Part shown: piece by piece, positions 1-64,000 of the stretch | Numbering within the stretch: position 1 is the first letter of the stretch | Layout: every line of letters starts with the position of its first letter | IMG/VR virus record: IMGVR_UViG_3300010376_002108 | Location: 14,683 to 78,682 of that record | Strand: one strand, 5' to 3' | Source: a virus | Lineage: Duplodnaviria; Caudoviricetes | DNA: 64,000 nucleotides | Made by a program: the position numbers and the translations under genes | The notes under the pieces: generated by a model | Told to the model about the DNA's origin: nothing | The model's database searches: none | The model's input: only the letters and a program-made list of their open reading frames with translations

Positions 1-2
1 AC

Positions 3-257
3 AATAGTTCCACGTTCGGCTACGAGGGCGGCGGGTGGGATTCGCCGTTCTGGTCGGCCTACCAGGACCAGATGCGCGCGGGCAAGTACCCGCTGTCGCT
101 GGCCGACCTGAAAGCGGTGGGCAAGCGGATGACCGCGATCAAGGACGAGTTCCACGACGCCGGGCACGACGACTGGTACAAGGAGGCGATGGCGCGGCTG
201 CGCCGCGTCGAGCAGGCCACCCAGAACAAGACCGGCCGCACCTGGGGCAGCCTGTGA
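3..257 (+). CDS. C-terminal end of a PI3/PI4-kinase-like protein (5'-truncated by window edge)
   Basis: Frame is open from base 3: NSSTFGYEGGGWDSPFWSAY...LSLADLKAVGKRM...GHDDWY aligns with the C-termini of the two downstream kinase-like ORFs (DNSSGFG..GSPFSEAY..MTVADLEAARARL..GREDWL). Confidence 0.7.
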   Translation, partial: NSSTFGYEGGGWDSPFWSAYQDQMRAGKYPLSLADLKAVGKRMTAIKDEFHDAGHDDWYKEAMARLRRVEQATQNKTGRTWGSL

Positions 258-2383
258 GCCTGACCCTGCGCGCCTACTCGGTGGCCACCGGCAAGCCGGC
301 CGGGGACAACACGGTCACCGTGGCCGACGACGGCACGATCACCTCCACCGGGACGGTGCTGGCCCGCGAGCTGGACGCGGTGATGACCAAGCTGCGGCTG
401 CCCGCGCTGAAAGCGGCGCAGAAGATGGACGGCCAGTCCAACGGGTACGTGATCTTCGCGTCGGCGCCGCCGCGCCCGCCGCCGTGGGCGAAAAACGGCC
501 AGGCGTCCCAGGCAGTGCTGTCCCGCGCCGCCGAACACGGCCACCACATCCCCGGCACCCCGTACCATTACCGGCACGGCTGGATCCCGGTGGCGCCGTA
601 CTTCAAGACCCCCGGCGACCTGGCCCCGGGGGACATCGTGGAATTCCGGGGCCGCAAGCACATGGTGATCGCCACCCCCTCGCAGATCGCCGCCGGGGCG
701 CAGGGCATGGGCGTGCAGGGCGCCACCCGCCCCGGGCGGCCGGACCGCCGGTCGGGGGTATTCCTGCGCCCGGTGCCGGGGATCTCGTCGCTGGTCGCGC
801 CGTCGCAGGTCAAGTCGTACACGAAAGTCGCCGGGACGCCCGCCCCCGGGCATGTCGCGGCCCGCGCCCCGGGGGACGTGCGGCAGGGCGACGTCGTGCA
901 CCTGGCCCCGCACCACGACCTGCGAAGCATCTGGGGCCCCGGCTGGGGGAAGGGCGCAAAACTCGACGTGATGGAAGCCACCCCGGGGGACAACCTGGTG
1001 AAAGTCCGCCCCGCCGGGCGGCCGGGCGCGCAGGGGTACTGGCTGTCCAAAGGCACCGACATCACCCCGGCCCGGACCGGGACCAAGCCGCCGCCGGTGA
1101 TCAACCACCTGGACGGGGCGCAGCAGGTCGCCAACGCGGTCAACGCGCAGATGCCCCCCGGCGAATCCGGCCACGCCAACGGCCTGGAAATCCTGGCCCT
1201 GTTCCCCCCGCACGAAGGCGAGTCGCCCCGCGCGTACCGCAACCGGCTCGCCGGGCTGGCCCCGTGGCAGGTGGACGTGCAACGGCAGGGCGCGAAAGTC
1301 GCCGCCCAGCAGGCCGACCAGGAAGTCAAGGCGGGCATCCGCCCCGGCGCCCAGACCAAGGCGGCGGCGGCCGGCGCCCCGAGCGGGACGCTGGCCGAAG
1401 GGCAGTGGGTGCAAACCCCGTTCGGATCCGAGCACCAGGTGATCGAAGTGTTCCACAACGCGGTCCGGCTGGACGACCAGACGGTGTGGAACCGGCACGA
1501 CCTGCACCCGACCGCCACCCCGGCGGGTAAGCGCGGCCAGTCCGGGGCAGTTGAGAACCGGCTGCCGTTGCCTGAGTCCACCCCGTTCGCCGCCTACAAC
1601 CACGGCCCGGCGGTGGCCGCCAGCCCGGCCGAGCTGCGCCCCGCAGGCAATCCGGGGAAGGTCACGGTCGTGGGCCACGCCGTGTCGCCGGGGCAGGCCG
1701 AGGTGCAGGGCCACCTGGACTCGGGCATTGACTACACCGAGCACCTCGGCGCGGGCGCGCAGGGCACCGTGGACCTGGTGCACACCAAAGACGGCGGCAC
1801 GATCGTCCGCAAGAAGCTCAAGCAGGGCGGGTGGGACGCCGAGACGATGGCCGACTCGGAATACTATGCCGCGCAGGTCGCGGAGGCGATCACCGGCACC
1901 GGCGCCAGCCCGGTGATCCGGGCCAAGCGGGGCAAGCTGACCATCTACGAGAAACTGGCCCCCGGCGACATAGCCGTCAACCACTACTCGGCTGAGGACG
2001 CCGCGTATGACACGCCCCGGGGGCTGCGGATCGGCCTGCTCGACTACCTGATCGACAACGGCGACCGGCACGACTACAACTGGATGCTCGACGGATCGCA
2101 GCCGGTGCCGATCGACAACAGCTCCGGCTTCGGCGTGATAAACGCCTGGGGGTGGAACGGTTCGCCGTTCAGCGAGGCGTACCAGCGGGAATTCGAGGAC
2201 GGCCGGCCGCCGATGACCGTCGCGGACCTGGAGGCAGCGCGGGCCCGGCTGGAAGCCGAACGGGCCGACTGGGTGGCCGGCGGCCGGGAAGACTGGCTGG
2301 ACACGGTCGAATCCCGGCTGGACGGCGTCATAGACAGCACCAGGGCCGGCGGTCGCTCGCTGGCCGACGCGGGAGCGTTCTGA
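254..2383 (+). CDS. Multidomain head-region protein with C-terminal PI3/PI4-kinase-like (atypical kinase) domain
   Basis: GTG at 254 overlaps the upstream TGA. Gly-loop LGAGAQGTV, IVRKK, DSE, LLDYLIDNGDRHDYNW, PIDNS. Confidence 0.75.
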   Translation: MSLTLRAYSVATGKPAGDNTVTVADDGTITSTGTVLARELDAVMTKLRLPALKAAQKMDGQSNGYVIFASAPPRPPPWAKNGQASQAVLSRAAEHGHHIPGTPYHYRHGWIPVAPYFKTPGDLAPGDIVEFRGRKHMVIATPSQIAAGAQGMGVQGATRPGRPDRRSGVFLRPVPGISSLVAPSQVKSYTKVAGTPAPGHVAARAPGDVRQGDVVHLAPHHDLRSIWGPGWGKGAKLDVMEATPGDNLVKVRPAGRPGAQGYWLSKGTDITPARTGTKPPPVINHLDGAQQVANAVNAQMPPGESGHANGLEILALFPPHEGESPRAYRNRLAGLAPWQVDVQRQGAKVAAQQADQEVKAGIRPGAQTKAAAAGAPSGTLAEGQWVQTPFGSEHQVIEVFHNAVRLDDQTVWNRHDLHPTATPAGKRGQSGAVENRLPLPESTPFAAYNHGPAVAASPAELRPAGNPGKVTVVGHAVSPGQAEVQGHLDSGIDYTEHLGAGAQGTVDLVHTKDGGTIVRKKLKQGGWDAETMADSEYYAAQVAEAITGTGASPVIRAKRGKLTIYEKLAPGDIAVNHYSAEDAAYDTPRGLRIGLLDYLIDNGDRHDYNWMLDGSQPVPIDNSSGFGVINAWGWNGSPFSEAYQREFEDGRPPMTVADLEAARARLEAERADWVAGGREDWLDTVESRLDGVIDSTRAGGRSLADAGAF

Positions 2384-2384
2384 C

Positions 2385-3443
2385 ATGACCACGGTCATCC
2401 GCGCCTACGACTCCTACACCGGCAAGCCGCTGCCCGGCAGCGTCACCGTGGACGGGGCCACGGTGACCGCCGAGCCCGCCGGGATGGAAGCCGCGCTCAC
2501 CCGCTGGCTCGGCCCCGGGAAAACCCGCGCCGGGGCGGCCACGCTGCTGGACGGGTATAACAATGGCCGGGTGCTGTTCACCTCCGGTCCCGCGCCCAAG
2601 CCGGCCGAGGTGTCCCGGTTCAACCCGCGTGAGCTGCGCATCCCGCACGGGGCTGGCGGCGGCCGGTGGACACGCGGCCTGTCCGCCGGCGAAGCCGCCA
2701 CCGCGTCGCTGCCCTACCACGTCAAGGCGCTGCCCGGGGCGCCGGTGACCGGGGGCGCCCGGCAGGTCGCCGTGCACCTCGCCTCGGGGGTCCGGTCGGA
2801 AAAAGAGCCGGCGGTCAAGGGCATGCAGGGCACGACGACGATCGCCACGTTCGGGGACGGCGCCAAGGCTGTCCACAAAACCGGCATGGCCCCGGTCGAA
2901 TTCGACCACGAGGAATTGGCCGGCCTGGTCGCGGACGCGATCGGCGGCACCCACGCCCCGGGCGTGCTGCGCACCGGGGCGAAGGAAATGTGGCTCGGCT
3001 TCGCGGCGGGCAGCCCGGCGGTCACCGCCAAGGCCAAGCTGCACCCCGAGCAGGTGGCCACCGACCCGCACGACCACTGGGACACCGACCCGCTGTTCGC
3101 CGGCGACCGGGGCCTGCGGATCGGCCTGCTCGACCTGCTCACCGAAAACCAGGACCGGCACTGGGGCAACTGGATGATCGACGGCGACCAGCCGGTGCCG
3201 ATCGACCACTCCACCACGTTCGGCGCCAAAGGCGGCATGCCCGGCAGGTCCCCGTTCATGCTCTCCCTCACCCGCATGCACCCCGGGCATTTCACCCCCG
3301 CCCAGCTCGACCAGATCGGTGCCCGGCTGGAAGCCCTCGCCCCCGCATTCAAGGCACGCGGGCACGAGGACTGGCTGCGGATCGTGCTGAAAAACCTGGC
3401 CGACTTCCGCGAGGAAGCCGCGCAGGCACCGGGGGCCGGCTGA
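2385..3443 (+). CDS. PI3/PI4-kinase-like protein with N-terminal tag domain and FNPRE motif
   Basis: KGMQGTT, AVHK, DHEELA, LLDLLTENQDRHWGNW, PIDHS; paralog of 254-2383. Confidence 0.75.
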   Translation: MTTVIRAYDSYTGKPLPGSVTVDGATVTAEPAGMEAALTRWLGPGKTRAGAATLLDGYNNGRVLFTSGPAPKPAEVSRFNPRELRIPHGAGGGRWTRGLSAGEAATASLPYHVKALPGAPVTGGARQVAVHLASGVRSEKEPAVKGMQGTTTIATFGDGAKAVHKTGMAPVEFDHEELAGLVADAIGGTHAPGVLRTGAKEMWLGFAAGSPAVTAKAKLHPEQVATDPHDHWDTDPLFAGDRGLRIGLLDLLTENQDRHWGNWMIDGDQPVPIDHSTTFGAKGGMPGRSPFMLSLTRMHPGHFTPAQLDQIGARLEALAPAFKARGHEDWLRIVLKNLADFREEAAQAPGAG

Positions 3444-3697
3444 TGACCGACCTGTACGTGTATGACACCGCGACCGGGGCCCGGCTGGGCCGGGTCACCG
3501 TCACCGGCGGCCAGGTGGCCGCTGACAGCCCGTACGGGGTGATGGCCGGGCAGATCGCGGGGACAGCCAGCGGGCAGGCCGCAGTGCTGGCCGCGCTCAG
3601 CGGGTGGGACAACGGTTACCTACTGATCACCGCCGACCCGGCGGCCCGGTTTGCCGACACCACGCCGGGTATCCCCCGGCCGCAGGAGGGATCGTGA
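3443..3697 (+). CDS. Small protein (84 aa) consisting only of the N-terminal domain shared with the kinase-like proteins
   Basis: ATG overlaps TGA at 3441-3443. LYVYDTATG..VTV...LSGWDNGYLLIT matches the N-termini of 254 and 2385. Confidence 0.7.
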   Translation: MTDLYVYDTATGARLGRVTVTGGQVAADSPYGVMAGQIAGTASGQAAVLAALSGWDNGYLLITADPAARFADTTPGIPRPQEGS

Positions 3698-4290
3698 CCA
3701 GGGGCCTGGACTGGGACGCCGGCGAGGTGCTGGTGCGCGCGGACGTGGCCCGCGAGCTGCGGGTGCCGCACGGCCCGCACGGCGGCGAGTGGACGAAGTC
3801 GCTGGTGCCGGCGAGCGAGGCGCCGCACGCGGCGGAACTGGCCGGCGGCGGCGCGGTGGACGCGGCCACGGTGCGGGCGCTGGTCAGCCAGGTGGCTGAG
3901 CTGCGGGCCCGGCTGGACGACCAGTCGAAGACGCTGCGCCGCGAGGACAGCATGCGGATGCAGACGGCGCTCAACCAGATGCGGCACGAAGAATCCCGCA
4001 TGATCGAAACGGCGCAGAAGATACACGAGGAAGGCGCGGCGAAAGACGAGCACCGGCACGAGCTGGTCCGCGCGATAGCCGCCGTGCTGGGCCTGGTCGC
4101 GGTGGGCGCGCTGATCCTGGCCACGGCCGGGGCGGCGGTGCCGCCGATGGCCGCTGCCGGGGTGGCCGTCGGCCCGCTGATCGGCTCGGAGCTGATCACG
4201 TTCCTGCACCATCAGGCCGCACACCGGAGGAAGACCAGTGGCACCATCGGCCAAGCCGGCACCCAGCCCCGCGTCCGCCCCCCGGGCTAA
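3694..4290 (+). CDS. Hypothetical membrane protein (RELRVPHG..GGEW motif, coiled coil, two hydrophobic helices)
   Basis: GTG/TGA overlap at 3694-3697; AIAAVLGLVAVGALILATAGAAV and AAAGVAVGPLIG hydrophobic segments. Confidence 0.6.
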   Translation: MTRGLDWDAGEVLVRADVARELRVPHGPHGGEWTKSLVPASEAPHAAELAGGGAVDAATVRALVSQVAELRARLDDQSKTLRREDSMRMQTALNQMRHEESRMIETAQKIHEEGAAKDEHRHELVRAIAAVLGLVAVGALILATAGAAVPPMAAAGVAVGPLIGSELITFLHHQAAHRRKTSGTIGQAGTQPRVRPPG

Positions 4291-4420
4291 GGCCATCGCG
4301 GCGATCACCCCGCTGGTGGCGAAGCTGACCGGGTCCGCCGGGCAGGACGCGGCGCAGATCGCCGCAGACCTCGTAGACGCCGCCGCTGACGGCCTGCGCG
4401 GGCGTGGCGCCGGGTCCTAG
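4238..4420 (+). CDS. Small Ala-rich hypothetical protein
   Basis: Fills the gap in a tightly packed operon; no motif. Confidence 0.35.
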   Translation: MAPSAKPAPSPASAPRAKAIAAITPLVAKLTGSAGQDAAQIAADLVDAAADGLRGRGAGS

Positions 4421-4432
4421 CCGACGCTGTCA

Positions 4433-4468
4433 CAGCCGCGTTCTGAGTTCAACAACCTGTTGAAAGGC
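4433..4468 (+). promoter_or_regulatory. 36-bp conserved element containing palindrome TTCAACA-acc-TGTTGAA (second copy at 55149-55184, minus strand)
   Basis: CAGCCGCGTTCtGaGTTCAACAAcctgTTGAAAGGC; 30/36 identical to the reverse complement of 55149-55184; abuts the RBS of 4480. Confidence 0.55.
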
Positions 4469-4479
4469 GGGAGCCTGCC

Positions 4480-5484
4480 ATGCCCGACGACTGGGTGGCC
4501 GAGCAGATGGCCGCGCTCGGCCTGACGGCCCGGTTCAACCCGCGTGAGGCACGGGTGCCGCACGGGACGGGCGGCGGCCGGTGGCGGCGCATCGGCCAGG
4601 CGGTCGCCGGCGCGGCCGGGGTCGGCCACGCCGCCGAGCTGGCCGCGTTCCCCGAGGGCGCGGTGCCGCACGCCGCGCACGACCCGGGCCGCGACCGGGG
4701 CGGCGTCCTGGCCCACTTGCACGGCGAGCACGGCGGGACTGGCGGCCTGGACCTAGGCGCAGCGGACGTGGCGGCGCTGCGGCAGGCGCACGAGGACGAC
4801 CACGCCCGGTTCGCCGCGCACCTGCAAGCCGTGCACGCGGCCAAGGCGCGGGAGCGGGCCCTGGCCGGGCAGCGCGTCCCGGCGGCCCGGCCGGTGGAGG
4901 TGCCGCTGGCGGCGCGGGCGTTCAACCCGCGTGAGGCCCGCATCCCCGGCGGCCGGGGCGGCGGCCGGTGGACACGCGGCGGCCACGCGATGGTGCCGTT
5001 CGGGTTTGAGGGCAAGGCGGGCGGCGCCGGGCACGCGCGGGCGATGGAGGCGATGGCCGGCACGCTCGATGAGGAAGGCAACGGCCGGGACACGGCCCGG
5101 CTGGTCCGCGAGGCACTGCACGCGATGGTCCGCCGGGACCTGGACGCGGCCCGGCGGCACATGGACGGCGCGATCTACCAGGACCAGGTGAACAACGAAG
5201 GCGGCCACGGCCCGGAGCTGCGGGACATCAGGGCGTCGCTGGACCGGGTGCCGAAGACGGCCATGTCGATGCCCCGGCTGCCGGCGGTTCCCGCGTGGGA
5301 GAAGGCGCGCAAGGGCCTGGCCGGGCTCGGCTACCGGCCGGGCAAGGGGGTGCTGGGCGCGGATGTGACCGGCATGGGCGAGCCGGCCCAGTTTTCCGGG
5401 TACGCCGCCGGGGTCCGGTCCCGCCCCGCCGAACTGGACCGGGCAGCGGCAGCGGGCATACGCCGGCTGCGGCTGGGCGGCTGA
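4480..5484 (+). CDS. Head-region hypothetical protein with two FNPREAR.P.G.GGGRW motifs
   Basis: Motifs at aa ~18 and ~148; co-linear with the protease gene. Confidence 0.65.
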   Translation: MPDDWVAEQMAALGLTARFNPREARVPHGTGGGRWRRIGQAVAGAAGVGHAAELAAFPEGAVPHAAHDPGRDRGGVLAHLHGEHGGTGGLDLGAADVAALRQAHEDDHARFAAHLQAVHAAKARERALAGQRVPAARPVEVPLAARAFNPREARIPGGRGGGRWTRGGHAMVPFGFEGKAGGAGHARAMEAMAGTLDEEGNGRDTARLVREALHAMVRRDLDAARRHMDGAIYQDQVNNEGGHGPELRDIRASLDRVPKTAMSMPRLPAVPAWEKARKGLAGLGYRPGKGVLGADVTGMGEPAQFSGYAAGVRSRPAELDRAAAAGIRRLRLGG

Positions 5485-5485
5485 C

Positions 5486-7009
5486 GTGGACCCGCTCGCG
5501 CTGGCCGAGGCGGACACGCTGATCGCCGGCTATCAGGCGTACGGCTGGCCGGATCCTGAGCTGGCCCGGACGGCGGAGACGGCGACCGCGTCCACCGTGC
5601 ACCACCCGATTGGCCGGCCCGGCGGCCCCGGCCTGTGGAAGCACCCCACCTGGCAGCTTCCCGCCTACATCCAGAACGTGGCCAAGCACCTGGTGGTCAA
5701 GTTCGGGGAGTCACGCGGCATCGAGATGGCCGTGGGGATCGTGAAGAACTGGGCCGCCGGGCACGACGGCAAGGGCCACAGCGTCAGCGCCGTGGTGCAG
5801 GCGGCAGCAGGCCGGGCGATAGCCGAATGGGAAGCCCTCAAGGCACGAACCAAACATGGAGCGAGGCGAACCTCAGTGACCAGCAGCGGCACCGAGCAGG
5901 ACGGCCTGTCACGGGCCGCACTGGCGACGTCCAGCATCAACGACCTTCCCGACTCGGCGTTCGCGCTGATCAGCCCAGGCGGGAAAAAGGATGCCGAAGG
6001 GAAGACGACACCGCGTTCGCTCCGGCACCTGCCCATTCACGACAAGGCGCACGTCGCCAACGCGCTATCCCGGCTGCCCCAGTCGGACCTGAGCCCGGAC
6101 GAGAAAAAGCAGGCGTTCGCCAAGATCAAGGCCGCCGCGCAAAAGATGGGAGTGCAAGTGGGAGCGAACAAGGCGGTCCCGGCGGCCAGCCGGGGCCAGT
6201 TCGGGGAGATTTTCCGGTTCTGGCCGCTGGAGGAATGCCGGATCATGCGCGCCGACGAGGGCCGCGAGTACGGGTCCGGGCGGGTGGTCGAAGCGTACGC
6301 GGCGGTGTACAACACCGAGGCGGAAATCCGCGACGGCGAAGGGCACTACACCGAGGAAATCGACCCGGGCGCGTTCCGCGACGTGCTCCGCTCAATCCAC
6401 CCCGACCGCAACGGCGGCTACTGGAATACCACCTGCCTGTACAACCACGGGATGACCGTGCACGGCACCCCGGCCGAGCGGTTCAGCCTGCCCGCCGGCG
6501 TCCCGGTGCACATCGAGTCCGCCGATAAGGGCCTGGTCACCAGGACCGAGTACGCGGCCACCCCGCTGGGCGAGGAACTGCTGGAGCTGGTGAACATGGG
6601 CGCGCTGCGGTCGCAGTCGTTCACCGGCGGCATCGTCCGGTCCGACCCGCAGCTCATGCCGGGCAAGCGGTACGGCCGGGTCGGCGGGATGCTCCAGCGG
6701 GTGCGCAGGCTGGCCCTCGGCCTGCGCGAGTACGGGCTGACCCCGTTCGCGGCCTACTCGGGCGCCGAGGTGATGGGCGTCCGCATGCAGCTTCCCGGCA
6801 CGGTCACCGACGACGACAACTGGGACCAGTTGGAATCGGACCTGCTGGGGGAAACACCCGACGACGCGACGGCTCTCACCGACGAGGAAGGTGACGGCAC
6901 TGGCGGTCCGCCCGAAGACGGGCTCGCGTCCCGGTCCACCGGTAACCGGCTGTACCAGCTTCGCACCCGCGAGCTGCTGGAGCAGCACGGCATCAGCCTG
7001 CCCGAATAG
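5486..7009 (+). CDS. HK97-family prohead (capsid maturation) protease with long N-terminal extension
   Basis: YAAVYN...EEIDPGAF...LYNHG...RSQSF...LREYGLTPFAAY; directly upstream of the capsid gene. Confidence 0.85.
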   Translation: MDPLALAEADTLIAGYQAYGWPDPELARTAETATASTVHHPIGRPGGPGLWKHPTWQLPAYIQNVAKHLVVKFGESRGIEMAVGIVKNWAAGHDGKGHSVSAVVQAAAGRAIAEWEALKARTKHGARRTSVTSSGTEQDGLSRAALATSSINDLPDSAFALISPGGKKDAEGKTTPRSLRHLPIHDKAHVANALSRLPQSDLSPDEKKQAFAKIKAAAQKMGVQVGANKAVPAASRGQFGEIFRFWPLEECRIMRADEGREYGSGRVVEAYAAVYNTEAEIRDGEGHYTEEIDPGAFRDVLRSIHPDRNGGYWNTTCLYNHGMTVHGTPAERFSLPAGVPVHIESADKGLVTRTEYAATPLGEELLELVNMGALRSQSFTGGIVRSDPQLMPGKRYGRVGGMLQRVRRLALGLREYGLTPFAAYSGAEVMGVRMQLPGTVTDDDNWDQLESDLLGETPDDATALTDEEGDGTGGPPEDGLASRSTGNRLYQLRTRELLEQHGISLPE

Positions 7010-7030
7010 GCGGGAGAAAGGCAGACGGTA

Positions 7031-8530
7031 ATGCGTTTGCAGGAAATGCTGGACCGCCAGTCCGCGATCCGCAACGAGCTGGCGTCGATGGACGCCGACC
7101 CGACCGTCACCGAGGAAGGCGACGGCAACATCCGCGACACCCTCATAGACGAATATGAGGCCCTGGAGCGGCTCAAAGAGCCGGTGATCGCCCGGATGGA
7201 GAAGATCAAGCTGATCCAGCGGGCAGCCGGCGACCCGGCCAACCGGGACAGCATCGACGGCGGCTACGACGCCCCGGCGGCGGCCACGGCACAGCGGTGG
7301 CAGGGCGGCGGCACGCCCGAGTTCATGTCCCGCCTGGACCCGTTCGCGGAACTGGACAAGGTGCGGGACGGCCTGGTCCGGGGCAGCGACATGGTGGCCC
7401 GGTCGATGAACGTCATCGAGATGCACAACAAGCGGGGCATGCTGCTGCCCGAGCGGGCCGAGGAAGCCACCCGCAAGTGCGCGGGGGATCCGATGATCGC
7501 CCGGCATGCGCTGCTCACCGGCCACGACGAGTACGTGGAGGCGTTCCGCGCCTACGTCAACGACCCGCAAGGCGACGGCCTGAGAATGGCCCAGCGGTCG
7601 CTCACTCTCGGTACAGCATCAGGTGGCTATCTGCTACCGTACGTGCTTGACCCGACTATCGTGATCACGAGCGACGGGTCTGTTAATCCCTACCGCGCAA
7701 TGGCGGAAATCAAGACCACGACGTCGAACGCGTGGCAGGGCGTCAACTCGGCCGGCGTCAACATGGGCTGGCTCGATGAGGGCGGCACCGCGTCCGACAA
7801 CACGCCCGGCACCGGGCAGATCCAGGTGTTCGTCAAGAAGGCCGCCGCGTGGGTGATCGGCTCATTCGAGTCGGTGGGTGACACGAATTTCGCGGACCAG
7901 CTTCCCCGGCTGCTCGCGGACTCCAAGGACATTCTGGAGGAAGCGGCGTTCGCGCGGGGCACCGGCGGCACCGGCAACTCCGGCCAGCCGTTGGGCGTCC
8001 TCAACGCGCTCGGCACCGCGCAGCGGGTCCTGGCCGGCGGGTCGGGCCTGGCCGCGTTCACGTTCGGCACCGCCGGGGTCAACGGCGGCGGCCTGGGTGA
8101 CCTGATGGCGCTCAACTCCGCGCTCGGCCCCCGGTTCCGCATGTCGCCGTCGGTGGGCTGGGTGGCGACGATCACCAACATCAACCGGATCCGCACCCTC
8201 GACCAGTACGGAGGCGCGGGTTTCTGGGTCAACTTGGGGCAGGGCACTCCGCCTGCCCTGATGGAGAAGCAGATCCGCGAGTCGCCCAGCCTGACCCAGA
8301 CCCCGGGGACGGGCACGGCGCTGGCCGCCGCGTCGGCGGTGTTCGGGGACTGGTCGAAGTTCTATGTGGTTGACCGGATCGGGAGCACGATGCTGTTCGA
8401 CCCGCTGATCAAGAACGCGGGCACCGCCAACATGCCATCCGGCAACCAAGGCTGGTTCTACTACTGGCGGACCGGCAGTGGCGTGGCCACGCCGAACGCG
8501 TTCCGGTGGGCAACCGGCGGCACCGCGTAG
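7031..8530 (+). CDS. Major capsid protein, HK97 fold, with delta domain
   Basis: N-terminal coiled coil, RSLTLGTASGGYLLP, GTGGTGNSGQPLGV, VFGDWSKFYVVDR. Confidence 0.92.
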   Translation: MRLQEMLDRQSAIRNELASMDADPTVTEEGDGNIRDTLIDEYEALERLKEPVIARMEKIKLIQRAAGDPANRDSIDGGYDAPAAATAQRWQGGGTPEFMSRLDPFAELDKVRDGLVRGSDMVARSMNVIEMHNKRGMLLPERAEEATRKCAGDPMIARHALLTGHDEYVEAFRAYVNDPQGDGLRMAQRSLTLGTASGGYLLPYVLDPTIVITSDGSVNPYRAMAEIKTTTSNAWQGVNSAGVNMGWLDEGGTASDNTPGTGQIQVFVKKAAAWVIGSFESVGDTNFADQLPRLLADSKDILEEAAFARGTGGTGNSGQPLGVLNALGTAQRVLAGGSGLAAFTFGTAGVNGGGLGDLMALNSALGPRFRMSPSVGWVATITNINRIRTLDQYGGAGFWVNLGQGTPPALMEKQIRESPSLTQTPGTGTALAAASAVFGDWSKFYVVDRIGSTMLFDPLIKNAGTANMPSGNQGWFYYWRTGSGVATPNAFRWATGGTA

Positions 8531-8686
8531 ATGAGTTCCCCTGCGGCACCGGCCCGCCCGCCTGACCCGGACGGGCCGGTGCCGAACATCCCCGGCACGG
8601 CCACCAACCCGGACACCGTGCCGCCCGAGAAACGATCCCCTCAGCCGCCGCCGGCGGAACGGAACGAAGGTGAGCCTGTTGGCTGA
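8531..8686 (+). CDS. Pro-rich small hypothetical protein
   Basis: ATG immediately after the capsid stop; 51 aa; overlaps the next GTG. Confidence 0.4.
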   Translation: MSSPAAPARPPDPDGPVPNIPGTATNPDTVPPEKRSPQPPPAERNEGEPVG

Positions 8687-8888
8687 CAGCTCGCACCTGG
8701 ACATGGTGGGCACCGAGCGCACCCCGCACGTGGTGGTGCTGATCAACGCGGCGCAGTCGGGCCGCGACCAGGCCGACCAGGCGGCCGGGGACGCGGTGGA
8801 CAACGGCGGCCCGGACGCGGACGTGACCAGCGCCCCGTCCAACGACACCCCCGACCCGCTGCCCTATTCCGACGACGGCGGCTACTGA
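8670..8888 (+). CDS. Small acidic hypothetical protein
   Basis: ORF track; operon position. Confidence 0.5.
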   Translation: MSLLADSSHLDMVGTERTPHVVVLINAAQSGRDQADQAAGDAVDNGGPDADVTSAPSNDTPDPLPYSDDGGY

Positions 8889-8963
8889 GCTGCCCGCGCC
8901 CGCTTCCCCCCGCCGGCTTTCACCCCGGGCCGGCCCGGGGGTGCCCTGGCCGGGCGCGGCTGC

Positions 8964-9058
8964 GGGCGGCACTCCTGGCCCTCCGGGGTGCCGCCCACCC
9001 AATATCCCGATACCTGACACTCACTGCGGGCAGGCCCGGCGCGCGGAGCCTGCCCGCA
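8964..9058 (+). promoter_or_regulatory. Stem-loops upstream of glycosyltransferase
   Basis: 12-bp stem 8964-8996 (one G-U); 11-bp stem TGCGGGCAGGC/GCCTGCCCGCA 9025-9058 abutting RBS AGGAGGTG. Confidence 0.45.
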
Positions 9059-9074
9059 AGGAGGTGACCTGCCC

Positions 9075-10988
9075 TTGAAAATCTTGTGGCACAGCAACGG
9101 GCCCGCGCCGCTGTCCAACACCGGCTACGGCGTGCAGACGGCCCTGTTCACCCCCCGGATCCGCGACATGGGCCACGAGGTGGCCATCTCATGCATGACC
9201 GCGATCACCGGGTTCCCGTCCACCTGGGAGGACATGCCGCTGCTGCCCGCCGGGCTGACCGCCTACAGCGCGGACGTGCTGCCGCAGCACGCCCGGCATT
9301 TCTTCGGCCGTGACCCGGGGCTGGTGATCGTCCACTATGACGCGTGGGCGATTCCCCCGGAGACGGTGCACGGCCTGGCCACCGCGTGCTGGTCGCCGGT
9401 GCACTCGGACAAGATGTCCGCCCCGGACCGGGCGTTCTACGCGCTGACCGAGGCAGTGCCCATGTCCTACTCCCAGCACGGCGTCAAGGCGATGCGTGCG
9501 GCCGGGCTCAGCCCGCTGTACGTGCCGCACGGCGTGGACACCGGGGTTTTCCGGCCGCTGTCTGATGATGAGCGGGCGCGGGCGCGGGCCGAGCTGAACA
9601 TCCCGCCGGGCGCGTTCGTGGTCGCCGCCGTGGGCGCGAACAAGGGCACCGACCCGCCGCGCAAGGGCTGGGGTGAGCTGTTCCACGGGTTCGCCCGGTT
9701 CCGCGAGCGGCATCCGGACGCGGTGCTGGTGTGCCACACGCTGGCCGCGACCCCGGATCAGTGGGGGCTGGACATGCGGCCGATCATCGCGGACCTGGGC
9801 ATAGGCGACTCGGTGATCTTTTCCGAGGATTACGCGCAGGTGTGCGGCCTGTACCCGGCGTCGTACGTGGCGAAGCTGACCGGCTGCGCGGACGTGCTGG
9901 CCAACCCGTCGTGGGGTGAGGGGTTCGGCCTGGCGATCCTCCAGGCGCTTGCCTGCGGGGTGCCGGTCATCGTCGGGGACAACTCGGCGCAGACGGAGCT
10001 GTGCCCGAAAACGGTCGGCTGGCGGGTGTCGTGCCAGCCGTACTGGTTCTGGCGTGATCAGGCCAACTGGGCGTGCCCGTCGATCGGCGGCCTGGCTGCG
10101 GCGCTGGAGAACGCGTGGCGGGCCCGGGGGTCGGTGTCGCTGCGGTCGCGGTGCCGCCAGTTCGCGGAATCCTATGACGCGGACCTGGTCGCGGCCACCT
10201 ATTGGAAGCCGGCTGTCGAGATGCTGGAGCAGCTTGCCGGGGCGGCCCGGATCCGGCCGCCGGGCAACGGCGGAAGCGTGCCGCTGCCCACCCGCGAGGT
10301 GGACGGGCTGCGGTGGCTGGCCCGGGGGCAGCACACCGACGACTGGATTTCGGTGGCGCACGAGGACGCGCTGGAGCCGGTGCTGTCCGGGCTGCTGCCC
10401 GAGGGCGGGGTGCTGCTGGACGTGGGCGCGCACGTGGGCCGGTGGGCGCTTAGGCTCGCCGGGAAGGCCAGCCGGGTGATCGCGGTGGAGGCGCACCCGG
10501 ATACCGCTGCGGCGCTGCGCTACCACGTGACGCTGAACGGGCTGGACGACAAGGTGACGGTGATCGAATGCGCCGCGTGGGATTCGCATGCCCGGCTGGC
10601 GATGGCCGACGAGAACCTGAAAGTCACCGGCGGCTCGACCCGGGTCATTGACACCGACGCGCCGGTGGCCGAGCTGCCGCTCAAGGCGTGGCAGGTGGAG
10701 GCGTGGCCGCTGGACGCCATCTTGGACGACGACACCAACCAGATCGACCTGTTCAAACTCGACGTCGAAGGCGCCGACCTGCACGCGCTGCGGGGCATGG
10801 CGATGATGCTGCGGCAGTGCCGCCCGGTGCTGTTCATCGAAGACCACTCGATTTACGGCTACTACGAGCAGGCGGACCTGCTGGCCCTGCTCGATGAGCT
10901 GGGCTATGACGCGGAGCCGTTCATCGCGCGGCTGGCCGGGGACCGGCAGGCGCCGTACGTGATCGCCCGGCCCCGTGATGACGGCTGA
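9075..10988 (+). CDS. GT-B (GT4-like) glycosyltransferase fused to FkbM-family methyltransferase
   Basis: TGYG..T, YVPHGVDTGVF, ANPSWGEGFGLAILQALACGVPVI; then LLDVGAHVG, IDLFKLDVEGAD. Confidence 0.88.
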   Translation: MKILWHSNGPAPLSNTGYGVQTALFTPRIRDMGHEVAISCMTAITGFPSTWEDMPLLPAGLTAYSADVLPQHARHFFGRDPGLVIVHYDAWAIPPETVHGLATACWSPVHSDKMSAPDRAFYALTEAVPMSYSQHGVKAMRAAGLSPLYVPHGVDTGVFRPLSDDERARARAELNIPPGAFVVAAVGANKGTDPPRKGWGELFHGFARFRERHPDAVLVCHTLAATPDQWGLDMRPIIADLGIGDSVIFSEDYAQVCGLYPASYVAKLTGCADVLANPSWGEGFGLAILQALACGVPVIVGDNSAQTELCPKTVGWRVSCQPYWFWRDQANWACPSIGGLAAALENAWRARGSVSLRSRCRQFAESYDADLVAATYWKPAVEMLEQLAGAARIRPPGNGGSVPLPTREVDGLRWLARGQHTDDWISVAHEDALEPVLSGLLPEGGVLLDVGAHVGRWALRLAGKASRVIAVEAHPDTAAALRYHVTLNGLDDKVTVIECAAWDSHARLAMADENLKVTGGSTRVIDTDAPVAELPLKAWQVEAWPLDAILDDDTNQIDLFKLDVEGADLHALRGMAMMLRQCRPVLFIEDHSIYGYYEQADLLALLDELGYDAEPFIARLAGDRQAPYVIARPRDDG

Positions 10989-11619
10989 GGGCTGGTGGGG
11001 CTGGCATCCGGATCCGGTGATCCGGCAGGCGATGGCCTACGGCGCGTCGCAGGACGCCGATGAGCTGGCCGCCGCGCTGGCGCTGGTGCGCGAGGCGCGG
11101 CCCCGGGTGGTGGTGGAGATCGGCTGTGACCGGGGCTGCACGCTGTACTGCTGGCGGCAGGTGTGCGGCCGGGTGTACGGCATCACCACGGCGGACAATT
11201 CCGCCGAGTCGGGCGGGTCGGGGCTGCCGCTGGACCCGCGCGGCGCCGAGGTGCTGACCGGTGATTCGCATGACCGGGCGTCGCTGGCGTGGCTGGTGAC
11301 CCGGCTGTGGGACCGGCCGGGCGCGGGCGTGGACGTGCTGGTCATCGACGGTGACCATTCGCCCGCCGGGGTGCTCGCGGATCTGGGTATGTACGGGCCG
11401 CTGGTCCGCGCCCGGGGCCTGATCCTGCTGCACGACGTCACCCCGTCGGCGGACCCTCGGTCGCGGGTGCACGAGGTGTGGCCTGAGCTGGCGGCCCGGT
11501 TTGAGTCCAGCGTGATCGCCAACCCGGACGGCGGCTACGGTTGGGGCGTGATCCGGGTGCGGCCCGGCGACGTTTTCAATGAACCAGTGACAGCGATCAG
11601 GAGCGCAGACGATGAGTGA
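10975..11619 (+). CDS. Class I SAM-dependent methyltransferase (Methyltransf_24/CmcI-like)
   Basis: VVEIGCDRGCT, GDSH, VDVLVIDGDHS, GLILLHD. Confidence 0.8.
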   Translation: MMTAEGWWGWHPDPVIRQAMAYGASQDADELAAALALVREARPRVVVEIGCDRGCTLYCWRQVCGRVYGITTADNSAESGGSGLPLDPRGAEVLTGDSHDRASLAWLVTRLWDRPGAGVDVLVIDGDHSPAGVLADLGMYGPLVRARGLILLHDVTPSADPRSRVHEVWPELAARFESSVIANPDGGYGWGVIRVRPGDVFNEPVTAIRSADDE

Positions 11620-11950
11620 CGACGACGAGGCCCCGGCCGCCAGCCTGGACTACGGGCCCAACCCGGCGCTGTCCGCGCAGGAAGGCGTGGACGCCGCCGC
11701 CGACCAGCCGACCAACGTCGAATTCGATGAGGGCACCGGCGGCCACGAGGCCCACGAAACCCCCGAAGGGATCCGGGCGACGGAGGAAAACGTGGCCACC
11801 AGCGTGAAACTGCCCACCGCCCGGGGCCGCGCCGGGCAGCCGAAAACCCAGACCACCGAAGCCAAGCCGGAAGCCAAGCCGGAAGCCAAGCCGGAACCGG
11901 AACACCGGGCCGGCGGGCGCAGGCACGAAGGCGGGGGCCGGCGGGCGTGA
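11612..11950 (+). CDS. Acidic low-complexity hypothetical protein
   Basis: Overlapping start/stop with neighbours. Confidence 0.55.
   Translation: MSDDDEAPAASLDYGPNPALSAQEGVDAAADQPTNVEFDEGTGGHEAHETPEGIRATEENVATSVKLPTARGRAGQPKTQTTEAKPEAKPEAKPEPEHRAGGRRHEGGGRRA
11858..11893 (+). repeat. 3 x 12-bp tandem repeat GAAGCCAAGCCG (EAKP x3)
   Basis: Read directly. Confidence 0.9.
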
Positions 11951-12240
11951 ACCAGCCGATCCCCCCGGTGGACCCGGGCAACCGGTACCTGGGGCCGGTG
12001 CTGTGCGACCTGACCTGCTCGCGGGGCACCGCCACCGACCAGTCCACCGGGCTCACCGAAGACCAGGCCATCATCACCGTCCGGGCCGGCAACGCGACGC
12101 TGACCGTGATGCTGAACAAGGCCGAGCTGTCGGCGTGGATCGACAACCTGGCCGGCACCCGGGACAAGATGACCGGGCTCACCCTGGCCGGGCACCCGCT
12201 GCCCGACGTGCGGCTGCCGGGCAACGGGGCGCAGCGGTGA
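11947..12240 (+). CDS. Hypothetical protein
   Basis: GTGA overlaps at both ends. Confidence 0.6.
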   Translation: MNQPIPPVDPGNRYLGPVLCDLTCSRGTATDQSTGLTEDQAIITVRAGNATLTVMLNKAELSAWIDNLAGTRDKMTGLTLAGHPLPDVRLPGNGAQR

Positions 12241-12638
12241 CCCGGCTGCTGTTGCTGGACGCCCGGCAGGGCTGGGAGTGCCCGAACTGTGACGTCACTG
12301 ACGTGACCCGGCCGCTGCCGCCGGGGGCGTCCCGGTTCCACACCTGCGCCGGGCTGCACATGCTGACCGCGCCGCTGATCCGCGCCGGGGTGGCGTGCAA
12401 GGTGGTCGCGGAAGAACGCGCCGACTACCTCAACGGCGAGGTGCAGAACCACGGCGACGACGGCAAGCCGTACATGGCGGTCCGCACCGTCCGCGACGAC
12501 GGCGAAGACCTGGCCGTCAACGCGGGCCTGGCCCGGATGGGCGGCGGCGTGCCCGCGCCGATGGCCGCGCCGAATTACGGGCTGCACGTCGGGGTGCGCG
12601 CCGGGCTGGCCGCCGGTGACGGCGGCGTACCCCGCTAG
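12237..12638 (+). CDS. Zn-ribbon hypothetical protein
   Basis: GTG at 12237; WECPNC...HTC motif. Confidence 0.6.
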   Translation: MTRLLLLDARQGWECPNCDVTDVTRPLPPGASRFHTCAGLHMLTAPLIRAGVACKVVAEERADYLNGEVQNHGDDGKPYMAVRTVRDDGEDLAVNAGLARMGGGVPAPMAAPNYGLHVGVRAGLAAGDGGVPR

Positions 12639-13021
12639 CCGCCGTGGAACGGGTCGGACGGGCCGCCGGCGAAGTCCATGCCGATCATGCCGTCCAGCAC
12701 GTGCATCACCACGCCCGGCTGCACCTGCTGGCCTGGCGGGTCCAGGGGGACGCGGGCCACTGGCCGCCACGCTGACCCGGTGACCGCGACGATGTAGGCG
12801 TGCTTGTACCGGCCTGCCGCTTTCACCTGCACTGTCACCTCGCCGTAGGCCAGGTGCAGCCTGCCGCTCTTGGCCAGGTAGGACGGCGTCCGCGTGATCG
12901 GCGCTTCGCCCAGCACCCGGCCGTCATCTGACCAGACGGTCATCCACAGTTGCACCGGCCCGTCGGGCAGGTTGGCGGCCCGGTGGGCGGCGGCCCACGC
13001 GTCCCGCACAACGTCACTCAC
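12635..13021 (-). CDS. Hypothetical protein on the opposite strand within the virion operon
   Basis: Globular-looking composition; exactly fills a gap lacking a credible + ORF. Confidence 0.55.
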   Translation of the reverse strand: MSDVVRDAWAAAHRAANLPDGPVQLWMTVWSDDGRVLGEAPITRTPSYLAKSGRLHLAYGEVTVQVKAAGRYKHAYIVAVTGSAWRPVARVPLDPPGQQVQPGVVMHVLDGMIGMDFAGGPSDPFHGG

Positions 13022-13051
13022 GCACCCACCGTATAGACAGGGAGTCCCGCC

Positions 13052-13570
13052 ATGACGTGGACCGCGTCCGCGATTTTCCAGCAGGCGATGCTCAACCCGA
13101 TCACCCGGGCGGTGAACAACGGCACCACGCCCACCGGGTTCACCGCGCTGACCGTCACCGACGTGATCAACGTGGCGTTGTGGAACAACTCGATCACGCC
13201 GGACAAGACGGCGGCGGTCGCCTCCACCGGGTACAACACGGGCCAGTGGGCGTCGGGCGCGAATGAGGTGACCGACGCGACCAACTGGGTGGCCGGCGGC
13301 CGGGCGCTCGGCACTAGGACGTGGTCGATCGACACCGGGTCCAGCTCGGCGGTGTTCAACGCGCCCAACCTGGCCGGCGGCGGCAACGTCACCCTCACCA
13401 ACGCCTACGGCTGCCTGGTGTACGACAACACGATCACCGCCGGGACGGTCGCTAAGCAGGGCATCTGCTACAACTATTTCGGCGGCCCGCAGTCGGTCAC
13501 GGCGGGCACGTTCACGATCATCTGGGCGACCGTGGGCGCGACCACGGGAGTTTTCAACATCACCGTGTGA
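13052..13570 (+). CDS. Virion structural protein (beta-rich)
   Basis: RBS GGGAG; Thr/Asn/Gly-rich; resembles the conserved small appendage protein in actinophage structural modules. Confidence 0.65.
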   Translation: MTWTASAIFQQAMLNPITRAVNNGTTPTGFTALTVTDVINVALWNNSITPDKTAAVASTGYNTGQWASGANEVTDATNWVAGGRALGTRTWSIDTGSSSAVFNAPNLAGGGNVTLTNAYGCLVYDNTITAGTVAKQGICYNYFGGPQSVTAGTFTIIWATVGATTGVFNITV

Positions 13571-13697
13571 GCGGTGCCGGGCGTTGGCGGTAGGCTGCCG
13601 GGTGCGGGACCGGGCATGCCCCCGGCGCTCGCTGCTGCTACGGGCGGCGGCCTGCGGCGGACATCATCCCCGGTCCCGTGTCACGGGTAGGTAGCTG

Positions 13698-14444
13698 ATG
13701 CCGGTCACGTTCGACGCGGCGGGCCCGTCGTCGGCGGGCGCTTCATCGACGTCGAGCCGCACGCTGGCCTGGACGCATCCGACCGGCGCGGCCGGGCGGG
13801 TGATCCTGGCCGGGATATCATGCGACGCTCCTTCCGACGCGGGGTGGACGGTGGCCTGCACCGCCGCCGGCACGGCGATGACCGCGCTCGGCGGCCTGGT
13901 GCACGCGGCCGGGGCCACCACCGGCCTGCTGGCCGTGTTCGGCATCCTGTCGGTCGCGTCGGGCACCATCGCCATGTCGTGCACCGTTTCCGGCGGGTCG
14001 ATCCCCGGTGACATGGAAGGCGGGTCGCTGAGCTTCACCAGCGGCGGCGCGGCGGCGTTCGGCACCCCGGTCACCGGGTCGGGCACGTCCACCACGCCGA
14101 GCGTGTCAGTGGCCGCGAACACGTCGGGGAACCTGATCGGCGCGTTCATCGCCTGCGGGGACAGCGTCTCGACGGCCACCAGCCCTTCGACATCCCGGTT
14201 CATCATCAACAAGATGACCAGCGGCGGCAACGGCACGGGCAACGCGGCCGGGGAAACCGCCCCGGCTACGGGGTCGGCGGTGTCGATGGCCTGGACGATC
14301 AACTCGGCCCCGTATGCGGTGATCGCCGTGGAGGTGCAGGACACCGGCGGCGCGGCGGCCGGGCTGCTGCCGCAGCAGCTCGCCCACCGGCAGTTCGCCT
14401 CCCGCACGGGGCACACCCGCACCGGCGGCAGTTACGCCCGATAG
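13698..14444 (+). CDS. Putative virion appendage protein
   Basis: Beta-strand Ser/Thr/Gly-rich; operon context. Confidence 0.55.
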   Translation: MPVTFDAAGPSSAGASSTSSRTLAWTHPTGAAGRVILAGISCDAPSDAGWTVACTAAGTAMTALGGLVHAAGATTGLLAVFGILSVASGTIAMSCTVSGGSIPGDMEGGSLSFTSGGAAAFGTPVTGSGTSTTPSVSVAANTSGNLIGAFIACGDSVSTATSPSTSRFIINKMTSGGNGTGNAAGETAPATGSAVSMAWTINSAPYAVIAVEVQDTGGAAAGLLPQQLAHRQFASRTGHTRTGGSYAR

Positions 14445-14453
14445 GAGGACCAG

Positions 14454-14729
14454 ATGGCCGAGCTGGACGCCAGCCAGGTGCGGCAGGTGTGGCTCAGCGA
14501 CGGGCCGCGCCGCCAAGCCCTGTTTGAAGTGGCCGGCGTGTCCGGCAACGACACGGTGGACCTAGCCGCGCTCGGCCAGTTCGCCCGGATCATGCAGGTG
14601 CAGGTGGTCGCCGTGTCCGGCACGGGTGGCATCGGCACCCCCGGGCTGCCCGGCGGCGGGGTGGTGGCGTTCCCGTCCGGGCTGGCGTCGGATGCGGTGC
14701 TGATGCTGGTGGACGGCATCCGGCCGTGA
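14454..14729 (+). CDS. Small structural hypothetical protein
   Basis: RBS AGGAGG. Confidence 0.6.
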   Translation: MAELDASQVRQVWLSDGPRRQALFEVAGVSGNDTVDLAALGQFARIMQVQVVAVSGTGGIGTPGLPGGGVVAFPSGLASDAVLMLVDGIRP

Positions 14730-15226
14730 CCGAGTACATGGCCAGCCCCCGGGCCACCAGCGCGCCGTTCGGCGTGACCGTGGTCGCGCTGGTCGCCACG
14801 ACCGCGAAAACGGTCCTCCAGGTGGCCACGCCGTCCACCACCGACATCCGCATCCTCGGCTGGGGCGTGTCGTTCGACGGGGCATCCGGCACGGCGGTGC
14901 CGGTGATCTGCCAGCTTTTGCAGACCGACGTGGCGGCGACGGTCACCACGCTGACCCCGGACACGTGGGGCAACGACCTGGGCCCGGCTAGCTTGTGTGT
15001 CGGCGGCACCTCCGCGACCGGGTACAACGCCAGCGTGGAGGGCACGATCACGGCGGTGCGGAACTTCGACGCCCAGCACGTGCACCCGCAATCCGGGTAC
15101 GGCGTGTGGTACCCGGAGGGCCGGCAGCCGAAAGTCCCGGTGTCGAAGTTCCTGCGCGTCCGGTGCACGGCCCCCGCGAATGTCAACTCGATTCCGTGGA
15201 TCGTGTGGGATGAGCCCAGCGTCTAG
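14726..15226 (+). CDS. Putative virion structural protein
   Basis: GTGA overlap; beta-sandwich-like. Confidence 0.6.
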   Translation: MTEYMASPRATSAPFGVTVVALVATTAKTVLQVATPSTTDIRILGWGVSFDGASGTAVPVICQLLQTDVAATVTTLTPDTWGNDLGPASLCVGGTSATGYNASVEGTITAVRNFDAQHVHPQSGYGVWYPEGRQPKVPVSKFLRVRCTAPANVNSIPWIVWDEPSV

Positions 15227-15238
15227 GTAGGGGGCGCG

Positions 15239-18200
15239 ATGCCGATCCGGGGCGGCGCGTCTAACGCGTTCCGGGGCTGGCTGGACCCGGACCGGTTCGC
15301 CGCCGTCGCGACCGCCGGCCTGGCGTCCGGCACCGGGCTGGCGCTTGCTTCCCCGGCCGGGCTGACCCCGCAGGTGCAGGCCAACGCCGGGCTCGCCACC
15401 GGCGCGGGGGCCGCGCTCCAGCCGTCGGTGACCACGGTCGCGGGCGGGACGGTGCCGTTCCTGGCCGGAACCGGGCAGGTCACCGGCACCGGCACCAGCC
15501 GCGTCTACCCGGTCACCGCCGCCACCGCCGCTGGGGACACGCTGCTGGCTTTCGTCACGGTCAACAACACGTCGGCCAGCGTCACCGCGTGCACCGACAC
15601 CAAGGGCAACGTCTACGCCCTGGACACGCAGTATTCGATCAACAACCCGACGATGGTCGCGTTCCGCTGCGACGGCGCCACCGGCGGCCCCGGCGGCGGA
15701 CCCACCGCCGCGCTGACCACGTCCGACACGCTGACCCTGACCACGACGGCGATCAGCGCCCAGATCGGCCTGGCGCTGTGGGACGTGCCGGGCACGTGGA
15801 CAACCGACCGGTCAGGGTCGATCGCCTTCCAGACCAGCGGCACCGCCGGTTCCTGCACGGTAACTCCCGCCGTGGACGCCGACCTGCTGATCGCCGGCTG
15901 GGTGATGGGGTCCGCCGGGCAGCCCGGCACGCCCAGCAGCGGGATGGCGCACGCCAACGGCAGCCCGAATGAGCCGGGCGGCACGGGCCCGTACGTGGCG
16001 CTGACCTACCAGCAGCTTGGCACCGGCACGTCGGGGGTGTCGCAGACCGCCGGGCTGACACTGGCCGCCGCGACAGCGTGGCGTGGCCTGGCGTACACGC
16101 TCAAGGTCGCGGTCCCCGCCGCGTCCGCCCCGGCGGGGCTGGCGTCCGGCGCAGGGACGGCGCAGCAGGCGGCTGGGTCGGCGGCGAGCAACATCCCGGC
16201 CGGCCTGGCGTCGGGCGCTGGCGCGGCCCAGCCTGCGGGGAACGCGGACACCGCCACGGCGGGACTTGCCACGGGCGCGGGCACCGGCCAGCAGGCCAGC
16301 GTGGGAGCGGCCGGCAATGCCGGGGTCGCCTCCGGGGCCGGCGCTGCGCAGTCGTTGCCGGCGGGCAGCCCGCAGATCACCGCCACGGCCGGGCTCGCCA
16401 CCGGGACAGGCGCCGCGCTCGTGCCCGGCAACGCGGACACCGCCGGCGCGGGGCTCGCCACGGGCGCAGGGACCGGACAGCAGGCGCAGGCGCAGATCCA
16501 GGTAGCCGCTGGGCTGGCCACCGGGACGGGTGCGGGACTCGGCGCGACGGTTACCACGTCGTCGTCGGCCAGTGCTCCAGCCGGGGCGGCCACGGGCACG
16601 GGTGCGGGACTCCAGGCGCAGGCCGGGCTCGGCGTCCCCGCGCTGGCCGCCACGGGCACGGGTGCGGGGCAGTCGGCCGGGGCGCAAGTTCAGGCCAATG
16701 CCGGGCTGGCCGCCGGAACCGGCGCGGCATTCCAGCCGGGCGGCGGGCGCGGTGCCGGGCTCGCGCAGGGCACAGGTGCCGGGCTGGCCGCTCAGGGCGG
16801 CACCGGGGGCAATGCGGCAGCAGCCACCGGGCAGGGCACCGCCCCGGCGGCGCAAGCCGGGACGGGCGCAGACGCCGGGCTCGCGCAGGCCGCCGGCACA
16901 GCGCCGCCGGCTACTGCCGCGCTAGGCGTCACCGCCGGGCTCGCCGCCGCGACCGGGGCAGCGCAGGCACCGGGCACGGGCCGGGGCGCCGGGCTCGCGC
17001 AGGCCGCTGGCGCCGGGCTCCAGCCGGCCGCGCAGCTCACCGTCCCGGCCGGGCTCGCCACCGGGGCAGGCGGGGCGCTGGCCGCCACGGTCACCACCTC
17101 GTCGTCCGCCAACGCCCCCGCGCAGGCCGCCACCGGGGCAGGGACCGGGCTGGGCGCGGGCGTTACGGTCACCGTCCCGGCCGCTACTAGCGCGGCGGCC
17201 GGGACGGCACAAACTGCCCAGGCCGCGCTGACCGTCCAAGCCGGGCTCGCCAGCGGCGGCGGGGCGGCCCTCCAGGCGTCCGTAGGGACCGTCTCCAGCG
17301 TCAGCGCGCCCGCCGGGGCGGCGACGGGCACCGGGCAGGCGCCCGGCGCGGCAGCGGCGCTCACCGTCCCGGCCGGGGCCGCTTCTGCGGCGGGCAGCGG
17401 ACAGCCGGCCCAGGCCGGGACGGGCGGCGGCGCGGGTCTAGCATCGGGCAGCGGGTCCGCCCAGCCGGGCAGTATCCAGCTCACTGTCCCGGCTGGGCTG
17501 GCCGGCGGCACCGGGCAGGCGCGCAACCCGTCGGGCAGCCTGTCCGGGGGCGCGTCTGCCGGGCTCGCGCAAGGCGCCGGCACGGCGCAGCCGCCCTCGG
17601 CCGCGATCACCGTCCAGGCGGGGCTCGCCACGGCGGCCGGGCTGGCGCAGCAGGCGTCGCCCGCGCAGACCGCCAGCGCGGGACTGGCCACCGGGCAGGG
17701 TGTTTCCGACCCGGTGTCGGCTGCGGTCACCGGCGGAGCCAACGCCCAGCTCGCGTCGGCCGCCGCCCAGCCGCTAACCCCCAGCTTCGCCGTCACCGTC
17801 CAGGCCGGCCTGGCTACCGGGACCGGTGCCGCGCCCGCTGCGGTCGGCGGTGCTGCGGCCAGCGCACCCGCGCAACCGGCGACCGGCACCGGGCAGGCCC
17901 TCCCGCCGGGGTTCGCGGTCACCGCCACGGCGGGGCTCGCCACGGCCAGCGGGCAGGCCCTCCCGGCTGCGGGCACCCCCGCCCGCACCGCCACCGCCGG
18001 CCTGGCCACCGGGACCGGTGCCGCGCAGCCAGCCATCGGGCAGCGCGGCACCGCTTTCACCGCCGGGCTCGCCACCGCGTCCGGCGCGGCCCCGGTGCCC
18101 GGGTTCGCCGTCACAGTCACGGCGGGGCGGGCCGCCGCGACCGGCACCGCGCCGGACGCCGGGGTGCACACGGCCATCCCGCCGTCGTTCGGTACCAGCA

Positions 18201-18364
18201 CCCAGGCGTCACGGCTCGCCTCGGCCGCCACCGTCCAGGCGTCCGCCGCGCTGGCCAGCCAGGGCGGCGCCGCCGCCACCGCCGCAGCAACGGCCAGCCG
18301 GGTACCGGCCGCCACCACCGCCGGCTCCGGTACCGTGACCACCACAACCAGCGGGAGGCCCTGA
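15239..18364 (+). CDS. Ala/Gly/Thr-rich repeat fibre-like virion protein (1041 aa)
   Basis: Dozens of degenerate AGLATG.GAA.Q repeats after an N-terminal beta domain. Confidence 0.7.
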   Translation: MPIRGGASNAFRGWLDPDRFAAVATAGLASGTGLALASPAGLTPQVQANAGLATGAGAALQPSVTTVAGGTVPFLAGTGQVTGTGTSRVYPVTAATAAGDTLLAFVTVNNTSASVTACTDTKGNVYALDTQYSINNPTMVAFRCDGATGGPGGGPTAALTTSDTLTLTTTAISAQIGLALWDVPGTWTTDRSGSIAFQTSGTAGSCTVTPAVDADLLIAGWVMGSAGQPGTPSSGMAHANGSPNEPGGTGPYVALTYQQLGTGTSGVSQTAGLTLAAATAWRGLAYTLKVAVPAASAPAGLASGAGTAQQAAGSAASNIPAGLASGAGAAQPAGNADTATAGLATGAGTGQQASVGAAGNAGVASGAGAAQSLPAGSPQITATAGLATGTGAALVPGNADTAGAGLATGAGTGQQAQAQIQVAAGLATGTGAGLGATVTTSSSASAPAGAATGTGAGLQAQAGLGVPALAATGTGAGQSAGAQVQANAGLAAGTGAAFQPGGGRGAGLAQGTGAGLAAQGGTGGNAAAATGQGTAPAAQAGTGADAGLAQAAGTAPPATAALGVTAGLAAATGAAQAPGTGRGAGLAQAAGAGLQPAAQLTVPAGLATGAGGALAATVTTSSSANAPAQAATGAGTGLGAGVTVTVPAATSAAAGTAQTAQAALTVQAGLASGGGAALQASVGTVSSVSAPAGAATGTGQAPGAAAALTVPAGAASAAGSGQPAQAGTGGGAGLASGSGSAQPGSIQLTVPAGLAGGTGQARNPSGSLSGGASAGLAQGAGTAQPPSAAITVQAGLATAAGLAQQASPAQTASAGLATGQGVSDPVSAAVTGGANAQLASAAAQPLTPSFAVTVQAGLATGTGAAPAAVGGAAASAPAQPATGTGQALPPGFAVTATAGLATASGQALPAAGTPARTATAGLATGTGAAQPAIGQRGTAFTAGLATASGAAPVPGFAVTVTAGRAAATGTAPDAGVHTAIPPSFGTSTQASRLASAATVQASAALASQGGAAATAAATASRVPAATTAGSGTVTTTTSGRP

Positions 18365-18365
18365 A

Positions 18366-19181
18366 GTGCTGTGCCCCGGGCAGGTGTACGAAACCAGCGT
18401 GACCGTGCACGGCATCACCAGCGCCCCGTCAACAGCGACGCTCACCGTCACCACCCCCGACCAGCAGGTGCAAACCCTCAACGGCCCCTGGACTTGGGAG
18501 CAGGACGGCACCGACTGGACCGCGTCCTACGACTACCTGCTCACCCAGCCCGGCGCGCACCGGTTCGCGTGGGTCACCCAAGGGCCCGGGACCGCGCCGC
18601 CGCCCGAATACGAGAACGTCCGCAACTTCATCTCGATGGTGTCCACCTCCGACGTGCACCAGCACCTCAACATGACCAGCACAGCCTCCGATGATGAGCT
18701 GGCCCGGTACAAGATGGCCGCCACCGAGCTGGTGGAGGCCAAGGTGGGCACGTGCGTGCCACGGCAGTTCACCGACCCGGTGGACGCCCGCACCGGGCAG
18801 ACGGTGTGGGAGCTGGTGCTGCCGCACCGGCCGATCATGTCGATCGTGCAGGTGGCGTCGGTGCTGCCGTCCGGGCCGGTGTGGACGCCGCCCACGGTCG
18901 CGGCCGACGCCGACGCGGGCACGGTCTACCAGCCGGGGCTGTTCCCGTTTTTCTGGGGGCCGTGGGACGTGACCTACACGTGCGGCCGGGCGGTGTACGC
19001 CGAACGGCACATCCAGGCGTGCCTGGAGCAGATCCGGCACCTGTGGGAAACCCAGCGCGGGTCCATGCCGCCCGCGCTGCTCCAGGGCGAGGAAGTGTTC
19101 ACCGCCACGTCCGGGTGGTCGTTCACCGTGCCCCGGCGGGTGCTGGAGCTGGTCGAGGAAGACATGGTGCCGAGCATCTGA
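18366..19181 (+). CDS. Head-tail connector/adaptor with N-terminal Ig-like domain
   Basis: VHQHLNM...DDELARY..AATELVE; IQACLEQIRHLWETQR; VPRRVLEL. Confidence 0.75.
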   Translation: MLCPGQVYETSVTVHGITSAPSTATLTVTTPDQQVQTLNGPWTWEQDGTDWTASYDYLLTQPGAHRFAWVTQGPGTAPPPEYENVRNFISMVSTSDVHQHLNMTSTASDDELARYKMAATELVEAKVGTCVPRQFTDPVDARTGQTVWELVLPHRPIMSIVQVASVLPSGPVWTPPTVAADADAGTVYQPGLFPFFWGPWDVTYTCGRAVYAERHIQACLEQIRHLWETQRGSMPPALLQGEEVFTATSGWSFTVPRRVLELVEEDMVPSI

Positions 19182-19636
19182 TGCCCGGGATCTCGACCTG
19201 CCCGCAGGTGATGGCCAGCCTGGTGGCCTGGTTTTCCACGGTGCCGCTGAACGACCCGTCGGACGTGCGGTACGGGCCGCAGCCGACCAACAGCGAGGCG
19301 CGGGAGGTTATCTCGGTCGGGCTGACCGGGCCGTTGGAAGACGCCGCCGTGGAAAACACCACCGCCCAGGAAGGGCTGATGCCCTCCTACCGGGAGAACT
19401 ACACCATCCACTGCGCGGTCGCCGTCCTCCAGGGCGACGGCGGCCCGCAGCCCGCAGCCGAGCGGGCGTTCGTCATCCTGGCCGCGTGCACCGCCCTGGT
19501 CAACGCCAATTCCAACCTGGCCGGGGACGCGCTGAACCTGTCCGTGGCGTCGTGGGCGCTGCGGGAAGACCAGACCACCGGCGGCATCAGCCAGCGGCTC
19601 CGGTTCGACGTCAACGTGGACGCGTTCATGCAATAA
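19181..19636 (+). CDS. Tail terminator/neck-like protein
   Basis: ATG overlaps TGA at 19181; size and position; ends LRFDVNVDAF. Confidence 0.6.
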   Translation: MPGISTCPQVMASLVAWFSTVPLNDPSDVRYGPQPTNSEAREVISVGLTGPLEDAAVENTTAQEGLMPSYRENYTIHCAVAVLQGDGGPQPAAERAFVILAACTALVNANSNLAGDALNLSVASWALREDQTTGGISQRLRFDVNVDAFMQ

Positions 19637-19906
19637 GCGGCGCGGGGCTGTGAGAACCAACCTCCTGCCCCGTTGTTCCATTCTCGGCCGCGCCTGGCTG
19701 GCACCGGCCTGAGCGCCGGGTGATTGGCGCACGATACCCTCCGCCCCGCCGGCCCCGCGCCGGCCCCGGGCGGGCGGCAGCAGGCAAACCGTGTGGTGGC
19801 CAGCCCGGCTCGCGGTTTCACACCGCCCGCCTGATCCGGCTGCTCGGCATCGCGCAGGCCAGCCAGCCCATCCCGCCCGGACTGCCCACCCTACAGGGAG
19901 CGCCGC

Positions 19907-21646
19907 TTGACGACCTACCGGCTGTTCCCCTCCACCAGCGGCCCGTCCACCCCCGTCGCCTACAGCGGCAATTTCATCGCCGGGGTCGTGATCGCGGTCA
20001 AAGGCGGCGGCAACTGGTTCAACGGCTACTACCAGTGGGTGTGCCCGTCCGGGCAGTCCACCAGCCCGGTCAAATGCGCCCTCTGGTCGGTCACCTACGC
20101 CGCGAACGGGCACGTCGTCCCCGGGTCGGTCGTCACGTCGGGCACGCTCACCGCCGGGCAGTGGAATTTCATACCGCTGCCCACACCGGTGCAGCTCGCC
20201 CCGTCGCTGGACAGCAACGCGTCATTCAACGGGTCCGCCTACATTCCCGCGATCGGCCTGAACGGCGCGTTCCCTGACACGTTTTCCCAGTTCAACTCGG
20301 GCGACCTGTACGCGGCCGGGATCACCGCCGGGCCGCTGTTCGCCTACTCGGGCACCACCGGGTCCAAGATCGCCCCGTATTCGCTGCACCAGGGCGTGTT
20401 TTCCACCGCCGGGACGGACCCCGCCCTGGTGATGCCGGTCACCCCGGACGGGTCGGGCGACGGCGGGTCGAACCTGTGGGTGGACGCGCAGATCAGCGAC
20501 ACCGCCCCGGCTGGCTACTCCGGGTCCTACCGGCTGTGGCCGAACAAGTCCGATGCCAACAGCAATACCAGCGGCGACGCCGCGTTCAACTACACGGTGG
20601 GCGACGAGGTGCACCTGGCCCAGACGTGCACCCTCAACTACGCCTGGTATTTCGTCCCCGCTGCGGCGACCACCAAGGCCACCCGCGCCGACGTGTGGAA
20701 CCTGTCCGGCACGATCGTGGCGTCGATCACCTCCCCGTCGTGGCTGAACGCCGACGGCACCCCGTTCGCCAACGGCACCGCCGGCACGGGCGAGCTGGGC
20801 GTGTGGGCCAAGACCGCATTCGCCGGCGGCACCACGCTGCCCGCCGGGTCCTACCGGGTGACCGTGTTCAACGCCAACGGCACCAGCGACGCCAACTGGA
20901 ATCCGAAAGACTCCGTCACCGACTACTGGGCGCAGACCTTCACCGGCGCCGGGTCCGGCGGCATCACCAACGGGCCTATCTCCGCCCCGGACTGGCCGCA
21001 CGCCGCATCCGGGTACGTGTACGGCGGGTCAGCGTCGGACACGCCGCCGTTTTCGACCGGCGGCACGACGATCGCGCACGCCCAGCCGCCATTCGGGCAG
21101 AACGGCGGCGGCACCGTGCAAAACCCGGTGCTGTACGCGGCGGTCGGCGCGGGCACGAATCAGAGCCAGGTCTACTGGACCGATCTTGAAGTAACCCCGC
21201 TGGGCACAAACGCCCCGGCGGGACTGGCGACCGGTGCCGGGGCTGCCCGGCAGCCGTCCGTATCTACATCTGGAGGCACCGGCATGGGAGCCGCGCTCAC
21301 CGCTCAGTCATTTCCCCCCGCCGGCGCGGCGGTGGTCTACACCACCAGCGGGTCGGCCACGCCGCTGGCCACGACCGCCAACACGGCGCCTACCGGCTCC
21401 GGCCTGGGCCTGCTGGTCAAGAACGGCGGCGGCTCGCCGGTCACGGTCAACATGACCATTCCGTCCGCGATCACCCTGGACGGGATCGTGCAGACCACCC
21501 CCCTGACGATCAGCGTCGCCGCCGGCGCGGACGAGGTGATCCCGCTGCGCCCGCAACGGTACGCCGACCCCACCATCGGCGGCCTGGCCACGTTCGGCCT
21601 GTCTTCCGTCACCTCAGTGTCGGTTGCCTGCATCAACACCAACTAG
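19907..21646 (+). CDS. DUF4082-like tandem beta-domain virion protein fused to a small conserved tail-region protein
   Basis: Two repeats (GVVIAVK..WFNGYYQWV..ALWS; GDEVHL..LNYAWYFV..DVWN); internal GGAGG+ATG at 21272/21284. Confidence 0.6.
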   Translation: MTTYRLFPSTSGPSTPVAYSGNFIAGVVIAVKGGGNWFNGYYQWVCPSGQSTSPVKCALWSVTYAANGHVVPGSVVTSGTLTAGQWNFIPLPTPVQLAPSLDSNASFNGSAYIPAIGLNGAFPDTFSQFNSGDLYAAGITAGPLFAYSGTTGSKIAPYSLHQGVFSTAGTDPALVMPVTPDGSGDGGSNLWVDAQISDTAPAGYSGSYRLWPNKSDANSNTSGDAAFNYTVGDEVHLAQTCTLNYAWYFVPAAATTKATRADVWNLSGTIVASITSPSWLNADGTPFANGTAGTGELGVWAKTAFAGGTTLPAGSYRVTVFNANGTSDANWNPKDSVTDYWAQTFTGAGSGGITNGPISAPDWPHAASGYVYGGSASDTPPFSTGGTTIAHAQPPFGQNGGGTVQNPVLYAAVGAGTNQSQVYWTDLEVTPLGTNAPAGLATGAGAARQPSVSTSGGTGMGAALTAQSFPPAGAAVVYTTSGSATPLATTANTAPTGSGLGLLVKNGGGSPVTVNMTIPSAITLDGIVQTTPLTISVAAGADEVIPLRPQRYADPTIGGLATFGLSSVTSVSVACINTN

Positions 21647-21658
21647 GGAGAGCCCCGG

Positions 21659-21919
21659 ATGAGCGAGCCAGAGCCCGAGCCGGACACCACCACCGCGCTG
21701 ATCATCAATCCCGCCCTCGGCCCGGACAGCGTCACCGAGGTACCCCGGTCGTCGCTGGTGCACCACTACCGCGCCGGGTGGCGCCCGCTGGCCCCCGACG
21801 AAGGGCCCAAACCGGAAGCCGGAGTGGGCACGCCCGAGGCCGTGTCCCGCGCGGACGTGGCCAAGCAGCACAGCAGCAGGCGCGGCGCTAAGGCCGCCAA
21901 GCAAGAGAGCGAGGACTAG
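21659..21919 (+). CDS. Small hypothetical protein
   Basis: RBS GGGAGAG; precedes the major tail gene. Confidence 0.6.
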   Translation: MSEPEPEPDTTTALIINPALGPDSVTEVPRSSLVHHYRAGWRPLAPDEGPKPEAGVGTPEAVSRADVAKQHSSRRGAKAAKQESED

Positions 21920-21921
21920 AA

Positions 21922-22401
21922 GTGGTTGCGACGCCGATCGGCCTGTCCACCCGGTACATCCCCGAGGGCACGGTCAAGTTCTACTGGGTGGTGTCGATCG
22001 CCACCTACACCTCCCCGACCCGGGCCGAGCTGAACGCGGGCACCGACCTGTCGCCGCAGATCGCCGCGATGGGCGACTGGGACGTCACCGCAACCCCGAT
22101 CGCGGCCCCGGACCTGGTGTCCACGTTCGTGTCGCAGATCGCGGGCACGGTCGCGGCCAACAACACCACCCTCGACATGTACGCCGACCAGGCCACCAGC
22201 GACGCGCGGACGCTGATGCCCCGCAACTCGACCGGGTACATCGTCAAATTCATGGGCGGCGACGTCACCGGCCGCAAGATGGACGTGTTCCCCGTCACGG
22301 TCGCGGCGGCGGCGAAGGCCACCACGCTCACCACGCCGGTGGTCATCTCATTCACCTACGTCGCCACGCGGATCCCCGCCGAAGACGTGGCTGTTCCCTG
22401 A
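21922..22401 (+). CDS. Major tail (tube) protein
   Basis: SPTRAELNAGTDLS, GRKMDVFPV; upstream of the TAC and TMP genes. Confidence 0.8.
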   Translation: MVATPIGLSTRYIPEGTVKFYWVVSIATYTSPTRAELNAGTDLSPQIAAMGDWDVTATPIAAPDLVSTFVSQIAGTVAANNTTLDMYADQATSDARTLMPRNSTGYIVKFMGGDVTGRKMDVFPVTVAAAAKATTLTTPVVISFTYVATRIPAEDVAVP

Positions 22402-22416
22402 CCGGAGGTTCACTCG

Positions 22417-22839
22417 ATGGCGCTGCTCACTGCTGAGGCAATCCTCAAGGCCGACGACCGCAAGATCGAAGTCGTCTCTGTCCCGGAATGGGGAGGCGAG
22501 GTGGCGATCCGGGGCCTGGACGGGCTCGGCCGCGACGACTATTACGCCTCCCTGGCCGACCTGCGCGCCGGGCGCGGCGGCGCGCAGGCCCGCGCGAACA
22601 TCCGCAACGCGATGGCCCGCCTGCTGGTGCTGTGCATCGTCAACAGCACCGACCCCGATGAGGCCCAGCCCATGTTCACCGTCGATCAGGTGTGGGAGCT
22701 GGGGAAGAAATCCGCTGCCGCCCTGTCCCGGTGCGAGGACGTGGCGATGCGCCTGTCCGGCATGTCCGAGGACGAGGTGAAGCTGATGGGGGAAGGCTCC
22801 GCGACCCCGGCGATGAACGGCGATTCTACTTCGAGCTAG
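22417..22839 (+). CDS. Tail assembly chaperone (short form)
   Basis: EVVSVPEWGGEV; position. Confidence 0.85.
   Translation: MALLTAEAILKADDRKIEVVSVPEWGGEVAIRGLDGLGRDDYYASLADLRAGRGGAQARANIRNAMARLLVLCIVNSTDPDEAQPMFTVDQVWELGKKSAAALSRCEDVAMRLSGMSEDEVKLMGEGSATPAMNGDSTSS
22788..22794 (+). other. -1 programmed frameshift slippery site GGGGGAA giving the long TAC form ending at 23000
   Basis: ATG GGG GAA in frame; the -1 frame continues GRLRDPGDERRFYFELAEKLGMTV...SSRELAEW to TAG at 23000. Confidence 0.8.
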
Positions 22840-22996
22840 CCGAGAAGCTGGGCATGACCGTCGCCACTCTGCTGGCGACGGTCAGCTCACGCGAGCTGGC
22901 CGAGTGGGCGGAGTTCTACCAGATCCGGGCGGAGGAAGCGGCCGAGGCGTCCGGGCCGAAACCGCCGGGCAAGCCGCCGCCTGCCGCGCTTTCGTC

Positions 22997-23125
22997 CTAG
23001 CTACCGACGTGGGACAAGATCAGCGCCAGCAGCAGCACGATCACCGGCACCAGGGCGATCCGCACCCACACTGACGGGCGGCGCCACCACGGGCGCGGCC
23101 GGGTGTTCTCGGTGGCCATTGTCAT
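22997..23125 (-). CDS. 42-aa single-pass membrane peptide with its own promoter
   Basis: MTMATENTRPRPWWRRPSVWVRIALVPVIVLLLALILSHVGS; GGAGAGGAAG RBS at 23128-23137; TATACT at 23145-23150. Confidence 0.7.
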   Translation of the reverse strand: MTMATENTRPRPWWRRPSVWVRIALVPVIVLLLALILSHVGS

Positions 23126-23160
23126 CACTTCCTCTCCGCAGCCCAGTATACGGAGGCCCC

Positions 23161-23721
23161 GTGGCCGAGGTTCGCTTGACCGGCACCGGCCCGGCGGAAC
23201 TGAAGATACTCGCTGCCCGGCTGCGCACCGCCGACCCGGAACTGAAACGCGACCTGCGCAGGCGATTCCGCTCGGCTGCGGGCGACGCCGCTGATGCGGT
23301 GCAGCGGTCCGCGCTAGCGCTGCCCGCCGAGAAATACCAGGAAGGGCTGCGGGCGCAAGTGGCGGCCACGATCCGCGTCGAAACCCGCATCACCAGGAGC
23401 GGCATCACGGTGAGCATCGTCAGCGACGGCCGGCGCATGCCGCCGGGCAAGGCAAGCCTGCCCCGGCACATGGACTCCCCGAAAGGCTGGTCGCATCCGG
23501 TGTTCCCGCAGGGCCCCCGGTTCCGGCTGCGCCCGTCCCGCGCCGCCCGGTACATCGGCATCCGCGCATCCAAGCGCCCGCTGGTGCACGAGGGCAACTG
23601 GACGTGGGTACACGAGATGTCCCGCCCGTTCTGGTTTGAGCAGCCCATCATGGACCGGCAGCGGCAACTGACCGACGCGCTCCAGCGGGCGGTCAACGAC
23701 ACGCAGGCGAAGCTGGCCTAG
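23161..23721 (+). CDS. HK97 gp10-like tail/neck protein
   Basis: GTG at 23161 after GGAGG; ELKRDLRRRFRSAA...RPFWFEQP. Confidence 0.55.
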   Translation: MAEVRLTGTGPAELKILAARLRTADPELKRDLRRRFRSAAGDAADAVQRSALALPAEKYQEGLRAQVAATIRVETRITRSGITVSIVSDGRRMPPGKASLPRHMDSPKGWSHPVFPQGPRFRLRPSRAARYIGIRASKRPLVHEGNWTWVHEMSRPFWFEQPIMDRQRQLTDALQRAVNDTQAKLA

Positions 23722-23722
23722 C

Positions 23723-26700
23723 GTGCCGACCAACATCATCCGGTTCGTCCTCGACGTGGTCGAGCACGGCGGCGGCAATTTCGACAAGGTCGCCCGGCAG
23801 ATGGACGGCGCGACGCGGGCGGCCGACCGCAACGCCAAGGCGATGGACGCGCAGGCCACCGTCATCCGCCGCGCCGACGAGACGATGGCCCAGTATTACA
23901 AGCGGCTGACCCTCGGCGGCGGCATCGCCCAGGCGTTCGCCAAGAGCAACGACCAGGTCGGCCGGTCGGTGGACCGCACCCGGGCCAGCGTGGACCGGTC
24001 CACCCGCTCCTACGGGGCGCACACGTCGGCGGTCGCCAAAACCGATCACGCGGTGCGGGACCTGGGCACGACGATCACCGGCACCGGCAAGGCGATGGAC
24101 CTGTTCAGCTTCCGCCGCAACAAGTTCGCCGCCGCGCTGGCCGCGATCGACCTGGGCACCGGGTTCGCGGAAACCGCCATGTCCGGGCTGGGCCTGGCGG
24201 TCGGCGCGGCGGCGTCGATGTTCACGATCGGCGCGGCCGGGATCGGCGCGTACGCGGCGGCGGCGCTGCCCGCGATCACGCAGGTTGCCAAGCTCCAGAA
24301 GCTCCAGGCGCAGGCGGCCACCGGGTCGAAGACGGCGCAGGCGCAGCTCCGCGCGGAGATGAAAAAGACCGGCCCGGCGGTGCTGGAATTCAGCAAGGAC
24401 CTGACCGGCGCCCGGTCGGCGTACGCCGACTGGGGCAAGTCGCTGTCCGCGCCGGTGCTCGCGCCGCTGGACAAGGCGCTGACCCTGGTCAAGCCGCTGC
24501 TGCACGACATCACCCCGCTGGTGCACCAGGCCGCTGACGCGTTCAACGTGCTGATGGGCCAGTTCGCGGACTCGGTGCACGGCGGCGGCCTGTCCCGCTG
24601 GGTGGATTCGATCAAGCGGTACGTGTTCCCGATCCTGGTCAACCTGGGTGACGCGGTCGGGCACGTGATCACCGGCATCGGCTTCCTGGCCCGCGATTTC
24701 GCCCCGTTCGCCACCAAGATGAGCATGGGCCTGGCCGACCTGACCAAGCGGTTTTCCGACTGGGCCAAGACCCTCACCTCGCACACCGGGTTTCAGTCGA
24801 TGGTGGACCGGTGGCGCCAGCAGTGGCCGCTGCTGCGGCAAGGGCTGGGCGACCTGGTCAAGATCTTGTACAACATCGTGCGGAACCTGGCCGCCGCGTC
24901 CACGCCGGCCAACTCCAAGGCGCTGTGGGAAATCGCCAACCCGCTGCTCGCCCTGGCCGTGCGGCTGTCGGGCAGCCCGCAGCTTGTCCAGGTGCTCTCC
25001 TACATCCTGCTGATCGGCGCGGCCCGGTCGAAGATCCTGCCGGTGTTTGAGTCGATGAAAACCGGGTGGAACAGCTTCGCCAAGATCCTGTCCCTGCTGA
25101 CCGGCGGCAAGATCAACCTGGGCCTGGCCGGGTCGGCGGACACGATGGAAGTCGCGGCCAAGCAGATGAACCTGGCCGCTGACAAGATGCTGGAAGCCTC
25201 CCGGGGCGGTTTCGGCGGCGCGGGCGGCGGTGCGGCCGGGTCGGCGGAGCGGGCGGCGGAAAAGGACGCGGCTGCCGCAGCCGAGGGCGCCGCCGGGGGT
25301 GCCGGGATCAAGGGCCTGCTGGGCAAGCTCGGCTCCGGTGCCATGGGCCTGGCCGTGCCGGTCGGCGGCGGCCTGCTGCTGTACGGCACGGTAGTCGCGC
25401 CCGTGCTCAAGTCGATTTCGTCTGGGCCGAGGGGGAAGAACTGGTTCGACAACCCGTTCGGCATGCCCGGCCCCAACGACCCCCGGTCGCGGAACAACTG
25501 GCTGACCTCGTTCGCGCCGTACGAGCGGCTGTTCCACACCGGCACCGCCGGGCCGCAGATCAGCCCGGCGACGTCCCGGTTCGCCGGCCCGGGGCTGGCC
25601 GGGGAGATTCAGGCTCTCGGCCGGGCGCGGCAGGCCGAGGCGAGGGCAGCCGACCAGGCGAAGGTGTACCAGGACGTGCTGGACCGGCTGAGCCGGTCGG
25701 TGCGCGGCGGGGCGTCCCTTCAGGATTCGTACGCGGTGGCGCTGACCAAGTCGGGCCAGTCCACGCTCGGCGCCAAGACGCTGATTGACGAGTACACGAC
25801 GGCGATCATCAATAACGGTGACCGGTCGGCGCAGGCGAAGGCGATCCGGGCGCAGCTCATCACCGATTTCGAGCGCCAGGGCGTGTCCGCGAAAGACGCC
25901 ACCCGGCTGGTCGGGGTGCTCACCGCCGGGATCGACAAGGAAGGCACCAGCGCGGCGGCTAAACGGCGGGCGCGGCTCAACTTGATTCAGGATTTCATCG
26001 ACTCGGGCACGAGGGCCCGTACCGCCGCCCGGCTGGTGGACGCCATGGCCAAGTCGGTGTCGGGCAACGGCACGGCCATGTCCAACGCGCGGGCCGCGCG
26101 GCGCAACTTCATCAATGACCTGATCGCGGTCGGGGTGAAGGCCCCGCAGGCTCGCGCCGACGTGGCCAGCTACACCACGGCGGTGCAGCGGAACGGGGTC
26201 AACTCCGACCAGGCGAAGAACGCCCGGCGGCGGCTCATTGATGACTTGCACCAGGCCGGGGTGGACTCGAAAACCTCGGCCAAGCTGGTGTGGGACCTGA
26301 CCGGGGCGATCGAGAAAATCCCCAAGTCGCGGCACGTGGACATCCTGGTCACCGCGTCGGGCGGCTGGTCGCGGACGTTCCTGCACGACATGAAAACCGT
26401 GTACCACGCCGCCGGGCAGAATTTCGCCCCCGGCGGCATGGCCATCCACCCGGGCATGAAAGCCGGCGGCGGCCCGATCACCGGCGGCACCACGGCCACC
26501 GCTGACGACGTGCCCCTGTGGGCGTCACGCGGCGAGTACATGGTCAAGGCCGCGTCGCATTACAAGTACGGGTCGAAGGCGATGGACGCGGTCAACGCCG
26601 GCCGGGCGTCGATCGTCGTGCCGCAGGGCTACGCCCGGGGCGGGTCGGTGGCCGCCCGCGCCAGCCTGGCCGCCGCGCCGCAGTACGTGGCCACCCGGTA

Positions 26701-27715
26701 CGCCCAGTCCACCGCCAACGCCGAAGACGCGATGGCAGCAGTCACCGCGCCGCTGGTCCGGGCCACCGAGAAACTGGCCCACCAGCTCGCCGCCGGCGGG
26801 TTCGCCATCGTCCGCGAGGCGATGCGCTGGCTAGGCCAGGTGCCGTACGTGTGGGGCGGCACGGCGGTGCCCGGCGGCGCCGACTGCTCCGGGTTCGTGT
26901 CCAACATGTACCAGCGGTTCGGCATCTTCCCGCCGCGCACGTCCGAGGCGCAGGGCGCGTGGGTGAAACACGGGCCGCCGACCCCCGGCGGGCTGGCGTT
27001 CTACCATTCCCCGGCCGGCGGCGCCGACCCGGGGCACGTGGCGATCGTCGGGTTCGGCGGCAAGGTCATCTCCCAGGGCGGCGGGATGGGGCCGCAACTG
27101 GAAAACCTGCGGTTCCTGCCGCTGCTGTGGACCGGCACCCCGCCCGGCGGGTTCCACCCGCAGGCCGGCGGCGGCGGGTTCGCCCACCGGGCGGGCGCGT
27201 GGACGCTGGGCGGCCTGGAAAGACTGTGGGACTCGGTCGGCGGGCCGCCGAGCAAGGCGCGGCTGATGGCCGCTATCGGCCTGGCCGAATCCGCCGGCGA
27301 CCCGCTGGCACGCGGCCCGTCAACCGCGTACGGCCGGGCGGCCGGCTTGTGGCAGATCCTCGGCCTGCCGTTCCCCGGTAACCCGTTCAACCCGACGACG
27401 AACGCGCGGATGGCCCTGGCCAAGTACCGGTCGCAAGGGCTGGGCGCGTGGGCCACCTACGACTCCGGGGCGTACCGGCAGTTCTACAAGACCGGCGCGT
27501 GGTCGGTGCCCAGGACCGAGCCGGCCGTGGTGCACCGGGGGGAGATGATCGTGCCCGCTGACCTGGCGGAGACGGTGCGGTCGGCGCTGACCGGCCACCC
27601 GGGCGGCCCGTACGCCCTCCAGCACGTCGAAAACCAGGTGATCAACGAGACGGTGGACCCGCTGCTGGTCGCCCAGCAGATTTCCCGCCTGGTACCCCGG
27701 GCCGGGTTCGGATGA
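23723..27715 (+). CDS. Tape measure protein with C-terminal NlpC/P60 and lytic transglycosylase domains
   Basis: Long helical Ala-rich body; PYVWGG..ADCSG..GHVAI; LAESAG..GLWQI..NARMA. Confidence 0.92.
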   Translation: MPTNIIRFVLDVVEHGGGNFDKVARQMDGATRAADRNAKAMDAQATVIRRADETMAQYYKRLTLGGGIAQAFAKSNDQVGRSVDRTRASVDRSTRSYGAHTSAVAKTDHAVRDLGTTITGTGKAMDLFSFRRNKFAAALAAIDLGTGFAETAMSGLGLAVGAAASMFTIGAAGIGAYAAAALPAITQVAKLQKLQAQAATGSKTAQAQLRAEMKKTGPAVLEFSKDLTGARSAYADWGKSLSAPVLAPLDKALTLVKPLLHDITPLVHQAADAFNVLMGQFADSVHGGGLSRWVDSIKRYVFPILVNLGDAVGHVITGIGFLARDFAPFATKMSMGLADLTKRFSDWAKTLTSHTGFQSMVDRWRQQWPLLRQGLGDLVKILYNIVRNLAAASTPANSKALWEIANPLLALAVRLSGSPQLVQVLSYILLIGAARSKILPVFESMKTGWNSFAKILSLLTGGKINLGLAGSADTMEVAAKQMNLAADKMLEASRGGFGGAGGGAAGSAERAAEKDAAAAAEGAAGGAGIKGLLGKLGSGAMGLAVPVGGGLLLYGTVVAPVLKSISSGPRGKNWFDNPFGMPGPNDPRSRNNWLTSFAPYERLFHTGTAGPQISPATSRFAGPGLAGEIQALGRARQAEARAADQAKVYQDVLDRLSRSVRGGASLQDSYAVALTKSGQSTLGAKTLIDEYTTAIINNGDRSAQAKAIRAQLITDFERQGVSAKDATRLVGVLTAGIDKEGTSAAAKRRARLNLIQDFIDSGTRARTAARLVDAMAKSVSGNGTAMSNARAARRNFINDLIAVGVKAPQARADVASYTTAVQRNGVNSDQAKNARRRLIDDLHQAGVDSKTSAKLVWDLTGAIEKIPKSRHVDILVTASGGWSRTFLHDMKTVYHAAGQNFAPGGMAIHPGMKAGGGPITGGTTATADDVPLWASRGEYMVKAASHYKYGSKAMDAVNAGRASIVVPQGYARGGSVAARASLAAAPQYVATRYAQSTANAEDAMAAVTAPLVRATEKLAHQLAAGGFAIVREAMRWLGQVPYVWGGTAVPGGADCSGFVSNMYQRFGIFPPRTSEAQGAWVKHGPPTPGGLAFYHSPAGGADPGHVAIVGFGGKVISQGGGMGPQLENLRFLPLLWTGTPPGGFHPQAGGGGFAHRAGAWTLGGLERLWDSVGGPPSKARLMAAIGLAESAGDPLARGPSTAYGRAAGLWQILGLPFPGNPFNPTTNARMALAKYRSQGLGAWATYDSGAYRQFYKTGAWSVPRTEPAVVHRGEMIVPADLAETVRSALTGHPGGPYALQHVENQVINETVDPLLVAQQISRLVPRAGFG

Positions 27716-28626
27716 TCACCGGGATCACGCTCACCGACCCGGTCACCGGGACGTCGTCGGCGGTGCTGCCCCGCGCCGGGGTGAAAGCGGCCACCCTGGA
27801 CGTGCAGGGCACGGCGCGGGAAATCACCGAGGACACGGTGCTGGGCGACGGGTCGATCGACAACACGTCCGCGCTCGGCCCGGCTGCCGCGTCGCTGTCG
27901 CTGCTGTTCACCGCCCCGGGCACGTTCTCCGCGCTGGGTGATGAATTCCGGTCCTACTGCCACCCGTCGCAGCGGCCGATCCTGACCGTCACCGACGACG
28001 AGTGGGCCGGGGTTGCCCGGCAGCTCACCTTGCGCTATTCGGCGGCGTCGGCGCCGCTGGATTCCAGCATGTACCCGGCCGCTTTGGCGATGCAGCTCCA
28101 GTGGGTGGTGCCCAACGGCCGGTGGGAGCAGGCCGGGGACCTGGTCGCCGCCGGGGTGCCGATGACCATCCCGGCGCTGACCGGCATCGCGTCGTCCGCG
28201 ACCGGGCCGGGCATCCACTCGACGGCGGGCACCTCCGGGCTCGCCACCACGACCGGCGGGTGGCACATGCCCGCCACGTCCGCGCCGCCGGAATTCCAGC
28301 TTGTCAACCCGGGGAACATCCCGTCGCAGTGGACGGCGCTGCTGTACGGGCCGTGCACCGGGCCCAAGTTCGCGGACGACACGGCCGGCCTGGCGGTCGA
28401 ATTCACTGACGCGCTGGTGCTGGCCGCCGGGGATTACGTGCTGCTCGACTCGGCCCGGCACACCGCCTTGCAGACCGGGGTCACTCCGGTGATGACACTG
28501 CTGAACTTCGCCACCACGCTGTGGTGGCAGCTCGGCAAGGGACTCAACCAGCTCCGCTACTACCCCACCTCCGGGTCGGCGGGCGCCTACGCCCAGTTGT
28601 ACTACCGGCCCGGGTGGATGGCATGA
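27712..28626 (+). CDS. Distal tail (Dit-like) protein
   Basis: Follows TMP; NPGNIPS, WWQLGKGLNQL. Confidence 0.75.
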   Translation: MITGITLTDPVTGTSSAVLPRAGVKAATLDVQGTAREITEDTVLGDGSIDNTSALGPAAASLSLLFTAPGTFSALGDEFRSYCHPSQRPILTVTDDEWAGVARQLTLRYSAASAPLDSSMYPAALAMQLQWVVPNGRWEQAGDLVAAGVPMTIPALTGIASSATGPGIHSTAGTSGLATTTGGWHMPATSAPPEFQLVNPGNIPSQWTALLYGPCTGPKFADDTAGLAVEFTDALVLAAGDYVLLDSARHTALQTGVTPVMTLLNFATTLWWQLGKGLNQLRYYPTSGSAGAYAQLYYRPGWMA

Positions 28627-28639
28627 GGAAGGGCCGCCC

Positions 28640-29620
28640 GTGACGTTCTACCAGCCGGTCTGGCAGCAGCCGACCACGGGCGACCCGGACCTGACCTACT
28701 CCGGTTTCCTGATGCGCAACCACAACCGGTCGCTGATGGCCGCCGGCGACGGCGTGCAGGGCGTGGAAGGGGTGCTGTCGGCCGGGTCCGGGCTGAAAGT
28801 CAGCGCGGGCACCGGGTTCGCGGTCAACGTGGCGTCCGGCCGGGCGATGGTCAACGACGACTACGCCACCAACGGCGGCCAGTCGATGTGCTGGATGGAT
28901 TCCAGCGGCAGCGTCACCTGCCCGTCGGCGCCCGGGTCCGGGTCGGACCTGCACCGGATCGTGCTGCGGGTGCGGGACAAGCTGGAGCACACCGGCGCCG
29001 GCGGCGACTCGACCTACGACTTCCTGCCCGACATCATCCCCGACACCACGCACACCGGGACGCTGCCCGCCACCCAGCCGTCGTGCATCACCCTCGCGTC
29101 GGTGCTCATCCCGGCCGGGTCGGGGTCGATCACCGCCGGCGGCGTGGTGATCACCGACATGCGGGAAATGTGCATCCCCAACGCGGTGCAGAAGTCCGCC
29201 GACACGTCCCGGTCCAGCACGACCAGCATGAGCGTGGACCCGGCGCTGCAACTGACCAACCTTCAGTCCAATTGCACGATGTGGTTTCAGGGGCAGGTGT
29301 TCTACATCGGCGGCACCGGCTCATCCGAGGGCGACCTGAAATTCACGTGGAACTGCACCGGGTGCACGATGCTGTACAACGTCGCCTACCGGGACACCGG
29401 CGGCAACCTGGTGTTGCCGCCCTACCACCCGGACACCGACACGATCACCGCGCAGACCGCTGGCACCAGCACCGGCCAGCTCTCACTGCTCTTTGAGGGG
29501 ATCATCACCACCACCGGGGCGCCCTGCTCGGCCAACTTCAAATGGGCGCAAGGGTCGTCCAACTCCCAGGCCACCACCGTGCAGGCCGGGTCGTGGCTGC
29601 AAGCGCGGAGGCTGGTCTAG
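28640..29620 (+). CDS. Minor tail protein
   Basis: LKVSAGTGFAVNVASGRAMV; position. Confidence 0.7.
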   Translation: MTFYQPVWQQPTTGDPDLTYSGFLMRNHNRSLMAAGDGVQGVEGVLSAGSGLKVSAGTGFAVNVASGRAMVNDDYATNGGQSMCWMDSSGSVTCPSAPGSGSDLHRIVLRVRDKLEHTGAGGDSTYDFLPDIIPDTTHTGTLPATQPSCITLASVLIPAGSGSITAGGVVITDMREMCIPNAVQKSADTSRSSTTSMSVDPALQLTNLQSNCTMWFQGQVFYIGGTGSSEGDLKFTWNCTGCTMLYNVAYRDTGGNLVLPPYHPDTDTITAQTAGTSTGQLSLLFEGIITTTGAPCSANFKWAQGSSNSQATTVQAGSWLQARRLV

Positions 29621-32600
29621 ATGTACTCGGTCGCCGGGGGCACCGCCCCGAACACCACCGCAGTGATCACCCTGACCGTCGGCTCCGGGCTGACCGGCGC
29701 GCAGGGCGTCGCCGTCGGGGACGTGGTTTTCGTCGGCTGGGGCACCAACGCCGGGGGCACCCAGACCGTCTCCTCGGTGACCGACTCGCAAGGGCACACG
29801 TACGCCCGGCAGGTGCAGCAGGCCACCGGCGGCGGCGGCGAGTTTTCCGAGCTGTGGACGACCAAGGCCACCCACGCCCTGGTCGTCGGCACCGACACGA
29901 TCACCATCACCGCATCCTCGGTTTCCGGGGTCAAGCTGGCCGTGGTCCGGGCCAGCTCGGGCATCACCTCCGCGACAGCGGACAAGGTGGTCGCCAACCA
30001 GGGCACCACCGGCAACCCGTCAGCCGGGCCGACCGCCACCTTGTCGTCCGCGAACGAGGTGGTGATCGCCGGGATAAACAACGCCTCGGCGGGCGGCATC
30101 CCGTCTGCCCTGTCGTGGGGCGGCGCCGGGGTCAACATCTCATCCAACGGCCACCTGACCCTGTTCGATGAGACGGTCACCTCCAACGCGGCGGTCACCG
30201 CCGGGGGCACCGTCACGTCCGGGGCGTGGACCTGCTGGGTGGCCACGTTCGCCAGATCGGTGGCCGCGCTGACCGTCACCTCCACCAGCCCGCCCGCCGG
30301 CACGGTCGGCAGCGCGTACGGCCCGGGGGGCGCCGGGTACGCGCTGACCTCCACCGGCGGATCCGGGGCGGTGTCGTGGAACACCACCGGGGCGCTGCCG
30401 CCGGGGCTGAAAATGTCGGGCACCGGCACGCACGTCGCCGGGGCCACCCTCGCCGGGTCCGGCGGCCACACCGCGATCACGAACCTGTACTCCACCTACT
30501 GGTCGAACCTGGGCCTGGCCACCGCCAACAACAAGAAGATCTATTTCGCCCCGGCGGGGACGTTCCCCACCAACTCGTCGCTGGCCGCGTGGAAGTCCAG
30601 CAATGAGGACGTCGGCTCCGCGCTCGACCTCGGCATGGGCATGCTGCTGTGCTTCAAGATGAACATTCAGGGCAGCACCGCCCCGGCGTCGTATTCGCCG
30701 TCGATCACCTGGCCGGGGACGCAGATGGCCGCCCAGTCGGTGCTGGACGCCGACTACGCGGCGATGAAGCTCACCATTCAGTCGATCCAGGCGGCGTGCA
30801 CGGCGGCGGGCAACGGGGCAAACGTGTTCGGCGTCTGCTTCTACCAGGAGATGGACGGGAAGAAACGGCAGACCCAGGACGGGCTGACCGATCAGATCAA
30901 TCAGATCACGTTCTTGTACCGGTACAACTACGCCCGGTTCAAAACCGACTTCCCCGGCATCGACCTGGTGATCATCTACACCGGGTTCACCACCGACAAC
31001 GCGGGCCGCGAGGCGCAGTGGCCCGGCCCGCACCCGCTGTCACCGGGCGGCCCGGACGGCACCGGCAACTGCTACGTGGACTCGCTGTCGATCGACTTGT
31101 ACGCCGACGGGTGGGCCAGCTCGGGCAGCGCGGCCCGGTACCCGTGGTCGGAAAACCCGTCCACCAAGCCCGGCTATTGTGACATCGCCGCCTACGCGAA
31201 CACGGTGCTAGGCGGCGGCCGGCAGGTTAAATTCGGGTGGACCGAAATCGGGGACAGCGCGCAGGGCAACATCCCGCCGCAGACCGCGATCACCAACTAC
31301 CTGGCCGCCGCAGCCACCGACCCGTACAACCTGCCCGGCGACACGATGCAGCACGGCGTCCTCGCCACCTACCAGAAGTGGATCAAACTCGGCTACCCGA
31401 TCACCCCGCCGATGTGGTACGCGAGGGCGTCCAGCCCGCCGGGGCCGAACCTGATCACCGACCAGAACGACTTCCGCATCCCGCTGTGGAACCAGGTGGA
31501 CTCGGCCACCGCGTCGGTGACCAGCCCGTCTATCACCGGCAACCCAACCCAGGCCGGCGTTTACGGCGGCATCGCGTTCAACGCCGCCGACACCGGCGGC
31601 CACACCGCGTCCGCGACCGTGTCGATCACGATCAACGGGGTCACCGCGCCGCCGTCGATTTCCACCCCGTCGCCGCTGACCCCCGGCCAGGTGGGCGTCC
31701 CGCAGGTGTGGGCGCTCGGCGTCAACGGCGGCACCCCGCCGTTTGCCTGGTCGCTTGCGGCGGGCACGGCGCCGCTGCCTGACGGGCTGGCGTTCACCCC
31801 GGACGGGACGCTGTCCGGCACGCCCAACGCGGCCGGGTCCTACGGGCCCAAATTCAAGGTCACCGACGCGGCGGGCAAGTCCGCGTCGGCGGTGCTGGCG
31901 CTGACGATCAACCCGGCGCCGGTCGATCCGGGGACGGTCGCCCCGCCGCTGGTGGTCGGCGGCGCGGTCGCCGGGAAAGACTGGCATTTCCTGTTCTGCG
32001 CGCCGCAGCCGGACGGCACCGTGCTGGAGGAAGTGGTGCAGTCGCGGCAGCGGCAGCTCATCGTCCGGGCCGGCCCGGGTGCGGGCGGCGGCATTTCCGG
32101 CGGCGGCGGCGGCGTCTACTCCGAGGTGAACCTGGACGTCAACGGCCAGTCGCAGGCCGCGCTGGCGACCACCGGCAAGACCCTCGCCCTGGACGTGCAG
32201 GTGCGGCTGGGCGCGCAAACCCTGTTCTGCGGCCGGCTGGGCGTCGAAGCGGACACGCTGTCGGCCACCGACACGCACCGGTTCACCCCGCAGGCGTTGG
32301 ACTACCGGGAGCTGCTGCGCCGCCGCGACCTGGCCTACATCGACCCGTCGGTTAACTCTGGCGGGCCGCCGGAAGTGACGACCGACATCGCCACGATCGC
32401 GTGGCGGCTGCTCCAGCCGACCGTGTACACCGCCGCCGCCGACGGCAAGCAGTATTTCGGCACCCAGTACCAGCCCGGCGGGAACCTGGGGATCCGGCAG
32501 GGCGCCGGGGCGTCCGGGCTGGGCATCACCTACACGAACAATTACGTGCACCAGGATTTCGTGGGCGCGGCGATCGACCGGCTGTGCCAGGTGAGCCCGG

Positions 32601-33196
32601 GGTCGGACTGGGACATCAGCATGTACGGCACGGCGGGCAACGATCTGCGGCTGGACATGTGGTCGCCGTGGCGCGGGTCGGACAAGGGGGTGGTGCTGGA
32701 ATGGGGCGGCGGCCTGGTCAGCGGGATCAGCCGGGGCACCGACCCGTCGCAGTATGCCAACTCGGTGTTCGTTCCCGACCCGGGCACGTTCACCGGGTCC
32801 ACGTGGGTGCAGGAAGATGCCGACGACATCAACACCCGCCCGGAGGGCCGCTGGGATCAGGTGTATTCCAGCTCGGCCGCCGACCAGGCGTCGTTGCAGT
32901 CGGATGCGGACTGGGCGCTGGCCGCCGGGCAGGTGGTGCTGCCCACCTACACGATCACGCTGTACGCGGGGGCGTGGCCGGGCCCGGATTACCTGTGGAT
33001 CGGGGATATCGTGACGGTGATCATCAACTCGGGGCGGTTGCACGTGCAGGACCGGGTGCCGGTGACCGAGATGCAGTTCGACGTCGGCCCTACCAACGTG
33101 GAGGCTGTGACGATCACCGCCGGGCGGGTGCCGTTCCGCGACCACCAGGCCCTAGCCAACGTCCTGCGCCGGCTGCGCCGTCTGGAGACGATGTGA
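29621..33196 (+). CDS. Large tail protein: beta domain, putative-Ig repeats, GH26-like TIM barrel, C-terminal tail hub (Gp37-like)
   Basis: FYQEMDG, YVDSLSIDLY, GWTEIG; GGTPPFAWSLAAG..LPDGL..DGTLSGTP; C-terminal GDIVTVII...VEAVTIT. Confidence 0.7.
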   Translation: MYSVAGGTAPNTTAVITLTVGSGLTGAQGVAVGDVVFVGWGTNAGGTQTVSSVTDSQGHTYARQVQQATGGGGEFSELWTTKATHALVVGTDTITITASSVSGVKLAVVRASSGITSATADKVVANQGTTGNPSAGPTATLSSANEVVIAGINNASAGGIPSALSWGGAGVNISSNGHLTLFDETVTSNAAVTAGGTVTSGAWTCWVATFARSVAALTVTSTSPPAGTVGSAYGPGGAGYALTSTGGSGAVSWNTTGALPPGLKMSGTGTHVAGATLAGSGGHTAITNLYSTYWSNLGLATANNKKIYFAPAGTFPTNSSLAAWKSSNEDVGSALDLGMGMLLCFKMNIQGSTAPASYSPSITWPGTQMAAQSVLDADYAAMKLTIQSIQAACTAAGNGANVFGVCFYQEMDGKKRQTQDGLTDQINQITFLYRYNYARFKTDFPGIDLVIIYTGFTTDNAGREAQWPGPHPLSPGGPDGTGNCYVDSLSIDLYADGWASSGSAARYPWSENPSTKPGYCDIAAYANTVLGGGRQVKFGWTEIGDSAQGNIPPQTAITNYLAAAATDPYNLPGDTMQHGVLATYQKWIKLGYPITPPMWYARASSPPGPNLITDQNDFRIPLWNQVDSATASVTSPSITGNPTQAGVYGGIAFNAADTGGHTASATVSITINGVTAPPSISTPSPLTPGQVGVPQVWALGVNGGTPPFAWSLAAGTAPLPDGLAFTPDGTLSGTPNAAGSYGPKFKVTDAAGKSASAVLALTINPAPVDPGTVAPPLVVGGAVAGKDWHFLFCAPQPDGTVLEEVVQSRQRQLIVRAGPGAGGGISGGGGGVYSEVNLDVNGQSQAALATTGKTLALDVQVRLGAQTLFCGRLGVEADTLSATDTHRFTPQALDYRELLRRRDLAYIDPSVNSGGPPEVTTDIATIAWRLLQPTVYTAAADGKQYFGTQYQPGGNLGIRQGAGASGLGITYTNNYVHQDFVGAAIDRLCQVSPGSDWDISMYGTAGNDLRLDMWSPWRGSDKGVVLEWGGGLVSGISRGTDPSQYANSVFVPDPGTFTGSTWVQEDADDINTRPEGRWDQVYSSSAADQASLQSDADWALAAGQVVLPTYTITLYAGAWPGPDYLWIGDIVTVIINSGRLHVQDRVPVTEMQFDVGPTNVEAVTITAGRVPFRDHQALANVLRRLRRLETM

Positions 33197-33651
33197 CCAC
33201 GCCCGATCAGATTCTCGCCCGCCTCCAGGCCGCCGAGGCGAAGATCGCCGCGCTGGAATCGGGGCAGTTGCCCGCCGACGCCGCAGCCGCGACCGCGCCG
33301 CAGCCGGGGGCGCCGCCATGGTGGCACTGGGCGGCCAACGGCACCTGGGCGTCGGGCAGCCGGACCGCGACCTGCGGCGGCTGCGGCCTGGCGATCGTCC
33401 GCGACGACGGCGGGATGGACTGGGCCGGCCCGGACGGGTCGTACGCGTGCGCGGGCGGCCCGCACCCGGACGCGGTCGCCCCGGCCGACGACTCGCGCAT
33501 CGCCGCCGCCGAGCTGCACGAGACGGAGAAGCAGGCACGGGCGGATGCCGACGAGGCCGCCGCCGCAGCCGGGGAAGGTGACGACCGGGAACCGGGCCGG
33601 TACGAATGGCAGGACGGCGTCCTGGTCCGCGTCGGTGACCTGCTCGAATGA
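33193..33651 (+). CDS. Hypothetical protein
   Basis: GTG at 33193; CxxC. Confidence 0.55.
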   Translation: MTTPDQILARLQAAEAKIAALESGQLPADAAAATAPQPGAPPWWHWAANGTWASGSRTATCGGCGLAIVRDDGGMDWAGPDGSYACAGGPHPDAVAPADDSRIAAAELHETEKQARADADEAAAAAGEGDDREPGRYEWQDGVLVRVGDLLE

Positions 33652-33887
33652 GCGGCGGCAACGGCTCATTCGTGAGCTGGGGCCGCTATGACGCCGAGCA
33701 CCAGGCCATCCTGGGGCGGCTGGACGAGCTGGAGGGCCGGTGGGCTCAGCAGGCGGCGGATGCGCGGGAAGCGGCGACCGTCCGGCGGGGGCGCACGTGG
33801 ATGATCCTGATAGCGGTGCTGTCCGGCCTGGTGTGCCCGGTGGCGGTGACCGCGATCATCACCATCTTGCACCTGTCCACGGGCTAG
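33648..33887 (+). CDS. Small membrane protein (holin/XhlA-like)
   Basis: Coiled coil followed by a C-terminal TM helix. Confidence 0.55.
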   Translation: MSGGNGSFVSWGRYDAEHQAILGRLDELEGRWAQQAADAREAATVRRGRTWMILIAVLSGLVCPVAVTAIITILHLSTG

Positions 33888-34147
33888 TTCCCCGGTGGGC
33901 GGTCGCCGCGCTGCTGATAATCGCCGTCCTGCTGGCCGCCGCCCTGACTGTCAACCAGGTGGCCACCAACAAGCTGCTGCGCCAGGTGGGCCGGCTGACC
34001 CAGCACGTGTGCGTCCTCCAGGCGCACGCGATCCACGAGTCCCGCAGCGAGGAAATCCCCGCCCAGCAGGGGCGGGCGATCACCCGCCGGTACGTCGTCA
34101 CCGGGACGTGCGTTGACGGGCGGGTCGAGCCGCCGCCGGGGCCTTAG
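33833..34147 (+). CDS. Membrane-anchored protein (start uncertain)
   Basis: WAVAALLIIAVLLAAALTV TM segment; nearest in-frame start is GTG at 33833. Confidence 0.45.
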   Translation: MPGGGDRDHHHLAPVHGLVPRWAVAALLIIAVLLAAALTVNQVATNKLLRQVGRLTQHVCVLQAHAIHESRSEEIPAQQGRAITRRYVVTGTCVDGRVEPPPGP

Positions 34148-34401
34148 CGGGGCCAGCGGCGGGCGGCGGCGGCGCGGCGTCGCAGCAGCCACCGCCGCCG
34201 GGGCGGCACCAGCAGCGCCATGCCGGGCACGAAACCGGGCGGCGCCGGCGGCACGACGGGGGCCCGCCACGCGGGCCTGCCCTCGACCACCTCCCACGGC
34301 CCGGCCTGCCCGGGGTTGGGCTCGGGGGCGACGATCAGGTCGAACCGGTACCGCAGCCAGCGCGGCCGGGTCAGCCGCACATCCGGTTCACGCCCGATCA
34401 T
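34144..34401 (-). CDS. Hypothetical protein
   Basis: Overlaps 34388-34762 as a two-gene minus-strand unit. Confidence 0.4.
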   Translation of the reverse strand: MIGREPDVRLTRPRWLRYRFDLIVAPEPNPGQAGPWEVVEGRPAWRAPVVPPAPPGFVPGMALLVPPRRRWLLRRRAAAARRWPR

Positions 34402-34762
34402 GGCCGTCCGGGTACACGGTCAGCTCGACGCGCACCGTCACGCCGTCCGGTTCGCCTGGCCAGTCCTTGCGGTACTCGGTGACGGTGGTCTTCTCCCAGC
34501 GCCGCCCGGTCGTGCAGCCTTCGCCCCTGGCGACCGTGCCGGCCACCCAGTAGTCGTTGACGCTGGCGGTGCAGCCTTCGCCGTCCCAGCCGTGGCACAG
34601 CCAGTTACCCGGCCGCACCCATGAGTTGAGCGTCAGGCCGAATAGCTCGGGCGGGTGCTCAACGCGTGCCGGGTGGTGGCGCATCGGACCGTGCGCCTTG
34701 CACGTCACCGTCAACTCGTCAACACCGGCGGCCAGCGCGGGCGCGTTTATGAAATCCGTCAC
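34388..34762 (-). CDS. Cys-containing hypothetical protein
   Basis: GTG at 34762; globular composition. Confidence 0.55.
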   Translation of the reverse strand: MTDFINAPALAAGVDELTVTCKAHGPMRHHPARVEHPPELFGLTLNSWVRPGNWLCHGWDGEGCTASVNDYWVAGTVARGEGCTTGRRWEKTTVTEYRKDWPGEPDGVTVRVELTVYPDGHDRA

Positions 34763-34785
34763 GCCGCCAAGTCTAGGAGGCACCC

Positions 34786-36210
34786 GTGGCACCGCCCGGA
34801 AAGCTCACCGTCGGCGCCGACGGCAAGGTACGCGGCCCCGCGAAAATCGAGTACAACAACCCGTTCCCGTGCGTCAACGGCCGGTACGGGTCCGGGGCGA
34901 TGAACGGTGTTTTGATGCACACGATGGTTTGTGACCTGCCCCTGTGCATCCGTATGTTCAACGACCCCGCCCGGCAGGCGTCCGCCCACTTCGGCATCGC
35001 CCAAGACGGCCTGATCCACCAGTTCGGCCCCATCGGCAAGGGGTGGATCGCCTGGCACTGCGCCGCCGGCAACGACGTCTGGTACGGCATCGAGCACGCC
35101 GACGGCGGCAATCCCAACACGCCGCTCACCTCCGCGCAGGTCACCGCGTCCGCGCAGCTCGTGGAGTGCCTGTCCGCGTATGCCGGGTTCCCCCTGCAAG
35201 TGACCGACTCCACGTCCGGGCGCGGCTACGGGGTGCACAGCATGGGCGGCACAGCATGGGGCGGCCACACCTGCCCCGACCTGCCCCCCAGGCACGTCCG
35301 CTCCGCCCAGCGGCCGGCGATCATCACCCTGGCCAAGCAGATCCGCGCCGGGAAAGCCCCGGCGCCCGCAGCACCGAAAGCAGCCGCCGTGGCCCGCAAC
35401 CTGGTCATGTACGACAACGTCACCGTCAGCCTGCTGCCCCCCGGCGGCGACGCGTACGCCTGCTACACCGACGGCCGGTACGCCAACTGCCCCGCCGTCC
35501 GCGCGAAATTCCCCGGCGCGAAAATCCTCACCATTGCCGTGTTCGCCTCCGATGACGCCGACTGCCTGGACGTCGAACCGGGCGACGCCACCGTGGCGCA
35601 GGTGCCCGGGTGGGCGGCCCGCCAGTACAAGCGTGGCGTCACCCGGCCGTGCATCTACACGTCCGCGTCCACCGTGACGGCGGTGATCGCGGCGATGAAC
35701 GCCGCCGGGCACGCCCGGCCCACCTACCGCATCTGGTCGGCGCATTACAACGGGTCCGAGCACATCTGCGCCCCGGGCGGCTGCGGCTACCCGCAGGCCG
35801 ACGCCACCCAGTGGACAAGCCGCGCCCGGGGGATCTCGCTTGACCAGTCCTTGTGCAAGCCCGATTTCTTCGGCGCCCCCGCCGCGCCGCCGCCGGCGGT
35901 TCCCGAGCTAACGGAGGATGACATGCCCTACGTTTCACTGCCGCAGGCCACCGGCCAGTCGGTGGTATTGCAGTGGCCCGCCGGGACGATGAAAGGCGTG
36001 GCCCTGTGCACCGATGAACAGGGCGCGGTGACGTTTTCCTACGCCGAGCTGCACACTGACTCGACCCCGTCCAAGTGGTACTCCCATGACGACCTGGTCG
36101 CCGCGCCCCGGGTGATCCGCGCGTTCGCCAACCCGGACACGTGCACGGCGGTGCGGGTCACCTTCAAGGCGGGCAAGGGCGCGTCCGGCCTGCACGCCTA
36201 CCCGAAATGA
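34786..36210 (+). CDS. Endolysin: Amidase_2 + GH25/DUF1906-like muramidase + C-terminal domain
   Basis: LMHT..SAHFGI..WH..GN..GIEH..HTCP; DCLDVEPGD..IYTSAS..WSAHY..TQW. Confidence 0.88.
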   Translation: MAPPGKLTVGADGKVRGPAKIEYNNPFPCVNGRYGSGAMNGVLMHTMVCDLPLCIRMFNDPARQASAHFGIAQDGLIHQFGPIGKGWIAWHCAAGNDVWYGIEHADGGNPNTPLTSAQVTASAQLVECLSAYAGFPLQVTDSTSGRGYGVHSMGGTAWGGHTCPDLPPRHVRSAQRPAIITLAKQIRAGKAPAPAAPKAAAVARNLVMYDNVTVSLLPPGGDAYACYTDGRYANCPAVRAKFPGAKILTIAVFASDDADCLDVEPGDATVAQVPGWAARQYKRGVTRPCIYTSASTVTAVIAAMNAAGHARPTYRIWSAHYNGSEHICAPGGCGYPQADATQWTSRARGISLDQSLCKPDFFGAPAAPPPAVPELTEDDMPYVSLPQATGQSVVLQWPAGTMKGVALCTDEQGAVTFSYAELHTDSTPSKWYSHDDLVAAPRVIRAFANPDTCTAVRVTFKAGKGASGLHAYPK

Positions 36211-36788
36211 GCGTGCTCGCCGCCGCGCCGGGTGACGTGCTCGCCGTCGCCGGCGGCCAGTCAGCCATGCAAAAGGCGATCCGCATCGGCGGCATCCTCA
36301 AGGGCCGGATGGGCGTCGCCAACCACGTCAAGATCATCACCCACCTGGACAAGAACGGCCGGTGGATGGGCATCGAAGGCAAGCCCGGCGGCGTCGGCCT
36401 GACCGACTGCACCCCCGACCTGGCCCGGCCCACCACCCAGACCAACCACGACCAGCCCAAGCCGGGGGGCAAGGCCGCGCTGGACAAGTTCCTGGCCGGG
36501 GCCGCCAAGTCGCTGGGCGTGCAATACGACTGGGTGGGCATCGCCCAGGACACCGCGTCCGCGCTCGGCGCCCCCGACCTGTCCAAGCTGATCGACCCGC
36601 TGTGGCGGTGGCCCTCGGACGGCAACCTGCTACCCGGGCACGTGGTCTGCTCAAGCCTGGCCGCGATGCTCTACACGCGGGTCGGCTGGGCCGAGCCCAC
36701 CGGCAAGGACCCGGACCGGCAGTGCACCCCGCCGGACTGGTGGGACTGGTCGGCCAACCGGGAGTGGGAGAAGCATGCCGCCGCGTAA
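36207..36788 (+). CDS. Permuted papain-like NlpC/P60 (YiiX/LRAT-type) protein
   Basis: PGDVL..NHV..IEG..GV (His first) ...YDW...VVCSSL (Cys last). Confidence 0.65.
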   Translation: MSVLAAAPGDVLAVAGGQSAMQKAIRIGGILKGRMGVANHVKIITHLDKNGRWMGIEGKPGGVGLTDCTPDLARPTTQTNHDQPKPGGKAALDKFLAGAAKSLGVQYDWVGIAQDTASALGAPDLSKLIDPLWRWPSDGNLLPGHVVCSSLAAMLYTRVGWAEPTGKDPDRQCTPPDWWDWSANREWEKHAAA

Positions 36789-37077
36789 ACGCGCCCGCCG
36801 GCAGGTCGCCGCCGCCGAGCTGCCCCCCGACCAGCAGGTGCCCGTCGCCCCGCTCGAAACCAAGGCCGTCGCCCCGGCCGGTGTCTCGGTGGTCGCCGGG
36901 GTGCTCACCTGGGCCCTCGTCACCTACATCCCGGCGTGGAAAGACGGCATCCCCGAAACGATAGCCGCGCTGATCCCCTGGGCGGCGGCGTGGCTGATCG
37001 CCACCGTCACCGGCTACCTGGCACCGCACACCGCCCGCCCGGACCTGGCGCTGCCCCCGGCCAGGGACGGCAAGTGA
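36775..37077 (+). CDS. Holin-like protein (2 TM)
   Basis: Two hydrophobic helices, GYLAP; in the lysis cassette. Confidence 0.7.
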   Translation: MPPRKRARRQVAAAELPPDQQVPVAPLETKAVAPAGVSVVAGVLTWALVTYIPAWKDGIPETIAALIPWAAAWLIATVTGYLAPHTARPDLALPPARDGK

Positions 37078-37277
37078 GCGAGCTGGACCCGCCCGCGTCG
37101 CATGCGCGGATGACCGTCGTGCGGGTGTGGCCGGTGCTGTCGCACTGGCGGTACGACGTGCAGCATCCCGGGCCGCCGAAAATGCGCGCGTCGGGGGAAT
37201 CGGCCACCGAGGCTGACGCGCTCGCGTCGGCCGTTGACGAGCTGGACCGGCTGGCGGCGGAGGTGGCCGATGGCTGA
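37074..37277 (+). CDS. Small hypothetical protein
   Basis: ORF track; overlaps neighbours. Confidence 0.5.
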   Translation: MSELDPPASHARMTVVRVWPVLSHWRYDVQHPGPPKMRASGESATEADALASAVDELDRLAAEVADG

Positions 37278-37647
37278 CCTGGCTTACGGGCCCTACCCGG
37301 CGCGGTGCGTTGACGTGCACGACGGGGACACGATCATCTTTGACCTGGACCTGGGGTTCGGCATCCGGCTGCCCGGCCAGTCGTGGACCGGCAAGACGAT
37401 GCTGGCCTGCCGGGTGGTGGGCATAAACGCGCCCGAGCTGAACACGGCGGAGGGGAAGGCCGCGCGGGCGTACGCGACCGGGCTGTGCCCGCCGGGCACG
37501 CCGGTGCGGGTCACCTCGCACGGGTGGGACAAGTACGGCGGCCGGTTCCTGGGCTCGGTGACGCTTCCCGAGGGCGGCGACTTCGCCACGCTGATGCTGG
37601 ACGCGGGGCAGGCCAAGCCGTACAGCGGCACCGGCCCGAAAACCTGA
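37270..37647 (+). CDS. Thermonuclease (SNase-like) nuclease
   Basis: VDVHDGDT, RVVGINAPE, DKYGGRFLG. Confidence 0.85.
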   Translation: MADLAYGPYPARCVDVHDGDTIIFDLDLGFGIRLPGQSWTGKTMLACRVVGINAPELNTAEGKAARAYATGLCPPGTPVRVTSHGWDKYGGRFLGSVTLPEGGDFATLMLDAGQAKPYSGTGPKT

Positions 37648-37798
37648 CCTTTACGAATAGTCCCTGCGCGGGCCTGAGAGCGACGGAGAGCGGCTGGCCG
37701 TTGCCTGTGCCGTATCACGCGCGGAGGCTGCTGTGCGCCGTGCAGCGGCGGCGGCGCGCACGACGAGGGCCTGTTTCGCTGGCCAGCCCTCCAGCGGC

Positions 37799-37844
37799 GG
37801 CGGCCCGCGCCCCTTGAGTCCTCCTGCAAGGGGCGCGGGCCGCC
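37799..37844. terminator. Perfect 18-bp hairpin at the end of the late/lysis operon
   Basis: GGCGGCCCGCGCCCCTTG-10 nt-CAAGGGGCGCGGGCCGCC followed by TTT. Confidence 0.7.
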
Positions 37845-37872
37845 TTTGCCGTCGCTGCATATGACGGGAGGT

Positions 37873-37901
37873 TTGACCCTCTACTAATACCTATCCAGGA
37901 T
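37873..37901 (+). promoter_or_regulatory. Candidate sigma70-type promoter TTGACC-N17-CAGGAT
   Basis: Spacing and AT-rich context upstream of the Rpf leader. Confidence 0.5.
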
Positions 37902-38159
37902 CCGCGAACTTGGTGCGGGCAGCGCGAGAGCCCGGCCGGAAAAGCTGGACCTTAGCCGGGCCGGGCCCTCACCGGACGCGCTGACGGGCGCCAAGACCGC
38001 CAGCATAGGCCGGGACCGGCGAGCGCCGCCTGACGGTCCCGGGTTTTTCCGCACGCCTGACAGCCCCTACCGGGGCGGTTAGGTTAGCGGGTGAAGGGCA
38101 CGACCGCCCCATCCTCCACAGAAGCGGCGGGCGTGCGACCAACGAGATTAAGGATAGCC

Positions 38160-38966
38160 ATGTCGCTGCCGCCTGCGACGCCGCCGGCGCAACACGCACC
38201 CGAAAACCACGCCCACACCACCGCCGTGGCGGGCAACCGCCCGGCCGGGCATTACACCGTCCGCGAGGGCGACTCTCTCTGGTCGATCGCGCACCACCTG
38301 TGGGGGCACGGATCCCGGTGGCCGCTGCTGTGGAAAGCCAACCCCGGGCTGCGCCGCCACCCCAACGCGATCCGCCCCGGTGACCGGCTGGCCGTGCCCG
38401 CCGACCCGCCGATGGCCCGGTCCCTCGTCAACGCCGCCTATGCTGCCGCTACGCCCGCAGTCCCCGCTGCGGCGAGCGCCGCCCCGGTCGCCGCAGCCCC
38501 CCCGGCGGCGGCCGGGGACGGTGACCACGACGGCGACGACCCGCCCGGGTTCAGTACGGCGCCGGGCAGCTTCGCCGCCTCCACCCACGCCGCGATCCAC
38601 CACTACGCGTGCGGCGACGGCGACGGCGACGGGTACGACATGCCGTGCTGGAAACTGCACCGGCACACCGCCACCACCCCGGCCGCGCCCGCCGCGCAGT
38701 CGCCCGTCGTCTACAGTGCCCCGGCGGCCGGCGGCGTGTGGGGCTGCATCGCCCAGCACGAGTCCGGCAACACCAACGCCGACACCGGCAACGGGTTCTA
38801 CGGCTACTTCCAGTTCACCGCCGCCACCTGGCAGTCGATCAGCGGCCTGGGCGGCGTCGCCTCGGACTACTCCTACGGCACCCAGCTCGCCATGGCCGAA
38901 AAGCTCCAGGCCACGTCCGGGTGGGGCAACTGGCCGGTCACCTCAGTGGCCTGCGGCGTCGGATGA
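38160..38966 (+). CDS. LysM + resuscitation-promoting factor (Rpf) transglycosylase domain protein
   Basis: YTVREGDSLWSIA..LWKAN..IRPGDRL; WGCIAQHESG..TGNGFYGYFQFTAATW..Q...GWGNWP. Start at ATG 38160 (AAGGA RBS) or GTG 38091. Confidence 0.85.
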   Translation: MSLPPATPPAQHAPENHAHTTAVAGNRPAGHYTVREGDSLWSIAHHLWGHGSRWPLLWKANPGLRRHPNAIRPGDRLAVPADPPMARSLVNAAYAAATPAVPAAASAAPVAAAPPAAAGDGDHDGDDPPGFSTAPGSFAASTHAAIHHYACGDGDGDGYDMPCWKLHRHTATTPAAPAAQSPVVYSAPAAGGVWGCIAQHESGNTNADTGNGFYGYFQFTAATWQSISGLGGVASDYSYGTQLAMAEKLQATSGWGNWPVTSVACGVG

Positions 38967-38975
38967 GAGGCCGCC

Positions 38976-39833
38976 ATGAGAAGACAACTGGCCGCCACGG
39001 TCCTGGCCGCCGCCACGGCGGTCCTGACGCTGCTGCCCGCCGCCCCGGCCAGCGCCCGCGCATCCTGCACCGCCGGCATCGGCGGCGGCTGCGGCCCCTA
39101 CCACTGGGCGGGCTGGCCCGGGTCGAACGGGTTCAACACCTACGTCATCGACCAGGCCGTCAACGTCCAGACGGGCAGCACCGGGCACATCACCGCCCGC
39201 AGCCCGTCGTCGTGGCAGGCCACCGCCAGCTACGCCTCATGCGGCGGGTGCGTGCAAACTTTCACCGCCGTCCAGCAGCTCACCAACAACTGGGGCGGCG
39301 GCGGGTGGAACGGCAGCGCCGACACGCCCGTCTCCGCACTGGCCAAACTCCAGGTGCGCTACGCCGAAACCGCCCCGTCCGGGCCCGGTAACCAGTACGA
39401 GTTCGCCCCCGACATCTGGACAAGCTACTCCGGGCAGCTCGGCCCCGGCACCGGCGACGTGATGATGTGGGCCGACACCACCGGGCGGCGGTGCACTGAT
39501 AACGGGCTCGGCGCCGGGGACATCATCGGCCACGCCGCCCTGGCCGGCCAGCCGTGGACGGTGTACCGGTACGGCCCCGCCGGGGGTGAGATCGTGTTTA
39601 TCCGCGACGGCGGCAAGTCCGGCGATCCGGCGGGCACCGGCACCTGCGCCACCGCCAAGTCGGGCACGCTGCACGTCCTGTCCGCGCTCAAATGGCTGTC
39701 CGGGCACGCGGCCAGGTTCCCGCCGCTGTCCCGGCTGACCATGTCCCAGCTCAACACCGGATGGGAGATAACTGACGGCGGCGGGGCCGGGTATGCCGTG
39801 ACCGCCCTGGCCTACCCGGTCGCGGTGAAGTGA
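38976..39833 (+). CDS. Secreted GH12-like glycoside hydrolase/jelly-roll protein
   Basis: Sec signal ending ASA-RA; YEFAPDIW, DVMMW, QLNTGWEI resemble GH12 motifs (nucleophile position is D, not E). Confidence 0.55.
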   Translation: MRRQLAATVLAAATAVLTLLPAAPASARASCTAGIGGGCGPYHWAGWPGSNGFNTYVIDQAVNVQTGSTGHITARSPSSWQATASYASCGGCVQTFTAVQQLTNNWGGGGWNGSADTPVSALAKLQVRYAETAPSGPGNQYEFAPDIWTSYSGQLGPGTGDVMMWADTTGRRCTDNGLGAGDIIGHAALAGQPWTVYRYGPAGGEIVFIRDGGKSGDPAGTGTCATAKSGTLHVLSALKWLSGHAARFPPLSRLTMSQLNTGWEITDGGGAGYAVTALAYPVAVK

Positions 39834-40018
39834 GCCGCCGCCAGCCGGCCGGGGAGGATGTGGGCGCTGCGCTGTCCCGCGAGGTGGCCGAGCGGTTTGA
39901 CCGGCTCATCGGCCCCCGGCCGCCCGGGTGGCGGTACCGTCCCCGGCGGCACCCGCGCACCGGCCGGTTTATGACCGTGACCGAGCGCGCGGATCTGCTG
40001 CTCGGGCCGCGCTGTTAG
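39830..40018 (+). CDS. Small hypothetical protein
   Basis: GTGA overlap. Confidence 0.4.
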   Translation: MSRRQPAGEDVGAALSREVAERFDRLIGPRPPGWRYRPRRHPRTGRFMTVTERADLLLGPRC

Positions 40019-41281
40019 GCGTGGGCGGCGACAAGTTCCGCGAGCTGCCCCGGGTGCGCGGCCTGGTAGTGGGCGGTGAGCCGCTTAGAGCCGCCCTTGC
40101 CGCCCGCCACGGTGTGCGCCGGGTCGAACCGGCATCCGAGCGTGGGGGCGTGGCTGACGGTCACCGGGTGCGCCCGGCCGTCGGTAAGCCGTGTCGGGTG
40201 CTTCGCCTTGCCTGCTGATTTCGCCATGACCGGGCAGCCTACCTGTCTTTCCAGGTCCACCACGTCGTCTTAGGTTTGGCACGGGGCTGGGGCATGTCCC
40301 GGGCGGCGTGCCAGGCGTGCCAGGCGTCGATCAGCTCGGCCGGTTCCCAGCGCGTGCGGGGCGGCACGATCGGCGGGTAGACGACCTGGCCCCGGTGGGT
40401 GCGGGCGCGCTGGCAGTTGCAGGACAGGCAGATGTACGGCCCGGAGAAGGTGAGCCGGATCTGGTGTGGCAGCGAGTCGTCCTGCCAGACCGGCATGCGG
40501 CCATGCTGTCACCGGCACTGTCCGGTCCGGCACAGGACACGCCTGGGCGCGGGCAGCACGGCATCCGCCGACCGGTGCTGGGTGCCGCCGCGCTGCCGGG
40601 CAGTCGGCGGCTGGAGCGGCTGGTACCGCACCGTCCGCTCGGCGTAGTGGCCGCAGTCCAGGGTCAGCTCCCACCAGCGGGTGCGGCGGGAGGTGTCCGG
40701 GCCGAGGACGCTGCCGCGTCCCTCGTAGAAGCCGCGCACGTCAGTGACGCGGCGCCAGGTGCCGGTCATGCCCGGCCGCCGGTTCCGGCGCGCGGGGCCA
40801 GCGGCGGGCAGCCGCCCGGGGGCCGGCCGTCGTCGCGCCACAGCAGCCCGCAGCCGTCGCAGGCGTGCTGGCCGCAGTTGGGGCAGGTGGTCACCTTGTG
40901 CGCCGGGTGCTGGCAGCCGAACCGGACGTCGTGCAGGTGTTCCTGGTGCTGGCGGCGCACGCGGGAGCGGGACGGCCCGGTGTAGGCCGCCCCGCCGCAC
41001 CCGCATTCGCCGGTGAACCGGCCCCGTGTCTCGCTGGTGGTCAGCCAGTGCCCCTGAATCCTCACGGGTCACCCATACCGGATCCCGGCCCTGAGCAGGA
41101 CGGCCCACTGGAAGCCGCAGCGCAGCGAGCAGAACACGCCGTTGGCCCGGTAGCCGGGCTTGTCGTTTCCCGGCAGCTCCAGGCGCATCTGCTCGCCGCA
41201 CCACAGGCAGGTGCCGTCGTAGGGCGTGTTCGGGGTGTGGTGCCCTTCGCCCTTGCCGTTGCTGAATGACAAGGTGCCCAT
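40015..41281 (-). CDS. Run of five small Cys/His-rich hypothetical genes (40015-40227, 40239-40496, 40509-40769, 40766-41065, 41069-41281)
   Basis: Abutting or overlapping minus-strand ORFs with CxxC/HxxxH motifs. Confidence 0.55.
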
Positions 41282-41514
41282 CAGGCCGGCTCTCCGTTCT
41301 CGTAGACGGCGTACACCACGCCGGGGTGGGCGTCGGCCCAGCGGCGGTACTTGGCCACCGTGTCGGGGGCCATGCCCAGGTGGCGGGCGATGCCGGTGTC
41401 GGTGCGCAGGCCCAGCCAGTCGCGGGCGAACACGTACTCGTCCAGGGTGACGGCACGCGGCGTCCACTCCGTCTTCTCAGCCACGACGCTCACCTCCCTA
41501 GTGGTCGTGGTCAT
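41281..41514 (-). CDS. Small HTH DNA-binding protein
   Basis: DTGIARHLGMAPDTVAKYRR. Confidence 0.6.
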   Translation of the reverse strand: MTTTTREVSVVAEKTEWTPRAVTLDEYVFARDWLGLRTDTGIARHLGMAPDTVAKYRRWADAHPGVVYAVYENGEPA

Positions 41515-41855
41515 GCCAGCGCTCTTTTGCGCCGGATCTTCCCGGCCGTGTCGCGGGCCGCCTGACCGGGCTGCTCGATGTCGCGCTTGCCGTGCTCGGC
41601 CGCCTCGGCGCCCGAGCCCCACAGCGCGACCGGTGTCGTGTAGGCGCGGGCCGCTTCCACGTCGTCGCCGGTCAGCAGGCCGACGGCCAGGGCGATCCGC
41701 AGGCCCAGCGATTCGTCCATGTCGTGCACCGCGACCCAGCCGGCGCACAGCCTGCCGTTGTCCTGGTGGCAGAAGAACGCGCCCGGGGGCTGCGCCCATG
41801 TCGCCTCGTCGTAGGGCGGCAGCTTGTCGCACTCGGCCGCGTCAGCGGCGGTCAT
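41511..41855 (-). CDS. DUF6283-like protein
   Basis: KLPPYD...FFCHQ..GRLCAGW. Confidence 0.6.
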   Translation of the reverse strand: MTAADAAECDKLPPYDEATWAQPPGAFFCHQDNGRLCAGWVAVHDMDESLGLRIALAVGLLTGDDVEAARAYTTPVALWGSGAEAAEHGKRDIEQPGQAARDTAGKIRRKRALA

Positions 41856-42674
41856 AGCCGGTCCCCCTCGTCGTAGATCACGAACCGGTCACCCGGCCTG
41901 TTGTCATGCCAGCGGGTCATCGCGTCGTCCAGGTTGCTGTGCTGCACCTGGGCGGACACGCCGTCGCCGCCGCGCCACTGGTTGTTGTCCGGCCAGGCGA
42001 TGGTGTAGGCGGTGCGGCCGAAACTGTCCGGGTGGTTGTCCAGCAGTTCGATCAGCACCTCGCCGTCCGCCGGGCGGCGCATCGGCGCGGTCACGACAGC
42101 CCGCTCGGGGGCGCGGGCTCGATGCTGATCGAGAACGCGCACAGCGGCCGGTTGGGCTGCCCGTCGGGACGGGTCGGCCGCGCCGTCGGCACCGCCGTGT
42201 ACAGCGCCCACGCGGCAGGCTTGGACGGGAACACCATTGCCTTGGCCGGGTCGGCGGTCCACCGGGCTTCGCCCTGCCCGTCGTGGGCTTCGGGGTCATA
42301 AGCGCGGAGGTACTGGCCGGCCGGGTTGCGCCTGCCGGGGTGGCGGGCGATGCCTTGCAGGGCCAGGCAGCGGATCACGATGCGCTCAGTCATCGCGGGT
42401 TGCCTCCCTTGATGGTGTGCGGGTGCGCGGGGCACATGACGTTGCACGGCATGCTCGCCGGGTGCACGTGGTGCGGGGCGTCCGGGTCGGGCAGGCCGAG
42501 CGCGTCCGCGACCGGCGCGGCGGCGACCATGGCCACCTCGGCTGCGGTCACCGGCTCGCTGAAACCGGCGCCGAGCGCGACGGTGCGGTTGATGATCGCG
42601 CCCCGGTCCGCGCCGGGCTCGATGGCGGTCGCGGTGAGCATGAGCTGGACGATCAGGCTAGTCCGGTTGTTCAT
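41852..42674 (-). CDS. Three small hypothetical genes (41852-42094, 42091-42393, 42390-42674)
   Basis: Chained 4-nt overlaps; the first gene has a GGAGAGGAAG RBS. Confidence 0.55.
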
Positions 42675-42703
42675 GTTACTTCCTCTCCACATACGAGTAT
42701 AGC

Positions 42704-42740
42704 GAACGGCCCCGGCGGATTGCAACCGCCGGGGCCGTTC
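42704..42740 (-). terminator. 15-bp perfect hairpin whose loop is the -35 box (TTGCAA-N18-TATACT) of the next leftward promoter
   Basis: GAACGGCCCCGGCGG-attgcaa-CCGCCGGGGCCGTTC; -10 box at 42696-42701. Confidence 0.65.
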
Positions 42741-42751
42741 TTCCCCGCATT

Positions 42752-42934
42752 TCACTCGTTCTCGCACTCGGCCGCGTCAGCGGCAGCGGCGAGCAGGGCC
42801 GCCCGGACCGCAGCATGATCAAGACCGCACCACTCGCACCGCCGGCCCGGCGTGTAGTGCGGGCCGTCACCGGTCACGCAGTTCCACGCCGGGGCGGTGC
42901 GGGCGAACAGGTCCGGGTTGACAGGGGTTCTCAT
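42752..42934 (-). CDS. Small Cys/His hypothetical protein
   Basis: WNC..H..CEWC. Confidence 0.5.
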   Translation of the reverse strand: MRTPVNPDLFARTAPAWNCVTGDGPHYTPGRRCEWCGLDHAAVRAALLAAAADAAECENE

Positions 42935-43776
42935 TACGCTGCCACCCACCCTTCGGTGACCGTCCACTTGCCCGACGCCTGCGGGGCGACGGTGACGAAC
43001 GGCCGGCCCCGCGCCGCCTCAATCTCGGCGGGCGTGGCGAGCCGCTCGTCTTCGGGCAGGAACAGCCCGGCCCGGAACGCGGCCACCTCGGCGTCCACCG
43101 TCTCGGGGGCTGCGGGCCATTCCAGCGGCAGTACCGGCTGGATGCCGCGCCTGGCCGCCAGGGCGTCTAGCCACAGGTGGGCTGCGGCGAAGTTCTCACG
43201 GGTCAGGCCCTTGGCCGGGTTGACCGTGACCACAAGCTGGTCGCCGTCGTAGAAGTCGGCCAGCGCGTCGGCCGCGTCCAGCTCGTCATCGAACCAGATC
43301 ACCGGCCGCCCCCGGGCGTACAGCGCCAGGGCGAGAGCCTTCTGCTCACCGATCGTCGGCCGCCGGCTGCTGCCCATCAGGAACGCGCGCCGCGCCGGGC
43401 TCACCGGCACGTACGGCATGTCGGGCAGGCCCACGATGGGGGCGATGTCGTACTTGGCGTCTTCCTCCCACATGGTGCACCAGACCAGCTCGGCTCCGGT
43501 GGCTTCGGCCAGCGCGACCAGCGCGGGGCCGTGCTGCGGGTTGACCCGCACCCAGATGCCGCCGCCTGCCCGGCTGTCCGCGCCTGCCAGGACGTCGGTC
43601 CAGCCGTCGGCGCGGGGTGCGCGCCGCCACCAGGACCGGTTTCCGTCCGTGACGGGCTGGTAGTCATCGAACCGGTTGAGCACGCCGTCAACATCGACGG
43701 CGATGATCGGCCTGTCAGCGTCGGGCCGCCGCAGGGCGGTACCGTTCAGGCCGTAATTCAGGTTGTTCAAGTTAAT
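42934..43776 (-). CDS. HAD-superfamily phosphatase (RNA-repair/PNK-like HAD)
   Basis: IIAVDVDGVLN, LVWCTMW, IWFDDE. Confidence 0.8.
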   Translation of the reverse strand: MNLNNLNYGLNGTALRRPDADRPIIAVDVDGVLNRFDDYQPVTDGNRSWWRRAPRADGWTDVLAGADSRAGGGIWVRVNPQHGPALVALAEATGAELVWCTMWEEDAKYDIAPIVGLPDMPYVPVSPARRAFLMGSSRRPTIGEQKALALALYARGRPVIWFDDELDAADALADFYDGDQLVVTVNPAKGLTRENFAAAHLWLDALAARRGIQPVLPLEWPAAPETVDAEVAAFRAGLFLPEDERLATPAEIEAARGRPFVTVAPQASGKWTVTEGWVAA

Positions 43777-43825
43777 CACTCTATATCGCTTCCTCTCCAA
43801 AAAAGCCTTACAACTAGTACAACAA

Positions 43826-43863
43826 CAGGAATGGCGGGTTTATTCCCTTTCCCGCCATTCCTG
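43826..43863. terminator. 13-bp perfect inverted repeat
   Basis: CAGGAATGGCGGG-12 nt-CCCGCCATTCCTG in an AT-rich intergenic region. Confidence 0.6.
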
Positions 43864-43873
43864 GTGCCATTTC

Positions 43874-45076
43874 TTATCCGGCGTAGGCGACGCCCTCATG
43901 GTCGGGCCGCACCTCGTGCGAATGCTCGACCAGGCCGCCGTGCGCGGCCAGCCCGGCGTGCCGGAACGCCCACCTGGCCAGGCCGCCGCTGAGGCCGACC
44001 CGGTAGACCAGGCCCTCACGTTCCATGTTGCGCAACTCGGCCAGCACCTCGGCCGTATTCGTCTCGTGCGGGCCGAACCGGGCCCGGACGGCGAACGCGA
44101 CCGCCAGGGCGTCTGCGCCCGGCCCGTCGGCGGGCAGGTCGGCCAGCACGTCGCGGATCTGGCCGGGCAGCGGGTACCGGGCGTTGCCGATCCGCGCCTG
44201 CTCGGTCCGGGCCGCCTCCACCGCGTCGAGCAGCGCGGCCACCGCTTCGGGCGTGTTCAGCCGGGCGGTCCAGTTGACGTCGCCCGCGTCAGTGATCCGC
44301 TCGCCCAGCCACACGTGCGCCCGGTCGGTGACGCCGATGGCGAGCGGGGCGCGGCCGGCCTGTCCGACCCGCCACGTCATGGTTATGTGCTCGGGGGTGT
44401 CGCCGGGCCCGGTGATGTTCGCCTCATGCGGGGCGCCCAAGCGCGGGTTGAGGGGGGTGGTGGCGGCGCGGTGCATGTCCACGCGCCGCTGCGCGGCCTC
44501 CCGGTCGGCCGCGTGGGCGGACAGGCCCAGGCCGCAGCCGTGCGGGCACCACACCAGGTAGCCGTCCGCCGGGGCGGCCTGCTGCCAGCCGGCACCGCCG
44601 GCCTGGGTGACATTCGCCTCATGCGGAGTGCTGTCGCGGGCGGGCTCGTGCCTGCCCTTGTCGTGATCGCAGGCTGCCGTGCAGCGGGTCACGTCGTCCA
44701 CGGTGTAGCCGCCCTCGTCGCGGCCGATGGTCAGCTCGCGGTAGCGGACGGACACGGTGACCGGCTCGGTGCGGGCGGTGGCGAGCAGCCGGTGCGCGGA
44801 TTCCAGCGGCAGGCCGTACTTGCCGTGCAGCAGGGTGGCCGTCTCGTGCTCGTCTTCGGCGTCGGCCTGCGCGAATTCGCGGGTGACGAATCCGCCGGCG
44901 GTGACGATCGTCCGGTCGTTGTGGTGGATGGTCAGCACCCAGGTTTCGGCGGGGTCCTCGTCGTTCAGCGCGGCCAGGTAGGACCAGCCGCCGTCGGGGT
45001 GCGCGCCGTAGCTGCCGGACGCGTACCGGGTCCAGGTCAGGATGTCAGTCATGTTTGCGTTCCCCTGCGTTTCCAT
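43874..45076 (-). CDS. Multidomain hypothetical protein, possible C-terminal winged helix
   Basis: ATG at 45076 after GGAGAGGAAG; EVLAELRNMEREGLV. Confidence 0.6.
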   Translation of the reverse strand: METQGNANMTDILTWTRYASGSYGAHPDGGWSYLAALNDEDPAETWVLTIHHNDRTIVTAGGFVTREFAQADAEDEHETATLLHGKYGLPLESAHRLLATARTEPVTVSVRYRELTIGRDEGGYTVDDVTRCTAACDHDKGRHEPARDSTPHEANVTQAGGAGWQQAAPADGYLVWCPHGCGLGLSAHAADREAAQRRVDMHRAATTPLNPRLGAPHEANITGPGDTPEHITMTWRVGQAGRAPLAIGVTDRAHVWLGERITDAGDVNWTARLNTPEAVAALLDAVEAARTEQARIGNARYPLPGQIRDVLADLPADGPGADALAVAFAVRARFGPHETNTAEVLAELRNMEREGLVYRVGLSGGLARWAFRHAGLAAHGGLVEHSHEVRPDHEGVAYAG

Positions 45077-45139
45077 TTCGGCTTCCTCTCCAAAGCCATA
45101 CACTACTATACAACGCGGCAACGGCACAAGGTATTCCGG

Positions 45140-46339
45140 CTACCTGGCCAGCCGGTACAGCGTCCGCGACTCTCTGACCCGCAGCGGCAGCCCGTCCGGC
45201 CCCTTCACGTACCCGTGAACAAACGTGGTCAGCGCCCCGCACACCCGGCACCGCTTCGACGCCCGGTCCGGGTCGGCGTGATGCCACCCGTGCGCCTCGT
45301 CGTAGGCCTCGATGTGCCGGTGATGCCCCGCCACCAGCCACCGGCACGACCAGTCCACATCCCGGTGCCCGGCCTCCGTACCGTCGGCGTGCACGGCCCG
45401 GCGCAGCGTCACCACGTGCACCTGATCGTGGCGGATCGACCGCTGAGCGCGCCGCCGCGCCCCCCGCTCCACCGGCGCGGGCTCCCTCGCCGCGATCACC
45501 GTGCCCATCAGCACGCACAGCGCGTGAAACCAGGTCACCGAATTGTCCCCGCCGAACGGGTCCTCCCAGTCCACGTTCCGGCCGCCGGGCAGCCGCATGC
45601 CGAACGGGATAGTGAGCGACTGGTTGAGCACCAGCGGCCCGTCCGAATGCCCGTCCGGGTAGTCGTCCGCGTCGCCTTGCAGGTGCCAGGAGCAGATCCG
45701 CAGCAGCGGCGTCACCTGGTCCGGGTGGTAGGACTCCACGACACCGGACAGGTCCGAATGCCAGGTGAGCACGCGGGTGGCGATCACCTCGCCGTTCTTG
45801 TCCTTGGCGTGGCGGGGCTTGTCCAGCCACACGAATCCCGCCGGGGCCGGCAGTTCGGCCTGGTCGATGTGCACCAGCGCGTTCGCCTCGCCCACCAGGT
45901 TTTCGTAGATGCCCGACACCGCGTCGCACATCCCGCCGGTGACCTGGAAGGTGGCCGCGTCGAACAGGCCCCGGGCCAGCTCGCCCATGTAGGCGCGTGC
46001 CTCGTCGTCGGACTCGTGCGGGGTGTGCGGCCAGAACATGATGTCGGCTTCGCTGTCGGCCGCCTCATGGGCGTCGATCGCGCCGGCCCGGATCCGGTGC
46101 ACCAGGCCCACGGTGGGCCGGGCGAGCAGGTCGTGCAGGCGCACGTGATGGTCTAGGACGGCACGCGGGGCCAGCGTCCCCGTGGTCGGCTGGGCGGCTG
46201 GTACCGGCAGGGTGGCGATCACCTGGGCGCGGACCACCTGGCCTTGCGGGTTCATCCCGGCGGCGGGCGTGATGGACCTGGTGCTGCGCCTGCCGGTGCG
46301 GCGCTGGGCCCGCTTCTGCTTGCGGTGCTTGCTGCTCAC
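45140..46339 (-). CDS. Conserved hypothetical phage protein
   Basis: GTG at 46339; C-terminal WLVAGHHRH...VKGPDGLPL motif. Confidence 0.6.
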   Translation of the reverse strand: MSSKHRKQKRAQRRTGRRSTRSITPAAGMNPQGQVVRAQVIATLPVPAAQPTTGTLAPRAVLDHHVRLHDLLARPTVGLVHRIRAGAIDAHEAADSEADIMFWPHTPHESDDEARAYMGELARGLFDAATFQVTGGMCDAVSGIYENLVGEANALVHIDQAELPAPAGFVWLDKPRHAKDKNGEVIATRVLTWHSDLSGVVESYHPDQVTPLLRICSWHLQGDADDYPDGHSDGPLVLNQSLTIPFGMRLPGGRNVDWEDPFGGDNSVTWFHALCVLMGTVIAAREPAPVERGARRRAQRSIRHDQVHVVTLRRAVHADGTEAGHRDVDWSCRWLVAGHHRHIEAYDEAHGWHHADPDRASKRCRVCGALTTFVHGYVKGPDGLPLRVRESRTLYRLAR

Positions 46340-47119
46340 GACGTGCCCCCGGTGACCGGCGAGCGGGTCTTGCCGATGGTGCGTAGCTTCTGCACCTGCC
46401 AGCGGCACACCGCCTGCTGCGGGTGCGGCACGACCCGCCAGGTGATCAGGTTGCGGGACGGCTCCCCGGTGGTGCCCGCCCGGCCGGGCAGCGCGGGCAG
46501 CACGGTGGTGCAGGTGGTGAATTCCACCTGGCCCTGGTCGCGGGCGATGCCGGCCAGGGCGCGGGCGTCGGCCAGGGCGATCTGGGCGATGGAGCGGATC
46601 GTGTCGGGCAGCAGGTCGTCGGTGGACCGCCACGTGGACACAGGGCTTCGCGCGGTCACGACTGGGCCGCCTCGTCCAGCTCGGCCGCGCACGCGTCCAG
46701 CGTGTCAGCCCTGGCCCGTGCCTCACGGGGCGCGTTGCCGGTCATCTGCCCGGCGGTGTCCCGCAGCAGCTCGGCCTGCCGCCGCCAGCGGCTTGCGATC
46801 GTCTCGTACTTGTTCATCGGTGCTTCCTCTCCACGGGCAGTACCCGGCTGATCCGGTCCGGGCGGAACGCCCGGAATTCGGTCACCCCGGCCCGGCCGCC
46901 GACCACCGTCACCCACTCGCGCGGGGTGCGGCGGCGGCCACGGGGCGGGTTGACCACGTGATCCCAGAACGTGAACGTGCCGTGCTCGCCCCGGATTTTC
47001 AGCGGGGTGCCCCGGCCGATCAGGTTCCGGCCGTGCTGGTAGGTCTGTGCTACGTGCCAGTGCGCCGGGTAGGCGTCTGCCGTCCCGGCGGTGCGGCGGG
47101 TCAATGAGCCCATCCGCAT
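46336..47119 (-). CDS. Three small hypothetical genes (46336-46659, 46656-46817, 46814-47119)
   Basis: Chained overlaps; two have a GGAGAGGAAG RBS. Confidence 0.55.
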
Positions 47120-47138
47120 CACTTCCTCTCCACACACC

Positions 47139-47166
47139 ATTATATCAAACGGTGAACGGGAGGCAA
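47139..47166 (-). promoter_or_regulatory. sigma70-type promoter TTGCCT-N16-TATAAT
   Basis: Read directly upstream of GGAGAGGAAG at 47122-47131. Confidence 0.7.
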
Positions 47167-47175
47167 AACGGCTGG

Positions 47176-47541
47176 TCAGGGAGTCGGGGGCTCCAAGCCC
47201 TGAGTGGCCACCGACCCCGGCCAGCCCGTAAACCCGTACTCGTCGTCCAGCAGGTACCAGCCCTCCCCGTACGGGCCCTGCGCCATCCACACCGGGATCT
47301 CGGTCAGCGGCCGGGGATCATGCTTGGACACCGTCCAGCCGCGAAACGATTCCAGCCCGGCAGCAGCAGGGTGGGCTTCTATCCAGCCGTGCGCGCCGGT
47401 CGTGCCCGACCCGCACACGCTGACCCGGTTCGACGGCCGGTCATCGGAGTGGTTGTGGTTGCGGTGGTGCACCGTCTCGGCCCGGTCGCCATGCATCACG
47501 CACTTGCCGCCGTCGCGGTCGTGCACCGGGTTGTCAGGCAT
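47176..47541 (-). CDS. HNH endonuclease-like protein
   Basis: RDGGKCVMHG...HHRN...SNRVSVCG...HGWIE. Confidence 0.7.
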   Translation of the reverse strand: MPDNPVHDRDGGKCVMHGDRAETVHHRNHNHSDDRPSNRVSVCGSGTTGAHGWIEAHPAAAGLESFRGWTVSKHDPRPLTEIPVWMAQGPYGEGWYLLDDEYGFTGWPGSVATQGLEPPTP

Positions 47542-48457
47542 GACGCCGGACCCATGCGTGGTGGCAGGCCCGGACCCGCATGTGCCGGGGCAGGCTAATC
47601 GTGACGATCCGGGCCCACGCGTCGGCGCCGAACCGAGCGCCGTGGCACGGCGGGTGGCATAGCGAGCATTCCCACCGCCAGCAGTCCTCGCCGCCGGGGC
47701 AGGCCCAGATGCGGAACGCGCGGCGTTTCATAGCGGCTGGCACGCGCCGGTGTGCTCACGGCCCCGCCAGTGCCCTTCCGGTATCAGCACCTCATCGTCG
47801 CCCAGCTCCCGGCAGTACAGGTAGCCGTCCGCGCCGCGCCACACGTCCAGCCGCCCCGCCGGGTCACCCGCCGACCCCCGCACGATGGGCACCTCGATCA
47901 CCTGGTCGGCGGCCAGGACCACGTTGCTGTCGGTAAACATGGCGGCGGCCTGCGCCCGGTCAAGGACCGCGTTGGCCACCAGCTCGCCGCACTTGCAGGT
48001 GCGCCAAGAGCAGGGGCAGGGCGGGTTGTCGGTGCCGCACAGCCAGCCGTGGTCAAACTTCCCCGTGGGGGAGACGAACGGGGTGCAGTGCCGGCCGGGG
48101 CGCCGGTCGCGCTTACCCGGGCACTTGTCCTTGTGTTCGGCGTGCCGGCAGCCGCCGCACCTAGCCCGGGGCGGCATCGGCTTTCGCCTTGCGCCGCGAC
48201 TGCCCCGAGTACGCCGGGGCGTCCGGGCACGTCTGATAGTGGGTGCGGTACCGGGTGACCGCCGCGTCCACCGCCGGGGGCAGCGGCTTATCAGCGGCGA
48301 CGATCACGCACAGCGCCACGCCCCGCTGGCACCAGACGATGGCCTGCCCGTCAGCCGCGCCGGACGACTCCGGGTCGATGGGCATCCGCTTGCCCCCGGG
48401 GACGGTCAGCGCCCAGCCGATTTCAGCGCCGCAGTCCGGGCCCTTGCACCTAGTCAT
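47534..48457 (-). CDS. Three Cys-rich hypothetical genes (47534-47743, 47728-48177, 48161-48457)
   Basis: CxxC motifs; overlapping chain. Confidence 0.55.
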
Positions 48458-48848
48458 GCCCGCCGCCCTCCAGCACTTCCACCCACGAAGCGGCCATCGC
48501 CGCCACCTGGATCAGCTCTTTCACCAGTTCGTCCTTGCGGCCCTCGCCCACGCCGGGACCGCCCGCGTCGTAGGTCAGCTCATGCGCGACCTGGCCGAGC
48601 AGCCGCGACAGCCGGGCCGCCAGCAGTGCCTCCACTAGCTCAGCAGACTCGCCCACTTCCTCCGCGAGAATCGCCAGCCGTTGCGGACTGGTGTACGGGC
48701 CGAGCATCGAATGCTCGCCGTGCAGCAGGTGCGCCCTGGTGGCTTCGGCCTGGATCGCGGCCAGGGTCAGCCCAGACAGCACCATCCCCGGCGACGGCGA
48801 CCCGTCAGCGTTGGTAGTCAAGTCCACGATGGGAAACTCAGGCATCAC
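48450..48848 (-). CDS. MazG-like all-alpha NTP pyrophosphohydrolase
   Basis: ILAEEVGE...KELIQVAAMAASW. Confidence 0.6.
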   Translation of the reverse strand: MMPEFPIVDLTTNADGSPSPGMVLSGLTLAAIQAEATRAHLLHGEHSMLGPYTSPQRLAILAEEVGESAELVEALLAARLSRLLGQVAHELTYDAGGPGVGEGRKDELVKELIQVAAMAASWVEVLEGGGHD

Positions 48849-50115
48849 CGCCGCCCTCCCGCTCGGCCAGCAGCCGCGCGCACTCGCCCGCCAGGGCAGC
48901 CAGCCGCTCCTGCGCGTGGCCCTCGCGGATGATTCCCATCAGCGCGTTGGCAGCCCGCTGCGCCTGCTCGGGGGTCAGGTCGGCCAGCTTGTCGATGATC
49001 ACCGGCGGGTCGGTGTCGCGGTCGCGGGCGAGCATGGCGAGCACGGCCAGCCGCAGGGCCTTGGCCTTGGCGGTGCGCTGCCCGTGCCCGGCCTCGGTGA
49101 ACAGCTTGATCATGTTGTCGGACAGGACGTCCACCTGCGCCTTAGCGTCGGCGGCGGCCTGCTCGGCGTGGCGGGCTTCCTCCGCCGGGGCGCCGTTGAC
49201 CGGCTCGCCGTTGCCCGCCTGCGCCTGTGCCTGCGCTGCCGCGTCCAGCACCCCGGCCGCCGACCCGGGCGCGTCCTTGGCGGGGAACCGGTCGGCCACC
49301 GTGATTTCCCCCCGGGCCAGCTCGGAGTACAGGGTTTGCAGCCGCACCAGCTCCAGGTGCGACCACGCGGACCGGGGCAGGTCAAACAGGTCTTCCAGCA
49401 TGGCCACGGTGACGCCGTACTTGTCCCGGGCCAGCACTTTCAGCGCGGTGTCCAGCCGCTCATTGAACTGCTCCGGCGTGCCGGTCAGCGTCTTGTCGGC
49501 CGTGGTGATGGCCACCTGCACGTACCAGGCGGGCAGCACCCGGCGGATCATCTCCCGCTCCCGCCGCGCCCCCAGGTTCGCATTGTTGTCGTAAATGTCG
49601 CGGTCGGTGGTCAGCTCCCGCTTGCCCGTCTTGGTGTCGATCGCGGCGGTGACGTAAAACACGGTGCTCATGCGGACGTTCTTTTCCAGATCCCACGCCC
49701 ACGCCATCATTTCCGACTGGCGGGCCATCCTGCGCAGCTCGATAATGCCGGACTGGAGGTTGCCGAAACAGCGGCCGATTTCCCGCATGAGCTGCACCGA
49801 CGGGCCGTGGATGATGTTCGGCTTGCCCTCGCGGGTCTTGCCCCGCTCGTAGGTGTAGAACGCCTGCGCGGCCATTTCCGGCCGCGAGCACGACTCCCGC
49901 ATCTCGGCTTCCGCGACGCGCATGTTCCGGGGGAACTGGCGGGCCACGATCACCTGCGCCTGCACTTCCGCGACCGCGCGGCCCAGCTCAACCGTGGTGG
50001 CCTGGCTCATATCCGGCAGCGCCATCACCGGCAGCGCGGCCTGCTGCCCGTTGGGCGGCACCTCGTCCAGCTCAGTGCCCGGCGGTGGCGGCATGTCGTC
50101 GTAATCCTGGGACAT
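48838..50115 (-). CDS. Putative single-strand annealing/recombination protein
   Basis: EVQAQVIVARQFPR..AFY..GPSVQLMRE; paired with RecE-like exonuclease. Confidence 0.55.
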   Translation of the reverse strand: MSQDYDDMPPPPGTELDEVPPNGQQAALPVMALPDMSQATTVELGRAVAEVQAQVIVARQFPRNMRVAEAEMRESCSRPEMAAQAFYTYERGKTREGKPNIIHGPSVQLMREIGRCFGNLQSGIIELRRMARQSEMMAWAWDLEKNVRMSTVFYVTAAIDTKTGKRELTTDRDIYDNNANLGARREREMIRRVLPAWYVQVAITTADKTLTGTPEQFNERLDTALKVLARDKYGVTVAMLEDLFDLPRSAWSHLELVRLQTLYSELARGEITVADRFPAKDAPGSAAGVLDAAAQAQAQAGNGEPVNGAPAEEARHAEQAAADAKAQVDVLSDNMIKLFTEAGHGQRTAKAKALRLAVLAMLARDRDTDPPVIIDKLADLTPEQAQRAANALMGIIREGHAQERLAALAGECARLLAEREGGGDA

Positions 50116-50127
50116 TCTCGTTTCCTC

Positions 50128-50973
50128 CTAGTAGGCCCACCGGGGCAGGCTGATTTTCGTGATCCGGTCACCGGCGGGCTGCGGGCCCGGCCACGCCCCG
50201 GCCGCCACGCAGTCAGCGTATTTGCGGCACGCCGCCGCGCACCGCTCCGCGCCCGCCAGGACCGCGTCCAGGTCCAGCTCGTAGATGCCCACCGCGTACG
50301 GCGGGTCCTTTTCCTGCACGACGAAACAGAACGCCGGGTCCATGTCGCCGGTGACGTGCAGCACCGCCTCGGTGTACCAGGCGTGCTGCCAGTGGTACCG
50401 GTAGTTGCCGACGTCCTTGGCGAACTGCTCCGGGTCGGCGCTCTTGGCCGACTTGTAGTCGATGATCAGCACCCGGCCGTACAGCTTGACCGCGTCCAGC
50501 CGGGCGCGCCTCCAGATGCCGGTGTCGTCGTCCACCCAGAACAGTGATTGCTCGTGCCAGACCTCGTCGGCCTGGAGCATCAGCCGGGCGTCCGGGTTGG
50601 TGGTGATCGCGGCGGCCATGGCGACGATCTGCTCCCGCTCGGCGGGCAGCAGCGGCGTCACCCCCTCGGCGCGTTTGCCGGCCGCCCAGTCCTGGGCCTT
50701 GCGGGACCGCCAGTCGTCGCCGTGCGGGGAGACGGCGTACGCCCAGCCGGTGCCCAGCACCTCGCGGTGCGCGGCGGTGCCGAATTCCATCGCCCGCGAC
50801 CGGGGCCCGTCTTCGGGGTGCTTGCGGACCCAGTCGAACCGGGCCGGGTGACCGGGCGGCAGCAGCAGCTTCGCCCCCGAGCACGACAGCGACCCGCCGG
50901 GAACGGGGTCGGCGTGGTAGTCGGCTTCGGGCATCGAGTACATGCCCGGCTGGGTGACGGCCAGCCCGGTCAC
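50128..50973 (-). CDS. RecE/exonuclease VIII-like PD-(D/E)XK nuclease (DUF3799-like)
   Basis: YHAD..LSCSG, FGTAAH..L, RARLD..IIDYKS, YHWQHAWY, VVQEKDPPY. Confidence 0.85.
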   Translation of the reverse strand: MTGLAVTQPGMYSMPEADYHADPVPGGSLSCSGAKLLLPPGHPARFDWVRKHPEDGPRSRAMEFGTAAHREVLGTGWAYAVSPHGDDWRSRKAQDWAAGKRAEGVTPLLPAEREQIVAMAAAITTNPDARLMLQADEVWHEQSLFWVDDDTGIWRRARLDAVKLYGRVLIIDYKSAKSADPEQFAKDVGNYRYHWQHAWYTEAVLHVTGDMDPAFCFVVQEKDPPYAVGIYELDLDAVLAGAERCAAACRKYADCVAAGAWPGPQPAGDRITKISLPRWAY

Positions 50974-51526
50974 GAGTACGGGTCTTTCAGCAGCCGGGCC
51001 AGGTTGTCCATGCTGTCGCCCTCGGGCAGCAGCTCCAGGCCCAGGGCGCGCCGGTCCGGGTTGACCCGCTTGCAGCAGTCCGGGCAGATCGGCTCGCGCA
51101 CCGACCGGTCCTGCGCCGCCTGCGACGGTTCCGCCGGCTCGCCGTTGGCGTTGACGTCGGGCGGGCGGCCGGTCTGCGGGTCGATCCGCAGGCTGGTCAC
51201 CGACTCCGGGTCGAAACAGAACAGGCCCTTGTGCAGATAGCAGGGGGCCATGGCGAACGCGACGCCGGGGCTCACGACGGTTCCGGCGCGAAGTGGTCCG
51301 CGAGCCGGGCCAGCGACTTGGCGATCGACACCAGCGCCAGATCCCGGGCCAGCTCCGCCGACGCTTTCCCGGCCTGCCCCTCGCGGTGAATGTAGGACTG
51401 CATCTGGACGTCCGGGTCGGGGCTGGCCTGCCGGGCGGCTATCGCGCCGATCGCGGCACAGCAGTTCAGGGCCATGTCCAGCGGGTCGGGGGCGGTGGTT
51501 TCGGGGGCATCGTTGGTAACGCTCAT
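50970..51526 (-). CDS. Two small hypothetical genes (50970-51275, 51272-51526)
   Basis: Overlap; GGAGAGGAAG RBS at 51535-51544. Confidence 0.55.
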
Positions 51527-51771
51527 AGTGCTCACTTCCTCTCCTGCCAGGACTATACGAGACGGGTCCGACATCCCGGTGCGGCGCGTGCCCCGGAAAA
51601 CCCGTCCCGGGTTGCTACCCTGAACGGGTGCTGCTGTGAGATGCCCGTAAGACTTCCTCTCCAGCCCGGCTCGCCGGGTGAGAAGCCAAGCGGGCAGGCA
51701 CCGGCGGTACCGCGAAAGGTACGGCCCGTCCCTGTGCTCGCAGGGGCGGGCCGTCTTTCGTCTGCCCGGGG

Positions 51772-52689
51772 TCAGCCGCCCAGCCGGCCCAGGTCAGCCA
51801 GGACCGTGCGCCGCTCGGCGGCGCCTAGCTGCCGAGCGGCGTCCAGCGCGCCCGCGTCGGTGACGTCTTCGATCGCGGCCCGGATCTCGGCGGCGAGCAC
51901 GTCCGGCGGCAGCGCTTCGGCCTGTACCGTCTCGGCCATCCACTCGCCCCGCCGGTCGGTGCCTTTCTGCGGCGCCGACGGCAGCCCGTGGGCGGCGATT
52001 TGCGCCGGGGTGACCAGGATGCGGCGGAATTCCACCTGCGCATCCTCGTTGATGCCCAGCGCCAGCTCGGTGACGTCTTCCGCGAGGGCGTCCACGATCG
52101 ACAGCCCGGACGGGTCGAAGTCGCCGCCGTGCAGCACGATGCACGGCTTGACCTGATCGGCTAGCCGGGTGGCCGTCTCGTACTTGTCGGTCAGGCCGTT
52201 GAAACCCCCGGCGGAGTAGGTGGTGACGCCGTAGTCCCCGGCGACGTTGGCGGCCTGCGGGACCATGCCGCCCGCTTCCACCCACAGTTCCACGTGGTAT
52301 TCCTGGCCGTCGGTCAGGTCGTGCTGGTAGTTGCGAGCGTAGTAGCGCATCGACCGCCAGAACTGGGCCGGGGACGACCAGCCGGCGAATCCGGTGGACT
52401 GGGTGCCGTCGTCGCGGATGGCGTCGAACGGGATCAGGCCGGCGCGGCGGGCCCGGTTGAGGGCTTCGGCCAGCCGGGAGTAACCCTGCTCGGTTTTCGA
52501 GTAGCCCTCGTCCGAGCCCACGAGGACGTAGAAAATCTGCCGGATGGTCAGCGGCAACTGGGCCGCGTAGGTGTCCAGAATGGCGCGGACCCGGGCGATC
52601 AGGTGGATGGTGTCGGGGCGCGGGTTCCACGGCGCCAGGCCGCGTACGCGGGTGGCGGTGTAGGTGCGCCCGGATACTGTCTCAGTCAT
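51772..52689 (-). CDS. Topoisomerase VI subunit A/JetD-like WHD + Toprim protein
   Basis: LTIRQIFY, RARRAGLIP..IRD, ELWVEA, GDFDPSG. Confidence 0.7.
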   Translation of the reverse strand: MTETVSGRTYTATRVRGLAPWNPRPDTIHLIARVRAILDTYAAQLPLTIRQIFYVLVGSDEGYSKTEQGYSRLAEALNRARRAGLIPFDAIRDDGTQSTGFAGWSSPAQFWRSMRYYARNYQHDLTDGQEYHVELWVEAGGMVPQAANVAGDYGVTTYSAGGFNGLTDKYETATRLADQVKPCIVLHGGDFDPSGLSIVDALAEDVTELALGINEDAQVEFRRILVTPAQIAAHGLPSAPQKGTDRRGEWMAETVQAEALPPDVLAAEIRAAIEDVTDAGALDAARQLGAAERRTVLADLGRLGG

Positions 52690-55618
52690 TTTGCTTCCTC
52701 TCCTATGCTCCCGGCGGGGCCGGGAATGTTAAGCGGCTCGTTTCCGGCGATGGCCTTGCGGAGCTGGCGGGCGGCGGCCCGGCCCAGTTCGCCGGCGCCG
52801 GGCTGGTCCCATTCGTCCGCGAGGGCGGCGACCCGGGCCAGGGCCACGACGGCGTCAGGCCACCGGTCGCCGGGGAATGTCCCGGTCAGCGGGCCGGCGT
52901 GGCTGACCCGGTAGCAGCCGCCCGGCTCGCAGGGTTCGCTGCCTGCGGCGAATGTGCGCCCGTGGCAGTAGCCGCCGTCCGGGCAGCGGCCCTTGCGCTC
53001 GGTCGCGTCGGCGTCTTCGGGTGCGCCGGGTGGTTGCGTCCAGCCGGGCAGCGGGCCCAGGCATTCGCGCAGCTTCGCCACGTCCTGCGGCATAAGGGTC
53101 AGCCGCACGTCCTGCGCGGAGTCGCCCCTGCGGGTGGTGACGGTCGGGTGCGCGGTAGCCAGGGGCATGCGCAACTCGCGGCAGCCGTCCGCGTCGGGCG
53201 GGTTGAGGGTCAGCCGCGAGTCGATACCGTGGCTGTACGGCTCGGCCGGGTCATCGAACGGCGCGGCGATCTTCGGGCATTCCACCCGGCCCGGCCCGGT
53301 GAACGTGAACGACGTGCCGCACGAACAGCGCCAGCCGTCTTCCACCGCGTCCAGTGGGTACACGTCATGCAGGACGTCAGCGGGCGTGCCGGGCGTGTGG
53401 GCAGGCGGGGCGACCAAGATCAGCGCGTCCCGGTTGAACCATTCCAGGCACCCCGACGGCCACTCGACTTGTATCGTGCCCTCCGCGCGGGTGCGGGTGG
53501 GGATGACCTGGCGGACGGTGGCCCCGCTCTCCGGGTACTGGCGGCCCGGCTCGGCGGGCTTGACGTGCCAGCCGCGCAGGTCTTCATGTCGCTCGCTGGC
53601 AGTCATCACGGCCACCTGCTCAGCGGGCCATCGGCCCCCGCCGATCCGGCGGGCGGCGCGGGCGGCAGCCCCGGATCATCCGGCAGCGCGTCGTCCACGG
53701 CGTCGGCCGCAGCCAGCGTGTCAAGAACTTCCGGGGTGACCATCGCGTCGGCGGCTTCCCAGTCGATAGGCTCCGGGCCGTTTGGCGCGGTCACAGTCCC
53801 ACCTCGTCCAGCCGGCGGTCCAGCCAGGCCAGGCTGCCCGCGTCGTCCACGTGCTCGGTCCAGCCGCCCATCGCCCGGTCCACCTGTACCCGTGAGCGCA
53901 GGCCCACGGCCAGCAGTTCGACGCGGCGGGCACGGCCCTGCTGCCGCACGGCGTACAGTTCGCCGGTGGCCGGGATCCACGACACCCGGTAGCGCGGGTG
54001 CGGCTGGCCGGGCATCGTCCAGTAGTAGCCGAAATCCACGTGCGACCCGCCGGTGCGGGCGGAGTCGGCGGCGGCGAACGCTATCTCGCTGGCGTACGCG
54101 GCCAGGTCGCGGCCGGCCCGGATGGTGCCGGTCTTGCGTGTGGTGGTCATTGCTTCCTCTCCTGCATGGTCACGCCGTAGCGTGCCACGCGGTCTTTGCA
54201 CGGCGGGCAGGTTGGCTGCCCGGTGTCGTTGCCCGGGGCCAGGCCCCAGAATTTGCGGCGGGGCCGGCACAGCGCGTCGCCGCGCTCGCGGACCAGTCGC
54301 CCGGCGGTGAGGGGCTGGTCAAGGATCGCGTGGTAGCCGCCGGCGGAGCGGGCGCCCTCGCGGGGCTGGAATGCGTATTCAACGTGTGCGGTGATCACGG
54401 GTGCACCTCCCCGGTGCCGTCCGGCAGGTGCCGGACGTAGTTCGCGTTGGTGCGCCAGCGGCGCCCGCAGTGCGTGCACTTTATTTCGGAGTAGTCCGAG
54501 GGGGTGCGGTGGTAGCCGTTGAACGCGGAGTGGTTGCAGTTCCGCTGGACGACCACCCACCAGTCGCGGTGTGTCCGCTGGCAGTCGCGGTTGGCTTCGC
54601 GTTCGCGGCGGGACAGGCCGTACTCGGTGGGCCGCTCGGCGGTCGGGTGGAAGTAGCTCACGGCTGCCTCCCCAGCGCCGGGCAGGCCGGCCCGTGGGCC
54701 ACGCCCTTGCGGACCTCAAACCACGGCTTGTCGCACGGGATGCCGTACAGGCCGTCGCGGGTCATCGGGCACCCCACCGGGAATCGACCCGCTGCGGCGA
54801 CCACTTCTCGCCGGTCGCCAGGGTCAGGTCAACCGCGACCGCCGAGCTGCCCACCCGGGCCACCTGCGCCTGCCCCGCCCGCCGCAGCGCCCGGTCAATA
54901 ACCGCCTTGGCTTTCAGCAGCGGCGGCAGCACCACGCCCGGGTCTTCGCCGTCCAGCAGCGGGTCCAGGTCGCGGGCTACCACGCCCACCAGGATGCGCG
55001 TCGCTGCCGACAGCATCTCGGCGGGCTCGCGCTTGGCCGGGTTGCCGCCGGGCCGCTTCGCCGGGTCCAGCCAGCACTCCCGGCACAGGCCGGTCTTGCG
55101 CGGCACGTCGGGCAGCATGCGCCCGCAGCCGCCCCGGCACTCCACCTGGCCTTTCAAGGTCTTGTTGAACGCCGAACGCGGCTGCGGGGCTGCGGCCCCC
55201 TGCCCGGCAGTCTCGGGCGCGGACGCCTCAGCGGCGTCCTGCGCGCCGAATACAGGCCAGGCGTTGTACGCACCCAGCGCGGGGCGCTGCTCGCGCGCCG
55301 GGTTGGCGGTCATCACAGCCCCCCCAGCACGACGGTGAATTCGCGGTCCCGGCCGTAGTCGCGGCGCCGTACCACGCGGCTGCCGACGATCTGGACCGGC
55401 GCGGGGCCGGTGCCGGTGGCCAGGCGCCGGCCGAGGTAGGCCCGCAGGCCGTCCTCGCCGCCGATGTGGCTTGCGGTGGGGCCGGGCAGGCGGACCAGGA
55501 ATTGGCGCCCTTGCCGGAAGCCGGGGGCGTCCGGGTCGGTGCGGACCGACAGGGCGACCGGGGCCGGCCAGATGGCCCGCAGTTCGCGGGTGATGTCGCG
55601 TGCGGTGGTCATGCCCAC
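52686..55618 (-). CDS. Run of hypothetical genes (52686-53615, 53606-53794, 53791-54150, 54147-54398, 54395-54661, 54658-54765, 54762-55316, 55313-55618)
   Basis: Continuous chain of overlapping ORFs; 54762-55316 has a C4 Zn finger and an HTH-like C-terminus. Confidence 0.55.
55149..55184 (-). repeat. Second copy of the 36-bp element at 4433-4468
   Basis: Minus strand reads CAGCCGCGTTCggcGTTCAACAAgaccTTGAAAGGC. Confidence 0.8.
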
Positions 55619-56007
55619 ACCACCGTTCCGCCGCCGTCAGCCGCCGCGCGGGCGATCGTCTCCAGCGCGGCCAGCCGGTCGGCCAGGTAGCCGGGACGGC
55701 GACCGCAGTGCACGACCGTCGCGCCGCCGCGCAGCGTGTCCGTCACGGGGGGCGTGTAGTCCTCGGTGACGGTGTCCAGCAGCGCGGTGGCGGTCAGCAC
55801 CCGGCCCAGGAAATCGGCGCCGGGGCACTCGCCGGCCAGTTCGCCGTACAGCGGCAGTCCGCCCAGGAATTCGCCTACGGGCTCGGCGTCTTCGCGCAGG
55901 CCCAGCAGCTCTAGCAGCTTGGCGGCGTTGGCGTTGGACACGTTCAGGGGCTCGCACAGTTCGGCTAGCTCGGCCGGGTCGCGGCGGGCCATGAAGCTAA
56001 CGCTCAT
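55609..56007 (-). CDS. Hypothetical protein, first gene of the leftward early operon
   Basis: ATG at 56007 after GGAGAGGAAG at 56016-56025. Confidence 0.6.
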   Translation of the reverse strand: MSVSFMARRDPAELAELCEPLNVSNANAAKLLELLGLREDAEPVGEFLGGLPLYGELAGECPGADFLGRVLTATALLDTVTEDYTPPVTDTLRGGATVVHCGRRPGYLADRLAALETIARAAADGGGTVVWA

Positions 56008-56032
56008 TCTGTCCACTTCCTCTCCGCCTACT

Positions 56033-56061
56033 ACTATACGCGACGGGGAGACGGGTGGCAA
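56033..56061 (-). promoter_or_regulatory. sigma70-type promoter TTGCCA-N17-TATAGT
   Basis: Read directly. Confidence 0.7.
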
Positions 56062-56307
56062 GAGGACACGGTCGGCCGGCCGGAAATTGAGGGTAACCCG
56101 CCCCGCCGGGCCCGTGCGCCCATGCGGTCGGCAGGCGTACTGTAGGTGGCCTAGCCGTAAAAACAGACGAGGCCCCGGCTGGCATCGGGACCTCGTCTCA
56201 AAGCTGATCGGACATATCAGCGGCATGACTACTGTAGCGTACCCGCGCGGATCTCGCTCATTCCTGTCCCGCGCCACCCCGTACCCGGCGTGCGACGGCG
56301 CCCCGCG

Positions 56308-56745
56308 ATGAGCGTCCAGGCGATTGCGTGGGTGCTGGACGAGGCTCCGGGCCTGACCGCCCGGCTGATGCCGACCCTGCTCGCCCTAGCCAACGAAGCT
56401 AACCGCGACGGCGCAAACGCGTGGCCGTCGGTAGCACGCATCGCCCGGCAAGCCCGTAAGAGCGAGCGGCAGGTTCGGTACGACCTGCGCGAGCTGGAGC
56501 GAATCGGGCTGATCGCCCGGGGTGATCAGCGGCTTGTCTCGCATCTCGATTCCCGGTACCGGCCGGTGGTGTGGGACCTGGTTGTGGCCGCCCGTTCAGG
56601 GGTGCAGCCCATTGCACCCCTGAACGGGCGGCCTTCGGATTCAGGGGTGCAATACAGCGTCATCCAGGGGTGCAACCCATTGCACCCAACCCAAGTACTA
56701 ACCCAAGCCCTTAAAGATCCCCGTGGAGAGGAAGCGAACCTATGA
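56308..56745 (+). CDS. HTH replication-initiator-like protein (HTH_36 type)
   Basis: MSVQAIAWV..LLALANEA..AWPSVARIAR..SERQVRYDLRELERIGLI. Confidence 0.75.
   Translation: MSVQAIAWVLDEAPGLTARLMPTLLALANEANRDGANAWPSVARIARQARKSERQVRYDLRELERIGLIARGDQRLVSHLDSRYRPVVWDLVVAARSGVQPIAPLNGRPSDSGVQYSVIQGCNPLHPTQVLTQALKDPRGEEANL
56586..56688. repeat. 21-bp perfect inverted repeat plus CAGGGGTGCA iteron-like copies: candidate origin
   Basis: GGCCGCCCGTTCAGGGGTGCA-gcccat-TGCACCCCTGAACGGGCGGCC (56586-56633); further CAGGGGTGCAA near 56642 and 56665. Confidence 0.7.
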
Positions 56746-57362
56746 GATCCGTTGAGGACCGTTACGCGCGTGCGCGCGAGGCGAAGCTGGAAATTGTCCG
56801 GTCGGCGCTGGAGGCGCACGGCTGCCGTCCTCGCGGGGGGCTGACGCTGGAGGCTCGCTGCCCGGCGCATGAGGACCGGCGTCCGTCGCTGGGCGTGTCG
56901 CTGGGCCGCAAGCTGGTGCTGATGCACTGCCATGCGGCGTGTGATGTGCGGGACATTCACGCGGCGCTCGGGCTGTCGTGGGATGACGTGTACTACGACG
57001 CGGCGGACGGGCGGTGGCGGGACGGGCAGCACCGGGATGGCCGGCCGGTGACCGAGGCCGACCGGCGGCGGATGGAGTTTCAGCGGGTGATCCGCCTGGG
57101 GGCGGTGAGCATGGCCCGGCAGGAACGGCTGGCCGCGCTGCCCGGCGGCCCGTCGCCTGATCGGGGGCGGCTGGCGGTGGGGTTCGCGGAGGCGCTGGAG
57201 AAGGACGACCAGCGGGAGCACTGCGATCAGGTGCGGGCCCGGCATGCGGCGCTGGCGTGTGACCGGGAGTTCGTGAAGGCGGCGCGGGCGACCCGGCCGT
57301 GGCAGCGGTCGTATGAGCAGTCGGCGGTGCTGGCACTGCTGCGGGCCGAGCGGGAGGCGTGA
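56742..57362 (+). CDS. Primase-type zinc-binding domain protein
   Basis: ARCPAHEDRRPSL..LMHCHAAC..IHAALGL. Confidence 0.7.
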   Translation: MRSVEDRYARAREAKLEIVRSALEAHGCRPRGGLTLEARCPAHEDRRPSLGVSLGRKLVLMHCHAACDVRDIHAALGLSWDDVYYDAADGRWRDGQHRDGRPVTEADRRRMEFQRVIRLGAVSMARQERLAALPGGPSPDRGRLAVGFAEALEKDDQREHCDQVRARHAALACDREFVKAARATRPWQRSYEQSAVLALLRAEREA

Positions 57363-57520
57363 TGACGAAGCAGCAGGCGGAGGCGCAGGCGGCGGGGCTG
57401 CGGCAGTTTGAGGCGGCGCTGGTGCTGCTGTTGGGCCCGTTTGCGACGCGGCAGGCGGTGGATGCGGTGGTTTCGGTGGCGGCGTGGACGCTGCTGCCGG
57501 CGGTGCCGCTCGATGAGTAA
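57362..57520 (+). CDS. Small hypothetical protein
   Basis: ATG overlaps the upstream stop. Confidence 0.45.
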   Translation: MTKQQAEAQAAGLRQFEAALVLLLGPFATRQAVDAVVSVAAWTLLPAVPLDE

Positions 57521-58385
57521 CCCGGCCGGGCGTAAGGATCCGCCGGACTGGGGGCTGGTAGACGCGATCCCCGGCCTGGTCGCGGCGGCCGACGGGGGCG
57601 GCCTGCGGTGGGATGAGCTGGCGCGGGCGGTGGAGCGCTCGGAGGGTGACAAGTCGTTCCGCACGTCGGTGTTCGTGTGCTACCGGCGCGGCCTGGTGGA
57701 CCTGCTGCGCGGGTACGTGGTCGCGCCCCCGCTGTCCGAGGCCGGCCTGGCGGCTGCCGATGATGCCCAGGCGCGGGCGGAGCTGACCGTGGCCGCGCAC
57801 AGCATGGGCCGGCCAGGCGCACGGCTGAACCGGCGCCGGCCCTACCCGACGGTGATCGTCGCCCTGGATGACCGGCAGCACGCCTACGCGGCCCGGATCG
57901 CCCGGCAGCGGCAGGCGACCGCCCCCGCGAACCAGGCGCACGGCTGCACCGGCGGCCTGGCCGAGCACCTGCTGGGCGCGTGCGGCGAGATGGCGTTCGG
58001 CGCGTGGCTGCACCACGGCGGCCCGTTTGAGCTTTCGGTTGGCACCTACCGCAGCCAGCCCGACCTGGCCGGGTGCGAGGTGCGGACCCGGGGGGCCGGG
58101 CACTGGGATCTGCTGATCCGCGACGACGACGACCCGGCGCTGCCGTACGTGCTGGTCGTGCCGTACGGGTCGGGTGGGCGGAAGTGGCGGCTGCCGGGCT
58201 GGTGCTGGGGGCACGAGGCGCGCCGCGCGGAGTGGACGGCGCATCACGGCGGCCGGGAGGATGCGTGGTTCGTGCCGCAGGCCGGGTTGCGGCCGATGCC
58301 CGAGCTGGCGGAGCGGATCGCCTGCGCCAACGGCGAACTGGCTGTCGGTGACCCGGGCTACCATGCGGCTGCGGAGGGGAAGTGA
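57513..58385 (+). CDS. Hypothetical protein, possible restriction-endonuclease-like fold
   Basis: GACGEMAF..PD..CEVRT..YVLV..GW. Confidence 0.45.
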   Translation: MSNPAGRKDPPDWGLVDAIPGLVAAADGGGLRWDELARAVERSEGDKSFRTSVFVCYRRGLVDLLRGYVVAPPLSEAGLAAADDAQARAELTVAAHSMGRPGARLNRRRPYPTVIVALDDRQHAYAARIARQRQATAPANQAHGCTGGLAEHLLGACGEMAFGAWLHHGGPFELSVGTYRSQPDLAGCEVRTRGAGHWDLLIRDDDDPALPYVLVVPYGSGGRKWRLPGWCWGHEARRAEWTAHHGGREDAWFVPQAGLRPMPELAERIACANGELAVGDPGYHAAAEGK

Positions 58386-58389
58386 TCAC

Positions 58390-58572
58390 ATGCGCCGTGT
58401 CGTGATCGTCAAGCATCCGTCGGGCCGACAGGAGGGCTGGCTGATGCCCGAGCGCACCAGCCAGAAGCGGGCCGAGGGATTCGGCAAGCGGGTGCACCCG
58501 TGGCCGGATTCGGTGTTCGTGGTGGAGGTGGCCGAGGTGGCGGAGGCCGAGCTGGCGGGGATCGCGTCGTGA
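58390..58572 (+). CDS. Small hypothetical protein
   Basis: ORF chain. Confidence 0.5.
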   Translation: MRRVVIVKHPSGRQEGWLMPERTSQKRAEGFGKRVHPWPDSVFVVEVAEVAEAELAGIAS

Positions 58573-59156
58573 GGATCGTCGGCCTGGACCCGTCGCTGAC
58601 ATCGTTCGGCGGCGCGCAGGCCCGCTGGGATCTGGACGCCGCCGGGCCGCACCTGACGACGTGGCGGCTGACCCCGACGCTGCGCGGCCACGAGCGGCTG
58701 GCGTTCCTGCTGGCCGACGTGGCCGAGCGGTGCGCGGGCGCGGACCTGGTCGTGCTGGAGGGCGTGTTCACCTCGCCGCTGACCGCCGGAACGGCAATGG
58801 AGCTGTCCGGCCTGTCATGGCTGGTGCGGCACCTGCTGTGGGAGATGAGCGCGCCGTACGCGGTGGTGGCTCCGATGACGCTGAAAAAGTGGGCGACGGG
58901 GAACGCCCAGGCGGACAAGGTGGCGATGGCGACGGAGGCGGTGCGCCGGTTCCCGGCGGTGACCGAGCACATCACCGGCGATGAGGCGGACGCGCTGTGG
59001 GCGTGCGCGGCCGGGTGCTGGCATGCCGGGTACCCGCTGGCGGCGGCGCCGAAAGACCGGGTGGCGGCGTTGTACGCGGTGGAGAAGTCGGGGCGGAAGC
59101 GCGGCCGGCCGAAGGTGGGGTGGCCGTTCCCGCCGGCGGCCGAGCTGGTGTCGTGA
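58569..59156 (+). CDS. RuvC-like Holliday junction resolvase
   Basis: IVGLDPSLT, VVLEG, LKKWATGNAQADK, DEADA. Confidence 0.85.
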   Translation: MRIVGLDPSLTSFGGAQARWDLDAAGPHLTTWRLTPTLRGHERLAFLLADVAERCAGADLVVLEGVFTSPLTAGTAMELSGLSWLVRHLLWEMSAPYAVVAPMTLKKWATGNAQADKVAMATEAVRRFPAVTEHITGDEADALWACAAGCWHAGYPLAAAPKDRVAALYAVEKSGRKRGRPKVGWPFPPAAELVS

Positions 59157-59367
59157 AGCGGTGCGGGTTCGCGTGGGCGTACGTGCCCGGGGACCGGCGC
59201 GTGCCGGTGCATGACGGCGGCCATGCGTGCGCCCGGCCGCCGGGGCATCCGGGCCGGTGCCAGTGTTTCTGCGGGGAGTGGCCGCCGGAGGGTCGGCTGT
59301 TCTGACCCGGGAATGGACGCGGCCTCTCCCGGTGCTATATAACAGTGTGTGGAGAGGAAGTGACACG

Positions 59368-60305
59368 ATGACTCACGACGAGTACGACAACCTGGCCCGC
59401 GCCAACGGCTGGACCGTCACCCGCGAGACGATCATGGGCATGGCCTGCGCGGTCTACCAGCGCGACCGCGAGGTGACCGTCTGGTGGCCGCAGCGCGCCG
59501 CCCTGCACGACGGGCGGCTCACCGACGACGACGTGGCCGGCATCCTGGCCGCCCCCCCGCGCCGTGAGACGCTGACCCAGGTCATCGAGGCGGACAAGGC
59601 CGGCATGATCGCGCACCTGTCCGTCATGCAGGCCGAGCGGATGATCCAGGCCCGGCGCGCGGGCACCCAGCGTGAGAGCCGCCGCCTGGTCAGCGAGGCG
59701 AACGGCATCGAGCTGGCCATTCACTCGCTGCACGCGTGGGACCACGTGGTGGTGGCGTGATGACCGCCCGGTGGACCGGCCAGCGCGGTGACGGCGCCCT
59801 GGTCGAGAAGACGCTACGCGACCGCCTGGCCGAGATAGCCGACCCGAACGGGCAGGTGGAATCGTTCCGGGCCAAGGCCCTGCTGCGCGGCTGGCTGCAC
59901 GTGGGCGTGCTGACCGAGGACATGTCCCGGTGGGACGCCGATAAGACCCTGGACCGGTTCTACCGGCAGGTGCTCGCCGCGCTGGGCAAGCTGACCGCTG
60001 ACGGCACGCTGATCAAGGCCGACCCGGATACCGGGTTCGGATCCGGTCGCGGGCGCGCCGCGACCTGGTACACCCCGGCCGGCTGGCAGGCCGCCCAGGA
60101 ACGCGAGCAGGCCGGGCGCGAGCAGGCCCGGCAGGTGGCGCGCGGCTGGCAGGACGTGCACGCGCGGCTGGCCGCGCTGGACCTGCACTCGGCGCGGGTG
60201 CCGTACCAGCATCCGAGGCTGAGCCCGGCGCAGTGGGCGGCGCTGCTGGATTCTGCGGAGGCGGGCGCTGAGGCGACCCGCATCGCGCTGGCCACGAGGG
60301 AATAG
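59368..60305 (+). CDS. Two hypothetical genes (59368-59760, 59760-60305)
   Basis: GGAGAGGAAG RBS and TATA-like box upstream. Confidence 0.6.
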
Positions 60306-60331
60306 ACGCTGTCGCTACCGTGTTGTATAGT
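60303..60331 (+). promoter_or_regulatory. sigma70-type promoter TAGACG-N17-TATAGT
   Basis: Read directly. Confidence 0.6.
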
Positions 60332-60380
60332 AGTAGACAGTTCGGGACACAAGGTCCCGATACGGAGAGGAAGCAAGCAG

Positions 60381-61691
60381 ATGACAACTACCGCAGACCG
60401 CCCCCTCGTCGGGGCGACGAGCGACGTCAACGCCGCTTTCGACGCCGAGAAGGGCAGCCAGATCCAGTTCATTCAGGACGCGCGGGAGCGCTACCAGAAG
60501 GACCTGGCCGCATTCGAGTCCGGTGAGGCGCAGGCCGCGCTGGACGCCGAAATCGCCCAGCGCGTCGCAGACGGCAAGATCGAGCTGATCGGCAACGGCC
60601 GGTACCGGGTCACCGACCCCGGCTCGTGGGACGTCAACGAAACCTTCCAGCTTCAGACCGCGCGCAAGCCGGGCGAGCTGTACCTGATCGAGCCCGAATC
60701 CGGCCTGGACTTCAACGAGGCCGGCGAGGCGCAGGGCCTTTTCGCGGAGCCGGAATGGCACAAGCTGGGCATCATCGCCCAGACGTCCGACATCACCGAG
60801 GCGGTCAAGCTGGCCGGCCTGGACTACGACGTGCTCCAGGTGCCCGTCACCTACACCGACCACAACGGCGTCCAGCACATCGACCCGCGTGCGTTTGAGA
60901 ACTTCCGCTCGGACACCGGCGCGCCGCTCGGCGTGGTGGGCAAGATTTACCAGCCCTTCCAGAACCGGACCGCCTTCCAGTTCCTCCAAGACCTGGTGGA
61001 CGACGACAAGGCGACCATCGCCGCAGCCGCTCCGCTGGACGGCGGGCGGCGCGTGTTCGTCACCGTCAAGTTGGCCGATGACGTGGTGCTGGACATCCCG
61101 GGACTGCCCGAGGGCGACCTGGTGCTGCCCTACGTCGCGGTGATCAACAGCCACGACGGGTCGGGCAAGATCAAGGCCATGGTGACGCCGTGGCGGGTCC
61201 GCTGCGGCAACACCGAGCGGTTCGCCGTGCGGGACGCGTGGACGTCCTGGGGCACCCGGCACACGTCGGGCGCTGAGGACCGGGTCGCGGAAGCGCAGCG
61301 GCAGCTAGGGCTCGCGGTCAAGTACCTGGGCCGCTTCAAGGACGAGGAAGAAATTCTCGCCCGCGCCGACCTGACCACCCGCGAGGCCAACAAGGTGCTG
61401 GCCGAGCTGGAGGCCGAGCTGTGGCCGCTGCCCGACGCGGTCGCGGAGGGGTCGCGCAAGCTGACCGCCCGAGAGAAGGGCACCCGGGACCGCCGTCACG
61501 GCCGGATCAAGGCCCGGTTCCGCGACGAGGCAGGCCAGGTCGGCTCCAGCCTGTACTCGGTGGAGCGGGCGTTCACCGGCGACCTGGACTGGGGCGTGCC
61601 GCGCAAGCTGCGCGGGGCCGCGATCCTAGAGGGCGCCGATGACGGGCGCAAGACCCAGGCGCACCGGCTGCTGATCCAGCGGACCCGGTGA
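60381..61691 (+). CDS. DUF932/DUF945-family phage/plasmid protein
   Basis: WHKLG..AGLDY..LGVVGKIYQPFQN..LDGGRRVF..NSHDGS..RVRCGNT..RHT. Confidence 0.8.
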   Translation: MTTTADRPLVGATSDVNAAFDAEKGSQIQFIQDARERYQKDLAAFESGEAQAALDAEIAQRVADGKIELIGNGRYRVTDPGSWDVNETFQLQTARKPGELYLIEPESGLDFNEAGEAQGLFAEPEWHKLGIIAQTSDITEAVKLAGLDYDVLQVPVTYTDHNGVQHIDPRAFENFRSDTGAPLGVVGKIYQPFQNRTAFQFLQDLVDDDKATIAAAAPLDGGRRVFVTVKLADDVVLDIPGLPEGDLVLPYVAVINSHDGSGKIKAMVTPWRVRCGNTERFAVRDAWTSWGTRHTSGAEDRVAEAQRQLGLAVKYLGRFKDEEEILARADLTTREANKVLAELEAELWPLPDAVAEGSRKLTAREKGTRDRRHGRIKARFRDEAGQVGSSLYSVERAFTGDLDWGVPRKLRGAAILEGADDGRKTQAHRLLIQRTR

Positions 61692-61817
61692 GCCTGGCCG
61701 GCCCGGGGCCGCGTGCCCCGGGCCGGGACCAACAACTGAATAGCCGGGCCACGGTACAGGGGAAAGTGCCGTGGCCCGGTGTCATACTGGAATCAGGAGA
61801 GGAAGCACGAGAAAGGG

Positions 61818-62477
61818 ATGACCCCAATGGCTGACAACCGGCTGCTGACCGCCGAGCAGGCGGCCGAGCTGACCGCCGACATTGACCGGGCCAACGCCCC
61901 GCCGCTGCCGCCCCGCGATCCGACGCCGGCCGAGCTACGCGCCGACGCCGACGCGTGGGACCAGGTGGCGGAGATGGCCACCAGCGCCCTGGACCGGCAG
62001 CTTGCGCGGGCCAAGGCCGACCGGCGCCGGGCTAAGGCCGACCGGCTGGAAGCCGGGCATCGGCACGGGCACTGGCGGCACCAGGGCGCCGCCCCCGGCC
62101 ATGAGGCCGTCCCCGCCGACGGGGCGTGCACGGCGTGCGGGCGCCCGCTGGTGTGGGTGAACGACCGCGCCCGGCGCGGCCGGTACGGTCCGGCCGGGCG
62201 TCCCGAGCCGGGGATCACGCCGTGGTCGGTGGTGCTGTACGCGTACGAGACACAGCGGAAGATGGACGCCGGGCAGCCGGTGGACGTGTACGACTTCCCG
62301 GTGCCTGTCAAGGCCGAACTGCGGCCAAACCCCAAGCCGAAAGGCCCCCGCCTGGTCAAGACCGACCTGTGGTCGGCCGCCGAGGTGGCCGCGTGGCGGC
62401 AGGCGGGCCGCCGCCCGTACACCGCGCCCACCCATCCGAGGGACGCGGCCACGGGACTGTTCGTGGAGGCACGCTGA
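61818..62477 (+). CDS. Protein with C-terminal AlpA/excisionase-like HTH
   Basis: DFPVP...LWSAAEVAAW. Confidence 0.5.
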   Translation: MTPMADNRLLTAEQAAELTADIDRANAPPLPPRDPTPAELRADADAWDQVAEMATSALDRQLARAKADRRRAKADRLEAGHRHGHWRHQGAAPGHEAVPADGACTACGRPLVWVNDRARRGRYGPAGRPEPGITPWSVVLYAYETQRKMDAGQPVDVYDFPVPVKAELRPNPKPKGPRLVKTDLWSAAEVAAWRQAGRRPYTAPTHPRDAATGLFVEAR

Positions 62478-64000
62478 TGCCCAAGGAAGTGTTTTCCGAT
62501 GGCAGCGCGGCGCGGATCGCCGGGCTGACCGCTCGGCTGAGCGCTGCGGTGGTCCGGGCCGAGGCCGCCGCCGACCGCGCCGACGCCGCCGCCGAGCGGG
62601 CCGAGCGGGCCGAGCGGGAGGCGCACATCGCCGCCGACCTGACCGCTGACGCCGCCGTGGCGGCCAACGACGAGGCAACCCCTGGGCAGAAGCGGCTGCT
62701 GTGGCAGGCGCAAGGTGACCGCGATGCGGTGGGCTGAGCGTGCTCGCCGCGTTGTGGCTAGGCGTCGTGACCGCCGCGCTGGCCTGGCTGGCATTAGGCC
62801 CGCTGCGCCGCCGGTGAAACCGCTGCCCCTGTGGGCGGCCCCGGCCGCCGCGACCGTGACCGTGCTCGCGGCTGCGGGGCTGGGCTGGGCGATAGGTGAC
62901 GGCTGGGTGGCCGGCTGGGCAGGCGCGTGCCTGGGCTGGGTCGCGGCCCGGTGGATGACCGCGTGGGCCCAGTCCCGGGAGCAGCCGAGCGGGATCCTGG
63001 TCGCGGACGCGGTACGCCGCTGGAAAGCCGCCAAACAGGAAGCCGCCCGCCACGCCGGGCCGCCGCCGGGGTTCGGCACCGAGCACGTCGCGCAGGTGGC
63101 CGCCGGGCTGACCGCGCTGCACCGGCAGTACCGGGCCGAGGCGTCCGGGCACGAGGAAATGCCCGGCACGCACTGGTGCGTGTGGTGTCATCAGGACGTG
63201 GAAGTCAACGAGCACGGCCTGCTCGCCGTCGTCGGCGGCGGCGCCCAGGCCACCCTGTGCCCGGGAAGGGACGAATGATGGCTACCCGGACCACGGTTGA
63301 GGTGACCGGCTACGACCTGACGTACACGACCAGGCTGGTGGTGTTCACGTGCGCGACGTGCGGGGTGCCGTTCGCCATTCCCGAGAAGCTGGAGCAGACC
63401 TGCCGCGAGCACCCTGACCAGGCGTTCTACTGTCCCAACGGCCACCAGAACATCTTCCCGGGCAAGTCCCGCGAAGACCTGGAGCGGGAGCTGAAATCGT
63501 GCCGGGTGCGGCTGCGCGCCGAAACCGACCAGCGGCAGGCGGCGGAGGCGGACGCTGAGCGGCAGCGGGCTGCGGCCCGGCGGCTGCGGCAGCGGGCCAA
63601 GGCGGGCGCGTGCCCGGCACCCGGCTGCAAGCGGTCGATCAGCTCGGGGCGGATGGCCCAGCACCTTGCGGCCAAGCACCCGGACTGGCACGCGTGATGG
63701 GCCTGGCGGTGGTGCTCGCCGTCGGCGGCCTGGCCCAGTGGGCGGGGCCGATCTGCTGCGCTGCGGCGCTGGGCGTGGCCGCCGTGGCGGGACTGCTGGC
63801 CGGGCTGGGCCGCCGTGGCTGACAACGACCCGGAGCTAACCGTCACGCACCCTTCCTGGGTGATGCCGGTGAACCTAGACGCTGACGGCACGCCGCTGAT
63901 CGCCGGCGACCGGTGCGTGGAAATCCGCCCCGGCGTGTGGATGCACCCGGACGCCGTCGCCATACAGGCGTTCATCGAGGCGGCGCTGCCCGATGGCTAA
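62477..64000 (+). CDS. Five hypothetical genes (62477-62737 coiled coil; 62724-63278 membrane; 63275-63697 Zn fingers; 63694-63822 membrane peptide; 63815-64000)
   Basis: Overlap chain; motifs as stated. Confidence 0.55.

Follow-up and report, generated by a model that had tools for sequence, protein, structure and literature searches.

Tandem kinase-like genes in the head module of an actinomycete prophage: a large family of putative capsid cargo linked to a small conserved domain

Introduction

Proteins that phages inject determine the first minutes of infection, and to our knowledge few enzymatic capsid cargoes have been characterised, the main examples being ADP-ribosyltransferases and (p)ppApp synthetases on MuF proteins. 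Among the closest described systems are the MuF polymorphic toxins of temperate phages (Jamet et al. 2017, PMC5576092), in whose main text the word 'kinase' is absent, and the polyvalent proteins (Iyer et al. 2017, PMC5512222), whose kinase family is of the Ser/Thr/Tyr type, has lost the C-lobe and is found mainly in Verrucomicrobia-Chlamydia and Bacteroidetes; PI3K, phosphatidylinositol and HipA go unmentioned in the latter paper. The Hip modules provide a third point of comparison: in hipJS and hipIN a HipS-like gene follows that of a short core kinase, in HipN a HipS-like domain makes up the N-terminal part of a fusion with another domain (PMC8262856), and HipS inhibits its kinase via a Trp wedge (PMC10627512).

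Here we analyze three adjacent genes, g1-g3, in a 64,000-nt stretch of a provirus (hereafter the window), which is a prophage of an actinomycete. The finding brings together three fields, namely effectors of the MuF and polyvalent kinds, kinase toxins of the HipA type with their HipS-type antitoxins, and bacterial relatives of the PI3/PI4 kinases.

Results

The three genes sit between the portal gene (PF04860) and the prohead protease gene (Table 1), and both their adjacency and their place before an HK97-type protease and capsid gene (PF04586, PF05065) are as a preliminary description of this DNA had them. The complete g1 (G000:C1:11931-14939; L003:11931-14939; 1002 aa) starts directly after the portal gene and comprises, in order, motif A, an HExxH region, motif A', a beta-rich 'B' region and a kinase-like domain (KD, aa 770-1002); domain searches with its N-terminal 770 aa gave no assignable family. 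The B region of g2 is paralogous to g1 aa 403-770, and the true start of g2 is the GTG at 254, not 35. Because the junctions read GTGA (g1/g2, 254-257), TGAcATG (g2/g3, 2381-2387) and TGATG (g3/g4, 3441-3445), the translational coupling of g1-g3 suggested earlier is plausible; g4 and g5 also overlap by GTGA. In another locus (L027), an X gene is likewise followed by a motif-A gene.

Table 1. Genes of the head region, with positions in the 64,000-nt window. KD, kinase-like domain; X, small domain described in the text.
Feature	Position	Strand	Parts and remarks
g1, 3' end (C-lobe of KD)	3..257	+	KD HMM match at 3-248; window cuts gene
g2, 709 aa	254..2383	+	X (257-481), B region, KD (1667-2380)
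g3, 352 aa	2385..3443	+	X (2388-2609), motif A FNPRELRIPHGAGGGRW (about 2616-2675), KD (2742-3440)
g4, 84 aa	3443..3697	+	stand-alone X, motif GWDNGY, beta-beta-beta-alpha-alpha-beta; model pLDDT 78
g5, about 198 aa	3694..4290	+	degenerate motif A (RELRVPHGPHGGEW), coiled-coil-like stretch, hydrophobic C-terminus
g6, 334 aa	4480..5484	+	motif A x2; no family assigned
Prohead serine protease (Peptidase_S78, PF04586)	5486..7009	+	N-terminal DUF6582 domain; context
HK97-type major capsid protein (PF05065)	7031..8530	+	context

KD is the C-terminal domain of about 230 aa in each of g1, g2 and g3. Judged from the alignments, the likeness among the three far exceeds chance: g1 and g2 are 37% identical over 632 columns (E 2e-94), g2 and g3 38% identical over 232 columns (E 2e-25), and g1 matches g3 at E 2e-18. 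Even the g1 fragment left by the window edge aligns with the C-lobe of g2 (E 2e-11), so that the three paralogous copies claimed in the preliminary description, the cut one included, are all borne out. The paralogues are nevertheless divergent (32-38% identity). In g2, X and KD match their HMMs at iE 2.5e-22 and 1.9e-82, respectively.

The AF2 model of KD, for which the g3 copy was used, has a pLDDT of 93.6 and a pTM of 0.92 and is bilobal like a kinase. Its best VIA-align match is PI4K II-alpha (4pla; Z 14.6, rmsd 3.9, 213 of 232 residues aligned), with a second PI4K II-alpha score of Z 13.9, followed by CtkA (Z 13.5), Fam20C (Z 12.6), HipA (Z 12.2), actin-fragmin kinase (Z 11.1) and CotH (Z 10.4), and HipT scores Z 10.7-11.5. 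CtkA, Fam20C, HipA and actin-fragmin kinase are protein kinases. At Z>=8 there were 77 PDB representatives, the best 50 of which are all kinases or phosphotransferases, and the same is true among the matches listed from the 202 PDB matches that Foldseek returned at E<=1e-3, with CtkA at the top (E 2e-5). Thus the comparison with PI4K type II, HipA and CotH that had been put forward as a check of the PI3/PI4-kinase-like assignment gave a predicted kinase fold matching all three. We conclude that the fold of KD is protein-kinase-like, belonging to the PI3/PI4K-HipA-CotH-Fam20 group, and that its active site is intact.

The sequence affinities point in the same direction. The PI3_PI4_kinase family (PF00454) matches g1, g2 and g3 at E 0.0063, 7.5e-4 and 3.9e-4, with scores (16.9, 19.9 and 20.9 bits) that stay under the gathering cut-off of 27.1 bits and cover profile positions 137-192 only, but multi-copy relatives pass the cut-off (39.5-70.9 bits). 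In a profile search against the PDB, PI4K2A/2B came out best (E 1e-3), with the catalytic loop LD..I.N.DR..NW. HipA_C (PF07804) had no match in the provirus at E<=10, and hhalign of KD against the actinomycete HipA core gave E 0.007 at a probability of 6%, over the catalytic loop only.

The motifs listed in the preliminary description are genuine, being conserved across an alignment of 47 sequences in which the mean column identity is only 13%. G39, K45 (the beta3 Lys), D137 and R138 (DRH), N142, and I153 and D154 (PID) are invariant, G26 (Gly loop) and E56 (alphaC Glu) are nearly so (>=90% of the sequences), and g1, g2 and g3 each retain every one of these residues. It is therefore hardly credible that KDs are pseudokinases or serve a head protein only as structural spacers: the replacement of the DRH His in some relatives (DRG, DRN) would favor it, but PI4K II itself carries DRG, and the Lys, the catalytic-loop Asp-Arg, the Asn and the metal-binding Asp do not vary at all despite the low overall identity.

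The KD family has 2,903 representatives at E<=1e-3, counted as clusters at 50% identity, and 474 at E<=1e-30. Named close relatives are all from Actinobacteria, and the same fold occurs in haloarchaeal tailed viruses (UniProt). Some phage and halovirus proteins are auto-annotated in UniProt as 'PI3K/PI4K catalytic domain-containing', and in the literature we found no paper on phage proteins so labelled. Gp82 of Microbacterium phage Pumpernickel is among the relatives. On IMG/VR contigs, KD genes are repeatedly found in arrays of 2-4, and relatives can hold 2-3 complete KDs per protein, with up to 7 matched stretches. Relatives are tied to the head module: P0014 lies directly after an SPP1_portal gene, P0013 (three KDs) comes after a MuF protein, P0011 combines MuF, KDs, SAP and ART, and in P0008, L024, L025 and L026 Phage_min_cap2 or VG15 is fused to KD. 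Further fusions are with WXG100_2, GNAT, ART and amidoligase, and KD also lies within proteins or open reading frames of 2,000-13,700 aa together with ART, GNAT, amidoligase and SAP domains. Since KD lies in open reading frames of 7,000-13,700 aa in actinomycete genomes and in WXG100-type proteins of 2,800-5,600 aa, it is probably a general weapon of microbial conflict, and not one of phages alone.

In the provirus itself, no MuF, VG15 or Phage_min_cap2 domain is detectable even at E<=10 (MuF-type families searched: PF04233, PF06152, PF25310), a point that the preliminary description lacks. Because there is neither a detectable head domain nor a family for the g1 N-terminus, attachment to the capsid or portal is argued only from gene position and relatives. 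A survey of neighborhoods, which the preliminary description had proposed, found post-portal positions and fusions to MuF, Phage_min_cap2, VG15 and ART, in keeping with its view of this region as a slot for enzymatic head cargo. Its further statement that such an array could not be placed in a described system was overstated: MuF polymorphic toxins (PMC5576092) and polyvalent proteins (PMC5512222) accommodate it, and KD fits their paradigm because its relatives are post-portal and fused to head and effector domains.

Each KD of the locus is followed by a domain of about 70 aa, X, with the motif GWSNGY and a near-invariant Trp, located at the N-terminus of g2 and g3 and standing alone in g4. 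In L004, L005 and L022 the last KD has X immediately behind it, and L007/L019, L012, L013 and L020/L021 show the same arrangement independently. When stand-alone homologues were chosen by X alone, 3/3 lay directly after a gene encoding a head domain plus KD, itself preceded by a portal gene. In a census of 151 genomes, a KD reading frame lay upstream of all five X matches, at a distance of up to about 100 nt in four cases and of about 1.6 kb in the fifth, and X was absent from the 125 genomes without KD; no match was found in 50,697 cultured phage records either. The order X-KD gene, stand-alone X, motif-A gene is repeated in P0118/L027, and X is also N-terminal in P0118 and in a 690-aa protein of L020. 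The ratio of KD to X is not always 1:1, as P0003 has two KDs and one X and the P0013 locus four KDs and one X, and X is not detectable in one KD-array clade (G002, G005, G009). This conserved linkage of KD and X genes is a new result, absent from the preliminary description.

The structure model of X (Table 1) weakly resembles HipS, the equivalent of HipA N-subdomain 1. The HipS fold consists of N-terminal beta strands, a helical part and a final strand; the X model, at pLDDT 78, reads beta-beta-beta-alpha-alpha-beta. HipS(Lp), HipS(Ec) and N-subdomain 1 of two HipA structures took ranks 3-6 of 48,161 chains, at only Z 2.7-2.8, and in a second structural comparison HipS(Lp) chains were the top 2, HipS and HipA-N ranging over Z 2.7-2.9; all Z values obtained with X are <=3.2, under the noise level stated for the tool, and RRM/RWD-like folds score similarly. 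Foldseek with the X model returned nothing significant, and Couple_hipA (PF13657) had no match in the provirus at E<=10. Alignment of X with the actinomycete HipA N-subdomain profile by hhalign gave E 4e-4, against 0.095-0.42 for controls, at a probability of 35% over 27 columns.

Discussion

We propose, with a probability of roughly 0.55, that g1-g3 encode paralogous atypical-kinase head cargo that is delivered to the next host, each KD with a HipS-like X partner. KD would be catalytically active, a minimal atypical kinase of ~230 aa in the PI4K-II/CtkA/Fam20/HipA structural group, and g1-g3 the local form of a large kinase 'cargo' family, whose KDs elsewhere would serve as the C-terminal enzymatic tips of MuF, Phage_min_cap2 and VG15 minor head proteins and of giant polyvalent or WXG100-type proteins. 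KD would travel inside the capsid, leave it together with the DNA and phosphorylate a host target. By analogy with HipA/HipT, CtkA and T7 gp0.7, a host protein is the likelier target, although both fold and profile match a lipid kinase best, which leaves a protein substrate tentative. X may be a HipS-like kinase-binding module. Inside the producing cell it would restrain or complete the kinase, the part that HipS plays for HipT and that HipS-like genes downstream of the kinase play in hipJS/hipIN. Tandem duplication of KD-stop-X units would have placed each X at the N-terminal end of the kinase encoded by the following gene and so yielded the order KD, X-B-KD, X-A-KD, X. By linking the paralogues in a single chain, the X fusions could also allow them to be packaged together.

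A different reading of the substrate is that KDs are lipid kinases that, delivered or secreted, phosphorylate phosphatidylinositol, the target that the preliminary description put first, or another host membrane lipid. PI4K II-alpha is the best structural match and PI4K2A/2B the best PDB profile match, PI3_PI4_kinase is the only Pfam family matched, the named close relatives are all actinobacterial, and phosphatidylinositol is a major and partly essential lipid of Actinobacteria; the activation-loop region of g1 and g2, which is Gly/Trp-rich, could touch a membrane. We nevertheless consider this reading rather unlikely, as protein kinases of the same group (CtkA, Fam20C, HipA) score only 1-3 Z units lower, the sequence match is limited to the catalytic loop, the catalytic domain of PI4K II has about 120 residues more than KD, haloarchaeal tailed viruses have this fold too, and the HipS-like partner suggests the protein-kinase paradigm of Hip. 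What points to phosphatidylinositol in particular is solely the top place of PI4K II-alpha in fold and profile comparisons. It is also unlikely, and a shade more so, that the kinases work in the producing cell on structural proteins of the phage (scaffold, capsid, portal or motif-A proteins) for assembly or maturation and are not delivered. The genes do lie inside the head-assembly operon, the neighbors g5 and g6 share a short motif that may be a substrate or docking site, and the fold matches include CotH, which acts on the spore coat, and Fam20C, which acts on secreted proteins. However, KD is also fused to ART, GNAT, amidoligase and WXG100-type export domains in non-phage giant proteins, which target other cells and not capsids, and a single assembly task poorly explains three divergent paralogues.

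The role of X can be doubted separately. It might be a small head-module protein or a docking domain, for example for targeting to the capsid interior or portal, syntenic by chance with this clade of head genes and, as a small alpha/beta fold, only accidentally like HipS. Its sub-noise Z values, shared with RRM/RWD-like folds, and the lack of a Couple_hipA match agree with this, its N-terminal place in g2, g3, P0118 and the 690-aa L020 protein would suit targeting, and multi-KD loci carry a single X. Yet each X found is downstream of a KD frame, mostly immediately, across VG15, Phage_min_cap2 and portal types, X is missing from the cultured phages, HipS/HipA N-domains hold 4 of the top 6 ranks, and the hhalign E value is far from the 0.1-0.4 of the controls; we regard this alternative as improbable while taking it seriously. 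We attach the same limited credence to an extension of our cargo proposal, in which tailed phages of actinomycetes (perhaps also of haloarchaea) would carry a widespread, hitherto undescribed two-part capsid cargo made of a minimal PI4K/HipA-like kinase tip on a post-portal head protein and a dedicated HipS-like domain, encoded directly downstream, that clamps the kinase until ejection removes it. The three divergent kinases of this phage, each clamp fused by duplication to the next kinase, would then form a self-inhibiting, self-tethering chain that is loaded and delivered together, and toxin-antitoxin logic would be put to new use, giving the injected effector a 'safety catch'.

The finding defines a putative family of kinase cargo that spans about 2,900 sequence clusters and is directly testable because it offers a clean active site, a high-confidence model and a conserved small partner, previously unnoticed. 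Among single enzymes, PI4K type II (PDB 4pla, 4hnd) is its best match in structure and profile, but the identity is 13-14%, KD is much smaller and without the palmitoylated and membrane inserts, and the Pfam scores of g1-g3 stay under the gathering cut-off. Helicobacter pylori CtkA (PDB 3akj/3akl), the top Foldseek match, is likewise a small bacterial atypical kinase, a secreted Ser/Thr kinase that acts outside the producer cell; its sequence similarity to KD is undetectable and it is not phage-borne cargo. With the polyvalent proteins (PMC5512222), which are multi-domain, are thought to enter the host with DNA and contain MuF, ART, GNAT, peptidase and kinase modules, the likeness lies mainly in the relatives, which add multiple KDs, ART, GNAT and amidoligase, whereas g1-g3 have one recognisable enzymatic domain each; KD further differs from the kinase of those proteins in retaining a helical C-lobe, in being PI4K/HipA-like and in having actinobacterial named members.

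The MuF toxins (PMC5576092) share with this locus a post-portal head-module gene whose product ends in a variable enzymatic domain, with a small gene immediately after it, in the immunity-gene position that X occupies here after KD, and close KD relatives are fused to Phage_Mu_F, Phage_min_cap2 and VG15. By this analogy, KD may be the toxin and X the immunity protein. The provirus differs in having no detectable MuF-type domain, three tandem paralogous cargo genes instead of one, and a downstream partner fused to the next cargo gene. From the Hip modules it differs in that KD and X have no HMM-level match to HipA_C or Couple_hipA, no HipB/HTH gene is present, KD-X lies in a virion head operon and is fused to head proteins rather than forming a TA operon, X has about 70 aa against about 100 aa, and the targets GltX/TrpS belong to Hip, with no known counterpart for KD. 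HipT-HipS, hipJS and hipIN (PMC10627512, PMC8262856) nevertheless have a comparable plan, a short core kinase without the N-subdomain and a separate small protein matching that subdomain. In hipJS/hipIN the partner gene is downstream of the kinase, much as X follows KD; in HipN (PMC8262856) a larger protein carries the HipS-like part at its N-terminus, the place that X has in g2 and g3; and the inhibitory conserved Trp of HipS (PMC10627512) has a parallel in the near-invariant Trp of GWSNGY, alongside the structural likeness of KD to HipA and HipT and the faint one of X to HipS and HipA-N.

Layout of the kinase array

The window covers bases 14683-78682 of a 78.7-kb provirus record (72% G+C), to which we added the 14.7 kb lying 5′ of it (L003). 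With this extension, the placement of the array in a head-morphogenesis region, proposed in the preliminary description, was borne out: six neighbouring genes, g1-g6, are preceded by the large terminase and portal genes and followed by those of the prohead protease and the major capsid protein. Here KD denotes the ~230-aa C-terminal kinase-like domain of g1, g2 and g3, and X a ~70-aa domain with the motif GWSNGY. The start/stop junctions read GTGA (g1/g2), TGAcATG (g2/g3), TGATG (g3/g4) and GTGA (g4/g5). That g4 and g5 are a single frameshifted gene was ruled out, since the genes for stand-alone X and for motif A are separated in the same way in an independent contig (L027). A MuF-type domain was not detectable in the provirus. 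A 205-aa frame 5′ of the terminase (L003:5044-5658) gave a weak, sub-cut-off match to DddA-like dsDNA deaminase toxins (PF14428, E 0.018).

Features of the array and flanking head genes (L003, DNA upstream of the window in the same record)
Feature	Position	Description
Large terminase	L003, first in head gene order	phrog_9, E 3e-44
Portal	L003, after large terminase	PF04860, E 2e-19
g1 (P0001)	L003:11931-14939	1002 aa at full length; truncated by the window
g1, aa 1-770	L003:11931-14237	N-terminal part
Motif A in g1, two copies	L003:11931-12020, about 12870	FNPRExRxPHGxGGGRW
g2	GTG start at window 254	709 aa
195-bp stretch, g1 vs g2	window 496-691; G000:C1:13122-13316
g3	after g2	352 aa
Motif A in g3	window 2616-2675
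g4, g5, g6	after g3, before prohead protease
Motif A in g5	window, about 3751
Motif A in g6, two copies	window 4531-4590, about 4921
Prohead protease	window 5486-7009	Peptidase_S78 and N-terminal DUF6582 (E 3.6e-6)
Major capsid protein	after prohead protease	HK97-type

KD is predicted to be an intact kinase

The sole Pfam match to g1-g3 was PI3_PI4_kinase, below threshold (E 4e-4 to 6e-3), and a profile of eight KDs matched the PDB entries of PI4K type II alpha and beta over the catalytic loop (E 1e-3); a single-sequence PDB search with g3 returned nothing but a chance Fab match. Homologues were few in a word-indexed search with g3 (7 matches), and a locus search with a single protein as query found no related loci. 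A degenerate DNA pattern for RIGLLD..L..N.DRH..NW succeeded and gave 9 viral contigs, and an exhaustive KD profile search at E<=1e-3 collected 2,903 cluster representatives. In an alignment of 47 members the mean column identity is 13%, yet no variation is seen at the beta3 Lys, at the Asp and Arg of DRH, at the Asn of the catalytic loop or at the Asp of PID, and next to none at the Gly of the Gly loop and the Glu of alphaC.

Structure searches with the AlphaFold model built for the g3 KD (pLDDT 93.6, pTM 0.92) had only kinases as their best matches: PI4K II-alpha (Z 14.6, 213 residues aligned), CtkA (13.5), Fam20C (12.6), HipA (12.2), a HipT-type kinase (11.5), actin-fragmin kinase (11.1), VPS34 (10.8), CotH (10.4) and MavQ (9.6). 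Among the matches listed by Foldseek, all were likewise kinases or phosphotransferases. The comparison with PI4K type II, HipA and CotH called for in the preliminary description thus came out in favour of a kinase fold. With kinases alone among the best structure matches and the catalytic residues conserved, the predicted kinase fold and intact active site are as well established as computation allows.

The three kinase genes are old paralogues

The three genes proved to be paralogous, as first described, their common KDs aligning pairwise with E 2e-94 (g1/g2), 2e-25 (g2/g3) and 2e-18 (g1/g3). The g1/g2 similarity spans 632 columns, so that g2 corresponds, as a paralogue, to the C-terminal 60% of g1. 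One 195-bp stretch is 81% identical in DNA between the two genes, whereas their proteins are only 37% identical overall, which suggests, from the sequences, a recent gene conversion. A tree of 195 KDs places g1 and g2 together in one small clade, and the nearest relative of the g3 KD is the second KD of P0003, a metagenomic two-KD protein (52% identity); the three copies are therefore old, retained paralogues and not a fresh duplication.

The first 770 residues of g1 had no Pfam or useful PHROG family, and no near-length homologue, and in BLAST they did not resemble the MuF or VG15 portions of relatives. Their only lead, a weak one from Atlas, was to Peptidase_M78 (0.88); an HExxH lies at aa 130. 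The beta-rich region of g1, called B below, carries a YHYRHGWIPV motif common to g2, and a related motif, (P)KGYxH(G/N)W, is present in other KD proteins (P0004-P0007).

Motif A, found in g1, g3, g5 and g6, is the local version of a short motif of wide occurrence, (W/F)(N/D)Px(L/K)HPRDxxGRF, which 151 KD-bearing proteins contain 29 times in all, versus once in shuffled copies; 7 of these 29 occurrences lie <=80 aa upstream of a KD. The motif, in its local or widespread form, could act as a signal for processing between domains or for loading into the capsid. The motif-A segment of g3 is 51% identical to an N-terminal segment of g1. A loosely motif-A-like HHPIGRPGGPGLW is seen at the N-terminus of the prohead protease.

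A conserved, probable partner domain follows KD

X makes up g4 entirely and stands at the N-terminus of both g2 and g3. In L004, L005 and L022, which are unrelated contigs, the small gene directly 3′ of the KD gene also encodes X (E 1e-15 to 6e-7), and an X HMM found X immediately 3′ of the last KD in four more loci, none of which had gone into building the HMM. Three stand-alone X homologues chosen by X alone, in Nonomuraea, Sphaerisporangium and Microbispora genomes, all come right after a portal gene followed by a gene for VG15 or Phage_min_cap2 plus KD. In a set of 151 genomes from a single order, 26 have KD and 5 have X, which lies each time 3′ of a KD frame (four within ~100 nt, one ~1.6 kb past KD inside a 2,766-aa frame), and no KD-less genome has X. 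A tblastn search of the cultured phage collection with X gave no match. P0118 is a second X-KD fusion; 3′ of it come first a stand-alone X and next a gene beginning with motif A, which repeats the g3-g4-g5 order.

The model of X (pLDDT 78) has a beta-beta-beta-alpha-alpha-beta arrangement. No score in its structure search was significant (best Z 3.2), nor was any Foldseek match; ranks 3-6 of 48,161 chains were Legionella HipS, E. coli HipS and N-subdomain 1 of two HipA structures, and in a second look HipS(Lp) supplied the two best chains. With hhalign, X matched a HipA N-subdomain profile built from 20 actinomycete HipA loci at E 4e-4 and 35% probability, against E 0.095 and 0.42 for controls; the match covers the two-helix part, ending G-W-S in X and G-x-D in HipA. 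PDB sequences gave only the uncharacterised 4kwy (E 0.009) and calmodulin-type chance matches, and the provirus did not match Pfam Couple_hipA or HipA_C. HipS, the antitoxin of the HipT kinase, equals N-subdomain 1 of HipA and uses a Trp to block the Gly-rich loop (PMC10627512). In hipJS a short Hip kinase has a HipS-like gene 3′ of it, and in HipN a HipS-like N-terminal domain is joined to another domain (PMC8262856). The Trp of GW(S)NGY in X is near-invariant. We consider X a putative HipS-like kinase-binding module, with a probability of about 55-60%.

KD relatives occupy probable head-cargo and toxin contexts

A survey of related neighbourhoods, suggested in the preliminary description, placed KD proteins of other contigs in the same post-portal head slot: P0014 lies directly 3′ of an SPP1-type portal, the three-KD P0013 comes after a MuF protein, P0011 combines MuF, KDs, SAP and an ADP-ribosyltransferase, and P0008 joins Phage_min_cap2 to KD. 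Arrays of 2-4 KD genes recur in IMG/VR contigs. In a separate phage clade (L016, L017 and L018, on contigs G009, G005 and G002) 3-4 consecutive KD genes have no detectable X and no Pfam-recognisable neighbours, so a kinase array can exist without this partner.

Outside phages, KD occurs with GNAT domains in WXG100-type proteins of 2,800-5,600 aa, alongside ART or amidoligase domains in other large proteins, and within 7,000-13,700-aa ORFs of Streptosporangiales-like actinomycete chromosomes (G080, G091, G046, G075 and G095). Three KD proteins with a WXG100-like N-terminal domain (P0025, P0033 and P0065) suggest, by domain content, type VII-secreted polyvalent toxins.

Among 50,697 cultured phage records, BLAST found KD only in Micromonospora phage pMLP1 and in gp82 of Microbacterium phage Pumpernickel, a hypothetical protein of ~2,235 aa just 3′ of the portal with one small gene between. 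A fold search of viral models added Mycobacterium phage Onyinye, the Gordonia phages GodonK and Sixama and two tailed viruses of haloarchaea, as well as a portal fusion and a MuF protein. Among the viral fold matches, some are auto-named 'PI3K/PI4K catalytic domain-containing protein', and a literature search returned no paper on this kinase family in phage head proteins; as far as could be found, KD is recognised by automatic annotation and apparently absent from the literature.

Proposed origin and mechanism, and relation to known systems

The array totals three KDs and three X domains. Duplication of a segment running from B through KD and its stop codon to X would yield exactly the X-B-KD layout of g2, and g3 could have arisen as X, a copied motif-A segment of the g1 N-terminus and KD. 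X would serve the preceding KD in trans, necessarily so in the simple loci, or, as HipA does, act in cis. Translational coupling would provide matched amounts of KD and X, and X, if non-covalently bound, might be stripped during tail passage, switching the kinase on in the new host.

Two other roles can be considered for a kinase of this predicted fold in this position. It is unlikely that the KDs are lipid kinases, and slightly less likely still that they are kinases of assembly. We regard the array as putative enzymatic head cargo of the MuF or polyvalent type, by analogy with the contexts of its relatives. Of the original interpretation, the kinase fold, the intact active site and the head-cargo slot in relatives stood, but the placement outside any described system did not: the domain partners of KD relatives are already known from MuF polymorphic toxins (PMC5576092) and from polyvalent proteins (PMC5512222). 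This type of kinase is mentioned in neither report, and the polyvalent-protein kinase (PMC5512222) differs from KD in belonging to another, Ser/Thr/Tyr family without a C-lobe. What the array adds to these systems is an unstudied kinase family together with a newly recognised conserved partner, X.
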